A DNA stretch of 49,134 bases from Eubacteriales bacterium (GCA_045587785.1 JAZNDA010000053.1:1-49134); one strand, 5' to 3'. Numbered from the stretch's first letter, positions 1 to 49,134 are shown. A program made the numbers and translations. Notes: generated from the sequence alone by a model not told the origin.

Positions 1-365
<365 letters not shown>

Positions 366-460
366 CCGAAGGGAAGTTCAAAGCGAAAAAGTTTGAGTTT
401 CATTTCGACTCCTACCATATACTTTATTCGGTTTTCAATGCGCATAGAAGCTAACAAAAA

Positions 461-488
461 GCATACCCAATCAAGGGTATGCTTTTTT
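461..488 (+). terminator. Rho-independent terminator closing the rRNA operon
   Basis: Stem GCATACCC / GGGTATGC with a 6-nt loop, followed by TTTTTT. Confidence 0.8.
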
Positions 489-608
489 CTCTCATACTAT
501 TTAACTATGTGCCAAAATTGATAATGGATGCCCGATACATCTTCGCACAGAATATCGGGATTTTAAAACGCTTTCTGATAAAATATAGGTAGACAGGAGG
601 GATGAAAA

Positions 609-1517
609 ATGGATTGGATCACGGGAATGCAAAAAGCAATTGATTATATCGAGGCAAATTTGACCGAGGAAATCAATTACGAAAAGGTGGCAGCTGAGAG
701 TTTTTCTTCAAGCTATCATTTTCAAAGAGTGTTCAGTATTCTTTGCGGATACACGCTGGGAGAATATATTCGTTTGCGCCGCTTGTCCTTAGCAGGTGCA
801 GAGCTTGTAAGCGGCAAAGAAAAAGTCATTGATATTGCCCTGAAATACGGTTACGATAGCCCCGACAGCTTTGCGAAAGCATTTCAAAAATTCCATGGCA
901 TTACGCCGTCGCAGGCACGCGCAGACGGTAGTATGCTCAAATCCTTCTCTCGCTTGTCAATCAAAATTTCATTGGAAGGCGGTAACACGATGAGTTACAG
1001 AATTGAAGAAAAAGAGCCTATGATCCTGACGGGCTTCAAAGCTCACTTTATGGGTGCTCCATACGGGAAAGAACGCGAAAAGCAAGAGGAAGAACTGTTC
1101 CTTTCCACCAGAGGCAAGCAATGGTTTTTGAAAGGTGCTTCGGGTGACAGTGATGCCCATTGTGTCATTACCAACATAGATGATAGGGGATATGACTTTT
1201 ATTACTGTCATCGGCTGGATGATTACGAACGTCAAAATCTTTTTAACCACGCGGTAACGGGCGTTGATTTTGTGGAATCCATGCAGCTTGAAAATATTGA
1301 AATCCCCAAGACCACGTACGTCATTTTTGAAACGAGTGACACAAGAAGTCCTATTTGTGACTATTTTGATCTTCTTGGCTTGAGAATAAAGATTTTGACC
1401 GAATGGATGCCCGAAATGGGATTCCAATTGGCAAGGGGGCCCGAATTAGCTGTATACCATTGGAGGCCGAAAAGCGAACGAAACGTTGGGATATGGCTTC
1501 CTATCGAAAAGAAATAA
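609..1517 (+). CDS. AraC/XylS-family transcriptional regulator with a GyrI-like effector-binding C-terminal domain
   Basis: The N-terminal AraC HTH pattern is present (SSSYHFQRVFS..., GYDSPDSFAKAFQKFHGITPSQ). About 180 aa follow, as in GyrI/SOUL-like ligand domains. RBS AGGAGGG lies 7 nt upstream. Confidence 0.85.
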   Translation: MDWITGMQKAIDYIEANLTEEINYEKVAAESFSSSYHFQRVFSILCGYTLGEYIRLRRLSLAGAELVSGKEKVIDIALKYGYDSPDSFAKAFQKFHGITPSQARADGSMLKSFSRLSIKISLEGGNTMSYRIEEKEPMILTGFKAHFMGAPYGKEREKQEEELFLSTRGKQWFLKGASGDSDAHCVITNIDDRGYDFYYCHRLDDYERQNLFNHAVTGVDFVESMQLENIEIPKTTYVIFETSDTRSPICDYFDLLGLRIKILTEWMPEMGFQLARGPELAVYHWRPKSERNVGIWLPIEKK

Positions 1518-1522
1518 TTTTT

Positions 1523-1546
1523 GCCCCGCCCACGGCGGGGCTTTTA
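1523..1546 (+). terminator. Rho-independent terminator
   Basis: GCCCCGCC / GGCGGGGC stem followed by TTTT, directly after the AraC stop codon. Confidence 0.8.
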
Positions 1547-1653
1547 TATTGCAAAATATTTATGTCATCGATTTTTTATATTGTATTGAAATAATTATAA
1601 TTTTCTGATATAATCATATGTAGAAACCGGAAGTTTGCAAGGAGCGATATAAA

Positions 1654-1890
1654 ATGAAAAAGAAGTATGGCTTGGTGACCTTACTTTGGATAGGTATTGT
1701 CTTGCTTTGGTTATCTGTCATCCTTGCGGTGATCGCGACCGCCAACAAGGATGTGATCGGCGGGGCAGATCTATCAACCTTTTTGTTTGTTTTCTCTTGT
1801 GAAAATCGAGGGGTGTATTCCATACTTGCATTTTTTGGTTTGTTTATTATGATCGCATCTGCTATTCTGCTGAAAATAAAACGCAAATGA
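1654..1890 (+). CDS. Small integral membrane protein (78 aa, 2-3 predicted TM helices), function unknown
   Basis: Hydrophobic composition and an AAGGAG-like RBS. I recognise no family. Confidence 0.55.
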   Translation: MKKKYGLVTLLWIGIVLLWLSVILAVIATANKDVIGGADLSTFLFVFSCENRGVYSILAFFGLFIMIASAILLKIKRK

Positions 1891-1905
1891 TTACGGAGGT
1901 TTGCC

Positions 1906-2511
1906 ATGAAAAAGCTTTTTATTGTTTTGGGCGCGCTTTTGCTTGTATTCCTTGTCACATGGGGCATATGCGAGACTGTGGGAAGTGATTACTATAATTA
2001 TGCAGGCTACATAACCGATATTAAGGAAAACCAAAGCGGCGAGACGGTACTTGTGACCTTGTCGGGTAACGTAGAGTCGGAATTTACGGTCAAATGGCAC
2101 ACCAGAAAATCCGCACCGCGCAAGCAGCCGTTTATGGTTGGGGACCGCATTTTGCTTTCCACCACTCATTTCAGTGATAAAAATATCAAAAAACTTAAGA
2201 TAGAGGTTGGCTATTCCTCCACAGGTAAGCTGTTTTACGCCGAGGGACTTGACACACCGTTTATTTTGACGGCGGGAGAGGACACGGGCGAGAGGAGATA
2301 TATGATCAGCTTCATTACGCATGACGACAGTATTCTTGCCGATGCCAAAATGGGCGATAAAGTGAGGGTTTATCATGCTTTTCCTATGACGATAGCCGCA
2401 CCGACCGTGATTGCGGAAGCAGGGACGGTGCTTGAAAAAGGGACAGAACAGCCGTTTGATGCAGAGGAGATCGCTTTTATTGAATCCAAAGGCTATAGCG
2501 TGGAGAAATAA
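1906..2511 (+). CDS. Hypothetical signal-anchored/secreted protein (201 aa)
   Basis: N-terminal hydrophobic signal (MKKLFIVLGALLLVFLV) and RBS GGAGG. The gene abuts the next gene. No family recognised. Confidence 0.55.
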   Translation: MKKLFIVLGALLLVFLVTWGICETVGSDYYNYAGYITDIKENQSGETVLVTLSGNVESEFTVKWHTRKSAPRKQPFMVGDRILLSTTHFSDKNIKKLKIEVGYSSTGKLFYAEGLDTPFILTAGEDTGERRYMISFITHDDSILADAKMGDKVRVYHAFPMTIAAPTVIAEAGTVLEKGTEQPFDAEEIAFIESKGYSVEK

Positions 2512-3339
2512 ATGATCAAAACATTATATATTTCCGACCTTGACGGCACGTTGCTTGATCGGCAGGCGGAGCTGTCTCGGGAGACCGTGGCGGAGCTAAA
2601 CCGTTTTATACAAAACGGCATACATTTTTCGGTCGCAACCGCGCGGACAGCGGCGACCTGCGAGCGCATTTTGTCGGGTGTAAATTTTCAAATTCCCGTG
2701 GTTTTGATGAACGGGGTGTTGATCTACAATATGTCATCGAAAATCTATGTCAAAAAGCATGTTTTGCCTACGGAGACCGTAACTAAAATATGTGACATCA
2801 TGCATCGGACAGACGTGAGCGGTCTGATGTACACGCTTGAGGGCGAGCGCCTTGCCACCTATTATGAGAAGATCTCGGGAGAAGCCATGCGCGCTTTTAT
2901 CGACGAGCGTGTGAAAAAGTACAACAAGCCGTTTTACCCTGTGTCTGACTTCATGGAAATCGGGCAGGACGTGATATATTTTGCTTTTATGGATAGTCAT
3001 GCGCGCATACATAAGCTTTTTGATCAAATTCGGGATATGGACGGAGTGCGCGTGGAAAAATACAGTGACGTCTACGAAAAGGATCTATGGTATATGGAAG
3101 TGTTTGCCGCGGCGGCGTCCAAATATCATGCGGTGCAGTATCTACGAGAAAAGTATGGCTTTGATAAGGTTGTTGCTTTTGGCGACAATCTGAATGATAT
3201 CCCTTTGTTTGAAGCAAGTGACGTCCGATATGCCGTAGGAAATGCCAAGGAAGAACTGAAGGCCATGGCGGATGCCGTAATAGAATCCAACACGGAGAAC
3301 GGCGTCGTGCGGCAAATACAAAGGATAGAGGAACTTTGA
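2512..3339 (+). CDS. Cof-type HAD-IIB family hydrolase (sugar-phosphate phosphatase-like)
   Basis: HAD motif I is DLDGTLL. The C-terminal GDNLNDIPLF motif and a ~275-aa length are typical of Cof/YidA proteins. Confidence 0.85.
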   Translation: MIKTLYISDLDGTLLDRQAELSRETVAELNRFIQNGIHFSVATARTAATCERILSGVNFQIPVVLMNGVLIYNMSSKIYVKKHVLPTETVTKICDIMHRTDVSGLMYTLEGERLATYYEKISGEAMRAFIDERVKKYNKPFYPVSDFMEIGQDVIYFAFMDSHARIHKLFDQIRDMDGVRVEKYSDVYEKDLWYMEVFAAAASKYHAVQYLREKYGFDKVVAFGDNLNDIPLFEASDVRYAVGNAKEELKAMADAVIESNTENGVVRQIQRIEEL

Positions 3340-4658
3340 TGGAAAGAAATCTGACGCTTGGCAGCGTGAAAAAGCATTATTTTAAATATCTCGGTGCGGC
3401 GTTCGGAAGTGCCATGATATCATGTGTATACGGGCTTGTGGATGCCGCGGTGGTTGGGCAGTATGAAGGCCCATCGGGGACGGCGGCGCTTTCTGTGGTG
3501 ATGCCCATCTGGACCATCATTTTCAGCCTTGGCTTGCTTGTCGGCATTGGCGGTTCTGTTCAGTATTCATATAACAAGTCGCAAGGCAAGCAGGACAAGG
3601 CGAACGCCTATTTTACCTTGTCGCTGATCATGACAGCGCTGATATCCCTCATATGCTGGCTTGGTATTGTTTTATTTGAGGAGCCGCTCCTTCGCTTGTT
3701 TGGCGCGGACGATGTTCTTTTGCCGCTCTGCAAGCGGTATTTGACCGCTGTGAAGTTTGTTATTCCGATTTACCCGTTCAGCCAGTTTTTGACAGCGTTT
3801 TTGCGTAATGACGATGCACCTGCGCTTGCCACTTTTTCTGTTCTGTTTGGCGGCGTATTTAACATTTTCGGGGACATTTTCTTTGTGTTTGATTTTGGCT
3901 TGGGGCTTGGCATGTTTGGTGCGGGACTTGCCACTGCCATGGGCGGCAGTGCCAGTGTTTTGCTGATGCTGACACACTTTTTCTCCCGTAAAAATACACT
4001 GAGGCTCACGAGTGTCTTTGGCGGTATTCGCAAGACGAAGCGTATTTTTGTGGGTGGCTTTTCTTCATTTATATCCGACATTGCTATGGGTGTGATCGCC
4101 ATGCTGTTCAACCGTCAGATCATGCACTATTTCGGCGCGGACGCGCTGGCGGTGTTTGGTGTGATCGTGCAGGTCAGCTGCATTGTGCAGTGCGCCACCT
4201 ATGGTATCGGACAGGCGGCACAGCCCTTGCTATCTCAAAACTATGGTGCGAATAAGTGGGACAGAGTGAAAGAAACCCAAAAGTACTCGCTTTATGTGGT
4301 TGCGTTTTTCAGTGTGCTGTGTACGGCGGCGGTTTTGCTGTATCCGACGTTTTTTGTCAGGGTCTTTATGTCGCCCACCGATGCGGTGCTTGCACTTGCG
4401 CCAAGCATTATGTGCGTGTACGCCCTCAGCTATCTTGCTCTGCCGCTCAATATTTATGCTACCTACTATTTTCAGTCGGTGATGCGAAATGGGACGGCAC
4501 TTGCGGTGTCTCTCATGCGCGGACTTGTGCTTTGCGGAATTTTTGTGTTTTTGTTTCCAATATGCTTTGGAGCAAGTACCTTGTGGTGGGTGATGCCGAT
4601 CACAGAGTTTTTTACGGCAGCATTTGTGTTGATCTCCTTTTCTAAAAAAAAGATATAA
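3336..4658 (+). CDS. MATE-family efflux transporter
   Basis: A 440-aa polytopic protein with about 12 hydrophobic segments. The N-terminal pattern is typical of MATE (KHYFKYLGAAFGSAMISCVYGLVDAAVVGQ). Its start overlaps the upstream stop by 4 nt. Confidence 0.8.
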   Translation: MMERNLTLGSVKKHYFKYLGAAFGSAMISCVYGLVDAAVVGQYEGPSGTAALSVVMPIWTIIFSLGLLVGIGGSVQYSYNKSQGKQDKANAYFTLSLIMTALISLICWLGIVLFEEPLLRLFGADDVLLPLCKRYLTAVKFVIPIYPFSQFLTAFLRNDDAPALATFSVLFGGVFNIFGDIFFVFDFGLGLGMFGAGLATAMGGSASVLLMLTHFFSRKNTLRLTSVFGGIRKTKRIFVGGFSSFISDIAMGVIAMLFNRQIMHYFGADALAVFGVIVQVSCIVQCATYGIGQAAQPLLSQNYGANKWDRVKETQKYSLYVVAFFSVLCTAAVLLYPTFFVRVFMSPTDAVLALAPSIMCVYALSYLALPLNIYATYYFQSVMRNGTALAVSLMRGLVLCGIFVFLFPICFGASTLWWVMPITEFFTAAFVLISFSKKKI

Positions 4659-4663
4659 AAATA

Positions 4664-4690
4664 GGCGTTGCCGATAGGCAACGCCGTTTT
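4664..4690. terminator. Bidirectional rho-independent terminator
   Basis: GGCGTTGCC-GATA-GGCAACGCC stem with an A-run on the left and GTTTT on the right. It serves the MATE gene on the + strand and whatever reads in from the right on the - strand. Confidence 0.85.
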
Positions 4691-4696
4691 CATTCT

Positions 4697-4740
4697 TCAA
4701 AAAGTGTTGTGGAAAGGTATCTGTCGCCCGTGTCGGGGAG
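4697..4740. repeat. Direct repeat, left copy (44 bp): a detached duplicate of the cysK 3' end
   Basis: TCAAAAAGTGTTGTGGAAAGGTATCTGTCGCCCGTGTCGGGGAG is identical to 7700..7743, 3003 bp away. The shared peptide [13 protein letters not shown] in ORFs 4668..4889 and 7707..7889 of the track confirms this. Read on the - strand it encodes [14 protein letters not shown], then E and a stop. Confidence 0.9.
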
Positions 4741-7699
4741 GTGGAGGCTCGCTGGCAGCATTGACAATGGCATCCACCTTCATTTTTGTTATATCGTTTC
4801 TTACTATTTCAAGCGCCATATATTATCTCCATATTTATTTCTTTTTTAGCAAAGTATATGATATGTTTGCTGATAGTTCATTTAATTGAACTCCTCAAAA
4901 AGCAATTAATTATTACTTAGATTTTGATACATCTTCATAAGCTCTGCTACGCAAGCAGATTCGGTGTTAAGTTTACCCCAAAAGCCGTAGGCCTGCATAA
5001 CCGCTTTATCATTTGCTTGATGAGCTTTGCGAAGTTCGGGCGGCATAACCACTTCATCGTAAAGGTCAGCCAAAGAACAATCGGGATAGAGCGCGCGAGC
5101 ATCAAGAATAGCTTGCGCGGTTTCCTCAATCTTCTTTTTCTGCTCAGTGGTAGGGTTACACCACGGGAAATTGTTATAAACAATATCCTTTGCATAGCGG
5201 TAATCACTCTTTAATCTTCCACACACTGTACGCATCCAAGCCATATGAACATTGGATGTTAATATTCCAAAGTGAAATAATGTAGCATCAGGTATTAAGA
5301 ATACAAGATTGCTTGCAATGACCTCATTTGATACAAAGCCTATCGGAATATATCTTCTTTTTTCAGAAGATGCACTTGGAACAATAATATAATCAGTGTC
5401 GGGTTGGGCTATCTGACAAAACAGCGTTGGGCTATCTGCAAATTTTCTTGTTCCTGCCGCGATGCTATTAGCTCGAAAATCGCGGACACTTTCAACACGG
5501 CGCATAACTGTTGGACATTGTTTTAATTCGTGAGGATTTGCACCTACCATCCAAAGACACCAACGAGATTTGTTGTTGATAAATTCATACGCGCCAACAT
5601 ACGGACGAATCCATTTTGCAGCCAAAGGCTCTTTCTTTAATAATTCATCTTTTTCTTCATCGGAAAGAATAAACCCACCTCCGTCACGAGGCATACTACC
5701 AAATCTAATTTTAGGTATGTCACAGAGAGGATTCGTTCTGTTTTCAACGAAAATATTGGGAGCTTCGGCAAGATACGAATTTATATTTTCAACGTATCTA
5801 ACTAAATCGTTGTCATACAATGCTTTTTTTGCTCTATTCCAAAGAGAGAACCCAACTATGACACAATGAACGTGCGCCTTTACTTTTGCCTCACTATCCC
5901 AAATAAATGTACGATGCGCAAACTGAATACGAACACCCTTTTCAAAAAGCGGTTTCCATATAGTAACTGCTTGTTGTCCTTGACAAATAGAGTTTGTCGA
6001 TACGAACGCAACTGCGACCCTTGTTCCTCGAATATATTCTGCCGCCTTGTAGTACCAAGCAGCTACATAGTCCAATTCGCCAAGACCTTTCACATCACCA
6101 ATTGCAGACAGCATATCCGCTTTCTGTTCCTTTGTTGCCATCATTCCACCAATAAACGGCGGATTGCCCATAATATAATCAAGCTTGTCCTTCGGTACGA
6201 CGGTTTCCCAATCGGTGCGCAGCGCGTTGCCCTCTACAATATTGGCGTAGGATTTCAAAGGCAGGAAATCGAGATTGGTGTTCATAATCTCCTCGGTTTC
6301 CTTCATCATCTGCGATTCTGCAATCCAAAGTGCCGTCTTAGCAACGGTTACAGCGAAGTCATTGATCTCAATTCCGTAGAACTGACCGATGGATACTTTG
6401 ATAACGTCACCGAAGTCAAGAAGCATCTGTCCGCCGGTTACAAGCTCAAGGGCATCATTCTCCAAGCGGCGCAAAGATATATAGGTTTCGGTTAAGAAGT
6501 TACCCGAGCCACAAGCGGGATCGAAGAAAGTCAGCTTCGACAGCTTTTCGCGGAAGGCTTCTGCCTTATCGTTGCGGATCTTCGGCACCTTTAGCGCCTT
6601 GATCTCATCAAATTCCTCACGAAGTTCGTCAAGGAACAGCGGATCAATCACCTTATGAATGTTCTCGATAGATGTATAGTGCATACCACCACTGCGACGT
6701 GTTTCGGGGTTCAATGTGGACTCAAATACCGCACCGAAAATCGTGGGGCTGATCTGCGACCAATCGAAATCCTCACTTGCTTTGTGCAAGAGCAGGTCAA
6801 CAATTTCTTGTGTAAAATTTGGGATTTCAATATTCTCATCGGCAAACAAGCCGCCGTTTACATACGGGAAGGATGCCAAAACCTCATCCATATAGGGATC
6901 GCGCTCCTCGGTCTTGGTGTCGAGAACACGGAACAACTCTATGAGTGCACGGCGCACGTCCTTGGGCGCAAAGCTCTTGATATAATTATGGAATTTGAGG
7001 TGTTCACCAAAGATACCTGAATCCTCTGCATAGAGGCAGAAAACAAGGCGCACGCAAAGAATGTTAAGGCTGTGAAGCGAAGCTTTATCGTCGGGGTGTA
7101 TGTACTGCCTCAGAATAGCGTCGTAGAGCTTTCCAACGAGTTCACCCGCTTGAATGGAAATCTGTTCTTCGCGGTGCAAAAGCTCGCTCTTTTCCTCAAC
7201 GAGAAACTGCAAGCGGTAGTATTCCTTTGAAAGATCCTTCAGCAAAATGCTTTCCGGCTCGCCCGTAGGCTTTTCCATATCGTAGATAAGGAATTCTTCA
7301 AAGTTGCAAGTGATGATCCAACGAGGGCGTTGCGAATACGGCAACGCAGCGGAGTATCTCTGCGCCTGCTGAAAAGGGTTGAGCAAGGTTCCGTCCGATT
7401 GACGAATGGGGCTGCGAAGGTTCAAGCCCTTCTTTTTCTGCTCGATGAGCACATGTGTTGAGGGGATATGTCCGTCAATAAAGCTTGTATGGTCGAGTTT
7501 CACGCGCTCCTCAAACAATATAAACTTTTCGGGTTCTGCAACGCCGAGAACGTCACGAACAAGGGCGAGCCAAAAGGATTGGCTGTCGCTCTTTTCGTCA
7601 CCACGGTCTTTCCAATATTCCGCAAAGTCTTTCGCCGCTTTCTTTCTATCTGCTTCTGTCATATCTTTTCCTCTTACTTTATTTTGTTAATCTCAGCCC
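4741..7699 (-). mobile_element. ~3-kb inserted island carrying only a Type IIL R-M gene, bounded by the 44-bp direct repeats
   Basis: The island sits between two identical 44-mers, inside what would otherwise be a cysK / terminator / MATE junction. It looks lower in GC than cysK and glnN: sampled lines are 35-50% versus about 55%. It holds a single ORF plus a 165-bp AT-rich tail, with no integrase or transposase. Confidence 0.6.
4906..7662 (-). CDS. MmeI-family Type IIL restriction-modification enzyme (fused endonuclease, N6-adenine methyltransferase and target-recognition domain)
   Basis: At 918 aa it is close to MmeI (919 aa), and it aligns by eye along its whole length with the MmeI sequence as I remember it. 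The N-terminal D-x10-E-x-K motif is FIDGHIPSTHVLIEQKKKG. The SAM motif is FFDPACGSGNFL and the catalytic motif is GNPPF. The C-terminal block ...SDYRYAKDIVYNNFPW... and YDEVVMPPELRKAHQANDKAV are also present. Confidence 0.85.
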   Translation of the reverse strand: MTEADRKKAAKDFAEYWKDRGDEKSDSQSFWLALVRDVLGVAEPEKFILFEERVKLDHTSFIDGHIPSTHVLIEQKKKGLNLRSPIRQSDGTLLNPFQQAQRYSAALPYSQRPRWIITCNFEEFLIYDMEKPTGEPESILLKDLSKEYYRLQFLVEEKSELLHREEQISIQAGELVGKLYDAILRQYIHPDDKASLHSLNILCVRLVFCLYAEDSGIFGEHLKFHNYIKSFAPKDVRRALIELFRVLDTKTEERDPYMDEVLASFPYVNGGLFADENIEIPNFTQEIVDLLLHKASEDFDWSQISPTIFGAVFESTLNPETRRSGGMHYTSIENIHKVIDPLFLDELREEFDEIKALKVPKIRNDKAEAFREKLSKLTFFDPACGSGNFLTETYISLRRLENDALELVTGGQMLLDFGDVIKVSIGQFYGIEINDFAVTVAKTALWIAESQMMKETEEIMNTNLDFLPLKSYANIVEGNALRTDWETVVPKDKLDYIMGNPPFIGGMMATKEQKADMLSAIGDVKGLGELDYVAAWYYKAAEYIRGTRVAVAFVSTNSICQGQQAVTIWKPLFEKGVRIQFAHRTFIWDSEAKVKAHVHCVIVGFSLWNRAKKALYDNDLVRYVENINSYLAEAPNIFVENRTNPLCDIPKIRFGSMPRDGGGFILSDEEKDELLKKEPLAAKWIRPYVGAYEFINNKSRWCLWMVGANPHELKQCPTVMRRVESVRDFRANSIAAGTRKFADSPTLFCQIAQPDTDYIIVPSASSEKRRYIPIGFVSNEVIASNLVFLIPDATLFHFGILTSNVHMAWMRTVCGRLKSDYRYAKDIVYNNFPWCNPTTEQKKKIEETAQAILDARALYPDCSLADLYDEVVMPPELRKAHQANDKAVMQAYGFWGKLNTESACVAELMKMYQNLSNN

Positions 7700-8628
7700 T
7701 CAAAAAGTGTTGTGGAAAGGTATCTGTCGCCCGTGTCGGGGAGCAGGACAACAATGTTTTTGCCCTTGTTCTCGGGGCGCATGGCAAGCAAAAGTGCCGC
7801 GTGCGCTGCCGCACCAGAGGAAATGCCCACCAAAAAGCCCTCGCTTTTTCCGATCCTGCGGCTCATGGCGTAGGCATCTGCGTCTGTGACGGGGATGATC
7901 TCGTCATAGATTTCGGTGTTCAGAATATCGGGGACAAAGCCCGCGCCGATGCCTTGCAGACCGTGCGCGCCCGCCTTGTTTCCCGACAGCACAGCCGAGG
8001 TCTCGGGCTCGACTGCCACGATTTTGATACTCGGATTTTTGGATTTCAGATATTCGCCCACGCCCGTGATAGTACCGCCCGTGCCGACGCCTGCCACAAA
8101 AACGTCAACCTCACCGTCTGTGTCCGCCCAGATCTCGGGCCCCGTTGTTGCTCGGTGCGCCTCGGGATTGGAGGGGTTTACAAACTGTCCCGCCACAAAG
8201 CTATGGGGAATTTCCTTTGACAGCTCTTCCGCCTTTTCGATAGCTCCGCTCATGCCCCTCTTGCCGTCGGTCAAGACAAGCTCCGCGCCATATGCCTTCA
8301 TGATCTGGCGGCGCTCCTTGGACATGGTCTCGGGCATGACGATAATGAGGCGATAGCCGCGTGCGGCGGCAACCGATGCCAGACCAATGCCCGTATTTCC
8401 GCTGGTCGGCTCAATGATCACCGAATCCTCTTTGAGGATCCCTTTTTTTTCGGCATCGTCAAGCATGGCTTTTGCCACTCTGTCCTTGACCGAACCTGCG
8501 GGATTGAAATACTCAAGCTTAGCAAAAATCTTAGCTTGCAGGTTCTCCTGCGCTTCTATGTGTGTCAGCTCCAAAAGGGGCGTTCTGCCGATTATTTGAT
8601 CGATCGATGTATAAATGTTTTTTGACAT
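7693..8628 (-). CDS. cysK: Cysteine synthase A (O-acetylserine sulfhydrylase)
   Basis: 311 aa. PLP-lysine motif [20 protein letters not shown], and the glycine loop [10 protein letters not shown]. Confidence 0.95.
7700..7743. repeat. Direct repeat, right copy (44 bp): part of the intact cysK 3' end
   Basis: Identical to 4697..4740. It encodes residues ...[14 protein letters not shown] of CysK. Confidence 0.9.
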
Positions 8629-8658
8629 AATATATTATTCCCTCTTGCCTATGTATGC

Positions 8659-10761
8659 TCAAATGCTGAACAGCATTTCGCCGTAAGTGGGGAAGGGCCA
8701 GTGCTCGGTGTCGGTCAAGGTCTCCATTTCGTCCACCGCCATGCGCAGCTTTTGCATGAGCGGAATAACTGTGTCGCGGTACAGCTCGGCTCTCTTTTCA
8801 TGATCCGCTTCGCGTGCCGCCTTGGTCTCTGCCGCTTTCAGATCGTTCGTTATGCGGTAGGCGTTGCGATTGAGCGCACTAAGCCTGTCGGCAAGAGATC
8901 TTTCCACAGCACTTGCCGTTTCGGCAAAGCCTGCCTGCGCTTTTGCCACGATACCGTCGGCAAGCTCCTTGGTGTATCGGTTGACGGCGGGGATGATGTC
9001 ATGGGTTGCCATATCTATCATGGTGAGTGCTTCGATGTTGATGATCTTGGCGTAATTTTCAAAAAGGATCTCGCGGCGGGATGACATCTCGATCTCGTTC
9101 ATGACACCTTGGCTCCTAAACAGTGCCACGTTTTCGGGTGAGGTAAAGCATTTGTAAGCGGAAACCGAGTCTTTAAGATTGGGAAGTCCGCGTTCTGCCG
9201 CCTCTTTTTCCCACTCGGCGGAATAGCCGTTGCCGCGGAAAATAATACGCTTGTGAGCGGTAAAGGTCTCCTTGATGATGGCGGCGACCTCTTTGTCAAA
9301 GCTTGTCTGGGGGGCAAGATTTTCCAGTCTGTCGGCAAAGCCACCAAGCTCCTCAGCAACAGCGGTGTTGAGCACAATGTTGGGGAGTGCTATATTTTGC
9401 GACGAACCGAGCATGCGGAACTCAAACTTGTTTCCCGTAAAAGCAAAGGGAGAGGTACGGTTGCGGTCGGTGGTATCCTTACGGAACACGGGAACGGTGG
9501 GAACGCCGAGGTCCATCATGCCTGCGCGGTTAGATTTGTAATTTGTGCCCTTGACGATCGAATCGATCACTGCCTCAAGCTCCTCGCCAAGGAACATGGA
9601 AACGATGGCGGGCGGTGCCTCATCCGCGCCAAGTCGGTGGTCGTTGCCTGCATAGGCGACCGAAATTCTCATCAGCGGCGCATATTCGTCCACCGCCTTG
9701 ACTACAGCGGCGAGGAAGAGCAGGAACTGCGCGTTCTCCTCGGGCGTTTTTCCAGGGTCAAGAAGGTTTTTGCCCGTATCGGTGGAGATCGACCAGTTGT
9801 TGTGCTTGCCCGAGCCGTTGATGCCCTCAAAGGGCTTTTCGTGAAGCAGACATTTTAGACCGTTTTGCTGTGCCACAAGCTTCATGAATTCCATGGTGAG
9901 AAGATTCTGGTCAACGGCAAGATTGGTGGTGGTAAAGATGGGAGCCAGCTCATGCTGAGCGGGTGCGGCTTCGTTGTGCTTGGTCTTGGCGTTGATACCC
10001 AGCTTCCAGAGCTCGGTATCCAGCTCGCACATGAATTTGCTGATTCTCGGCTTTAGGGGACCGAAATAATGATCCTCAAGCTCCTGTCCCTTGGGGGCGG
10101 ATGCGCCGAACAGCGTTCTGCCGCAGTAAAGAAGGTCGCGACGCTTGTCATACATGCCCTTATCGATCAAAAAGTATTCTTGCTCCGCGCCAACGGTGGT
10201 GTTGACACGCTTTGCCGTTGTATCGCCGAACAGACGGACGATACGGAGTGCCTGCTTGCCGATGGCATCCATCGAGCGGAGCAGGGGAGTTTTGGTGTCC
10301 AGTGCCTCGCCCGTATAGGAGCAATACGCGGTGGGAATATACAGCGTTTTGTCCTTGACAAAAGCGTAGGATGCGGGATCCCACGCGGTATAACCGCGCG
10401 CCTCAAAGGTGGCTCTGAGACCGCCCGAGGGGAAGGAAGAAGCATCCGATTCGCCCTTGATCAGCTCTTTGCCGGAAAATTCCATGACGATCTTACTGCC
10501 GCCCACGGGGGAGATAAAGGCATCGTGCTTTTCGGCAGTTACGCCCGTCAGAGGCTGGAACCAGTGGGTGTAGTGTGTCGCACCTTTTTCAATTGCCCAG
10601 TCCTTCATGGCGGTTGCCACTACGTTTGCGATCGAGGGATCTATGGTTTTTCCTTCGGCAATGGTTTTGATAAGAGATTTATAAACGTCATGGGGAAGCT
10701 TTTCGCGCATGGCATCGTCCCCAAAAACCATACATCCGAAAAATTCGGGTACACTTTTCAT
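8659..10761 (-). CDS. glnN: Glutamine synthetase, type III
   Basis: 700 aa. The N-terminus (FGCMVFGDDAMREKLPHDVYKSL...THYTHWFQPLTG) and the overall length are characteristic of GSIII. Confidence 0.9.
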   Translation of the reverse strand: MKSVPEFFGCMVFGDDAMREKLPHDVYKSLIKTIAEGKTIDPSIANVVATAMKDWAIEKGATHYTHWFQPLTGVTAEKHDAFISPVGGSKIVMEFSGKELIKGESDASSFPSGGLRATFEARGYTAWDPASYAFVKDKTLYIPTAYCSYTGEALDTKTPLLRSMDAIGKQALRIVRLFGDTTAKRVNTTVGAEQEYFLIDKGMYDKRRDLLYCGRTLFGASAPKGQELEDHYFGPLKPRISKFMCELDTELWKLGINAKTKHNEAAPAQHELAPIFTTTNLAVDQNLLTMEFMKLVAQQNGLKCLLHEKPFEGINGSGKHNNWSISTDTGKNLLDPGKTPEENAQFLLFLAAVVKAVDEYAPLMRISVAYAGNDHRLGADEAPPAIVSMFLGEELEAVIDSIVKGTNYKSNRAGMMDLGVPTVPVFRKDTTDRNRTSPFAFTGNKFEFRMLGSSQNIALPNIVLNTAVAEELGGFADRLENLAPQTSFDKEVAAIIKETFTAHKRIIFRGNGYSAEWEKEAAERGLPNLKDSVSAYKCFTSPENVALFRSQGVMNEIEMSSRREILFENYAKIINIEALTMIDMATHDIIPAVNRYTKELADGIVAKAQAGFAETASAVERSLADRLSALNRNAYRITNDLKAAETKAAREADHEKRAELYRDTVIPLMQKLRMAVDEMETLTDTEHWPFPTYGEMLFSI

Positions 10762-10802
10762 CGGAATATTCCTTTCAAGAAATAATAATTCATTTTATTA
10801 TA

Positions 10803-12890
10803 CTACTTTTTTCGAGGTTTGTCAATGGTTTTTGCTTGGGAAGCCGCCCGATCCAGCAAACCGAGTGCGATCTCGGCGTCTTTTTGGGCAAGTGCTTGCA
10901 GATGAGCCTGCTTCATACGGAAATGTGCCGAGATCTCACGGCGTGTTGTGGGCAGAGAGAGTCCTGCGTATGCCATGCTTGTGAAGGCGGTGATCTTGGG
11001 GTCATCCGAAATGCCGAGCATAGGAGCGCCCATGTCAAACGCTAAGATCAAGGCGTGCAGGCGTGCGGAGACCACCAACGTGGCGTGACGGATGAGGGAA
11101 AATACGGCTTTTTGCGAACTGTCGCGGACAAGGGTCACCTGCTTGCCTTGTTTTTCAAGAAGGGATGCCAGCTTCTCTGTGGCTGTCGTGTCGCTTTGTA
11201 CGTCCATAACGGCAAGAACGATGGGCAGATCCTCTCTCTTTAAAAATGAAAGCATGGGGGCAAGCTGACGGTCTCTGACAAACGCAAGGATATATTTTTG
11301 GCAGGTTGCTCCTTTCAAACGGTAAGCGGCAACGGGGTCGGCAGACAAAAAAAGACGCTTATGGTGTACCGTTTTTTTTAGAAGCCGATAGGAAACGGGA
11401 TCGCGTGCCGTTATAACATCGACTTTTTTAAGAGCGTGACAGCAAAGCCGCCATGGCAGCTTGCCGTAGATAGGACCCAGCCCTGAGGCGTACAGCATGC
11501 ACGGGGTGCCGAAAAAGTGTGCGATCTCAAGGAGAAAAAGATAATAAAGCAGAGAGCGGTTGCTGGTCTTGTTTTGGAGCAAGGACCCGCCGCCAAGGAT
11601 AAAAACGCCCGTATGACGTATGGCGTGTATACACCGAATAAGATCAAAACGCCGCACGGCGGAAAGGGAAGGATGCGGCACGTCGCTCCGAGTGAGCACC
11701 GAAATGCGCGGCGGAGTATGAGAGCCTTGCGCCTTGTTCAGACGGTCAACAATGGCACATAATGTCAGCTCATCCCCAAGGTTGCCGTAGCCGTAATAGC
11801 CGCCCAGTAAAACGTCGCTTGTGCGTGTTGCCGCGGCATCGGCTATGGCGGCGCGGTAAACGTTAAGTGTTTGCCGCGCCATTTGCTCGGCGGTGTGATA
11901 TTTTCTGACCTGCGCCATGCCGTCCGCAGCCGCCTTGCGAGCCAGATCGGGGTCATGATAAAGACGGCAAATATCAAAATACAATCTCTTGGCAGTTGGT
12001 CTGCTTTGACCGCGTGCGCAAAAATTTCCTCTTTCGGCTTCCTTCATCACGCCCTTTTCGCAAATACCCAAATAGCCCTCGTTTCCGCTGAGAATGACGG
12101 GCACACCGCAGCTCATGGCCTCCAGTGCCGCGCGTGAGACACCAACGAACAGATCACAGTTTTGCAGATAGGGGAGAACGTTCTGCTTTTGACCGATCGC
12201 TCTGACCGCCAAATAACCGCACGCTCTGTTGGCAAGCGCGGCAAGGCGACGTATCTTGCACAGGTCACTGCCGCCGCCGATCACAGTGATGCAAAGTCCT
12301 CCGATCTTTTTCGAAAGTCTCGGCGCCAAATGACAGAGCAACTCTGCCGTTAAAGAACAATCGGCATCAAGACGGCTTATGGTAACGATGTGAAAATTGT
12401 TTATTCTGTCTCGTTTGGGACAAAAACGAACGATATCGATGCCGTTAGGGATGATAACAATATTTTCCTTTGGTACATCAAACCGCTTTGTCAGATGCTC
12501 GGCTATATCGTGGCTGACGGCAATATTACGTCTTGGGAAAAACGTGAGAGCCTTTTTTGCGGCATTGGTGGAAAAGTGCGCGTGCGCGGTAAATACAAGC
12601 GGAAAATGGAACAGGGGATGAAGGATCTGACAAATAAACAGACTTTGTCTGGTGTGAGCATGCACCACATGCGGTTTGACCCTTCGTATAACATCGGCAA
12701 GGGTATGAAGCGGTATTCTTCCGTAGCGCACCGTGCGGATGCCCATGGCAGAGAGCTCTTTAGCGATCTGTCCGCCGTAAGACAAAACTGTGACAGAATG
12801 TCCCAAATGAGACAAAAAGCGCGAAAGCTCAAAAATGTGAGTTTCCGCGCCGCCGCTGTTCATATGGTCAGCTAACAGTAATATTTTCAT
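10803..12890 (-). CDS. Fusion protein: GT4-family glycosyltransferase (N-terminal) plus CsaB-type polysaccharide pyruvyl transferase (C-terminal)
   Basis: The N-terminus MKILLLADHMNSGGAETHIFELSR and a later E-x7-E-like region fit GT4. From about residue 355 the sequence is VLLGGYYGYGNLGDELTL...ILGGGSLLQN...ARLHALI, as in CsaB/PS_pyruv_trans. Confidence 0.75.
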   Translation of the reverse strand: MKILLLADHMNSGGAETHIFELSRFLSHLGHSVTVLSYGGQIAKELSAMGIRTVRYGRIPLHTLADVIRRVKPHVVHAHTRQSLFICQILHPLFHFPLVFTAHAHFSTNAAKKALTFFPRRNIAVSHDIAEHLTKRFDVPKENIVIIPNGIDIVRFCPKRDRINNFHIVTISRLDADCSLTAELLCHLAPRLSKKIGGLCITVIGGGSDLCKIRRLAALANRACGYLAVRAIGQKQNVLPYLQNCDLFVGVSRAALEAMSCGVPVILSGNEGYLGICEKGVMKEAERGNFCARGQSRPTAKRLYFDICRLYHDPDLARKAAADGMAQVRKYHTAEQMARQTLNVYRAAIADAAATRTSDVLLGGYYGYGNLGDELTLCAIVDRLNKAQGSHTPPRISVLTRSDVPHPSLSAVRRFDLIRCIHAIRHTGVFILGGGSLLQNKTSNRSLLYYLFLLEIAHFFGTPCMLYASGLGPIYGKLPWRLCCHALKKVDVITARDPVSYRLLKKTVHHKRLFLSADPVAAYRLKGATCQKYILAFVRDRQLAPMLSFLKREDLPIVLAVMDVQSDTTATEKLASLLEKQGKQVTLVRDSSQKAVFSLIRHATLVVSARLHALILAFDMGAPMLGISDDPKITAFTSMAYAGLSLPTTRREISAHFRMKQAHLQALAQKDAEIALGLLDRAASQAKTIDKPRKK

Positions 12891-13393
12891 GTGTTATCCT
12901 CAGTATTTGAATTTGGCGAGAGATAATCGGCAAGGTTGATGATATGTACTCCCTTTTTCTCGGCATAAGCACAGGTATATGCCGTGCCGCCGCGCTCACG
13001 TTTGCAAAAGGCGATGCAAACGTCACTGCCGTCCACCAGACGCCGATTCCGTTCGTGCATACATCCGCGTGTGAAGGTATCCGTTACGTATTCGATACTG
13101 TCCGCGCGCATAAGAATATCCTTGTACCTTGCCTTTTGTGCGCTGTTCCATCCCGCATCCTGCTCGCGGCAGGGAAGTATAAGCTCAAGGCGGATATTTC
13201 TGCCGTCCTCTTTTTTTTGAAGGACCGCCTCGGCGGCGAGTGTGTCAAAGCCAAGGGCACCGCCTGCTCTGAAAACAGTATACCCCACATTTATCATATT
13301 ATCCAACAGAACACCTAAAATATAGCAAAGCTTGTCCCCGTTTTCGGAAATAGCCCGATGTCCCGTGAAGCAACAGATTTTTGGTTCTTGCAT
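12887..13393 (-). CDS. SLOG-superfamily DUF1273 protein (YpsA-like)
   Basis: 168 aa. It has the CCFTGHR N-terminal signature and a Rossmann-like GG..GFD segment typical of DUF1273/YpsA. Its stop overlaps the next start (ATGA). Confidence 0.7.
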   Translation of the reverse strand: MQEPKICCFTGHRAISENGDKLCYILGVLLDNMINVGYTVFRAGGALGFDTLAAEAVLQKKEDGRNIRLELILPCREQDAGWNSAQKARYKDILMRADSIEYVTDTFTRGCMHERNRRLVDGSDVCIAFCKRERGGTAYTCAYAEKKGVHIINLADYLSPNSNTEDNT

Positions 13394-13593
13394 GGGAGCC
13401 TCCTTTTTTCGTTATGTCTTATTTTATCACGAAAGGGAGTTTTTGGGAAGAGATTTTTCGAAAATCGTATGATTTTTTTTGACCCTTTTCGCCCGCGGTC
13501 GTCATATTTTGGCAGTGTGTACGCTTTGTTTTGGCTGGTTTCGCTCCGAACCGTTTCGAAATGATAAGGTGCGGCAAAAAAGGACGGCGTATT

Positions 13594-13628
13594 TTCGACA
13601 AAAAACGAAGGTGCTCAGGATGTATAAT
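13594..13628 (+). promoter_or_regulatory. Putative Spo0A-dependent sigma-A promoter of spoIIE
   Basis: TTCGACA, the reverse complement of the 0A box TGTCGAA, occupies the -35 position. TGTATAAT follows after a ~22-nt spacer. Two near-consensus TTTCGAA boxes lie upstream at about 13456 and 13554. Confidence 0.45.
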
Positions 13629-13658
13629 CATGTCGTAAAACAAAAAAGGAGTGTGCAT

Positions 13659-15821
13659 ATGGACAACCGTTTTTTCTCGCGCCCAAGTAGGGAAAGTCTG
13701 TTTCAAAAAAACGGGCATATCGGAGGGGTATTACGTATGAACGAAAAAATGCAACGTATGGGCAGTCAATATATCATCCGCGGCGTAGGATGGATGATAT
13801 TTGCCTTGGTTCTCGGCATATGCCGTCTGCCGTTTTCAGTATATCCGCTGGGGCTTGCGGTGCTTTGTGCCTCAGATACGTATTTACTTTTTGTTTTGGT
13901 CGGGCTTTTTTCGGCGGCATTTTTCGTCCCGATCCCGTTTGCTATGTATTTCGGCACAGCACTTGTTACCTTAGCGGTTCGGGTGATCACAAGGCTTTTT
14001 GTGGATATTCCCGTTCGCTCGCATGAGGGAATAGGCTTTCGGGATATTTTGGAGCATATTCGCGGCAGACTGTTTTGCGAAAGCCTGTATCTTAGAATGA
14101 CCTCATCCTGCGTGGCATCCTTTATGTTAAGTCTGTATGCCATTATCGCGGGCGGCTTTCGGTATTACGATGTGTTTGGCGCGTTTTTTTCCATGATCTA
14201 TGCTTCGTTTACCACTTTTTTCTGTTGCTCTTTTTCGGGGGACATGCCCTTTGATAAGGTATGGGTGGGGAGGATTCGGAGTGCCGCCAAGATCGTTTTG
14301 GCTTGCTTGCTTTGCCTTTCTTTTGGGCAGATCGACACGTTGGGCTTTTCGGTGGGAATGGCGGCGGCATTTGCGGCGTCCTTGATCATTTGCCGCAAAG
14401 ACGGTATGATCATGGGGATGCTGGTCTCTCTTGTATGCGGACTTGTTACGGGTGTTACGTATTTTCCGCTGTTTCCCGCGGCGGCGATCATCGCTTTTTG
14501 CCTGTTTGATTTTTCACCGTACGTCGCAGCGGCGGTGTCTTGCATGGTTGGCATTGTCACAGGCGTAATGGTTGGCGGACGGGACAGATTACTTTTTGTG
14601 TTTTTGCCTCTTGTGATCGGTATGGCGGTATACTGCATATATGAAAAGCTGTTTTCGGACGGCGCATTCAGTGCTTTTGGATATCGCGGCACTGCCGCTG
14701 TCAACTGTGAACAGCTGAGGACAGAGGGCATAAACGCGGCGATGAAAAAGGATATACAGACGCTTGGCAGGACCCTTAAGCAGCTCTCCGAAAGTATTAT
14801 AAAGCTTGCTGACGGCGGCGAACAAGCCGAGCTGTCGATGAAACGTCAAGCTGAGATATTTGCCGCGGATTACGGCATGTTTTCCGTTATGCTTGAGGGT
14901 GTGGAGAGATATGCCGCAAAGCTTTACAGGGAGGACTCCAAAAAGACCGTTGCTGTTCGGGATAAGCTCAGAGAGCTTGGGTTTGAGGCGGAGCAGGTCA
15001 GCGTGTGCGGCGAAGAACAAATAAAGCTGTACATATCGGGGCTTTTTCCTCCGCCCGATCACAAACGGCTCTTGTATTTGCAAAAACAGCTTGGTAAAAC
15101 ACTTGATCTGCGTTTGACACTGCCGATACTGACCATAGAAAGAGAAAAATGCTTTATCTATGCCGAGCGCGAGGCGTGCTTTGAGGCGGACTCGGGGACG
15201 GTGAGCCTTGCGAAGGACGGTGTTTCGGGAGATCTTGTGAAATTTTTTGACCATGCCGAGCGTCAAAGGTCTTACGTGCTTTTATGCGACGGTATGGGAA
15301 GCGGCGAGGAAGCGGCGTTGACCGCGGGTATCAGCGCGGAATTTCTTGAGAAGCTTTTGTGCGCGGGTGTGGAGAGTGAATGTGCGCTCCAGGCGCTCAA
15401 CAGCTTTCTCACGCTTGGAAGAAACGGCGGGGAGGCAGAGAGCACCAGTGCCTTGGATCTGCTTTGCTTTGACGGATTCACGGGGCGCGCGAGCTTTCTT
15501 AAAAGCGGTGCCGCGCCAACCTACGTCAAGCGCGGCGGTAACATATTTAAGCTGACGGGTGCCAGCCTGCCTTTGGGGATCCTTGGCAAAGTGGACGTCA
15601 AGCAGATCGACTTCAATACACGGGACGGCGATCTGATCGTGCAGGTCAGCGACGGCGTGACGGGCGGCGAGGCAGAGTGTCTGTGGCTTTTGGAATATCT
15701 GACTCAAAGTGTGGATGAGTCGCCTACACAGATGGCGTCATATATCAAAGAAAATGCGCTGAAAAACGGAAGTACTGACGATATTTCGGTAGCGGTGACA
15801 AAAATTTCGCAGAAAAATTAA
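13659..15821 (+). CDS. spoIIE: Stage II sporulation protein E (polytopic membrane domain plus C-terminal PP2C phosphatase)
   Basis: About 10 TM segments are followed by a PP2C-type domain (GDLVKFF...LLCDGMGSGEEA...DGDLIVQVSDGV...TDDISV). The start was chosen at the ATG behind AAAGGAG. An ATG at 13737 behind GGAGGGG is an alternative. The track start at 13479 has no RBS. Confidence 0.85.
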   Translation: MDNRFFSRPSRESLFQKNGHIGGVLRMNEKMQRMGSQYIIRGVGWMIFALVLGICRLPFSVYPLGLAVLCASDTYLLFVLVGLFSAAFFVPIPFAMYFGTALVTLAVRVITRLFVDIPVRSHEGIGFRDILEHIRGRLFCESLYLRMTSSCVASFMLSLYAIIAGGFRYYDVFGAFFSMIYASFTTFFCCSFSGDMPFDKVWVGRIRSAAKIVLACLLCLSFGQIDTLGFSVGMAAAFAASLIICRKDGMIMGMLVSLVCGLVTGVTYFPLFPAAAIIAFCLFDFSPYVAAAVSCMVGIVTGVMVGGRDRLLFVFLPLVIGMAVYCIYEKLFSDGAFSAFGYRGTAAVNCEQLRTEGINAAMKKDIQTLGRTLKQLSESIIKLADGGEQAELSMKRQAEIFAADYGMFSVMLEGVERYAAKLYREDSKKTVAVRDKLRELGFEAEQVSVCGEEQIKLYISGLFPPPDHKRLLYLQKQLGKTLDLRLTLPILTIEREKCFIYAEREACFEADSGTVSLAKDGVSGDLVKFFDHAERQRSYVLLCDGMGSGEEAALTAGISAEFLEKLLCAGVESECALQALNSFLTLGRNGGEAESTSALDLLCFDGFTGRASFLKSGAAPTYVKRGGNIFKLTGASLPLGILGKVDVKQIDFNTRDGDLIVQVSDGVTGGEAECLWLLEYLTQSVDESPTQMASYIKENALKNGSTDDISVAVTKISQKN

Positions 15822-15829
15822 AAAAGGAC

Positions 15830-15857
15830 TTTACAAATAGCGAAAATGTGGTATAAT
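15830..15857 (+). promoter_or_regulatory. Sigma-A promoter for the cysE leader
   Basis: TTTACA, about 16 nt of spacer, then TATAAT. Confidence 0.6.
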
Positions 15858-15867
15858 GTTATAGAAA

Positions 15868-16170
15868 TAACAGCCGATGAACGGGAGAAAACGGAACAGC
15901 CCCATTTCAGAGAGCCGCGGCAGGTGAGAGCGCGGTATGGGAAACCGCCATGTGCACCCGTGAGGCTCTGCCGTGAGCGTTTGTAAGCGGCAGACGCGTG
16001 ACTGCGTTATCGGTCTTTGAGGGATAGTAGGACGTTACAGGTCGAGCTACGGCAAAAGACGCAAAAATTTGTCGCGTAGGGCTTATGAGTTCGATTTTGC
16101 TACGGCTATCCGAAACGGAGTGGAACCGCGTACTTTACGCCTCTGTGCCAATGGCACAGAGGCGTTTTTT
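15868..16170 (+). promoter_or_regulatory. T-box riboswitch leader (predicted tRNA-Cys specificity) with terminator/antiterminator
   Basis: AGAGAG and GGTGAGAG elements lie in stem I. A candidate specifier UGC followed by A is at about 15953. The T-box sequence AAACGGAGTGGAACCGCG is at 16113..16130. The terminator CGCCTCTGTGCC/GGCACAGAGGCG plus T6 is at 16138..16170. Confidence 0.85.
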
Positions 16171-16182
16171 GAAGGAGAAAAA

Positions 16183-16941
16183 ATGAAAAAAATAAAGCTA
16201 AGCACTGTATCTCCGCTTTTTGAGTATTTGCTTGACAGTCTGTCATGGCTTCTGGGAACACTTTGCGGCTGTGCAAAATCGATCAAAGAAGAAATTCTTG
16301 CCGACGTGGAGGCGGTGAAAAGCCGTGACCCTGCGGCAAAAAACGGCGTGGAGATCGTGCTTTTGTATTCGGGCGTTCACGCACTCTTAGCTTATCGCGT
16401 CTCGCATAAGCTGTATCTTGGAAAGCACTATTTTTCGGCGCGCTTTGTCAGCCAGCTTACCCGATTTTTAACAGGTATTGAGATCCATCCCGGAGCTACC
16501 ATCGGCAAAGGTCTTTTTATTGACCACGGTATGGGTGTGGTGATCGGTGAAACGGCGGAGATCGGCGATAACTGTACCATTTATCAGGGCGTTACGCTTG
16601 GCGGTACGGGTAAGGAAGTGGGAAAACGTCATCCTACGCTGGGCAACAACGTCATGGTGGGTTCGGGCGCTAAGGTGCTGGGACCTGTCAACATCGGCTC
16701 GGATTCCAAGGTGGCGGCAGGTGCCGTGGTGCTTGACGATATTCCCGAGCAAAGTACCGCCGTGGGTATCCCCGCAAGGGTGGTGCGAAGAAAGGGCACG
16801 AAGCCCAACAATCTTGACCAGATCCACATCCCCGACCCCGTGTCGCAGGAGCTGTGTAAGCTGGAGCAAAAGATCAAGCATCTGGAAGCGGAGCTTGCGG
16901 TTCTGAAGGAAACCCGTCCCGAGGATACCGCGCACCACTAA
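16183..16941 (+). CDS. cysE: Serine O-acetyltransferase
   Basis: Left-handed beta-helix hexapeptide repeats (GIEIHPGATIGKGLFIDHGMGVVIGETAEIGDNCTIYQGVTLGG). The start was moved to the ATG behind GAAGGAG, because the track's upstream extension covers the T-box leader. Confidence 0.9.
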   Translation: MKKIKLSTVSPLFEYLLDSLSWLLGTLCGCAKSIKEEILADVEAVKSRDPAAKNGVEIVLLYSGVHALLAYRVSHKLYLGKHYFSARFVSQLTRFLTGIEIHPGATIGKGLFIDHGMGVVIGETAEIGDNCTIYQGVTLGGTGKEVGKRHPTLGNNVMVGSGAKVLGPVNIGSDSKVAAGAVVLDDIPEQSTAVGIPARVVRRKGTKPNNLDQIHIPDPVSQELCKLEQKIKHLEAELAVLKETRPEDTAHH

Positions 16942-16980
16942 ATTTATATAAGAATTTGTGCATTGACGAAAGGGGAAGCT

Positions 16981-17364
16981 ATGGGGTGGTTGCTTGAAAA
17001 TTGGTATGTCATAGTAGGGATGTTATTGGTCCTTTGCATACCCACGTATTTTATCATGGTTTTCATCCTGTTCAGGCGCGAGAGAAACCATTCCATGGCG
17101 CGTCTTGAAGAGTGTACCGAGACGGATGACGGACCGCCGCTTCGTGAGATTCACGGACGCGTTGTGGAGAAGCATTGCTACTCGGATGTGGCAGGAACAA
17201 AACATGTTCGCGCTTATACCTGCTTTTACTTTTTGTTTCTGACGGATGACGGAGAGACGGTTCGCTATGAGATCGATGAGGAGACCTACCTTGCCATTGA
17301 AGAAAAGGCAGAGGGGACGGTGGGCATCGTTGGTGACCGTTTTTACGGCTTTTGCCCCGATTGA
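16981..17364 (+). CDS. Hypothetical single-pass membrane protein (about 127 aa) sitting between cysE and cysS
   Basis: An N-terminal TM helix is followed by a soluble domain. RBS AAAGGGGAAG precedes the ATG. Family uncertain (DUF2500-like at best). Confidence 0.5.
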   Translation: MGWLLENWYVIVGMLLVLCIPTYFIMVFILFRRERNHSMARLEECTETDDGPPLREIHGRVVEKHCYSDVAGTKHVRAYTCFYFLFLTDDGETVRYEIDEETYLAIEEKAEGTVGIVGDRFYGFCPD

Positions 17365-17405
17365 TACTGTTCACGATTTCAAAATGATTTTGGAAAGGAT
17401 ACATT

Positions 17406-18830
17406 ATGCAAATTTATAATTCACTGACACACAAAAAGGAAGAACTGATCCCCAACGAGGATGGCAAGATCAAAATGTATACCTGCGGGCCGACGGTCTA
17501 TCATTTCGCGCACATCGGTAATCTGCGCTCCTATATTATGGAGGACGTGCTGGAAAAGTACCTGCGCTTTGTCGGCTATGACGTGCTTCGCGTCATGAAT
17601 ATCACCGACGTCGGACACCTGTCCAGCGACGGAGATACGGGCGAGGATAAGATGCTGAAGGGTGCCAAGCGCGAGAAAAAGAGCGTGCTGGAGATTGCCA
17701 AGTTTTACACCGACGCCTTTTTCGAGGATTGCCGCAAGCTGGGCATCAAAACGCCCGACGTGGTTCAGCCTGCAACGGGATGCATAGCCGAATATATCGA
17801 GATCGTAAGCGGACTTCTTGAGAAGGGATATGCTTATGAGGCAGGCGGTAATATTTATTTTGACACCTCCAAGCTGGAGCAGTATTACGCTTTCCACAAT
17901 TTTGAGGAAGAAGACCTTGAGGTGGGCGTAAGAGAGGGCGTGGAGGCAGACACCAATAAGCGCAACAAGGCTGACTTTGTTTTGTGGTTTACCAAGTCCA
18001 AATTTGATGATCAGGAGCTTAAGTGGGACAGCCCGTGGGGCATCGGATACCCCGGATGGCACATTGAGTGCTCGGGCATTTCCATGAAATACTGCGGTGA
18101 ATATCTGGATATCCACTGCGGCGGTATAGATAACGCATTTCCTCACCACACCAATGAGATCGCGCAGAGTGAGGCATATCTCGGACATAAGTGGTGCAAC
18201 TACTGGTTCCACGTACATCACCTCAATACCGCGGGCGGGAAGATGAGCAAGTCCAAGGGAGAATTTTTGACCGTTTCGCTTTTGGAAGAAAAGGGCTATG
18301 ACCCGATGGTCTATCGCTTGTTCTGCCTTGGGTCGCATTACCGCAAGTCCCTTGTGTTCTCGTTTGAAAATCTTGACAATGCGGCGGCTTCTTATAAAAA
18401 GCTGGTGGCAAAGATCGCGGCTCTCCTTCCCGAGAAGAACGGCGAGGTCGATGGCGCGGCATTTGATAAATTCCGTGCGGATTTTTGCGCGGCGCTTGAC
18501 AATGATCTTAACACCTCTCTTGCCATCACCGCGCTGTATGACGTGCTCAAAGCCGACATTGGTGCCGCGACTAAGCTTGCGCTGATCGCTGAATTTGATA
18601 AGGTCCTGACCTTGAACCTTATCGAGGCGGCGGAAAAGCTGAATGACACCAAGAATGATACTGCCGACGATGAAAAGACCGCATGGATCCGCGAAATGAT
18701 CGAAGCACGCGCGGCGGCAAAAAAGGCAAAGGATTTTGCCCGTGCCGACAGTATCCGCGAAGAATTGGCGGCGAAGGGTGTAACACTGATCGATACCAGA
18801 GAGGGAACCAAGTTTGAAATACAGGCGTGA
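17406..18830 (+). CDS. cysS: Cysteine--tRNA ligase
   Basis: Class I motifs HIGN (HFAHIGNLRS) and KMSKS (GKMSKSKG). Zn-binding Cys/His positions are present. 474 aa. Confidence 0.95.
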   Translation: MQIYNSLTHKKEELIPNEDGKIKMYTCGPTVYHFAHIGNLRSYIMEDVLEKYLRFVGYDVLRVMNITDVGHLSSDGDTGEDKMLKGAKREKKSVLEIAKFYTDAFFEDCRKLGIKTPDVVQPATGCIAEYIEIVSGLLEKGYAYEAGGNIYFDTSKLEQYYAFHNFEEEDLEVGVREGVEADTNKRNKADFVLWFTKSKFDDQELKWDSPWGIGYPGWHIECSGISMKYCGEYLDIHCGGIDNAFPHHTNEIAQSEAYLGHKWCNYWFHVHHLNTAGGKMSKSKGEFLTVSLLEEKGYDPMVYRLFCLGSHYRKSLVFSFENLDNAAASYKKLVAKIAALLPEKNGEVDGAAFDKFRADFCAALDNDLNTSLAITALYDVLKADIGAATKLALIAEFDKVLTLNLIEAAEKLNDTKNDTADDEKTAWIREMIEARAAAKKAKDFARADSIREELAAKGVTLIDTREGTKFEIQA

Positions 18831-19332
18831 GAGTATAGAAAAATACCGTGAGATCTTAAGCTACCTGATCGTGGGGGTCATGACCACCGTGATCGGCTTT
18901 GGCACCTACTTTCTGATCCTCTTTTTTGCACGCCTTGGCGGCATCGGAGAGCAGACAGGTGCGTACCACGTCATGCGTGCGGTGGCGCAGGTGGTGCAGT
19001 GGATATTATCTGTGCTTTTTGCCTACTACGCCAACAAAAAATGGGTGTTCCGATACGGTGAGGACAAAACGGGCAAGCAGACCGCGCTCAATTTCTTGTC
19101 CTTTGTTACCTCGCGTCTGTTTTCGCTGGGGGCGGATTCGCTTGTGACCTTCGGCACGGTCTGGCTGTTGCTCAGGGGCGGTTACGTGACGCGTGAATTT
19201 CACTTTATCGTCACGCTGTCGCTGTCTGCCGACTTTTGGGGAAAGCTTTTGGCGGCGGTCGTGGTGGTCATCCTCAATTACGTGCTGGGAAAATTTGTTG
19301 TTTTTCGCAAATCAAGCCAAAACAAGTCTTGA
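18814..19332 (+). CDS. GtrA-family membrane protein
   Basis: 172 aa with 4 TM segments and a GtrA-like N-terminus (YLIVGVMTTVIGFGTYF). TTG start behind GAGAGGGA. It overlaps the end of cysS by 17 nt. Confidence 0.7.
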   Translation: MKYRRESIEKYREILSYLIVGVMTTVIGFGTYFLILFFARLGGIGEQTGAYHVMRAVAQVVQWILSVLFAYYANKKWVFRYGEDKTGKQTALNFLSFVTSRLFSLGADSLVTFGTVWLLLRGGYVTREFHFIVTLSLSADFWGKLLAAVVVVILNYVLGKFVVFRKSSQNKS

Positions 19333-19372
19333 CATAACGGTTAAAAACATTTATAATTAGAATAGCCGAATG

Positions 19373-19422
19373 ATGCTCCGACAGCGAGGTTCTCTCACGG
19401 TCGGAGCATATTTGATTTTTTT
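19373..19422 (+). terminator. Rho-independent terminator
   Basis: ATGCTCCGAC ... GTCGGAGCAT stem followed by ATTTGATTTTTTT. Confidence 0.7.
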
Positions 19423-19440
19423 ATGGAAAGAGCTGTACTT

Positions 19441-19977
19441 ATGAGAAAGATCCGATGGAATGCGGAAAAAAGGGATATTGTCTTTCGGTCTTTGATCGGT
19501 CTTGCGATGCTGTTTGGCACCGTGCTTTTGCAGACCTCTTTTTTGCCGCAGGTCGATATATTTGACGCGGTTCCCGATCTGCTTCTGATCTTCACGGTGG
19601 CTATCGGTGTGTTTGACGGATTTCGTGTGGCGGCACCTGTCGGTGTGGCGGCGGGTGTGCTTTGCTATTATCTTGGGGGCGGGGAACCGCTTTGTATTCT
19701 GTTTTACGCGGTGGTTGGGATGCTTGCAGCTATGCAGTATCCAACGAGAAATTATCCGTCATACTGCATATATATGACGGCGGCGGGGGTGCTTAAGATC
19801 TTTTGGACGCTTTTTATGACCCTTTTGCACTCACCCGCATGGCGTCCTTTGAGAGTTCTTTGGTACAGTGCTTTGCCCGAATTTTTGGGTACGGTTCTGA
19901 TCTCGCTTGTTTTGTACGTGCCTCTGTGCGCGGCGGCTCGGCTGCTGAAACGCAAGAGTGAGGTGTGGGGGAGTTAG
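19441..19977 (+). CDS. mreD: Rod shape-determining protein MreD-like
   Basis: A small polytopic membrane protein immediately upstream of PBP2, with a typical MreD N-terminus (...LLQTSFLP...PDLLLIFTV). The start was moved to the ATG with a GGAAAGAG RBS, because the track ATG at 19423 abuts the terminator T-run. Confidence 0.6.
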   Translation: MRKIRWNAEKRDIVFRSLIGLAMLFGTVLLQTSFLPQVDIFDAVPDLLLIFTVAIGVFDGFRVAAPVGVAAGVLCYYLGGGEPLCILFYAVVGMLAAMQYPTRNYPSYCIYMTAAGVLKIFWTLFMTLLHSPAWRPLRVLWYSALPEFLGTVLISLVLYVPLCAAARLLKRKSEVWGS

Positions 19978-19979
19978 TT

Positions 19980-22013
19980 ATGAATGAAAACAGTTTTCTT
20001 CGGAGATATTTGATTCTGATCGGTTTTTTTGCCGCCGTATGTTTGGTTTTTGTCATCCGACTTGCCTCCTTTCAGTTTTTCGGTAACAATGAGGAGGACT
20101 ACCGCGAATACGGTGTCAAGAACTTTACCTATACCGTGACAATTCCTGCCCAGAGAGGAGATATTTGCGACAGAGACGGCAAGATCATCACCACCACCAA
20201 GCAGACCTATGCACTGGCATTTGATTACTGGTCGATGCCCGTGGACGATGATGAGGCAAACCGATCGATCCTGATCGCGCTGGATGCACTCAAAGCGACA
20301 GACTCGGAGAATAAACGAAGCCGCGACTATTTTCCGTTTGAAGGTATATATCCCAATCTCAGATGGAAGGATGACGCAAAGACCGAAGGCACGGCAATTT
20401 ATTCCGCGCTTGGACGCGTGAAAAAACGCCGCAACTTCAAAGAGGAAATGACCGATGAGCAAATAATTCAGTGGTACGCCAAAAAGTTCGGCATGCTGGA
20501 CGGTGAGGGGGATGCTCTTTACACGGGTGAGCAGATGACCGAGCTTTTGAGAGTGTATTACAATATGGATGCTGTGGATTTTGGTACGTACGTGCAGTAT
20601 CATCTGGCGGATGACGTTTCGCTGGAAACGGTCACATACATCAAGGAGCGCAACGCCCTTGGCATGGTGTTTCCGAGAAGCAATGAAAGACAGTACAATT
20701 ATCCTGGGTACCTGTCACATATTCTCGGAAGCGTGGGACAGATCACGGCGGAGACCGTCCAATATTACGCAGACCTTGGTTACCCCGCAGATGCCATCGT
20801 GGGCACGTCGGGTATCGAAAAGCTGTTTGAGCAGTATCTGCACGGCACCGACGGGGAAATGACCGTGGTGGAGGACAAAAACGGTTATATTATAGATAGC
20901 TATGTTTCAAAAGAACCGATCCCCGGGAAGGACGTGTGGCTGTCCATCGATATTGACCTTCAAGTGGCGGCAGAGGATGCCCTTAAGACCTATGTTGATG
21001 AATATTCGGAAAACGAATCGGCAGGCGGTGCGTTTGTCGCCATGGATCCTTCTACCAACGGCGTTCTGGTCATGGCGTCCTATCCTACGTACGATCTGAC
21101 TGCTTTTAACAGCTCGTATGACGATCTGGTTTCCGACCCTGCCATTCCTCTTTTGAACCGCGCGCTGAACGGTCTGTATACCCCAGGTTCTACCTTTAAA
21201 CTCGGAACCGCGGTGGCGTCACTTGAGGAGAACGTGATCACAAAGGCAAGCACCGTTAACTGTGTGGGCTATTACACGCTTGGAAATTACCGCATGAAGT
21301 GCTGGGTGCATCCCGATTCGCACGGACACCAGGACGTGGTGCATGCCATTACCAATTCCTGCAACGTCTTTTTTGCCGAGATGGGCGACAGGCTGGGGAT
21401 CGATACCATGAACCGTTATGCCAAAGCCTTTGGTCTTGGCGAGCCGACGGGCATTGAGCTTTCGGAGGCACTCGGAAATCTTGCGGGCGAGGCAAGTCGC
21501 TTACAGAGCGGCGGAGGCGCGTGGTATCCCGCCGATACGGTCATGGCGGCGATCGGTCAGTCAGATAACGCCTTTACACCGCTTCAGCTTTGTAACTATG
21601 TTACCACACTTCTCAGAGGCGGGGACAGATATGAGGTACATATTCTTGACTCGGTGAGAGAATATTATACAGACGAGATCGTTCATAGCGTGACCCCCGC
21701 GCGTCTGGGAGGTATCTCACTCAGCTCTCATACCGTATCCACGGTGATGGAGGGAATGAGAAGCATGGTCGAGTCGAGCGCTACGGCAACCTTTCTGTTT
21801 GGTGACGTTCCCGTTACCGTTGGCGGTAAGACAGGTACGGCAGAGGTAGGGAGCGATAACGATAACGGTCTGTTCGTTTGTGCCGCGCCGTATAATGCGC
21901 CAAAGGTGATCTCCGCATGCGTGATCGAGGGTGCCAATACGGGACGCTACGCCGAGGGTGTTGCGGCGGCGGTGCTTGAAGAATATTACGGTGTAAACGG
22001 GGCAGAGGACTGA
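19980..22013 (+). CDS. mrdA: Penicillin-binding protein 2 (class B transpeptidase)
   Basis: SxxK (GSTFK), SxN (TNSCN) and KTG (GKTGTAE) motifs, with an N-terminal membrane anchor. The ATG lies behind a GGGGGAG RBS. Confidence 0.85.
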   Translation: MNENSFLRRYLILIGFFAAVCLVFVIRLASFQFFGNNEEDYREYGVKNFTYTVTIPAQRGDICDRDGKIITTTKQTYALAFDYWSMPVDDDEANRSILIALDALKATDSENKRSRDYFPFEGIYPNLRWKDDAKTEGTAIYSALGRVKKRRNFKEEMTDEQIIQWYAKKFGMLDGEGDALYTGEQMTELLRVYYNMDAVDFGTYVQYHLADDVSLETVTYIKERNALGMVFPRSNERQYNYPGYLSHILGSVGQITAETVQYYADLGYPADAIVGTSGIEKLFEQYLHGTDGEMTVVEDKNGYIIDSYVSKEPIPGKDVWLSIDIDLQVAAEDALKTYVDEYSENESAGGAFVAMDPSTNGVLVMASYPTYDLTAFNSSYDDLVSDPAIPLLNRALNGLYTPGSTFKLGTAVASLEENVITKASTVNCVGYYTLGNYRMKCWVHPDSHGHQDVVHAITNSCNVFFAEMGDRLGIDTMNRYAKAFGLGEPTGIELSEALGNLAGEASRLQSGGGAWYPADTVMAAIGQSDNAFTPLQLCNYVTTLLRGGDRYEVHILDSVREYYTDEIVHSVTPARLGGISLSSHTVSTVMEGMRSMVESSATATFLFGDVPVTVGGKTGTAEVGSDNDNGLFVCAAPYNAPKVISACVIEGANTGRYAEGVAAAVLEEYYGVNGAED

Positions 22014-22061
22014 TATACACCGACACGCTTTAACCAATGACCAAAAATCGGAGTGAAAATA

Positions 22062-22985
22062 ATGGGAAATACGTTTTATTTTGCTTGGGAGCCGCCGCTT
22101 ATGGAGTTCCTTCAGGCGATGCTGGGTACCTTCGGGCAAAAGCTCAGCGAGCTTATCACCTTGCTCGGTGAGCCGACAGCCATTGTGGCGGTCATCGGGT
22201 TTTTGTATTGGGGCTATGACAAAAAGTTCGGCATTTACGTCGGCACCAATATTGTGGTCGCAGTAGTAGCAAACCCTATGATCAAAAATATTTTTATGCG
22301 CAGACGTCCGTATTTTGACCTTGAGGGGGTCAAATGCCTTCGTCCGATCACGGGGTCGGAGGATATGTACAATATTTCCGAGCAGGGATATTCCTTCCCC
22401 AGCGGACACTCCACCAATTCCGTGGCGGCATACTCATCGCCTGCCTTTTACCGCCGACGCACGTGGTTGATCGTGCTTGGCGTTCTGTTGCCGCTTGTGA
22501 CGGGTATCAGCCGTGTGTTTCTCGGTATGCACTATCCTACTGACGTGCTTGGCGGTTGGATTCTTGGTCTTACGGTGGTGCTTGGCATGAGTTACCTGCA
22601 AAAGAAGGTAACACGCAAGTGGCTTTTGTATCTTGTGATCAGTGTGATTTCGCTTGTGGGGTGCTTTTACTGCAAGAGTGAAGATTATTACACCTCGCTT
22701 GGTATGATGCTTGGCTTTTTCGGCGGCAATCTGTTTGAGGAACGCTTTGTGCGTTTTGAGGATGACAGACGCCCGTTTGCCATGCTGTTGCGCCTTGCCG
22801 GCGGTATTGCGGTGTTCCTTTCGCTGAATACGCTTTTGAAACTTCCGTTCCCGACAGCGCTTTTGGAGGGGGCAACGCCCATGGCGTATGCTTTGCGTAC
22901 GGTGCGGTATGCCATCGTGCTGTTTGTGGACGTGGCGATCTATCCTATGCTGTTCGGGCTCGGAAAACCCAAAGCGTCAAATTAG
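22062..22985 (+). CDS. PAP2-family phosphatase with an additional C-terminal membrane domain
   Basis: PAP2 motifs are RRRP, PSGHS and SRVFLGMHYPTDV. Confidence 0.8.
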   Translation: MGNTFYFAWEPPLMEFLQAMLGTFGQKLSELITLLGEPTAIVAVIGFLYWGYDKKFGIYVGTNIVVAVVANPMIKNIFMRRRPYFDLEGVKCLRPITGSEDMYNISEQGYSFPSGHSTNSVAAYSSPAFYRRRTWLIVLGVLLPLVTGISRVFLGMHYPTDVLGGWILGLTVVLGMSYLQKKVTRKWLLYLVISVISLVGCFYCKSEDYYTSLGMMLGFFGGNLFEERFVRFEDDRRPFAMLLRLAGGIAVFLSLNTLLKLPFPTALLEGATPMAYALRTVRYAIVLFVDVAIYPMLFGLGKPKASN

Positions 22986-22990
22986 ATATT

Positions 22991-23040
22991 AAAAATGCAG
23001 TACCGAATATCGGAGATACGATACTCGGTACTGCATTTTT
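22991..23040. terminator. Bidirectional terminator
   Basis: AAAAATGCAGTACCGA ... TCGGTACTGCATTTTT, between convergent genes. Confidence 0.85.
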
Positions 23041-23042
23041 GT

Positions 23043-23885
23043 TTAATAATAAAAATCGTGGTTTCCAATGGTGAAAGCAAACGGGCGGTTTTTTGAGATC
23101 CAATTTGTGGTGGAAAGTCTGGGGTTCATGAAAAAGAGAATATCCTCCGAGAGCGTATACCCCTCAAGGCAGATCTTTGCCGCGATCACACTCTGTGCGG
23201 AGGGCGTGCGGTAAATGGTTCCAAAGGAAACGGGGGAAAACTGTGTTCCGTACCGCCTGTCAAAGATCACGCCGTAGATGGTGTTTGGGTACTGCGTACT
23301 CTCTACGCGGTTGAGCACTACGTTGCCCACCGCAATTTTTCCGTCAAAGGGTTCACCTGCCGCTTCGGCGTTGATGATACGGGAGAGCCAGTAGACCTCA
23401 TCGGCATCATAAAAGTTTTCGCCGCTTACAAGCTTTTTGCCGTTGGATCTGAGCGTAACTGAGCGAGTAGCATCGCTCCACGTGACGTCAAGACAGTATG
23501 CCTTTGCCAAGGGACGAATGGGAATGTAAAGCGTGCCGCCCACGTTGCGTACACCCGTTTGCGCATAGAAATATCTGCCGTTGGCGACTATGTACTTTGC
23601 ACCTTGCGTTGCGCTTATGCTTAGGCTCCGTGTGTTGTCGGTAGCAGTGGCGGTATTGGTGTGGGCGTTCCAAGCGATCGTTGCGCCTCCCATGGCATCG
23701 CAGAAGCGTCTGAGCGGTATGTAGGTCACCGAGTCGAGCAGTATGCCGTCTAAGGTTTTTCCGTTCTCCAGTGTGATGGGAACGGTGGGGGCGGCGGCAA
23801 ATGTGGGAAATGCCGTGCCAAGGGCAAGTAAAAGCGTAAGCGTGAGTGCGCCGAGCACCTTTGTGAGTTTTGATCTTTTTGTCAT
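23043..23885 (-). CDS. SleB/CwlJ-type cell-wall (spore-cortex) hydrolase with an N-terminal copper-amine-oxidase-like stalk domain
   Basis: Signal peptide. The stalk region contains IPLRRFCDAMG and LYIPIRPLAKAY. The Hydrolase_2 region reads LSRIINAEAAGEPFDGKIAVGNVVLNRV...YGVIFDRRYGTQFSPV. Confidence 0.8.
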   Translation of the reverse strand: MTKRSKLTKVLGALTLTLLLALGTAFPTFAAAPTVPITLENGKTLDGILLDSVTYIPLRRFCDAMGGATIAWNAHTNTATATDNTRSLSISATQGAKYIVANGRYFYAQTGVRNVGGTLYIPIRPLAKAYCLDVTWSDATRSVTLRSNGKKLVSGENFYDADEVYWLSRIINAEAAGEPFDGKIAVGNVVLNRVESTQYPNTIYGVIFDRRYGTQFSPVSFGTIYRTPSAQSVIAAKICLEGYTLSEDILFFMNPRLSTTNWISKNRPFAFTIGNHDFYY

Positions 23886-24080
23886 TGAGTTCTCCTTTCG
23901 ACAAAGACATGTGTTTTTACTGTTGTCCGGCAGTGGAGCTGTCCTGCCGATACCCTATGTTACCATATCTTGCCGACTGTTTCAACCCACAAATGGTGCC
24001 AAAACTGTCAAAATCTAACTATGAATCCCCACTTTTGCCATGAATTCGTTGCTTTTCTATATATTTCCACGGAACAAAAT

Positions 24081-24114
24081 AAAAACCCGTGAGCCTCTGC
24101 TCACGGGTTTTGTT
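24081..24114. terminator. Terminator hairpin
   Basis: ACCCGTGAGC-CTCT-GCTCACGGGT flanked by A/T runs, just downstream of the coat-protein genes on the - strand. Confidence 0.75.
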
Positions 24115-24386
24115 TATACGGTTGTCTTTTGTGCAAATTTCATTTTTGTTTGGGTGAGCTTATCCTCAGGTGCTTTTTCTGTCGGATACAGTCCACGAGC
24201 AGAAAGTTCGTTGAAAAGTTCTTTTTGGATGCGATGCTCGTCCTCTAAAATTCCCGAAAGACAGCTTGATACTTCGGGCGTGGCAGATTCAAGAAGGTTT
24301 TCGTTGTAAACGCCCGCCAAAAACTTTTCACTGTTCAGAAGGTCGAAAAGGCAGACGCTTTGATCCACATTACAATTTTGATTCAT
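24114..24386 (-). CDS. Spore coat protein, CotF-like
   Basis: 90 aa with a Coat_F-like pattern (DLLNSEKFLAGVYNENLLESATPEV...). Confidence 0.65.
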   Translation of the reverse strand: MNQNCNVDQSVCLFDLLNSEKFLAGVYNENLLESATPEVSSCLSGILEDEHRIQKELFNELSARGLYPTEKAPEDKLTQTKMKFAQKTTV

Positions 24387-24396
24387 ACTTTTCTCC

Positions 24397-24582
24397 TTAT
24401 TTCAAATGGGAATACAGCTCGTCAAAATGACGCTGGTGCGCTTGCGATATCTGCTCGAATTTGTCCCTCAGAGTGTTATCGGTTGCACTGCAGGCATAAA
24501 AGTGATATTTGGCGATCATGTTTTGTTCGAGTGCAAGTCCGTCGCCAATGGCGGACAATTCTTTGGTGGTAATTTGTGCCAT
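24397..24582 (-). CDS. Small CotF-like spore coat protein
   Basis: 61 aa. The pattern TTKELSAIGDGLALEQNMIAKYHFYA...QAHQRHFDELY resembles the N-terminal half of Coat_F proteins. Confidence 0.55.
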   Translation of the reverse strand: MAQITTKELSAIGDGLALEQNMIAKYHFYACSATDNTLRDKFEQISQAHQRHFDELYSHLK

Positions 24583-24593
24583 GAGAGTTCTCC

Positions 24594-25040
24594 TTATAAA
24601 TATTTTTTCATGTTTTCGCTACAGCTTTCCTCAAAGGAGATCACATCCCTTGCCAGTTGTTCGGCGTCGTCTTTTGTGCCGTAAGCGTGCACGACCTTTA
24701 AAAGCTCGGTAATGCCCATACTGCAACCCTCAATGATCATCTGTGCGATGTGAGATGAGGTGGCATCCAGCATGGTGTTCATCATGACACCCATTTTTGC
24801 CGATATCTTGGTGAAGGCATTTTCCTCCTTGGGGCTTACGTCAAGGTCAAAGAGCTGCTCTCTGGCTTTTGAGGCAAATTCTTCGTAGCGTTCAAGCTGT
24901 GCAGTGATCTCGTTTCGAAGTCCCTCGTCGTTTACCTTGGGCAAAAGATTGACCAGCGAATCTGCGCCCATTTTGCAGCCTCTGTATATCTCTTGATAAA
25001 CATCCTTGGCTGTCATTTTCTCTTTTTGTGCGGTTGACAT
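24594..25040 (-). CDS. Hypothetical helical protein (about 148 aa), co-oriented with the coat-protein genes
   Basis: The reading frame is open and AAGGAGG precedes MSTAQKEK. Composition is predominantly helical. No family recognised. Confidence 0.5.
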   Translation of the reverse strand: MSTAQKEKMTAKDVYQEIYRGCKMGADSLVNLLPKVNDEGLRNEITAQLERYEEFASKAREQLFDLDVSPKEENAFTKISAKMGVMMNTMLDATSSHIAQMIIEGCSMGITELLKVVHAYGTKDDAEQLARDVISFEESCSENMKKYL

Positions 25041-25175
25041 ATCCGTCCTCCTTTGTCTTTGTTCGGTCATGGCTTATTATGTGTTACATAAAATATATTA
25101 TACATTTTTGCATTGACAAACGTCAAAACAAATGATAAAATATAGTAAAATACATGCGAAAACGGGGAAAAAGAT

Positions 25176-25610
25176 ATGCAGGTGAAAATAAAAAAATTAT
25201 GCGAGAATGCCATTCTTCCGAGATATGCCACCGATTATTCGGCAGGTGCGGATCTGTGCGCTTGTTTGGATAAGGACTTGGAAATTCCTGCGGGTGCCAC
25301 GGTGCTTGTGCATACGGGGCTTGCCCTTGAGATCCCCAAGGGATATGCGGGCATGATCTTTGCACGAAGCGGACTTGCCTCAAAGCGCGGTCTGGCTCCT
25401 GCCAACAAGGTTGGCGTGGTGGATGCTGACTACAGAGGTGAGGTCATGGTCGCGCTTTACAATCAGTCGGGAGAGACACAAATCATATCTCACGGCGAGC
25501 GAATCGCCCAGCTTGTAGTCATGCCTTTTTTGGCGTGTGATTTCGTGCCGACAGATCAGCTTTCCGACACCGTGCGCGGCGAGGGCGGCTTCGGTTCGAC
25601 AGGAAAATGA
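25176..25610 (+). CDS. dut: dUTP diphosphatase
   Basis: 144 aa with trimeric dUTPase motifs (AGADL, RSGLA, GVVDADYRGE, RGEGGFGSTG). Confidence 0.95.
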   Translation: MQVKIKKLCENAILPRYATDYSAGADLCACLDKDLEIPAGATVLVHTGLALEIPKGYAGMIFARSGLASKRGLAPANKVGVVDADYRGEVMVALYNQSGETQIISHGERIAQLVVMPFLACDFVPTDQLSDTVRGEGGFGSTGK

Positions 25611-25613
25611 AAT

Positions 25614-25654
25614 AAAAAAGACTTTCGCACCGTGTGGCGCGAAAGTCTTTTTTT
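25614..25654. terminator. Bidirectional terminator
   Basis: AAAAAGACTTTCGC ... GCGAAAGTCTTTTTTT between convergent dut and the HAD gene. Confidence 0.85.
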
Positions 25655-26312
25655 ACGGGAAAATCTCCAAAAGATCCAAAGGATGATCTGCCAGAACGTC
25701 GGCACCCGCCTCTATGAGTACTTCTCTTGGACGGTAGCCCCACGTGACACCCACGGCAAGCATACCTGCGTTTTTGGCGGTGGTCATATCCACGTTGCTG
25801 TCACCCACAAGCGCACATTCTTCACCCGTTGCCCCCAAGAGGGAAGCCAACTCAAGCGGCACCGTGGGGTCGGGCTTTGCAGGGGCACCCGTGCGCTGAC
25901 CGCGCGCGATCTCATAGCTGTTCTTTGGCAAAAGGACCTCGGCAAGCGGCGGCACAAAAGGGTCGGGTTTGTTTGATATGATCCCGAGGCGATAGCCACG
26001 GCTTGTCAGCGTGGAAAACACCTCGGGGATACCGTCATACGGTGTGTCTGACTCCATATAAACCTGGGCATATTTCTCTCTGTACACCGCAAGTGCATTG
26101 TCTACCTTGGCTTCATCGTTCTGGATCTCGCTCGGGAGTGACAGTCTGACAAGCTGTCGCGCACCGAAATTGATGTGCGCCATGATGTCCTCTCTTGTGC
26201 TTTCGGGATAGCCGAGCGCACGCATGGTGAGGTTGATACCGTGACGGAGCGCGTCAATGGTATCCACCACGGTTCCGTCAAGATCAAAAAGAATGGCTTT
26301 GATATTGTTCAT
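25653..26312 (-). CDS. HAD-IA family hydrolase (phosphoglycolate phosphatase/PGMB-like)
   Basis: Motifs DLDGTVVD, ISNK and VGDSNVDMTTAKNAG. 219 aa. Confidence 0.85.
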   Translation of the reverse strand: MNNIKAILFDLDGTVVDTIDALRHGINLTMRALGYPESTREDIMAHINFGARQLVRLSLPSEIQNDEAKVDNALAVYREKYAQVYMESDTPYDGIPEVFSTLTSRGYRLGIISNKPDPFVPPLAEVLLPKNSYEIARGQRTGAPAKPDPTVPLELASLLGATGEECALVGDSNVDMTTAKNAGMLAVGVTWGYRPREVLIEAGADVLADHPLDLLEIFP

Positions 26313-26315
26313 GCT

Positions 26316-27893
26316 TTATATCTCCGTTTGATATTTTTTAAGAAGCTTTTTTGCTGTCTGCAGTCCGTCAAGAGCCGAGGAAATGATCCCGCCCGCATAT
26401 CCCGCGCCCTCACCGCAGGGGTAAAGACCTCCGATCGCTTGCCCGTCCTCACCGCGCAAAAGGCGAATGGGCGAGGTGGTTCGGGTCTCCACACCCGTGA
26501 GTATGGCGTCGGGCAGGTAAAAGCCTTTTTTGTAATCGTCAAATTCGGGAATGGCGGTTTTGAGGCTTTCTGTGGCAAACGTCGGCAGACACCGCGTGAG
26601 ACCTTCAAGGACCACACCGCGCGCATAGCTTGGTTTGACTTCGCCGAACGCCCGACTCTCTCTGCCGTACAGAAAATCCTCCATGCGCACGGCAGGAGCG
26701 CGGAAGTCTTTGGATATTTCAAAAGCAAGGCGTTCATATTTCTGTTGGAATTCAAGTCCCAAAAGGGGAGAGTTGCCAAAATCCGAAGGCGTGACCGAAA
26801 CCAGAAGTGCGGCGTTGGAGTTGTCCGCATCCCTTGCGTTGAGGCTCATGCCGTTGGTGACCACCGCGCCGTTTTCCGAGGTTGCCGCCACCACGTGTCC
26901 GCCCGGGCACATGCAAAAGCTGTATACGCTTCGTCCGTTTTTTAAATGTGTGACCAGATGGTAGCTTGCCGCTCCGAGTTCCCTCGGAGCGTTCTCGCCG
27001 TACATCATGCGGTCAATATATTCTCTCGGATGCTCCACGCGCACGCCAATGCCAAAGCCGCGTGCTTCCATGGCGATCCCATGCGCGGAAAGCATGCGGA
27101 AGGTATCACGGGCACTGTGTCCCGTTGCCAGCAAAAGGTTATCGCAGGCAAGCTCGTGTGTCTCGCCGGCTTTTATATATCGGACACCGCAAACGGTGCC
27201 GTTTTTTATGATGATATCATCCATTTTGGCACCAAACAGTACGGTGCAGCCGAGCTCTGTCATTTGCTCTCTGATATTCTTAACGATGCCGCGTAAAAGG
27301 TCGGTTCCCACGTGCGCTTGGGTATCGTATAAAATACGTTCGGGTGCACCCGCCCGAATGAGCGTCATGAGTATTTCCCGTTTCTCAGCGGTCATGGCAC
27401 CCGATTTAAGCTTGCCGTCCGAAAAGCTTCCCGCACCGCCTTCTCCAAACTGAATGTTGTTTTCGGGGTCAAGCGCACCGCCACGGTTAAACGTCTCTAC
27501 CGCGCGTACGCGGCTGTCCACGTCACCGCCGCGTTCAAGTACGATGGGACACGCGCCGCTTTTGGCAAGCAACAGAGCGGCAAACAGACCGCATGGCCCG
27601 AGACCCACCACAACGGGACGGGAAGGGAGCTTGGCTGTTGGTACAGTGAAGGGAGCTTCGGTGTACGGCGCGGCGCGTCTGCGGCTCACAAGAAAGGCTT
27701 CACTTTTTTGATCAAGCGACAAAAGGATCGCCGCCTTATATTGGATATTGTTTTTGTCGGATATATCCGTGGCGAGACGGTGCAGGCGCAAACAAACCGA
27801 CGGTGCTATCTCCCGTCCTAAACGCTTTTCACACGTTTCTCTCACGGTCTGCTCGGTAAAGCCGATGGGCAGACGCACATCCACACGAATCAT
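26316..27893 (-). CDS. Uncharacterised FAD-dependent protein (COG2509-type NAD(FAD)-utilising dehydrogenase)
   Basis: Dinucleotide-binding motif VVVGLGPCGLFAALLLAKSG. The C-terminal sequence GLYPCGEGAGYAGGI is typical of this family. The ATG lies 2 nt after the queT stop. Confidence 0.75.
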   Translation of the reverse strand: MIRVDVRLPIGFTEQTVRETCEKRLGREIAPSVCLRLHRLATDISDKNNIQYKAAILLSLDQKSEAFLVSRRRAAPYTEAPFTVPTAKLPSRPVVVGLGPCGLFAALLLAKSGACPIVLERGGDVDSRVRAVETFNRGGALDPENNIQFGEGGAGSFSDGKLKSGAMTAEKREILMTLIRAGAPERILYDTQAHVGTDLLRGIVKNIREQMTELGCTVLFGAKMDDIIIKNGTVCGVRYIKAGETHELACDNLLLATGHSARDTFRMLSAHGIAMEARGFGIGVRVEHPREYIDRMMYGENAPRELGAASYHLVTHLKNGRSVYSFCMCPGGHVVAATSENGAVVTNGMSLNARDADNSNAALLVSVTPSDFGNSPLLGLEFQQKYERLAFEISKDFRAPAVRMEDFLYGRESRAFGEVKPSYARGVVLEGLTRCLPTFATESLKTAIPEFDDYKKGFYLPDAILTGVETRTTSPIRLLRGEDGQAIGGLYPCGEGAGYAGGIISSALDGLQTAKKLLKKYQTEI

Positions 27894-27895
27894 AC

Positions 27896-28393
27896 TTATT
27901 TCTCCCAAAAACGGCGTTTTTCAAGCGCCATGAATAACAGCGTGCCGAATACACCGACTGACAAAAGCTCGCCCATACCGACGCCCCCCGCAAGCCAGAA
28001 CCACCCGTCACCGATGCCGTATGCGTAACGCAGAACAAAAGGAATGATGATAGTGTTGGATATGATGGGGGGAAGGATGCACAGAAATCGGCAATTTCCG
28101 CGGAGTTCGCGAAAGGCATACGTACCAAGCGCACCGATCAGCGTGGCAAGCGTGCCAAACAGGACGTCCGCCCATACGCCGCCTACCAGAAGATTGGATA
28201 TAAGGCATCCGACGGTAAGACCGAATATCGCCTCGGGCATAAAGAACGGGAGAACGCAAAGCGCCTCCGAAAGACGAAGCTGAACGGGCATGGAGGCAAG
28301 CCCCAAAAGTCCGCAAAGCAGGGTGAGTGCGGTGTAAAGTGCACCGATGATGGCGGCACGGCAGAGCGCGACCGTCTTTTTGTTGTTTCTCAT
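27896..28393 (-). CDS. queT: QueT-family queuosine-precursor transporter (ECF S-component type)
   Basis: About 165 aa with 5 TM segments and a QueT-like sequence (AAIIGALYTALTLL...LRLSEALCVLPFF...). The start was set at MRNNKK behind AAGGAG; the track's TTG extension covers the RBS. Confidence 0.75.
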   Translation of the reverse strand: MRNNKKTVALCRAAIIGALYTALTLLCGLLGLASMPVQLRLSEALCVLPFFMPEAIFGLTVGCLISNLLVGGVWADVLFGTLATLIGALGTYAFRELRGNCRFLCILPPIISNTIIIPFVLRYAYGIGDGWFWLAGGVGMGELLSVGVFGTLLFMALEKRRFWEK

Positions 28394-28490
28394 GATATTC
28401 TCCTTAGTTTTGTTTTTAGGCAAGAAAGAACGATCCGCTCTCTTGCCTATGTGAGGATGGTTTCGAACTCACGCCGTTATTATAGCAGAA
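28394..28490 (-). promoter_or_regulatory. queT promoter (-10 TGCTATAAT) plus a candidate preQ1 riboswitch leader
   Basis: The minus-strand leader reads GUGAG-UUCGAAACCAUC-CUCAC AUA GGCAAG-...-CUUGCC UAAAAACAAAACUAAGGAG. The A-rich tail running into the SD resembles preQ1-I tails (B. subtilis ...AUAAAAAACUAAGG). The first hairpin has the 5-bp P1 and a UUC-initiated loop. queT is the classic preQ1-II/III-regulated gene. No covariance model was run. Confidence 0.4.
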
Positions 28491-28547
28491 ATTTTCTATC
28501 ATTGCAAGTCCTTTTGTGTGTCTGAAAGAAAAATATTGCTTGAACGG

Positions 28548-28580
28548 CTTTGCGCCCTGCCAAATCGGCAGGGCGCAAAG
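28548..28580. terminator. GC-rich perfect 14-bp hairpin downstream of the holin gene (terminator-like, weak U-tract)
   Basis: CTTTGCGCCCTGCC-loop-GGCAGGGCGCAAAG, 8 nt after the holin stop on the - strand. Confidence 0.5.
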
Positions 28581-28588
28581 GATTATGT

Positions 28589-28909
28589 TCACGTTTGGTT
28601 TTCGGACACAAGCGAGGTGGCAACGTCGCTCACTTTTTCCAGTGTTTTGATCGTTTGCTCGTCTGCCCCCAGCTTTTGTGCGGCATTGGTTATGGCACTG
28701 CCGATGTTTTTTGCACTTTCGGCATCTACGCGCCCCTCCATAATGCAGTATACAACGGAGGGGACAATGACCATCATCGCTCCCATCACGGTGCTTATCG
28801 CATGGCTTTCGCCAAAGATCAAGGCGCAGATGCCCGCTATGGCGGAGAGCGCGGAAATGATAAATTTGCGGCTGGTCAGTTTTTGAAGTAATAATTCTTT
28901 TTTCATCAT
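28589..28909 (-). CDS. Putative phage holin (LL-H/XhlB-position small membrane protein)
   Basis: 106 aa with two hydrophobic segments and a charged C-terminal tail. It lies directly downstream of XhlA, as in PBSX-type lysis cassettes. Confidence 0.6.
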   Translation of the reverse strand: MMKKELLLQKLTSRKFIISALSAIAGICALIFGESHAISTVMGAMMVIVPSVVYCIMEGRVDAESAKNIGSAITNAAQKLGADEQTIKTLEKVSDVATSLVSENQT

Positions 28910-28926
28910 GAATACCTTTCTCGATT

Positions 28927-29271
28927 TTATTTCAGGATCAGTGTAAGCAAAGACCCGACAAGCGTGCCCGTCATTGTGGCAATGGTTTGCTTTATGATCT
29001 CGTTTTTGATCTTTTTCGCACTCTTGGACGGTGCGAGTTCAAGACTTGCCACCTTGTGGTTGGTCTCACTTATTGTCTCCCGCATTTTCCTTTGCTCGTC
29101 TGCCGAGTATCTTTGCTCGGTGGCCAGAACCTCCACGGCGGTTGCCATTCGGTTGATACTTTGACTTAGCGCGCCGTATTCCTTTTCCATGTGATTCAGA
29201 CGGTGCATGTTGGATCTTGAGCGTTCTTCGGTCTCGATCAGCTTAGTCAGCAGTTCTTGTTCGCTTTGCAT
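28927..29271 (-). CDS. xhlA: Hemolysin XhlA-family phage lysis accessory protein
   Basis: 114 aa with an N-terminal coiled coil (RLNHMEKEYGALSQSINRMATAVEVL) and a C-terminal TM anchor (TIATMTGTLVGSLLTLILK). Confidence 0.7.
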   Translation of the reverse strand: MQSEQELLTKLIETEERSRSNMHRLNHMEKEYGALSQSINRMATAVEVLATEQRYSADEQRKMRETISETNHKVASLELAPSKSAKKIKNEIIKQTIATMTGTLVGSLLTLILK

Positions 29272-29275
29272 TGTC

Positions 29276-29449
29276 TTATATGTTTTCTGCCTCCTGCCGT
29301 TCCTTCATGATCTGCTCATATTCCTCTCTCGTGATCTCATGGTAGCTCTCGGCATCCGCCCCCAGCGCAAGATGAATGACGGTGCCAAAATGCACCCCGT
29401 CTGTCAAGATCATGCCGTCCTCGGCATAAAGTGTAATTCTTTGTTTCAT
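29276..29449 (-). CDS. Small phage protein, XkdX-like (57 aa)
   Basis: Its position between tail fibre and XhlA, an HEITREEYEQI motif resembling XkdX, and an AAGGAGG RBS before MKQRITLY. Confidence 0.5.
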   Translation of the reverse strand: MKQRITLYAEDGMILTDGVHFGTVIHLALGADAESYHEITREEYEQIMKERQEAENI

Positions 29450-29459
29450 GTTTTCCTCC

Positions 29460-30548
29460 TTATACAAGTGAAATCGTCCAATTCGGCTTGGTTGCCGCAA
29501 GGTTATCCCAAGTCTCTATTTTTTTAATGCTTAGCGTGAAAGTGGCACGCTCGTCTACCTCTGTAATATCTACCATACCAAGAAAGCGACCATCTTCTTT
29601 AAGCGTAAGTGTATTAACTTGACTTCCTAAAGAGTAGATAGACCCGCAGTGCTCTTGCGCGGTAGTTGCACTAACTTGAAGCCTTACGTGTTCTGGCGTA
29701 CCCTCTGTCACCGATAGCGAAACTTCATAAGTGCCTTTTGGCAAAGCATCAGCTATAAATTCAAAAGGGCGTCTGTCGACCAAAGTAATCGAGCCATCCT
29801 CGTTAACAATATGATCGTGACTTGTTGTTGGGTCATTATAAAACGGCATCTCTTCTTCGATCGGAAAAGCACTCTCCACCGCTGTTTTTGACAGAGTGAC
29901 CATTTTGCCTGTTGTGCTGTCCGAGAGACATCCGATGATGCTTTCAATGCTTGCTTTGGAAAGGAGCGTACTGTATTGAAGGTTAATATCGTTCCCGATT
30001 TCCCCCTCAAAAGAAATGTCTCTGAGCGCAATACAGTTGTAGAATGTGCCGCTGTATGTGTGTTTTTTTATTACCACAAGCTTTTCAATTCGCTCTAAAT
30101 TTTTGCAATCGCTAAAAGTGCTTGTCAAGTTTACACTGGTTGATGCATCTATTACAGGAAGCGTTTTTGTTGCCGCATAGGAAAACATTGCCTGTAAAGA
30201 GGTTGCGCCGCTTGTATCGAGATTTACTTTGCACTCTTTCAAGCTTGCGGTAATATCTGTTACATTGCAATATTGAAAAGCGCCGAGGTTTGAAGATTTC
30301 ATAACAATGTCATATTTGGGTTTGAAGGTTTCATCTGTCCAACCATAGCCCGCAAAAGCATAATGATACTGTTTGCCAACACCTTTGCGTTGGTACGCAT
30401 CCCAGAACGCATCATATTCCGACTGTGCGCCTTTTTCGTAGACAGCATTGATCTCACTTGGCATGTCCGATAAGGGGATCAGATCCTCCTTGCCTGTCTT
30501 CTCACGTATGGCGTCGCCAATGGCGGTCAGTTTATCAGTAAGAGCCAT
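29460..30548 (-). CDS. Phage tail-fibre/receptor-binding protein with BspA-type leucine-rich repeats
   Basis: The N-terminus LTDKLTAIGDAIREKTGK is very common in Firmicute prophage fibre proteins. LRR-like repeats follow (..L.SMFSYA..L..ID.S....L...F..C..L). The gene looks lower in GC than its neighbour. Confidence 0.65.
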   Translation of the reverse strand: MALTDKLTAIGDAIREKTGKEDLIPLSDMPSEINAVYEKGAQSEYDAFWDAYQRKGVGKQYHYAFAGYGWTDETFKPKYDIVMKSSNLGAFQYCNVTDITASLKECKVNLDTSGATSLQAMFSYAATKTLPVIDASTSVNLTSTFSDCKNLERIEKLVVIKKHTYSGTFYNCIALRDISFEGEIGNDINLQYSTLLSKASIESIIGCLSDSTTGKMVTLSKTAVESAFPIEEEMPFYNDPTTSHDHIVNEDGSITLVDRRPFEFIADALPKGTYEVSLSVTEGTPEHVRLQVSATTAQEHCGSIYSLGSQVNTLTLKEDGRFLGMVDITEVDERATFTLSIKKIETWDNLAATKPNWTISLV

Positions 30549-31251
30549 CTTCGATCACCCCCAACTGCTTTGTCACCTCATCGCTCACCATGACTTTTAT
30601 CGAATCGTTCATGGCGCTTTGATGTTCTTCTGTCCAGTAGTCCACACCGAATACGGGCGTATAGCCCGGATCGCCCTTGTTGCCTTGTTCCCCCTTGTCA
30701 CCTTGTTCGCCCTTTTCGCCTTTATCACCTTTATCTCCCTTCGGGATACCGAATTCGAGATGTACTGCTCCGTCCTTAAGGCTTTTGGTGACATAAGCTT
30801 CCTCTCCCTCGGCGGTTTCGGCGGAAACGGTCATGTTTTCGATGGCATTTTGGGCAGCGACAGCACGGCTTGCCGCAGCCAACACCTCGTCTACCCACGC
30901 CTTTTGTGCCTGCGGCACTTCGCCGACCTTGGCAAGAGACTGGGAAATATAGGTTTGATAAACACAGGATTTGACCAGCTGTTCACCAACGTAGTAGCTA
31001 AGCTCGCATTTTCCTTTACCCGCGACCGAGGTGTCGGCGGATGTGATCTGCCATATCAGCTTGTCACCGTCCGCCGTGACAGTGCAAGGGTAGGGGGCAG
31101 AGGACGAGGGAAGCTGTGCGGCGAGCTGTGCGTTGCCCTGTCCGTAGGTCTTTATCCAGTCCGCAATGTCAAACACCACACACCGTGCCGAATTTTCGCC
31201 GCGGTGGCCGAGATCGATCAGCGAAAAGGGTTCTGCTGTAATGATCTTCAT
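30535..31251 (-). CDS. Phage tail-fibre/baseplate protein with a collagen-like Gly-X-Y tract
   Basis: GDKGDKGEKGEQGDKGEQGNKGDPG tract, a phage-fibre-like N-terminus, and an AAAGGAGG RBS. Confidence 0.65.
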   Translation of the reverse strand: MKIITAEPFSLIDLGHRGENSARCVVFDIADWIKTYGQGNAQLAAQLPSSSAPYPCTVTADGDKLIWQITSADTSVAGKGKCELSYYVGEQLVKSCVYQTYISQSLAKVGEVPQAQKAWVDEVLAAASRAVAAQNAIENMTVSAETAEGEEAYVTKSLKDGAVHLEFGIPKGDKGDKGEKGEQGDKGEQGNKGDPGYTPVFGVDYWTEEHQSAMNDSIKVMVSDEVTKQLGVIEDGSY

Positions 31252-31286
31252 TTTGTTCCTCCTTTTTGTCGTTTCTGCCCCATGTC

Positions 31287-31340
31287 GGCAGTGTAGGGTG
31301 ACAGTAGATATATGGTTCAGATATCTACTGTCACACTGCC
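31287..31340. repeat. Long imperfect inverted repeat (13-bp perfect plus 7-bp outer stem) at the prophage-remnant edge
   Basis: GGCAGTG-TAGGG-TGACAGTAGATAT / loop / ATATCTACTGTCA-CACTGCC. It lies in the 5' leader of the fibre gene, downstream of a GCTATAAT -10 box on the - strand. Confidence 0.7.
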
Positions 31341-31559
31341 GCGGAAGTCTGACAACCTTCCTCGGTGTCTCCTATTATAGCCTGAAAAAAAGCAAAAGTC
31401 CATGGACAAAATGAATGGTTTTGTGGGGGAAATATGACGATAAAAAAAGAAAAAATATAAATTGTCGGTAAAAAACAAGTAAAAGATATCTTTACAAATA
31501 TGCTGTCTTGTGGTAAAATAGGACAGAAGAACATAAAAAACCAGTAAGGAGTGATGATA

Positions 31560-32177
31560 ATGTACAAAAATCCCGTAATTACCATCGCGCGTCAGTTCGG
31601 TAGCGGAGGACACGAAGTAGGCAAAAGATTGGCGACGCTTCTGGGCATCCCCGTGTATGATAAGGAACTGATCATGCTTGCCGCCGAAAAGAGCGGCTAC
31701 CACCCCGATGTTCTTTCCAAGGCAGACGAAAAAGCGGCGGGAAGCCTTCTTTATACGCTTGCCATCGGTTCGTCGCGCTTTGGAGGTTTTTCGGGCAACT
31801 ACGATATTCCGATCAACGATAAATTGTTTATTGTTCAAAATGAGATCATTCAGGAGGTCGCGTCGAAGGGGCAGTGTGTCATTGTGGGACGTTGCGGCGA
31901 CTATGCGCTTCGCAATTTTGAAAATAAGCTGTCCTTCTTCATTTACTCCGACGAGGCAATGCGTGTGGGAAGGATCGTGGAGTCGCGCGGGATTTCCGCG
32001 TCCGAGGCAAAATCTCTGATCACCAAAGAGGACAAAAAGAGAGCGGGTTATTACAACTTCTATACGGGTCAGAAATGGGGCTCCATGGAGCGTTACAGTG
32101 CGTCCTTTAACACCGCGGTTCTGGGTATTGAAGGAACGGCGGATCTGATTGCGGGTATCGTTCGTTCTATGTCTTGA
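31560..32177 (+). CDS. Cytidylate kinase-like family protein (AAA_28/Cytidylate_kin2)
   Basis: VITIARQFGSGGHEVGKRLA...VIVGRCGDY pattern. AAGGAG lies 8 nt upstream of this ATG. Confidence 0.8.
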   Translation: MYKNPVITIARQFGSGGHEVGKRLATLLGIPVYDKELIMLAAEKSGYHPDVLSKADEKAAGSLLYTLAIGSSRFGGFSGNYDIPINDKLFIVQNEIIQEVASKGQCVIVGRCGDYALRNFENKLSFFIYSDEAMRVGRIVESRGISASEAKSLITKEDKKRAGYYNFYTGQKWGSMERYSASFNTAVLGIEGTADLIAGIVRSMS

Positions 32178-32220
32178 CGGCTTGTTCACAAAAAATTTAT
32201 TTTTGTCCTGCAAATATATC

Positions 32221-32249
32221 TTGACAACAGCGCATATATGCATTATCAT
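32221..32249 (+). promoter_or_regulatory. Sigma-A promoter of rubredoxin
   Basis: TTGACA, 17 nt of spacer, then TATCAT. Confidence 0.55.
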
Positions 32250-32284
32250 AATGGGGTAGATTTTGAAAAAAGGAGATATAGACT

Positions 32285-32473
32285 ATGATTTATGTATGTG
32301 AGCTTTGCGGTTATGAGTACAATTCCGAGACAGGGGATCCCGTAAACGGAATTGAGCCCGGCACGGATTTTGAAGACCTGCCCGAGGATTGGGTCTGTCC
32401 GCTTTGCGGTGCAGGAAAGGACGACTTTGAAGCTGTAAAAACGGCTGACGATGAGTCCACAGAAAATGAATAA
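32285..32473 (+). CDS. Rubredoxin
   Basis: Two CxxC pairs (CELCGYEY ... [11 protein letters not shown]) and the conserved GTxFEDLPxDWxCP. Confidence 0.95.
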
Positions 32474-32487
32474 ACAAAAAATATATA

Positions 32488-32516
32488 AAAACGGCGTCGT
32501 TCAGACGCCGTTTTTT
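32488..32516 (+). terminator. Rho-independent terminator
   Basis: AAAACGGCGTC-GTTCA-GACGCCGTTTTTT. Confidence 0.85.
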
Positions 32517-32563
32517 AGTGATGTAAAGTTTTGTATTCTCGACCGAAAACAACATGCTTTTTC

Positions 32564-32592
32564 TTGACAAACAGAGGGAATCGGTGTATACT
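32564..32592 (+). promoter_or_regulatory. Sigma-A promoter of polA
   Basis: TTGACA, 17 nt of spacer, then TATACT. Confidence 0.55.
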
Positions 32593-32638
32593 ATAAATAT
32601 ATTATTTTATATAAAAAATTTGTACGGAGAGTGGGAAC

Positions 32639-35170
32639 ATGAAAAAGATACTTGCCATTGACGGAAACAGCATTTTGAACCGTGCTTTTTACGGGATCAA
32701 ATTGCTGAGCAACCGAAATGGTGTTTATACCAATGCCGTTTACGGTATGGTCAATATCGTGACAAAGCAAATAGAACAGCTCTCCCCCGACTGCGCTGTT
32801 GTGGCGTTCGACGTCAGAAAGCCCACCTTCCGTCACAAGCTGTACGATCAATATAAGGCAGGACGGCATGAAACACCGCCCGAGCTTTTGATGCAGTTTC
32901 CGATTGCCAAGCAGTGCATGGAGGCGCTGGGGCTTGCTACGGTGGAAATGGAAGGCTATGAGGCAGATGACATTCTGGGTACGGTGGCGGCAATGGCGGA
33001 GCGCGAGGAGGATTGCCATGCGTATCTTTTGACGGGTGACAGGGATTCACTTCAGTTGATCTCGGAGCACACCACCGTTCTTTTGGCAACCAATCAGGAC
33101 ACTTTGAACTTTGACCGCGCGGCTTTCCGCGAAAAATACGGGGTGGATGCGTCCCAGTATGTAGACGTTAAAGCACTGATGGGCGATAGCTCCGATCATA
33201 TCCCCGGTGTGGCGGGGATCGGTGAAAAGACCGCCCTTAAGCTGATCTCGGAGTTTGGAAGTTTAGATGCGCTTTATGACGCGCTTCCCGCAAAGAGCCT
33301 TACCGCGGCGACCAACCAAAAGCTGCAAAACGGCAAGGAAAGCGCATATTTGTCGCAGACTCTCTCGCGCATCGTCGCCGACGTGCCCGTGCCTGCATCA
33401 CTTGAAGATATTGCGTACCGCGGTGTGGACAAGGCGCGCGCATATGAGCTCTTTACCGAGCTTGAGTTTTCGGCGTTTGTAAAACGATTTGCACTTCAGG
33501 AGCAGCCAAAGTCTTGCTCCGCGGCGGCAGAGGCTTTGGAGATCGTTTCGGTGGATGCCGTAGCACTGAGAAAGGCACTGGCGGGTATCGAGCTTGTGGC
33601 GATCAGCATGAGTGAGACAGGTCTGCAGTTTTCTGACGGATGCCATTATTTTGAATACTCTGCGGAGCCTTTCGATATTTCAGATATTCTGATGTCGGAC
33701 AAGCATAAAGTTATTTGCTATGATTGTAAATCGCTGTATAAAAAACTCAGTGCCGCAGGAGTGGATTTCAGAGGCGCCTATCATGACGTCATGCTGGGAG
33801 CGTACGTTTTAAACCCTGCGGAAAGCTCGTTTTCTTTTGAGCGTCTTTGTGCGGCATATCTTGGAATAAACGCCGAGCATGAGGATATCCGTTATTTGTT
33901 TGCTTTGTATGAGGCGATCTCGGAGAAGATCGATCAAAACGGACAGCAGGATCTGCTGTATCGCATGGAAATGCCCTTGGCGTCGGTCCTTGCCGATATG
34001 GAGATCTGCGGATGCCGTGTGGACATGGAGGGCCTGAAAGATTACGGTCAAAAGCTTTTGGCACTTGAGGAGCAATATAAGGAGCGCATTTACTACCACG
34101 CGGGCGGAGAATTCAACGTGAATTCGCCCAAGCAGCTGGGCGAGGTGCTGTTTGACCGTTTGATGCTTCCCACCGCCAAAAAGACCAAGAACGGATATTC
34201 CACAAGTGCGGAGATTTTGGAAAAACTTCGTCCGTATCATCCCATTATCGAGGACATACTGGACTATAGGCAGGTGGCAAAGCTTCGCGGCACCTATGCA
34301 GAGGGGCTTACGCAGGCGGCGGACGGGAACGGAAAGATCCACACCTGTTTTAAGCAAACGGGAACGGCAACGGGACGTCTTTCGTCCAGTGAGCCGAATC
34401 TGCAGAATATCCCCATTAAAACCGAACTGGGGAGGGAATTCAGACGCTTTTTCTTGGCGAGTAACGAGGACTATGTGTTGATCGATGCCGACTATTCTCA
34501 GATCGAGCTTAGGATCCTTGCCGCCATCTCTGAGGACAGCACCATGACCGAGGCGTTTCTCACGGGTGTGGACATTCATACCTCTACCGCTTGCAAGGTA
34601 TTTGGTGTAAAGGCAGAAGAGGTGACCACCGAGCTTCGCAAGCGAGCCAAGGCAGTCAATTTCGGTATCGTATACGGCATTGGAGACTTTTCGCTGGCGG
34701 CTGATCTCGGTATTTCCAGAGCGGATGCCAGAGCGTATATCGACAGCTATCTTGCCACGTATCCTAAGGTAGACGAATATTTGAAGAATGTCATTTCACA
34801 GGCTTATGACAAGGGATACGTGACCACAAAATTCGGGCGCAGACGCTATATTCCCGAGCTTGCCGAGAAAAATAAAATGCGCCGTGCATTTGGCGAGCGT
34901 GTTGCCATGAACAGCCCCATCCAAGGGACGGCGGCGGATATCATCAAGCTTGCTATGATCCGCGTGGCAGACCGATTAAAACGCGAAAATTTAGATGCAA
35001 GGTTGATCTTGCAGGTGCACGACGAGCTTTTGGTAGAGGCACACAAGAGCTGTGCCGACAAAGTATACGCGCTTTTGAAGCAGGAAATGGAAAATGCAGA
35101 TGAAAAGCTGCTTTCGGTGCCTCTTTGCGCCGAGGTGGGCGTGGGACAGAATTGGTATGAATGTCATTGA
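32639..35170 (+). CDS. polA: DNA polymerase I
   Basis: 843 aa. The N-terminal domain is a 5'-nuclease (LAIDGNSILNRAFYG). Family A polymerase motifs are present (DYSQIELRILA, RRxAKAVNFGIVYG, QVHDELLVE). Confidence 0.95.
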   Translation: MKKILAIDGNSILNRAFYGIKLLSNRNGVYTNAVYGMVNIVTKQIEQLSPDCAVVAFDVRKPTFRHKLYDQYKAGRHETPPELLMQFPIAKQCMEALGLATVEMEGYEADDILGTVAAMAEREEDCHAYLLTGDRDSLQLISEHTTVLLATNQDTLNFDRAAFREKYGVDASQYVDVKALMGDSSDHIPGVAGIGEKTALKLISEFGSLDALYDALPAKSLTAATNQKLQNGKESAYLSQTLSRIVADVPVPASLEDIAYRGVDKARAYELFTELEFSAFVKRFALQEQPKSCSAAAEALEIVSVDAVALRKALAGIELVAISMSETGLQFSDGCHYFEYSAEPFDISDILMSDKHKVICYDCKSLYKKLSAAGVDFRGAYHDVMLGAYVLNPAESSFSFERLCAAYLGINAEHEDIRYLFALYEAISEKIDQNGQQDLLYRMEMPLASVLADMEICGCRVDMEGLKDYGQKLLALEEQYKERIYYHAGGEFNVNSPKQLGEVLFDRLMLPTAKKTKNGYSTSAEILEKLRPYHPIIEDILDYRQVAKLRGTYAEGLTQAADGNGKIHTCFKQTGTATGRLSSSEPNLQNIPIKTELGREFRRFFLASNEDYVLIDADYSQIELRILAAISEDSTMTEAFLTGVDIHTSTACKVFGVKAEEVTTELRKRAKAVNFGIVYGIGDFSLAADLGISRADARAYIDSYLATYPKVDEYLKNVISQAYDKGYVTTKFGRRRYIPELAEKNKMRRAFGERVAMNSPIQGTAADIIKLAMIRVADRLKRENLDARLILQVHDELLVEAHKSCADKVYALLKQEMENADEKLLSVPLCAEVGVGQNWYECH

Positions 35171-35185
35171 CAAAGGAGGGCTGAC

Positions 35186-35719
35186 ATGAAGAAGCTGAAT
35201 ACATCCGAGCTTGCACTGCATGCGGGGGAGCTTCGGGTAGGCGATGAGATCTTGCTTAGCGGTACGGTATATACCGCCCGCGATGCGGTGCATAAAAAAT
35301 TTGCCGCACTGATCGAGGAAGGCAAGCCGCTTCCCATTGAGATGCAAGGAGCGGTTATCTACTATGCGGGACCAACGCCCTCCAAAAACGGACTTGCCGT
35401 GGGGTCTTGCGGACCTACTACGTCTTCCCGTATGGACAAGCATACACCCATGCTTCTTAGGAGAGGGCTTACTGCCATTATCGGCAAAGGTGAGAGAAAC
35501 GGAGAGGTCGTGGATGCCATTCGAAAAAACGGATCGGTCTATTTTTGCGCCATCGGAGGTGCGGGAGCACTTTATGCAAGCTGTATCAAGTCTTGTGAGG
35601 TCGTGGCGTTTGAGGAGCTTGGCTGTGAGTCGCTCAAAAAAATGACGGTGGAAGACTTTCCGCTGATCGTGGGTGTTGACTGTAGCGGCGGAAATATTTT
35701 TGATAGGAAACGGGTATGA
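35186..35719 (+). CDS. Fe-S hydro-lyase beta subunit (class I fumarate hydratase / L(+)-tartrate dehydratase beta type), orphan
   Basis: 177 aa. GTVYTARDAVHKK...YYAGPTP...GPTTSSRMD...IGKGER is typical of FumA C-terminal/TtdB proteins. No alpha-subunit gene lies adjacent. Confidence 0.8.
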   Translation: MKKLNTSELALHAGELRVGDEILLSGTVYTARDAVHKKFAALIEEGKPLPIEMQGAVIYYAGPTPSKNGLAVGSCGPTTSSRMDKHTPMLLRRGLTAIIGKGERNGEVVDAIRKNGSVYFCAIGGAGALYASCIKSCEVVAFEELGCESLKKMTVEDFPLIVGVDCSGGNIFDRKRV

Positions 35720-36618
35720 ATATCGGAGAAAAAATAAAAAACCTTCGCACGTCCAAGATGATGACGCAAAATGAGCTTGCAGGGACGCAGATTACAAGAA
35801 ATATGCTCAGCCTGATCGAAAAGGGAAAGGCGGTGCCGTCGCTTCAAACGCTGTTGTATCTTGCCGAAAAGCTAAAGGTCTCGGCGGGATACCTGCTGGC
35901 GGACGAGGCAGAGTCGGTCTTCTTTCGGAAAGCGGAGAGAATTGACGAAATTCGTTTGGCGTACCGTAGGAAAAATTACGGGATCTGTCTGGATCTTTGT
36001 CAGAAGCTTTTGAATGAGGCAGGCGAGGATGACGAATTGAATCTTTTGATGGCAGAGGCATCCCTTGAGGTTGCCAAGGAGGATTTTTTTGCCGACCGCT
36101 TACATGCTTCCTGTGAGAGGTTGGATGATGCGGTGATGTATGCCGATCGTTCTTCGTATCGCACGGAGCATCTGAGAGCGGAGGCAGAGCTCTATTTTTC
36201 ATATCTTGAAAATTTGTCGCCTTCTTTTATATCGGAGCATATAGATGCCTCCGAGGCTTTGACGGGGGATTATGGCTATATTCCTTTGAAGGATGATTTT
36301 TGCAGATACATTATGGCACTTCGCGCAACCGAGGACAAGGATGAAAAAGGGGTGCGGCTGTATCTCGAGCAAGCGGGGGACAGAGAGCTTCCTCTGGTCA
36401 AGCACATTTTGGCACTCTCATGTATGGCAAAGGGCGAGTACGAGATGGCGGCAACCCATTTGACGGATATTCTTCGCAGTGAGGACAGTGTCTCGGGCAC
36501 CTTTCTTTACTATGTGTTCGGAAGTCTTGAGGTCTGCTGTCGAAAGCTTGACAATCACAAAAATGCTAAGCTGTATGCCGAGGCAAGAGCCTCGCAGTTT
36601 GAACGCCTGCTGTCATGA
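35716..36618 (+). CDS. XRE-family HTH transcriptional regulator with a TPR-like helical C-terminal domain
   Basis: The N-terminal HTH_3 region reads IGEKIKNLRTSKMMTQNELA...MLSLIEKGKAVPSLQTLLYLAEKLKVSAGYLL. About 230 aa of helical repeats follow. ATGA overlaps at both ends. Confidence 0.8.
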   Translation: MNIGEKIKNLRTSKMMTQNELAGTQITRNMLSLIEKGKAVPSLQTLLYLAEKLKVSAGYLLADEAESVFFRKAERIDEIRLAYRRKNYGICLDLCQKLLNEAGEDDELNLLMAEASLEVAKEDFFADRLHASCERLDDAVMYADRSSYRTEHLRAEAELYFSYLENLSPSFISEHIDASEALTGDYGYIPLKDDFCRYIMALRATEDKDEKGVRLYLEQAGDRELPLVKHILALSCMAKGEYEMAATHLTDILRSEDSVSGTFLYYVFGSLEVCCRKLDNHKNAKLYAEARASQFERLLS

Positions 36619-36980
36619 GAATGAAAACCAATTTTTTGTGTATTCTTTTGCTTTGCTGTATGCTCGCGCTATGCGCGTGCGGTGAGAGTGGGAACACGGT
36701 GATCTACAACGGACGGGAGCTTAGTGAAAGCGAGATCCAAAGCATGCTGCATCGGGAAACCGAGCGGGAAACAAAGCCCGCGGCAACGCTTACGGCATAT
36801 GACGGTCAAACGGAGACACCCGATGAGGACAGCGTATATTGGACGGCAGGCGGAAGCGTATTTCATGTTTGGTCATCCTGTCAGCATTTGAATAATAAAA
36901 AGGTATATTACGGAACGGTGGAGAACGCTGTTTCCGAGGGCAAGCTGCGCGTCTGCTCGGTTTGCTCCCAAAAATCATAG
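36615..36980 (+). CDS. Lipoprotein with a C-terminal His/Cys motif
   Basis: Lipobox LALCAC. The C-terminus FHVWSSCQHL...GKLRVCSVCSQ matches the recurrent Firmicute motif YH..C..L....A...G...C..C. Confidence 0.7.
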   Translation: MRMKTNFLCILLLCCMLALCACGESGNTVIYNGRELSESEIQSMLHRETERETKPAATLTAYDGQTETPDEDSVYWTAGGSVFHVWSSCQHLNNKKVYYGTVENAVSEGKLRVCSVCSQKS

Positions 36981-36995
36981 ATGGAGGAATGGGTT

Positions 36996-37511
36996 ATGGA
37001 ATTCACAAAGGCAACGAAAAAGGATCTTGACAAAGTGATGCAGATCATTGCGGATGCGCGCACCAGAATAGGGAAGCTTGGCATTGACCAGTGGCAGTAC
37101 GGCTATCCGACCAGAGATATTGTGAGGGAGGACATCGAGCTTGAGAGGTTCTATGTCGGCAAGGAGGGTGGAGACATTCTTTCGGTCTTTGTTGTGATCA
37201 GGGATGGCGAACCGACTTATGACGTCATTTACAACGGTGAATGGCTGACGGGTGACAGCCGCAACTATGTGGCGGTTCACCGTATTGCCGTATCAGGCGA
37301 TGCGGTCAGACGCGGTATTGCATCCCAGACGCTTGGCTTTGTGGCGTCGGTAGCCATCAAAGAGGGGTTTGACAGCATACGAATCGACACTCACGAGGGC
37401 AATACGCCCATGAGGGGAATGCTGGAGAGAAACGGATTTGTCCACTGCGGAACCGTCTATCTGACAGGTGGCGAGAAGCGTGTGGCATATGAAAAGAAAT
37501 TTGAGGTCTGA
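36996..37511 (+). CDS. GNAT-family N-acetyltransferase
   Basis: Acetyl-CoA motif VAVHRIAVSGDAVRRGIASQTL. GGAGG lies 7 nt upstream of this ATG. Confidence 0.8.
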   Translation: MEFTKATKKDLDKVMQIIADARTRIGKLGIDQWQYGYPTRDIVREDIELERFYVGKEGGDILSVFVVIRDGEPTYDVIYNGEWLTGDSRNYVAVHRIAVSGDAVRRGIASQTLGFVASVAIKEGFDSIRIDTHEGNTPMRGMLERNGFVHCGTVYLTGGEKRVAYEKKFEV

Positions 37512-37517
37512 GGTGTC

Positions 37518-37994
37518 ATGGCACAAAAAAAGTCACAGGGAAAGATCATAGCGCAAAATAAAAAAGCATATCACGATTATTTTGTGGACGAAAAATATGA
37601 AGCGGGAATCGCGCTTTACGGCACCGAGGTCAAGAGTTTGAGAGCAGGGACGGTCAATCTGAAGGACTCCTATTGCGAGGTCAAGGGCGGTGAGCTGTTT
37701 GCGGTCGGTTTTCATATCAGTCCGTATGACCACGGCAATATCTTCAATCATGAGCCGATGAGAGACAAAAAGCTCTTGATGCACAAAAAGGAGATCCTTA
37801 AGCTTCACGGTCTTGTGTCGCAAAAGGGCTTTACGCTCGTGCCGCTGTCGCTGTATTTCAGCGGATCCAAGGTCAAAATGGAGGTCGGACTTTGTCGGGG
37901 TAAAAAGCTGTACGACAAGAGGGACGATATGGCGAAAAACGATGCCAAGCGCACCATGGAGAGAACCTTCAAAAACCAAAAATACGACGGTTGA
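37518..37994 (+). CDS. smpB: SsrA-binding protein
   Basis: NKKAYHDYF..EKYEAGIAL.GTEVKSLR is the canonical SmpB sequence. Confidence 0.95.
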   Translation: MAQKKSQGKIIAQNKKAYHDYFVDEKYEAGIALYGTEVKSLRAGTVNLKDSYCEVKGGELFAVGFHISPYDHGNIFNHEPMRDKKLLMHKKEILKLHGLVSQKGFTLVPLSLYFSGSKVKMEVGLCRGKKLYDKRDDMAKNDAKRTMERTFKNQKYDG

Positions 37995-38061
37995 TGTTTT
38001 GTAAAAGGAGAACATTTGTGGGTTTTGAAAAAATCAGAGAACAAATAGGATAGGAAAAAAT

Positions 38062-39216
38062 ATGGGATATGATGTTTCTTTGGTAAAATGTGACAGCTAT
38101 GATGAGGACGAGGTCAAAGCGGCACTGACAGAAGCGATAGACGCCATTGGCGGCTTGGATTTTGTGAGGGAAGGGATGACGATTGCCATTAAGACCAATC
38201 TTGTTTCGGCAATGACACCCGAGACTGCCGCTACCACGCACCCGACTATGCTGTCAGAGCTCATAAAGCTTCTTTTTGAGCGCGGCGCGGGTAAGGTGAT
38301 CGTTGGCGACAGCCCCGGAGGACTTTATAACGCCGCCTTTGTGGGGCACGTATATAAGGTGACGGGCATGAGGGAACTGGAAAAGGTTGGCGCGAAGCTG
38401 AATGACGATTTTTCTCAGACCGAGACCGATTATAAAGAGGGTAAAGTGCTCCATCGTTTTACTTACACGGCGTATTTAGACAAAGCCGATGCCGTTATTG
38501 ACTTTTGCAAGCTCAAAACACACGGGATGATGGGCATGTCGGCGGCGGCAAAAAATATGTTCGGTGTTATCCCCGGTGTCATGAAGCCCGAATATCATTA
38601 CCGATTCCCAAAGCACGAGGATTTCGCGAATATGATCGTGGACCTTGACAGCTTTTTCAATATCAAGCTTTGCATTTGTGATGCCGTTATCGGCATGGAG
38701 GGCAACGGTCCCACCATGGGAACGCCGCGAAAGATCGGCGCGGTGTTAGCGTCTGCCTCGCCGCATGCGCTTGACCTTGTGGCGGCATCGCTGATCGGTC
38801 TGAAAAAGGAAAACGTCCCCACGCTGGAGGCGGCGTTTGAAAGGGAGCTTATTCCTGCCGACGTCTCGGCACTTTCGGTTTATGGCGATCCCAAGCAGTT
38901 TTATATTTCCGATTTTCACAATCTTCCCGCCAATAAGAGCGTGGAGTTTAAAAAGGAATCCACCCAGTTTTTTGGCAAGCTGTCAAGACTGTTTATGTCC
39001 TCGGCACTTCGTTCAAAGCCCGTGGTGAAAAAGGGAGAGTGCGTAGGCTGCGGTGTGTGCAAAAACATCTGTCCCGCCAAAGCTATCGTTATGAAAAACG
39101 GCAAGCCCGTGATCGACAGAAAGCTGTGTATCCGTTGCTTCTGCTGTCAAGAGTTTTGCCCCAAGGGGGCAATGAAAGTCAGCCGTACCCTTATCGCCAG
39201 GCTTTTGACCAAATAA
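38062..39216 (+). CDS. DUF362-domain protein with a C-terminal 2x[4Fe-4S] ferredoxin domain
   Basis: Two CxxCxxCxxxCP motifs (CVGCGVCKNICP, CIRCFCCQEFCP). The N-terminal ~300 aa are typical of DUF362. Confidence 0.75.
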   Translation: MGYDVSLVKCDSYDEDEVKAALTEAIDAIGGLDFVREGMTIAIKTNLVSAMTPETAATTHPTMLSELIKLLFERGAGKVIVGDSPGGLYNAAFVGHVYKVTGMRELEKVGAKLNDDFSQTETDYKEGKVLHRFTYTAYLDKADAVIDFCKLKTHGMMGMSAAAKNMFGVIPGVMKPEYHYRFPKHEDFANMIVDLDSFFNIKLCICDAVIGMEGNGPTMGTPRKIGAVLASASPHALDLVAASLIGLKKENVPTLEAAFERELIPADVSALSVYGDPKQFYISDFHNLPANKSVEFKKESTQFFGKLSRLFMSSALRSKPVVKKGECVGCGVCKNICPAKAIVMKNGKPVIDRKLCIRCFCCQEFCPKGAMKVSRTLIARLLTK

Positions 39217-39220
39217 AACA

Positions 39221-39259
39221 AAAAATCTTCCGTATCCGACAGGGTACGGAAGATTTTTT
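39221..39259. terminator. Bidirectional terminator
   Basis: AAAAAATCTTCCGTA ... TACGGAAGATTTTTT between convergent genes. Confidence 0.85.
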
Positions 39260-39273
39260 ATGTTTCGAATGAA

Positions 39274-39495
39274 TTAAAGACTTTCAAGATATGTGACGAC
39301 GTCGCCAACCGTGACAAGCTTGTGAACGTCTTCGTCGTTGATCTCAATGCCAAGTTTGTCTTCGCAAAGCATGACAAGGTCTGCAAGCTCAATGGAATTG
39401 ATGCCAAGATCACCCGAAAGCTCCGCATCAAGCGTGATGTCATTCTCGTCGATAGAAAGCTCATCCACAAGGAGTTGCTTCAGTTTTTCAAACAT
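39274..39495 (-). CDS. Acyl carrier protein (stand-alone)
   Basis: 73 aa with the phosphopantetheine attachment motif DLGINSIEL. The start was moved to the ATG behind GGAGG. Confidence 0.8.
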   Translation of the reverse strand: MFEKLKQLLVDELSIDENDITLDAELSGDLGINSIELADLVMLCEDKLGIEINDEDVHKLVTVGDVVTYLESL

Positions 39496-39562
39496 AGTTT
39501 TTTCCTCCAAAAGATTATCCGAACTTTAGATTTCACAGTGTAAAATACAGTAAAGACACTAT

Positions 39563-39591
39563 ATTATACCTTATTATGCTCGGTTTGTCAA
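39563..39591 (-). promoter_or_regulatory. Consensus sigma-A promoter of the ACP gene
   Basis: On the - strand: TTGACA, 17 nt of spacer, then TATAAT, a perfect match to consensus. Confidence 0.65.
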
Positions 39592-39636
39592 GGTTTTTTT
39601 CAAAATTCCTTAATTGCCATGGATCTGTGTTATTTT

Positions 39637-42003
39637 TTATGAATTTTTGCCCGCTGATGACCGTTCGATTTTTTGATGATTGAAGTTGCCGATCTTGCGT
39701 AGCATCTCGCCCTCACGGCTGTGACAGGTGAAAAGCAAGCTTTGCGTGCCGTCCGCTGTATAGTTAAACAGCATATTGAGCATGGCAAAGGTGCGGTCGT
39801 CGTCAAGCTGTGCAAAGCTTTCGTCAAAAATGAGAGGCGGCATACTTTCCTGCCCGAGTAGCTCGGCGAGTGCTATGCGCAAACAGATGTAGGCGGCGTC
39901 CTTTGTGCCTTTGCTCAGAGCATCGATGTTTCTGGTCATGTGGTCGGCTATCACTGTAATTTTCATATCGGCAGAAACCCCAAGATCGCGGTATCTGCCG
40001 CCTGTCAGTATGTCCATCAGCTCGCCCGCGCGTATCCTCAGCTTGGGGGTTACGTTGCACCTTAGATTTTCAGATGCGGCACTCAGTGTATCGTATGCCG
40101 TGATGATGGCATTGTATTTCAAGCGATTTTTCTCAAGCTCCTCTTTGACCTCTGCAAGCTTTGCGCTTACCTTTGCGGGATTTTCGGAGGTGGAGGAAAG
40201 TGCGATCAGCTCTTTTTCGGTGGCGATTTTTTTCTGCTCGTTCAGACTATGCTGTGTTTTGCTGTAGTTATAGCTAAGACGGATCTTTTCAATGTCAAAG
40301 CCGTCAAGGATGTCCGAAAGAGAATACGTGCCGAGTGCGGCTTTGAGCGATGTCTCGTCTTGGTCGCCAAGATACGTGCGAAGCTCACCCATCAGCCCCA
40401 CAAGTGTGTCGAGCTTGCTTTCGATCTTTTCTCTTTCATGGCAGATCTCGGAAAAGCTTTCGTGCGTCTGATACAGTCTGTCAAGAAGGGCATTTGGAGA
40501 ATCATCTTCGCGGGGAACTCCGATGGAATCCAGCGCGTGAACCGCGTTTGAGACCGCTTTTTTCAGCTGTTCCTCTTTGTCCTCAAGAAGCTGTGCGGCA
40601 GATGCATTCGCCGTGTCATACTGATGGCATAGCTCATGGTTTTTACGGCAGATCTCAATATGCTCTGTCAGCGAGGATATGCCGATCGAGGCGTCGGACA
40701 GACCGATCTTTCCGATCAGCTGTGCGATTTTTTTCGATGCACTAAGACATGCGGACAGCGCTCCTACACCACAGGCAAGTAAGACCGCACCCGCGGCAAG
40801 AAGATAGTAAGAGAGCGAGCCAAGCGTAGAAAAACGGTCAAAGATCGTGGCAAATGCGACCGCACTGCCGATCAGCAAAGCACCGAGAATAAACCCAATG
40901 ACCGAAAAAGCCTTGTTGCGACCTCGGCGGCGCACATGTGTGAGAAACTGCGCGCAAAGCGTTTGCTTGCCACCCTCGCGGTCGGTCTTTTCATAAAACG
41001 CGGCAAGTTCGCGGTCGCCGCAGGGGGATTGCTTGGTCTTTTCCAAAGTTTCTTTGGCAAATTCGCGGCTTTTCTGAGCATCACTGAGCGAATCGGACAG
41101 CTGCTTGAGAGCAGACAGCGTCTCGCGGTCGGGCAGAGCATCGCGATAGCCCTTTTCACGGCAGAGCGTTTTTAAATCATTTTCCAGAGCCGCGTGCTGT
41201 GCCTCATAAGCATGAAGTGTTTCAAAACGTCTGAGCGCAGTTGCCGTATCGTACAGGGCGATCTGTGCCTCGGCTTGCTCTGCCTGTTTTTTTGCTTTTT
41301 CTGAAACCGCCTTCAGCTTTTCGACCGCCGCTTCTTTGGCGATTATGCTTTGGGCGTTTTGTTTGGCGGTCTCAAGGCGACTCTCCAACAGTGTTTTCTG
41401 TGTCTCCAGTTCAAATAGCTTGCCGCCTTTTCCGTTTTTGTAAAGGAGAGAGCGGCGCAGATCATCCAGCTTACCGCTCACCTTTTGCGTGTCGATCTCC
41501 TGATCTGCGGAAAACAGCAGATTTTCGATCGAAGCGTTGATCTCATCGCTGTTCATGGCACTGCATTCCAGCTGTCTTATGCAGGCGGTGGTAAAGAACA
41601 TCTCGGTACTCATGCCAAGAAAGACCTTGCCGGGCACCTCGCCCTTAAAGACCTCCATGCCGCTTTCAAGCTCAAAGATATGACAGCTTTCGGTGTAGCT
41701 TTCCCGTGCGCCCGAGGAACGCAGATGCCCGTGGCGTTCGATGCGGTAGCCCTTGTTTTGATGTACGATCTCCATACTGCCCTCCGCGGCACCGTTTTGC
41801 CAGCTCAGGGCACGCTCGCGTTCGCTGACAGTTTCGCCTGCCGCACGTCTTGGCAGACCGTAAAGCATAAAGCGGATAAAGGCAAGAATGGTACTTTTGC
41901 CTGATTCATTGGCACCCTCGATCAGATTGATGCCGTCCGAAAAACGGAAGTCTCTGTCCAAAAGGGAGCCGAACTCGCCAATATGAATAGAACGAATATA
42001 CAT
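39637..42003 (-). CDS. yhaN: SbcC/Rad50-like AAA ATPase of the YhaN (SbcE) type, with a central membrane hairpin
   Basis: Walker A is GANESGKST. A long charged, probably helical, central region is interrupted by two hydrophobic helices (about residues 381-437 of the track ORF). The C-terminal Walker B/D-loop is PLIFDESFAQLDD. GAGAGGAG RBS. Confidence 0.75.
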   Translation of the reverse strand: MYIRSIHIGEFGSLLDRDFRFSDGINLIEGANESGKSTILAFIRFMLYGLPRRAAGETVSERERALSWQNGAAEGSMEIVHQNKGYRIERHGHLRSSGARESYTESCHIFELESGMEVFKGEVPGKVFLGMSTEMFFTTACIRQLECSAMNSDEINASIENLLFSADQEIDTQKVSGKLDDLRRSLLYKNGKGGKLFELETQKTLLESRLETAKQNAQSIIAKEAAVEKLKAVSEKAKKQAEQAEAQIALYDTATALRRFETLHAYEAQHAALENDLKTLCREKGYRDALPDRETLSALKQLSDSLSDAQKSREFAKETLEKTKQSPCGDRELAAFYEKTDREGGKQTLCAQFLTHVRRRGRNKAFSVIGFILGALLIGSAVAFATIFDRFSTLGSLSYYLLAAGAVLLACGVGALSACLSASKKIAQLIGKIGLSDASIGISSLTEHIEICRKNHELCHQYDTANASAAQLLEDKEEQLKKAVSNAVHALDSIGVPREDDSPNALLDRLYQTHESFSEICHEREKIESKLDTLVGLMGELRTYLGDQDETSLKAALGTYSLSDILDGFDIEKIRLSYNYSKTQHSLNEQKKIATEKELIALSSTSENPAKVSAKLAEVKEELEKNRLKYNAIITAYDTLSAASENLRCNVTPKLRIRAGELMDILTGGRYRDLGVSADMKITVIADHMTRNIDALSKGTKDAAYICLRIALAELLGQESMPPLIFDESFAQLDDDRTFAMLNMLFNYTADGTQSLLFTCHSREGEMLRKIGNFNHQKIERSSAGKNS

Positions 42004-42017
42004 AAAAAGCTCCTCTC

Positions 42018-43127
42018 TTAAAAGACGATAGGCTTGCCCGAAAGGGCACAAAGACCGATGCGGAGAGCCTCGGCGGCGGTCTTGCGCTCCTCGGGCTCGG
42101 CAGATCTGATCTTTGCCGCAAGCTCACGGTAAAATTCTCCGCGTATGCTCATGTCGCGCTCAAGCTCCTCAAAATCCAGAATCGGCGTGGTGTTGTCCTT
42201 CAGCTCCAAACGGTAAAGATCGGTGATCGCGTCGGCGATCGCCGTGCAGGACGGGATGTAATCGGGCGTGAGTGCGCCCGTCAGAATGACGCGAAGGGCG
42301 GTATCGTCCTTGTAGCCATGAAGGGCAACGTGACGGCGCAGACGCGCAATGACGTCGCCGTCTGTCTCGGCTCCCGTGATATCCAGTGTTTCGATCATGT
42401 AACGGTGCTTGGCAATTTTTATCTTTTCGCTTTTCACGGTGTTTCCGTCTACCGTGACTTCCATGATGCCGCCAAAATCAAGCTCGTCAAAGCTTCTTCC
42501 CTCAAGACACCCGCTGTAAGCGGTCAGCGTCTTGCCCAAGGTCACGGGTGCGGGTGCACGGTGTACGTGCCCAAGGGCCGCGTAGTCAAAGCCCGAATCG
42601 GCAAGCTGACGCGAGGTGATGGGCGCATAAACCGAAAGCGGTACGTCAAGATCGGCGTGGGCACAGAGAATATTGATCTTGGCTCTGTCAAGGGAAGCAC
42701 AGCCATCAAGCGGATTTTCTTCGTGTCTTGGCGAGGTAAAGGCATAGCCGTGGATCAGCGTGTTGATGTGAGAAAGATAAAAAGACGACATCTTTTCCGA
42801 GGTGAAGATCATGACGTTTTTTGGCAGTGTCCCCGCATACAGACCGCCCTCGGTGTAGGGGTCGTGATTGCCGGGGCTGATGATGACGGGACAGTCTAAG
42901 GTGGCGAGCATGTCGGAAACAAATTTCACGGTGTCAAGGCAGGTAAAGCCGCTGTCAAACAGATCGCCCGCAATGAGAACGAAATCGACACGTCTGTTTT
43001 TGGCGTGGCATATGAGTGCACGGAACAGCTCGCGCTGTTCTTGCCGTCTTGCCTCGCTTTGCATTGCATCCAAAGACGAAAAGGGGCTGTCAAGATGCAG
43101 ATCGGCACAATGTAAAAATCGGATCAT
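42018..43127 (-). CDS. yhaO: SbcD/Mre11-like metallophosphoesterase of the YhaO (SbcF) type
   Basis: Calcineurin-like motifs DLHLD, GDLFD, GNHD and GHVH. Confidence 0.8.
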   Translation of the reverse strand: MIRFLHCADLHLDSPFSSLDAMQSEARRQEQRELFRALICHAKNRRVDFVLIAGDLFDSGFTCLDTVKFVSDMLATLDCPVIISPGNHDPYTEGGLYAGTLPKNVMIFTSEKMSSFYLSHINTLIHGYAFTSPRHEENPLDGCASLDRAKINILCAHADLDVPLSVYAPITSRQLADSGFDYAALGHVHRAPAPVTLGKTLTAYSGCLEGRSFDELDFGGIMEVTVDGNTVKSEKIKIAKHRYMIETLDITGAETDGDVIARLRRHVALHGYKDDTALRVILTGALTPDYIPSCTAIADAITDLYRLELKDNTTPILDFEELERDMSIRGEFYRELAAKIRSAEPEERKTAAEALRIGLCALSGKPIVF

Positions 43128-43156
43128 GGAATACCTCACATAATTATTTGGCATTT

Positions 43157-44032
43157 TTATGTATTTGATGGGTGGTTTGAAAAGCTTCTGGGTGACATTC
43201 CGCTCATCTTTTTAAAGAAGCTGGAAAAATGAGAGGGACTGTGAAAACCGAGGGAGTAGGAGATCTCGCTGATGGAGCTGTTTTTTTCAAGCAACAGCTT
43301 TTTTGCTGTGTCAAACCGTAATTTATTGTAGTACGCGATAATACTTTCTCCCGTTTCCTGCTTAAAGACGGTCTTGAGTGTGGAGGGAGAGTAGGAAAAA
43401 TGTGCCGCCAGTTCACTAAGCTGTATGGGGTTGCTCAGATTTTCTCTGAGATAATCCTTGATGGCAGCGGAGAGCTTTTTTCGCCTTAAGTGCTGGGTGT
43501 AGGATTCGATACGGAGACTGACGTCGGTGCTCCTTGAGGAATAGAGCGAAAGGAGCAAAAGCTCTATGGTGTTCTGGATAAACTGCAAATGAAGCGCACA
43601 GGCGTTTTCGCTTGGTGCCATAAAGCCGTCGGTTGCAATATCCAAAGGACTTTTAGGGGAGAAATATGCCTCGGCGTGTGTGACGATATCTCCGAGATAC
43701 AGACGCTGTCTTTGATTGACGGCGAGAATTTTATCTTCAAAAAAGCTCATGACACTGTTGGAACAGTGGAAGCAGAAAATGATCGCCGTGGCATCCGAGT
43801 GATAGGGCTGAAGATTGTGAAATTCCATGGGCTTGTGGCATATCATTTCTCCGCTTTTGATGACGTATTTTTTGTCATCCGCGTATGCCGACATTTTGCC
43901 CGATTCCACAAAAACAAATTCCCATCCCGCATGGCGTTCGCCGTTGTAGCTGAACCCTTTTTGGAAAGTGTGCCGAAAGGCACTGAATACGCCGAACACC
44001 TGTATTTCCTTTTGATTTTCTACGTTTTGCAT
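43157..44032 (-). CDS. AraC-family transcriptional regulator with an N-terminal cupin sensor domain
   Basis: C-terminal HTH_18 region (SPSTLKTVFKQETGESIIAYYNKLRFDTAKKLL...GFHSPSHFSSFFKKMSGMSPRSF). Confidence 0.85.
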   Translation of the reverse strand: MQNVENQKEIQVFGVFSAFRHTFQKGFSYNGERHAGWEFVFVESGKMSAYADDKKYVIKSGEMICHKPMEFHNLQPYHSDATAIIFCFHCSNSVMSFFEDKILAVNQRQRLYLGDIVTHAEAYFSPKSPLDIATDGFMAPSENACALHLQFIQNTIELLLLSLYSSRSTDVSLRIESYTQHLRRKKLSAAIKDYLRENLSNPIQLSELAAHFSYSPSTLKTVFKQETGESIIAYYNKLRFDTAKKLLLEKNSSISEISYSLGFHSPSHFSSFFKKMSGMSPRSFSNHPSNT

Positions 44033-44429
44033 GGCTTCTCCTTTGATGCTCGATTTGTGAATGGAGAGGGGGTGAGATCAAGATAAAAATAATCGTCTGA
44101 ATTTGAAAGTTCTTTGTCTTATTATAACTTGAAAAAACGTACTTGTCAAGATAAAATATAAATATACTCTCAAATGAAATAGGAAAGGGGATGACGCATA
44201 AAAAGCGGGGGTTCGTTTTGATGGCATTGAGATCATTGTTGCCCAAAACGGAAAGGCTCCCATGAAGATCGAGATCGATGACAGAGAGCCCATCATCGGT
44301 GAGCTTTTCTATTTTCGGATGTTTGGTAAGGAAAGATCCAAAACACCCAAAATCCGTCCGAGGGCTCGGACAAGACCATTGCACTTTTACATCAGGTGTT
44401 TGAATTTGCTAAATTTGGAGGATTGAATT

Positions 44430-45284
44430 ATGAAAAGTAGAATATGTCTGTATTCCCCGCCTTTAAGAGAATTGAAATCTTATTTTGAAATGATCGACCT
44501 TGCGGTGGAATTTGGGTTTGAGAACGTTGAGACCCTCAACGAATTCGAATTGTGTGAGCCCGACGTGGAATTTGCCAAAAAGCTTCGCGAATATGCCGAT
44601 GGGAAGGGCATTCGCTTTTCCTGCGTTTCGGTGGGGATGGATCTTGTGGGGGACACCACCCGCGAGATGACCGAGAAAATGAAAAAATATGCCGACGTGG
44701 CAAAAATTCTCGGTTCGCCCTATCTGCATCACACCATTGCGTTTGAGTACCGAGACCCCCAGATCATCGAGAAAAATCGGGCACTGTATTATAAGCAAGG
44801 TCTGGAAGCGGTACGCGCGGTATACGATTATGCCGCGGAGCGCGGTGTTCGGACGATTTATGAGGACCAAGGGTTTTTGTTTAACGGCGTCAGTTCGTTT
44901 GGAGAGTTCCTCTCGGACGTCGGACGTGACGTGGGCGTGGTCGCTGACTTTGGTAACATCCTGTTTGTGGATGAGGCGGTGGAAGATTTCATTCCCGCTT
45001 TTGCCGACCGCATCGTCAACGTTCACATCAAGGACTACGTTATACCGATGGGTGACATTAAACGCGACCCCGATTGTTATTACAGCCGTGGTGGCATTCC
45101 GCTTCAGGACTGCGTTTTCGGTGAAGGCATCGTGAACATGGATAAGGCCTTTGCGGAGCTCAAAAAAATAGGCTATAAAGGACCGCTCGCTATAGAATGT
45201 GTTCCTTTGGGCGAGGATCCGAGAGAGAATCTTCGCAAATATATAGCATTTGTCGAAGATTATGTGAAGAAGATGGAGGAATAA
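44430..45284 (+). CDS. Sugar phosphate isomerase/epimerase (xylose-isomerase-like TIM barrel)
   Basis: 284 aa with the AP_endonuc_2-like pattern (...HHTIAFEY..., IYEDQG, VHIKDY, IECVP). Confidence 0.7.
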   Translation: MKSRICLYSPPLRELKSYFEMIDLAVEFGFENVETLNEFELCEPDVEFAKKLREYADGKGIRFSCVSVGMDLVGDTTREMTEKMKKYADVAKILGSPYLHHTIAFEYRDPQIIEKNRALYYKQGLEAVRAVYDYAAERGVRTIYEDQGFLFNGVSSFGEFLSDVGRDVGVVADFGNILFVDEAVEDFIPAFADRIVNVHIKDYVIPMGDIKRDPDCYYSRGGIPLQDCVFGEGIVNMDKAFAELKKIGYKGPLAIECVPLGEDPRENLRKYIAFVEDYVKKMEE

Positions 45285-45287
45285 CAA

Positions 45288-46013
45288 ATGAATGTACTTG
45301 CAATCGGTTGTCATCCCGACGACATTGAAGTTGCGTGTGCGGGCACGCTTGCCAAGTGTGTAAAGCGCGGTGATAAGGTGATTGTCTGCCACGCTTCCAG
45401 CGGTAACCTTGGTCATGTGATCATTCCGCCCGATGAGTTGACGGTCATTCGCGCAAACGAGGCAAAGCGCGCAGGTGCCATGGCGGGCATTGAGGTCATT
45501 TCGGCAGGTTTTGACGATCTTGAGATCTACGACGGAAACAAGGAAGCCAGAGACAAGATCGTGGACGTCATCCGTTATGCTCAACCCGATTTTATCATTA
45601 CGCACCATCCGAACGATTATATGCCTGACCATACGGCGGTATCAAGGCTTGTGTTTGATGCCAGCTTCACTGCAACGCTGCCCAATTACACGAACTATCC
45701 TCATCGCTACAGTTCCATGGACGGCGAGCCCGCAAAGCTTGTTCCGATCTACTATATGGATACGTTGGCGGGCATAGATTTCCAACCCATGGAGTACGTG
45801 GATATCTCCGAGGAGATCGATCTGAAGATCCAGATGCTTGAGTGTCACGAGAGCCAGCTCGTCTGGATGCGTGAGCATGACAACGTTGATTTTGCCGACA
45901 TGGTAAGGACCTGCTCGCGTTACCGCGGCTATCAGTGCGGTGCGGATTATGCCGAGGGCTTCAGACAGTGTCAGGTCTACTTAAAGGGAACCGCAAAAAG
46001 GCTGTTGCCGTAA
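45288..46013 (+). CDS. PIG-L/LmbE-family N-acetylglucosaminyl deacetylase
   Basis: [31 protein letters not shown] and ECHESQL motifs. Confidence 0.85.
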
Positions 46014-46042
46014 TCATAATACAAACAAAGGAGAATACGAAC

Positions 46043-46981
46043 ATGGATTTTATGAGTACCGTTAAGGGTTCTTTGCTTGAGAACTTTTATCCCGAAGGAT
46101 GGGACATGGCGCGCATTGACGCGTGCTGCGAGAAGGGTGTTGCCCGCGAAAGTTTCTGGAACAAGGATTTCAATCCCGTGGAGTGCAAGGACATTCACGA
46201 TTTTGACGTTCTGATGGGACATGAGATCGCCCTGCAGATCAAAAAGACCAAGGAGGAGGGCAGAAAGCTTGCCATGATCCTTCCCGTAGGTCCTATGGGT
46301 ATGTATCGTTGGGCTTCCTACTTCATTACCGAGTGGAAGCTTTCTTGCGATCACGTTTACACCTTCAATATGGACGAGTGGTCGGATGCTGACGGAAATA
46401 CGCTCCCCAATACCAATACGGCATCGTTTGAGTACAGTATGAAGGAAGCCTTTTTCAATAAGCTCGGCGAGTACACCGTTCCCGAGACACAGCGCAACTT
46501 TGCGACCAAGTGCAACCTTCCCACCTATGAAGGTAAGATCAAGGCACTCAAGGCAGAGGGTGCCAAGCTGGTGCTGGTATACGGTATCGGCAGAATGTGC
46601 CACATCGCTTTCTGGGAGCCCCAGTTTGCCACAGACTATAAGAATGACGAGGAGTGGAAGCAGGCGACCCACCGCATCGGTGCAAAGCTTCATCCGCTGA
46701 CCATCGGGCAGAATGCGCTCACCAGCTTTAAGAGCCGCACCACGCTTGTTCCGTGCCGTGCCAACACCATCGGTCCCGGTCTCTTCCTTCAGGCAGACTA
46801 CGCGATCGGCGGTGCTGACGGCGTTCTTGGCAGAGGCATGGGCTGGCAGGGAATGAGCTTTTTGACCACCCTTCACTACGGTCCCGATCGCCACATCACC
46901 TCGACCTACATTCCCACACTTCCCGGCAGACTTTTCTATCTGTCCGAGCTTGCGGGTCCTCTCACAGCAGAGTGTAACTAA
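46043..46981 (+). CDS. Glucosamine-6-phosphate deaminase/isomerase-family protein (long NagB-like form)
   Basis: The [13 protein letters not shown]...FNMDEW pattern fits the Glucosamine_iso family. The start was moved to the ATG behind AAAGGAGA, because the track extension overlaps the upstream gene. Confidence 0.65.
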
Positions 46982-46995
46982 AACTAAAATTTTTT

Positions 46996-47023
46996 AAAGA
47001 CCGCCGATCGGCGGTCTTTTTTT
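46996..47023. terminator. Bidirectional terminator
   Basis: AAAGACCGCCG-AT-CGGCGGTCTTTTTTT between convergent genes. Confidence 0.85.
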
Positions 47024-47026
47024 ATG

Positions 47027-49134
47027 CTATTTGTTTGAAAAGCAGAAGGATATTTTTGTGGAATCGCAAACAATGCAGGTATTTGTAATTTCGGGCGGTA
47101 TAAAATATGATGCGAGCGAATTGTTATTCACAAAGATATAATCACAGTCAGGACAGTAAAAGCTTTGTTTTGAGGCAGGCCCGTGACTGCCCAATATCAA
47201 AGCTTCGGCATTTTGAGCTTTTTGGCAAATATCATGATAAAGTGCGCTGTCTTCGTGCGCAGATTCGCTTACATACAATAAAAACCTATCAAAGATCTCG
47301 GCACTAACGTAAAACACGGGATCAACGGAACGCTCTAAATACGTCTGGGGCGAGACGGTCAGAGAAAGAACGCCGAAATCAAGAGTACTGCCGCGGTCAT
47401 AGATCCAAACGGGGATGGCATGCCGGTCGGCAAGAGAAAGAAGCTCTGTGAATACGGAGGATTCCTCACTGTTTTGCGGTCGCGGCAAGCAAAGAGAATG
47501 AACGGTCATGCTTGAAAACAAGCGCGATAATCCGCTTATGTGCGAGGTGTGGTAGTGGGTCAATACGTATGACGAGATTTCTGTAGAATATCGCTGCACC
47601 ATAGTGTCGCCGATCAGATCAAGCGCAGAGCTTGAGCCGTTTGTCATATCGCAGACCACGCTTTGCTCGTCGGCGGAAAACAGCAACAGTTCATTTTCGC
47701 CGTGACGCAGCATATCGACGTGTATCCGATCGGTAGGCGATAAACGCAAAAAGCAAAGAAAGACCGAAAGCGAAAGGACGATCGCGCCCATCGAGGCGGG
47801 GATCTGCCAATTTCGTTTGAATTTGAGCACAAGAACAAGGGCGATGATCAGAGCTGAGACGGGAGTGAAAACCGAGAAAAAGCTATGCCCGAAGGATACG
47901 GTAATGCCCCCAAGGGATGAAAAATAAGATACCGTTTCAAGCATGGCATGACAAATGAGATAGAGGAGCTTGCCGATGAGAGATGCAATCAGGGGAAGCC
48001 ACGACAGGAACAGTATAAGCGGCGTCAAAAACAGGACAAGCGTAACAAAGGGCGAGAGAATCAGACCGCAAGGCAGTGCCACAAGCGACAGCTCGTCAAA
48101 AACAAGCCACATGGGGAAAAGAACAAAGATCTGTGCCGCAAGCGAAACAAGGATCGCCGATACGGCGCGCATGATATGACCGATCCATTTTCGGTTTATG
48201 GACGTTTGCTTTAAACTCTCGCGGATCATTTGGATATAGATTTGTGCGATCAGAATCCCCAGTACCGCCAGCACCGACATCCATAAGCCAATATCGTAGA
48301 CTGAAACGGGAGAGATCACAAGAAGAAAAAACAGCGCGAAAAACAGTGAGGTGATTGCATCGTTGTCGCTTCCCAGCAGCCACGAAAGATAAACAAAACA
48401 GCACATAAGGAAGGCGCGGCAGGCGGACAGCGCAAAGCCCGTCAAGGTAAGATACCCAAAAGCGGTCAGCAGAACTGCAATACAGCGCTTTTTCTTATCT
48501 ATATTCAAAAGACAAAGAAGCTTGTCTGCCAAAAGGATGATCACCGAAAGATGCATGCCGCTGATGGCGAGCAGATGGGTGGTTCCCGTACGTCTGAAAT
48601 CGCGAACGGTCTTAGAGCTCAATAGCTCACGCTTGTTTAAAAACAGCGAGCAAACGAGATATCCTTCTTCATCGGGTACAATCTTGAGCAAATACTCGGC
48701 AAGCGTATCTCGGACGTTCGAAATGCCTTTTGTGAGCACATCTGCATTTTTGTGATCGATGATTTCAAAGCTCTCGACCTCGGCATCCAGCTCAAGGAAA
48801 ATGCCGTCGGACAATAAATAAGAAGCATCAAGGGAGTTACAGTCCACCGCATGAAGGACAAAGCTTCCACTTACAACGTCACCCTCCGTCCATCCGGCAA
48901 GAAAGGGAAGGCTGACATTTGCCTCAGAATTCAAATGCAAGATATTGACGCGGTAGAGCGAAAGATAGTCGGCACAGTATTTTTGCTCCAGCACCTCAAA
49001 GCTACAATCTACGCTTTGACCGTCATATTTGGCGATCTCCGACGTTTTTCGGTCAATGCAAAGCCATGACTGAAAAAGCGCGAGCGCAACAAACAAGAAC
49101 GCAAATAGGGGCGTGAGCAGCTTTGGATGAAAAC
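47027..49134 (-). CDS. comEC: ComEC/Rec2-family DNA internalisation protein; the N-terminus runs off the window
   Basis: A polytopic competence domain (..TGTTHLLAISGMHLSVI..) is followed by a C-terminal metallo-beta-lactamase-like domain. The frame stays open to the window end. Confidence 0.8.
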   Translation of the reverse strand, partial: FHPKLLTPLFAFLFVALALFQSWLCIDRKTSEIAKYDGQSVDCSFEVLEQKYCADYLSLYRVNILHLNSEANVSLPFLAGWTEGDVVSGSFVLHAVDCNSLDASYLLSDGIFLELDAEVESFEIIDHKNADVLTKGISNVRDTLAEYLLKIVPDEEGYLVCSLFLNKRELLSSKTVRDFRRTGTTHLLAISGMHLSVIILLADKLLCLLNIDKKKRCIAVLLTAFGYLTLTGFALSACRAFLMCCFVYLSWLLGSDNDAITSLFFALFFLLVISPVSVYDIGLWMSVLAVLGILIAQIYIQMIRESLKQTSINRKWIGHIMRAVSAILVSLAAQIFVLFPMWLVFDELSLVALPCGLILSPFVTLVLFLTPLILFLSWLPLIASLIGKLLYLICHAMLETVSYFSSLGGITVSFGHSFFSVFTPVSALIIALVLVLKFKRNWQIPASMGAIVLSLSVFLCFLRLSPTDRIHVDMLRHGENELLLFSADEQSVVCDMTNGSSSALDLIGDTMVQRYSTEISSYVLTHYHTSHISGLSRLFSSMTVHSLCLPRPQNSEESSVFTELLSLADRHAIPVWIYDRGSTLDFGVLSLTVSPQTYLERSVDPVFYVSAEIFDRFLLYVSESAHEDSALYHDICQKAQNAEALILGSHGPASKQSFYCPDCDYIFVNNNSLASYFIPPEITNTCIVCDSTKISFCFSNK

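Follow-up and report, generated by a model that had tools for sequence, protein, structure and literature searches.

An MmeI-family restriction-modification gene between two copies of a 44-bp cysK end in an uncultured Clostridia genome

How did a solitary restriction-modification (RM) gene come to lie at the end of a housekeeping gene, bracketed by a perfect repeat and accompanied by no recombinase? In the 49,134-nt stretch of DNA analyzed here (the window), an MmeI-family gene was located between a MATE efflux gene and cysK. As the preliminary description had stated, the 44-mer TCAAAAAGTGTTGTGGAAAGGTATCTGTCGCCCGTGTCGGGGAG occurred exactly twice in the window, without mismatches and with starts 3003 bp apart (Table 1). 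No third copy was found in the window, even when 3 mismatches were allowed, and 0 of 100 shuffled controls held a match. Among approximately 100 related loci (designated by L numbers), the 44-mer occurred solely in orthologous cysK tails; within the window and those loci it was not a dispersed repeat. The reading that we favor, with a probability of about 0.7, is that foreign DNA was inserted here recently and that 44 bp of the target was duplicated in the process.

Table 1. Positions of the features in the window; cysK and the inserted DNA are read on the minus strand
Feature	Position	Strand	Evidence or remark
MATE efflux gene, left chromosomal flank, convergent with cysK	3339..4658	+	ORF; Pfam MatE; ortholog adjoins cysK in L099 and L017
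Bidirectional rho-independent terminator hairpin (predicted), directly after MATE	4659..4690 (extended arms; stem 4664-4685)	.	inverted repeat; terminator-like on both strands
Former cysK end, 7 nt (A GAA TGA, E-E-stop), left beside the terminator	4690..4696	-	aligns with L099 and L017 cysK ends
Left 44-bp copy of the target duplication	4697..4740	-	relic cysK tail, now outside any gene; aligns to L099 5552-5595
Complete inserted segment, 2,959 bp	4741..7699	-	missing in L099 and L017; breakpoints from two blastn alignments to L099 and the alignment of cysK ends
Junction filler CCTCCAC, 7 nt	4741..4747	-	matches neither macro genes (L036, L044, L032, L049) nor cysK orthologues
5' macrodomain gene fragment (ATG + 24 codons, MALEIVRNDITKMKVDAIVNAASE)	4748..4819	-	L036 identity; PDB matches
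AT-rich spacer of 86 nt within the insert, from the MmeI stop to the macro ATG	4820..4905	-	sequence
Intact 918-aa MmeI-family (Type IIL / IIG) single-chain restriction-modification gene	4906..7662	-	five Pfam MmeI domains; 5HR4 match
Right end of the insert: 30-nt leader with RBS (AGAGGAAAAG) and 7 nt G GGC TGA	7663..7699	-	no promoter
Right 44-bp copy of the target duplication	7700..7743	-	serves as cysK codons 296-310
cysK (cysteine synthase A), intact, 311 aa, right chromosomal flank	7693..8628	-	ORF; Pfam PALP; 90% aa identity to L099 cysK

Empty sites and the rebuilt end of cysK

An empty site with a single copy of the target, set beforehand as a test of the insertion, was found in L099, where MATE, terminator and cysK followed one another with nothing in between and one 44-nt stretch aligned to both window copies; this comparison was between species (approximately 82% nucleotide identity), not within a species, and exact-protein look-ups retrieved no conspecific genome. 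The gene order in L099 was YpsA-GT-glnA3-cysK> <MATE<HAD...AraC...23S, and synteny with the window extended 12 kb to each side. By blastn, window positions 7700-13258 aligned to L099 2-5595 and window positions 1570-4740 to L099 5552-8728. The two flank alignments overlapped on L099 at exactly 5552-5595, the 44-nt target, and established the breakpoints and the polarity of the event. In L099, cysK ended in LFED-stop and abutted the terminator and MATE, and a second empty site with the same arrangement was present in L017. The joints lay 51 and 7 nt upstream of the cysK end in the target, 44 bp apart, and therefore the intervening 44 bp was present on both sides of the insert. As the two window copies were identical at 44 of 44 positions, yet showed 3 differences from L099 and 5 from L017, the duplication was younger than the splits from those species.

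The earlier claims that the left copy represented the ancestral end of cysK and that the right copy ended an intact cysK both held. The relic beside the terminator (A GAA TGA) aligned with A GAT TAA at the end of cysK in L099 and with A GCA TAA in L017. G GGC TGA, contributed by the insert, now completed the gene as E-G-stop. Thus cysK was preserved except for its last residue, as previously noted, and that residue varied among relatives (D, A, E, G). The new end retained the frame and stop position of the old one, a point against the favored reading, as the insert could have brought a cysK tail from its donor. Both flanks of the insert were conserved housekeeping genes. The left copy was separated by 6-11 nt from the terminator hairpin, which was common to MATE and cysK before the insertion, as had been described, and which was now the sole predicted terminator downstream of cysK and the MmeI gene. 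A promoter-like site was predicted upstream of cysK on the minus strand (8662-8634). From the cysK stop to the old terminator, no promoter-like or terminator-like sites were found on that strand except weak ones within the MmeI open reading frame (ORF). Having neither promoter nor terminator of its own here, the MmeI gene is probably co-transcribed by read-through from the cysK promoter, with transcripts ending at the old bidirectional terminator.

Cargo and origin of the insert

Enzymes of the MmeI family (Type IIL) consist of one chain of approximately 920 aa, in which an N domain, a helical spacer, a gamma-class N6A methyltransferase, a target recognition domain (TRD) and a C-terminal domain follow one another; they cleave 20/18 nt from an asymmetric site and methylate one strand. 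Their catalytic motifs are an N-terminal D-X(9-10)-E-X-K, the SAM-binding FxDPACGSG and NPPF/Y. The 918-aa protein showed this order by Pfam (MmeI_N, MmeI_hel, MmeI_Mtase, MmeI_TRD and MmeI_C; PF20464, PF20465, PF20473, PF20466 and PF20467, all above cut-offs, E 1e-22 to 1e-90). Its residues 6-916 were collinear with residues 9-903 of MmeI (PDB 5HR4, E 4e-217), with which it shared the N-terminal D...ExK and the methyltransferase motifs, and FIDGHIPSTHVLIEQK, FFDPACGSGNF and GNPPF were readable in the translation. Its TRD was one of several exchangeable types in the family. On these motifs, the enzyme is presumed to be active.

No other real gene was present in the insert. Besides the MmeI gene, one ORF of at least 200 codons, antisense to it, was found, and the other insert ORFs tested had no Pfam match. 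A recombinase domain was absent by Pfam from every ORF of the insert and from the syntenic flanks. The ends of the insert showed no terminal inverted repeats, their score of 5.5 being no higher than that of shuffled sequences (5.8 +/- 0.9), in agreement with the earlier observation that integrase, transposase and such repeats were lacking. The lower GC content noted previously was also borne out, the drop being modest (0.440, compared with 0.466 in the left and 0.528 in the right flank). It was clearer at third codon positions, with GC3 of 0.46 in the MmeI gene compared with 0.58 in MATE and 0.65 in both cysK and glnA3. The closest MmeI proteins (91% aa identity) were encoded within resolvase or serine-recombinase/relaxase elements of other organisms. 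The insert was of foreign origin, as this placement and the GC3 difference indicated. DNA similarity to those recombinase-linked copies was confined to the ORF and approximately 10-20 nt; approximately 22 nt of the leader was common to L020, with a similar stretch in L056.

The preliminary description had recognized the 918-aa ORF as the only real gene and had regarded the remaining 165 bp as an AT-rich tail. The former stood, whereas the tail was not featureless and was resolved into the 86-nt spacer, the start of a macrodomain gene and the 7 filler nucleotides. Across 68 nt, the macrodomain portion showed 98.5% nucleotide identity to the beginning of a Macro (PF01661) gene that was intact, encoded 341 aa and was situated downstream of an MmeI gene in another Clostridia metagenome-assembled genome (L036); similar macro genes were present in L032, L044 and L049. 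Its best PDB matches were N-termini of macrodomains in every case. A complete macrodomain gene was rejected, as the first 24 codons alone were present, and the window held no full macro gene of its own. Together, the fragment, the filler and a frameshifted cysK tail formed a 40-aa junk ORF (4697-4819) with no Pfam match. No sequence resembling the spacer was found in more than 80 MmeI loci or in the rest of the window, and no locus with the order MmeI, 86 nt, macro was found among the MmeI loci compared. Judged by its identity to the L036 gene, the macrodomain fragment appears to have been captured from the donor locus, and of all the features it is the most informative about the arrival of the inserted DNA. 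The fragment and the 7 filler nucleotides suggested that the insert was therefore an arbitrary piece of a donor defense island that was joined illegitimately.

Arrival of the insert and competing explanations

We propose that a 2,959-bp fragment from the MmeI...macrodomain defense neighborhood of another Clostridia genome was inserted between MATE and cysK with no element-encoded recombinase involved. This fragment would have brought along the MmeI gene and its short leader, the spacer of 86 nt and, from the adjoining macro gene, the first 24 codons. The joints looked illegitimate because they comprised a truncated passenger gene and 7 filler nucleotides and showed no conserved end sequences. 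The joining mechanism is inferred from these features; candidate chemistries are staggered breaks that were then filled in, joining to two sister copies whose breaks differed in position, and a replicative template switch. The insert gave cysK a new last codon and stop, and the gene remained whole.

Duplications were also sought around approximately 79 other MmeI loci, the preliminary description having raised the question of whether other copies were bracketed in the same way, and two carried one. In L079, a 43-nt direct repeat (42/43) lay at -71/+29 of the MmeI gene, and the unit common to L079 and L061 started 3 nt after the first repeat copy. In L069, a 39-nt repeat (36/39) lay at -120/+95. 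Flanking duplications of approximately 40 nt thus recurred, in unrelated sequences; these two repeats and the 44-mer had no motif in common. Both of the additional repeats were terminator hairpins, which counts against our preferred reading.

A related species (L056) carried a different MmeI allele, with a different TRD, 28 nt after cysK and without a repeat; no second cysK tail was found in the 180 nt before its syntenic 23S rRNA gene. A second hit on the same site is not expected under random illegitimate insertion and counts against our preferred reading.

An alternative that we consider unlikely is secondary spread, in which the unit was older in a conspecific strain, was excised as a circle via its repeats and was re-integrated by a Campbell-type crossover within the 44 bp. 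This would yield exactly the observed structure, perfect repeats included, together with the sharp boundary where G GGC TGA replaces the host A GAA TGA. Furuta et al. (PMC2853133) have proposed such a cycle, in which units are amplified and released by way of their repeats. Against this alternative, 44 bp approaches the minimum length for a RecA-dependent crossover, the circle only postpones the origin of the first duplication, and no second strain, circle junction or further 44-mer copy was found in the sequences searched.

It is doubtful that single-gene MmeI-family units of gut Clostridia are recurrently self-mobile, with their own cleavage at a reach of approximately 20 nt, or breaks that they provoke, producing breakpoints approximately 40-46 bp apart; such breaks may favor gene 3' ends and terminators. 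The duplications of 44, 43 and 39 nt at three unrelated loci are compatible with this idea without demonstrating it, as are the second hit on cysK in L056 and the 46-47-bp cases in the literature. If true, self-mobility would provide a concrete, testable cause for the long-unexplained long target duplication.

The locus could also be what is left of a site-specific integrative element, or a satellite of one, with the cysK 3' end as att site, the 44-mer as identity block, a substitute cysK end brought by the insert and a recombinase acting in trans or since lost. The recombinases and resolvases adjoining the nearest MmeI homologues, the L056 gene at the same cysK end and the restored frame, in which the offset of the stop is unchanged, would fit such an element; as discussed in PMC2853133, integrases typically insert DNA into the 3' ends of genes, flanked by repeats of >30 bp. 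We nevertheless judge this to be very improbable: no recombinase was found in the insert or the conserved flanks, the far joint crossed a truncated passenger gene and filler rather than a defined element end, no core was common to the L069, L079 and window repeats, L056 had no second cysK tail within the 180 nt, and DNA similarity to the recombinase-linked copies ended at the ORF.

That the MmeI gene was ancestral at this site and was lost from relatives by recombination between the repeats can hardly be credited: such deletion would leave exactly an empty site of the L099 and L017 type, and L056 would count as a third lineage with MmeI at cysK, but the non-coding left copy still matched the coding right copy throughout where orthologues had diverged and flanks were approximately 82% identical, the insert had lower GC3 and a stray gene fragment, and L056 had another TRD and no repeat. 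A misjoined metagenomic contig is scarcely plausible either: the source appeared poorly sampled, a contig with a 95%-identical MATE ended at the terminator, and related contigs broke at the hairpin next to the insertion, but two independent false joins via short shared sequence would have had to place foreign DNA precisely between the 44-mers, assemblers usually collapse repeats at k-mers longer than 44 nt, both flanks were collinear with L099, and similar structures were present in the independent assemblies L069 and L079.

Relation to known modes of insertion

Insertion sequences and transposons are marked by terminal inverted repeats and a short target duplication (2-14 bp). Such an element was ruled out here, as the insert had no inverted repeats above shuffles and a duplication of 44 bp. 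Illegitimate and homology-facilitated illegitimate recombination of transforming DNA, reportedly described by de Vries and Wackernagel in 2002 and by Prudhomme et al. in 2002, resembles the window in that an arbitrary foreign chromosomal fragment becomes linked where homology is lacking, and filler or microhomology may mark the joints. In contrast, the window contained no detectable homologous anchor tract, because the right repeat copy had the recipient's sequence as far as the joint; moreover, these processes usually delete, rather than duplicate, recipient DNA. Integrase-mediated integration at gene or tRNA 3' ends, with att duplication, likewise produces repeats of tens of bp and incoming sequence that reconstitutes the target 3' end. 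In contrast, this insert had no element-encoded tyrosine or serine recombinase, the independent insertions shared no conserved attachment core, and one joint lay in a truncated foreign gene with filler.

RM genes of H. pylori were reportedly found by Nobusato et al. in 2000 to insert with long target duplication. The mode, "insertion with long target duplication", was defined by Furuta, Abe and Kobayashi (2010, NAR 38:2428; PMC2853133), whose paper extends it beyond H. pylori to RM types I-IV and one Gram-positive genus. As in that class, an RM gene stood alone between repeats of >30 bp, with a single copy in a relative, no integrase or transposase, variable targets and lower GC. Restriction and modification were both encoded in the insert (MmeI nuclease N-terminal domain, methyltransferase and TRD), which was far below the 20 kb limit of the class (2,959 bp) and free of other mobile elements or mobility genes. 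The direct repeats were 44 bp long and 100% identical, and a related genome with similar flanks had no RM gene and one repeat (L099, with L017 also empty), the comparison being between species and not, as in that class, within one. The interpretation offered in the preliminary description was thereby supported, and by its sequence organization the window structure is a further case of this known mode.

The geometry was nearly the same as in two H. influenzae cases in PMC2853133, in which 46-bp repeats overlapped a gene 3' end by 15 and 2 bp. Unlike in that class, the window repeat lay wholly within coding sequence and the insert rebuilt the gene end. A piece of a donor-neighbor gene with filler nucleotides was not reported for the cases in the part of PMC2853133 available. 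Host and cargo differed as well: the Clostridia lineage here is uncultured and of gut/rumen type, and the inserted RM gene encodes a single-chain enzyme of the MmeI family. The locus thus provides a clean new example, from gut Clostridia, of a known and mechanistically unexplained route of restriction gene movement.

The duplicated cysK end and its single-copy counterpart

The 44-mer TCAAAAAGTGTTGTGGAAAGGTATCTGTCGCCCGTGTCGGGGAG occurred twice in the window, and no longer direct repeat of the region was returned by the repeat search; the copies of the 44-mer start exactly 3003 bp apart, as the preliminary description had reported. No further copy was found in the window when up to 3 mismatches were allowed, and no match appeared in any of 100 shuffled sequences; within the window it was therefore not the dispersed repeat that would have argued against an insertion. 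The right copy was confirmed as the end of an intact cysK, and the left copy, lying beside a two-strand terminator shared with the MATE gene, still read as a cysK end when translated on the minus strand.

Features of the insertion region (window coordinates)
Feature	Position	Strand	Description
23S rRNA gene, 3' end	1-365	plus	Rfam LSU_rRNA_bacteria, 371 bits
MATE gene	3339-4658		Hairpin directly after gene
Terminator hairpin	4659-4690		Scores as terminator on both strands; 6-11 nt from left 44-mer copy
Left 44-mer copy	4697-4740		Read on minus strand, ends LFEE-stop
Filler	4741-4747	minus	CCTCCAC; 7 nt matching neither macro genes nor cysK; left 44-mer then starts, out of frame
Macro-gene stub	4819-4748	minus	ATG plus 24 codons, MALEIVRNDITKMKVDAIVNAASE; start of macrodomain gene
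MmeI-family ORF	4906-7662	minus	918 aa; five MmeI Pfam domains in order
cysK	7693-8628	minus	Intact, 311 aa, Pfam PALP, ends LFEG-stop; 3' end formed by right 44-mer copy
Right 44-mer copy	7700-7743		3' end of cysK

Homologue searches with MATE and cysK reached two relatives without the insert. L099 (JGI 3300041568; cysK 90% identical at the amino acid level) carried, in order, YpsA, a glycosyltransferase, glnA type III, cysK, a convergent MATE gene, HAD ... AraC and 23S, which is the order of the window minus the insert. The second relative, L017 (MATE 82% aa), had MATE, terminator and cysK in the same arrangement. Window 7700-13258 aligned to L099 2-5595 at 82%, and window 1570-4740 to L099 5552-8728 at 81%, so that the two flank alignments overlapped at L099 5552-5595, a stretch that corresponds precisely to a single 44-nt target. 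The empty site anticipated by the preliminary description, with a single 44-mer at the MATE/terminator/cysK junction, was thus found in L099, and L017 likewise lacked the insert. In the four-way alignment, it was only at the right copy that the upstream sequence matched the relatives, and only at the left copy that the downstream sequence did (A GAA TGA, then the terminator). The two window copies were identical to each other while differing at 3 positions from L099 and at 5 from L017, which places the duplication, as judged from the alignment, after the splits from both species. A history in which the MmeI gene was ancestral at this site and later lost in the relatives is highly improbable, as such a young duplication would not be expected from it.

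The wider setting was also conserved. L099 and L056, a related species with an MmeI gene beside cysK, both end in 23S as the window does, and the whole rRNA...cysK-glnA3 neighbourhood is therefore syntenic. Exact-protein matches to the window MATE (with two start codons), MmeI and cysK were absent from the index searched. When metagenome contigs were scanned for the cysK tail with degenerate codons, only distant cysK genes of about 65% nucleotide identity were returned, all ending in LFE-stop or LFD-stop and uninformative for the site. The contigs with the closest MATE genes (95% and 84% aa) stopped 6-7 nt past the MATE stop, at the hairpin and short of the junction. These were the Logan contigs L015 (end at 1487) and L016 (end at 2257), from close relatives; their ends probably represent a break of the assembly graph at the palindrome, concealing the site of interest. 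The database protein P0242, by score a near-identical cysK, was rejected as a distant cysK with an internal duplication. Three such proteins (P0242, P0263 and P0266; 348-411 aa) contained internal partial PALP duplications, which inflated their scores and mimicked near-identity to the query.

At the cysK end, G GGC TGA from the insert replaced A GAA TGA. As the last cysK residue varies among relatives (D, A, E or G), the gene lost only a variable final residue, in line with the earlier proposal that cysK had been preserved. The new and old ends matched at 4/7 positions, for which the chance probability was approximately 0.07, and this match is therefore no proof of an accompanying donor cysK tail. 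The 30-nt MmeI leader contained no promoter-like site on the minus strand, and no terminator-like site on that strand preceded the old hairpin; MmeI thus probably shares a transcript with cysK that ends at 4685-4664. In practice, a housekeeping operon (cysK) can gain a defence gene that would rely on the operon's own promoter and terminator.

The inserted segment and its truncated macro gene

The 918-aa ORF gave a full-length match to the MmeI structure 5HR4 (E 4e-217) and contained the motifs FIDGHIPSTHVLIEQK, FFDPACGSGNF and GNPPF. The reported lack of an integrase, transposase or terminal inverted repeats held, as no Pfam domain was found in the other ORFs of the insert and no inverted repeats at its ends. 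The lower GC content that had been suspected was borne out modestly, at 0.44 in the insert against 0.47 and 0.53 in the flanks, while GC3 of the MmeI gene was 0.46 against 0.58-0.65 in neighbouring genes.

Downstream of MmeI, the preliminary description had seen a 165-bp AT-rich tail. These 165 nt were no mere tail, as they contained, after an 86-nt spacer, the start of a macrodomain gene. The top PDB matches of this stub were all MacroD/YmdB-type N-termini. At the DNA level, it shared 98.5% identity over 68 nt with the beginning of a complete 341-aa Macro (PF01661) gene of L036, and 91-94% with the macro-gene starts of three further loci (L044, L032 and L049). In 4/4 of these loci, the macro gene or stub lay 2.5-3.4 kb downstream of an MmeI homologue, separated from it by variable, defence-type genes such as DUF6602 plus FRG (L036) or an OLD-family ATPase (L044, L049). 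MmeI and macro gene thereby framed a variable defence slot at L044 6000-11395, L049 6000-11383, L036 8769-13202 and L032 11278-11913. The slot of L044 and L049 held an OLD-family AAA_15+TOPRIM ATPase and a 190-aa protein; the block terminated in a 33-codon macro stub and occurred in two different chromosomal contexts, with the common homology beginning exactly at the MmeI ATG.

Macro homology in the window ended after codon 24. A check for an intragenomic origin of the stub found neither a macro gene nor a second copy of the insert flanks in the window. Together, these observations indicate that the insert is a fragment cut from the MmeI...macro neighbourhood of another genome, with one breakpoint within the macro gene.

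The filler together with the next C, CCTCCACC, was the reverse complement of GGTGGAGG, a sequence that the relatives have about 15 nt deeper in the macro gene, in its glycine-loop codons. A template switch may have left this complementarity, which is a hint and not a demonstration. The joint also created a 40-aa chimeric ORF (4697-4819, minus strand) with a good RBS (GGAGATAATATATG), consisting of macro start, filler and frameshifted cysK tail and stopping just short of the old terminator; it probably yields a translated junk peptide.

MmeI relatives and recurrence of flanking repeats

MmeI homologues numbered more than 8000. The closest (91% aa) were located in elements carrying serine recombinases, a relaxase and MobC, or beside a small resolvase; one of them, P0005 (91% aa), adjoined a resolvase without a macro gene. 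DNA similarity to the closest homologues was confined to the ORF and approximately 10-20 nt of leader. The window gene (4906-7662) was compared with those of L020, L001 and L056 along gene coordinates 1-2760. L020 was 80-96% identical in nucleotides over the first ~1400 nt, mostly at least 85%, and 51-61% in the TRD (~1500-2400), while L001 was 72-92% identical throughout. This mosaicism is consistent with TRD swapping by recombination in the MmeI family. A scan of GTDB representatives gave 301 relatives, the best 85% identical, and the window's own species was not among them. A viral-contig scan returned 4 distant MmeI loci and no donor-type MmeI/macro locus.

A second MmeI gene at a cysK end was present in L056 (Oscillospiraceae MAG SIG645, SVRO01000007.1), in which region 5040-8942, compared with window 1-8628, was syntenic in glycosyltransferase, glnA3 (89% aa) and cysK (82% aa). 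Its MmeI gene started 28 nt past the cysK stop and had a TRD type different from that of the window; no second cysK tail or flanking repeat was found in this locus. The gene was followed by its own terminator and the 23S rRNA 3' end, and it therefore stands where the window has the whole AraC...HAD-MATE block between 23S and cysK. A cysK/MmeI junction inherited in common was considered but gained no support from the similar 30-nt leader of L056, which, compared across 84 loci, only tied with that of the unrelated L041 and was the same in L020; with similarity no greater than to L041, the leader belongs to the MmeI unit and is no proof of a shared junction. Homologous recombination with an L056-like donor as the route of import was likewise not supported, as the right copy had the sequence of the left, recipient-type copy to within 7 nt of the end of cysK, and L056 differed at 8/44 positions. 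A preferred site, selection for expression by read-through or a site-specific step that went undetected could possibly account for two MmeI hits on one gene end.

Direct repeats were sought up to 600 nt either side of the gene in 80 MmeI loci with both flanks. Repeats of at least 32 nt were found at three loci besides the window; on the earlier question whether other MmeI copies are bracketed by duplications, two of them are candidates, and the third was discarded. In L079, a 43-nt repeat (42/43 identical; 5888-5930 and 8834-8876) had its copies 71 nt ahead of the ATG and 29 nt past the stop; it was the hairpin that terminates the upstream gene. A promoter-leader shared with the unrelated L061 started 3 nt past the first copy and marks the left end of the L079 unit. 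In L069, a 39-nt repeat (36/39; 5843-5881 and 8864-8902, at -120/+95) was likewise a terminator hairpin, belonging to the gene upstream. The 32-nt repeat of L097 was rejected as a target duplication, as it occurred three times in 7.5 kb and once inside an ORF, as a dispersed repeat does. This REP-like 32-mer, CCTACAGAACAAACCCCAAAAYATGCCGTAGG, was located at 1-32, 2028-2059 and 3078-3109, with one copy within a longer MmeI ORF. The repeats of the window, L079 and L069 had no common sequence, a finding that favours target duplication at variable positions over the action of a site-specific recombinase. L079 and L069 are thus candidates for further insertions of this kind, a hint of recurrence in the gene family.

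Joining mechanism and comparison with known long target duplications

Ever since genome comparisons first pointed to long target duplications, the movement of RM genes without any recombinase has awaited an explanation. In the window, foreign DNA has been inserted between target breakpoints 44 bp apart, without mobility genes, and one joint crosses a passenger gene and bears filler nucleotides. The donor-gene stub and the filler indicate that no defined element moved here but an arbitrary piece of chromosome, which was probably joined illegitimately. Such joining could have proceeded through staggered breaks and fill-in; alternatively, the fragment could have become attached to two sister copies with breaks in different places, or a template switch during replication could have been responsible. 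It is a speculation, and in our view an unlikely one, that the long-reach enzyme itself makes or provokes the breaks, preferring gene ends and terminators, and that the spacing of approximately 40-46 bp reflects this.

Furuta, Abe & Kobayashi (PMC2853133) defined insertion with long target duplication by restriction and modification functions inside the insert, an insert below 20 kb with no other mobile element, and repeats above 30 bp for which a related genome has one aligning copy. They reported cases for RM types I-IV, including Type IIG in Thermus and one Gram-positive genus, and two H. influenzae cases with 46-bp repeats overlapping a gene 3' end; the earlier H. pylori cases that they mention were all Type IIS. 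Double-strand breakage was suggested there as a common cause, and a life cycle via the repeats was proposed. Our literature search found no papers linking MmeI-family genes to target duplications.

The window agreed with this class on every testable point; the empty site lay in another species, and the repeat was checked for uniqueness within the sequence at hand. The assignment made in the preliminary description was therefore supported, by syntenic empty sites, perfect repeats and the absence of mobility genes. With its perfect repeats, breakpoints that a syntenic empty site fixes to the single base, and a donor-gene stub followed by a 7-nt filler, the case is unusually legible. It widens the range of the phenomenon, which now takes in uncultured gut/rumen-type Clostridia as well as single-chain enzymes of the MmeI type, and to the known systems it adds exact breakpoints, a captured stub with filler and two more candidates in the gene family.
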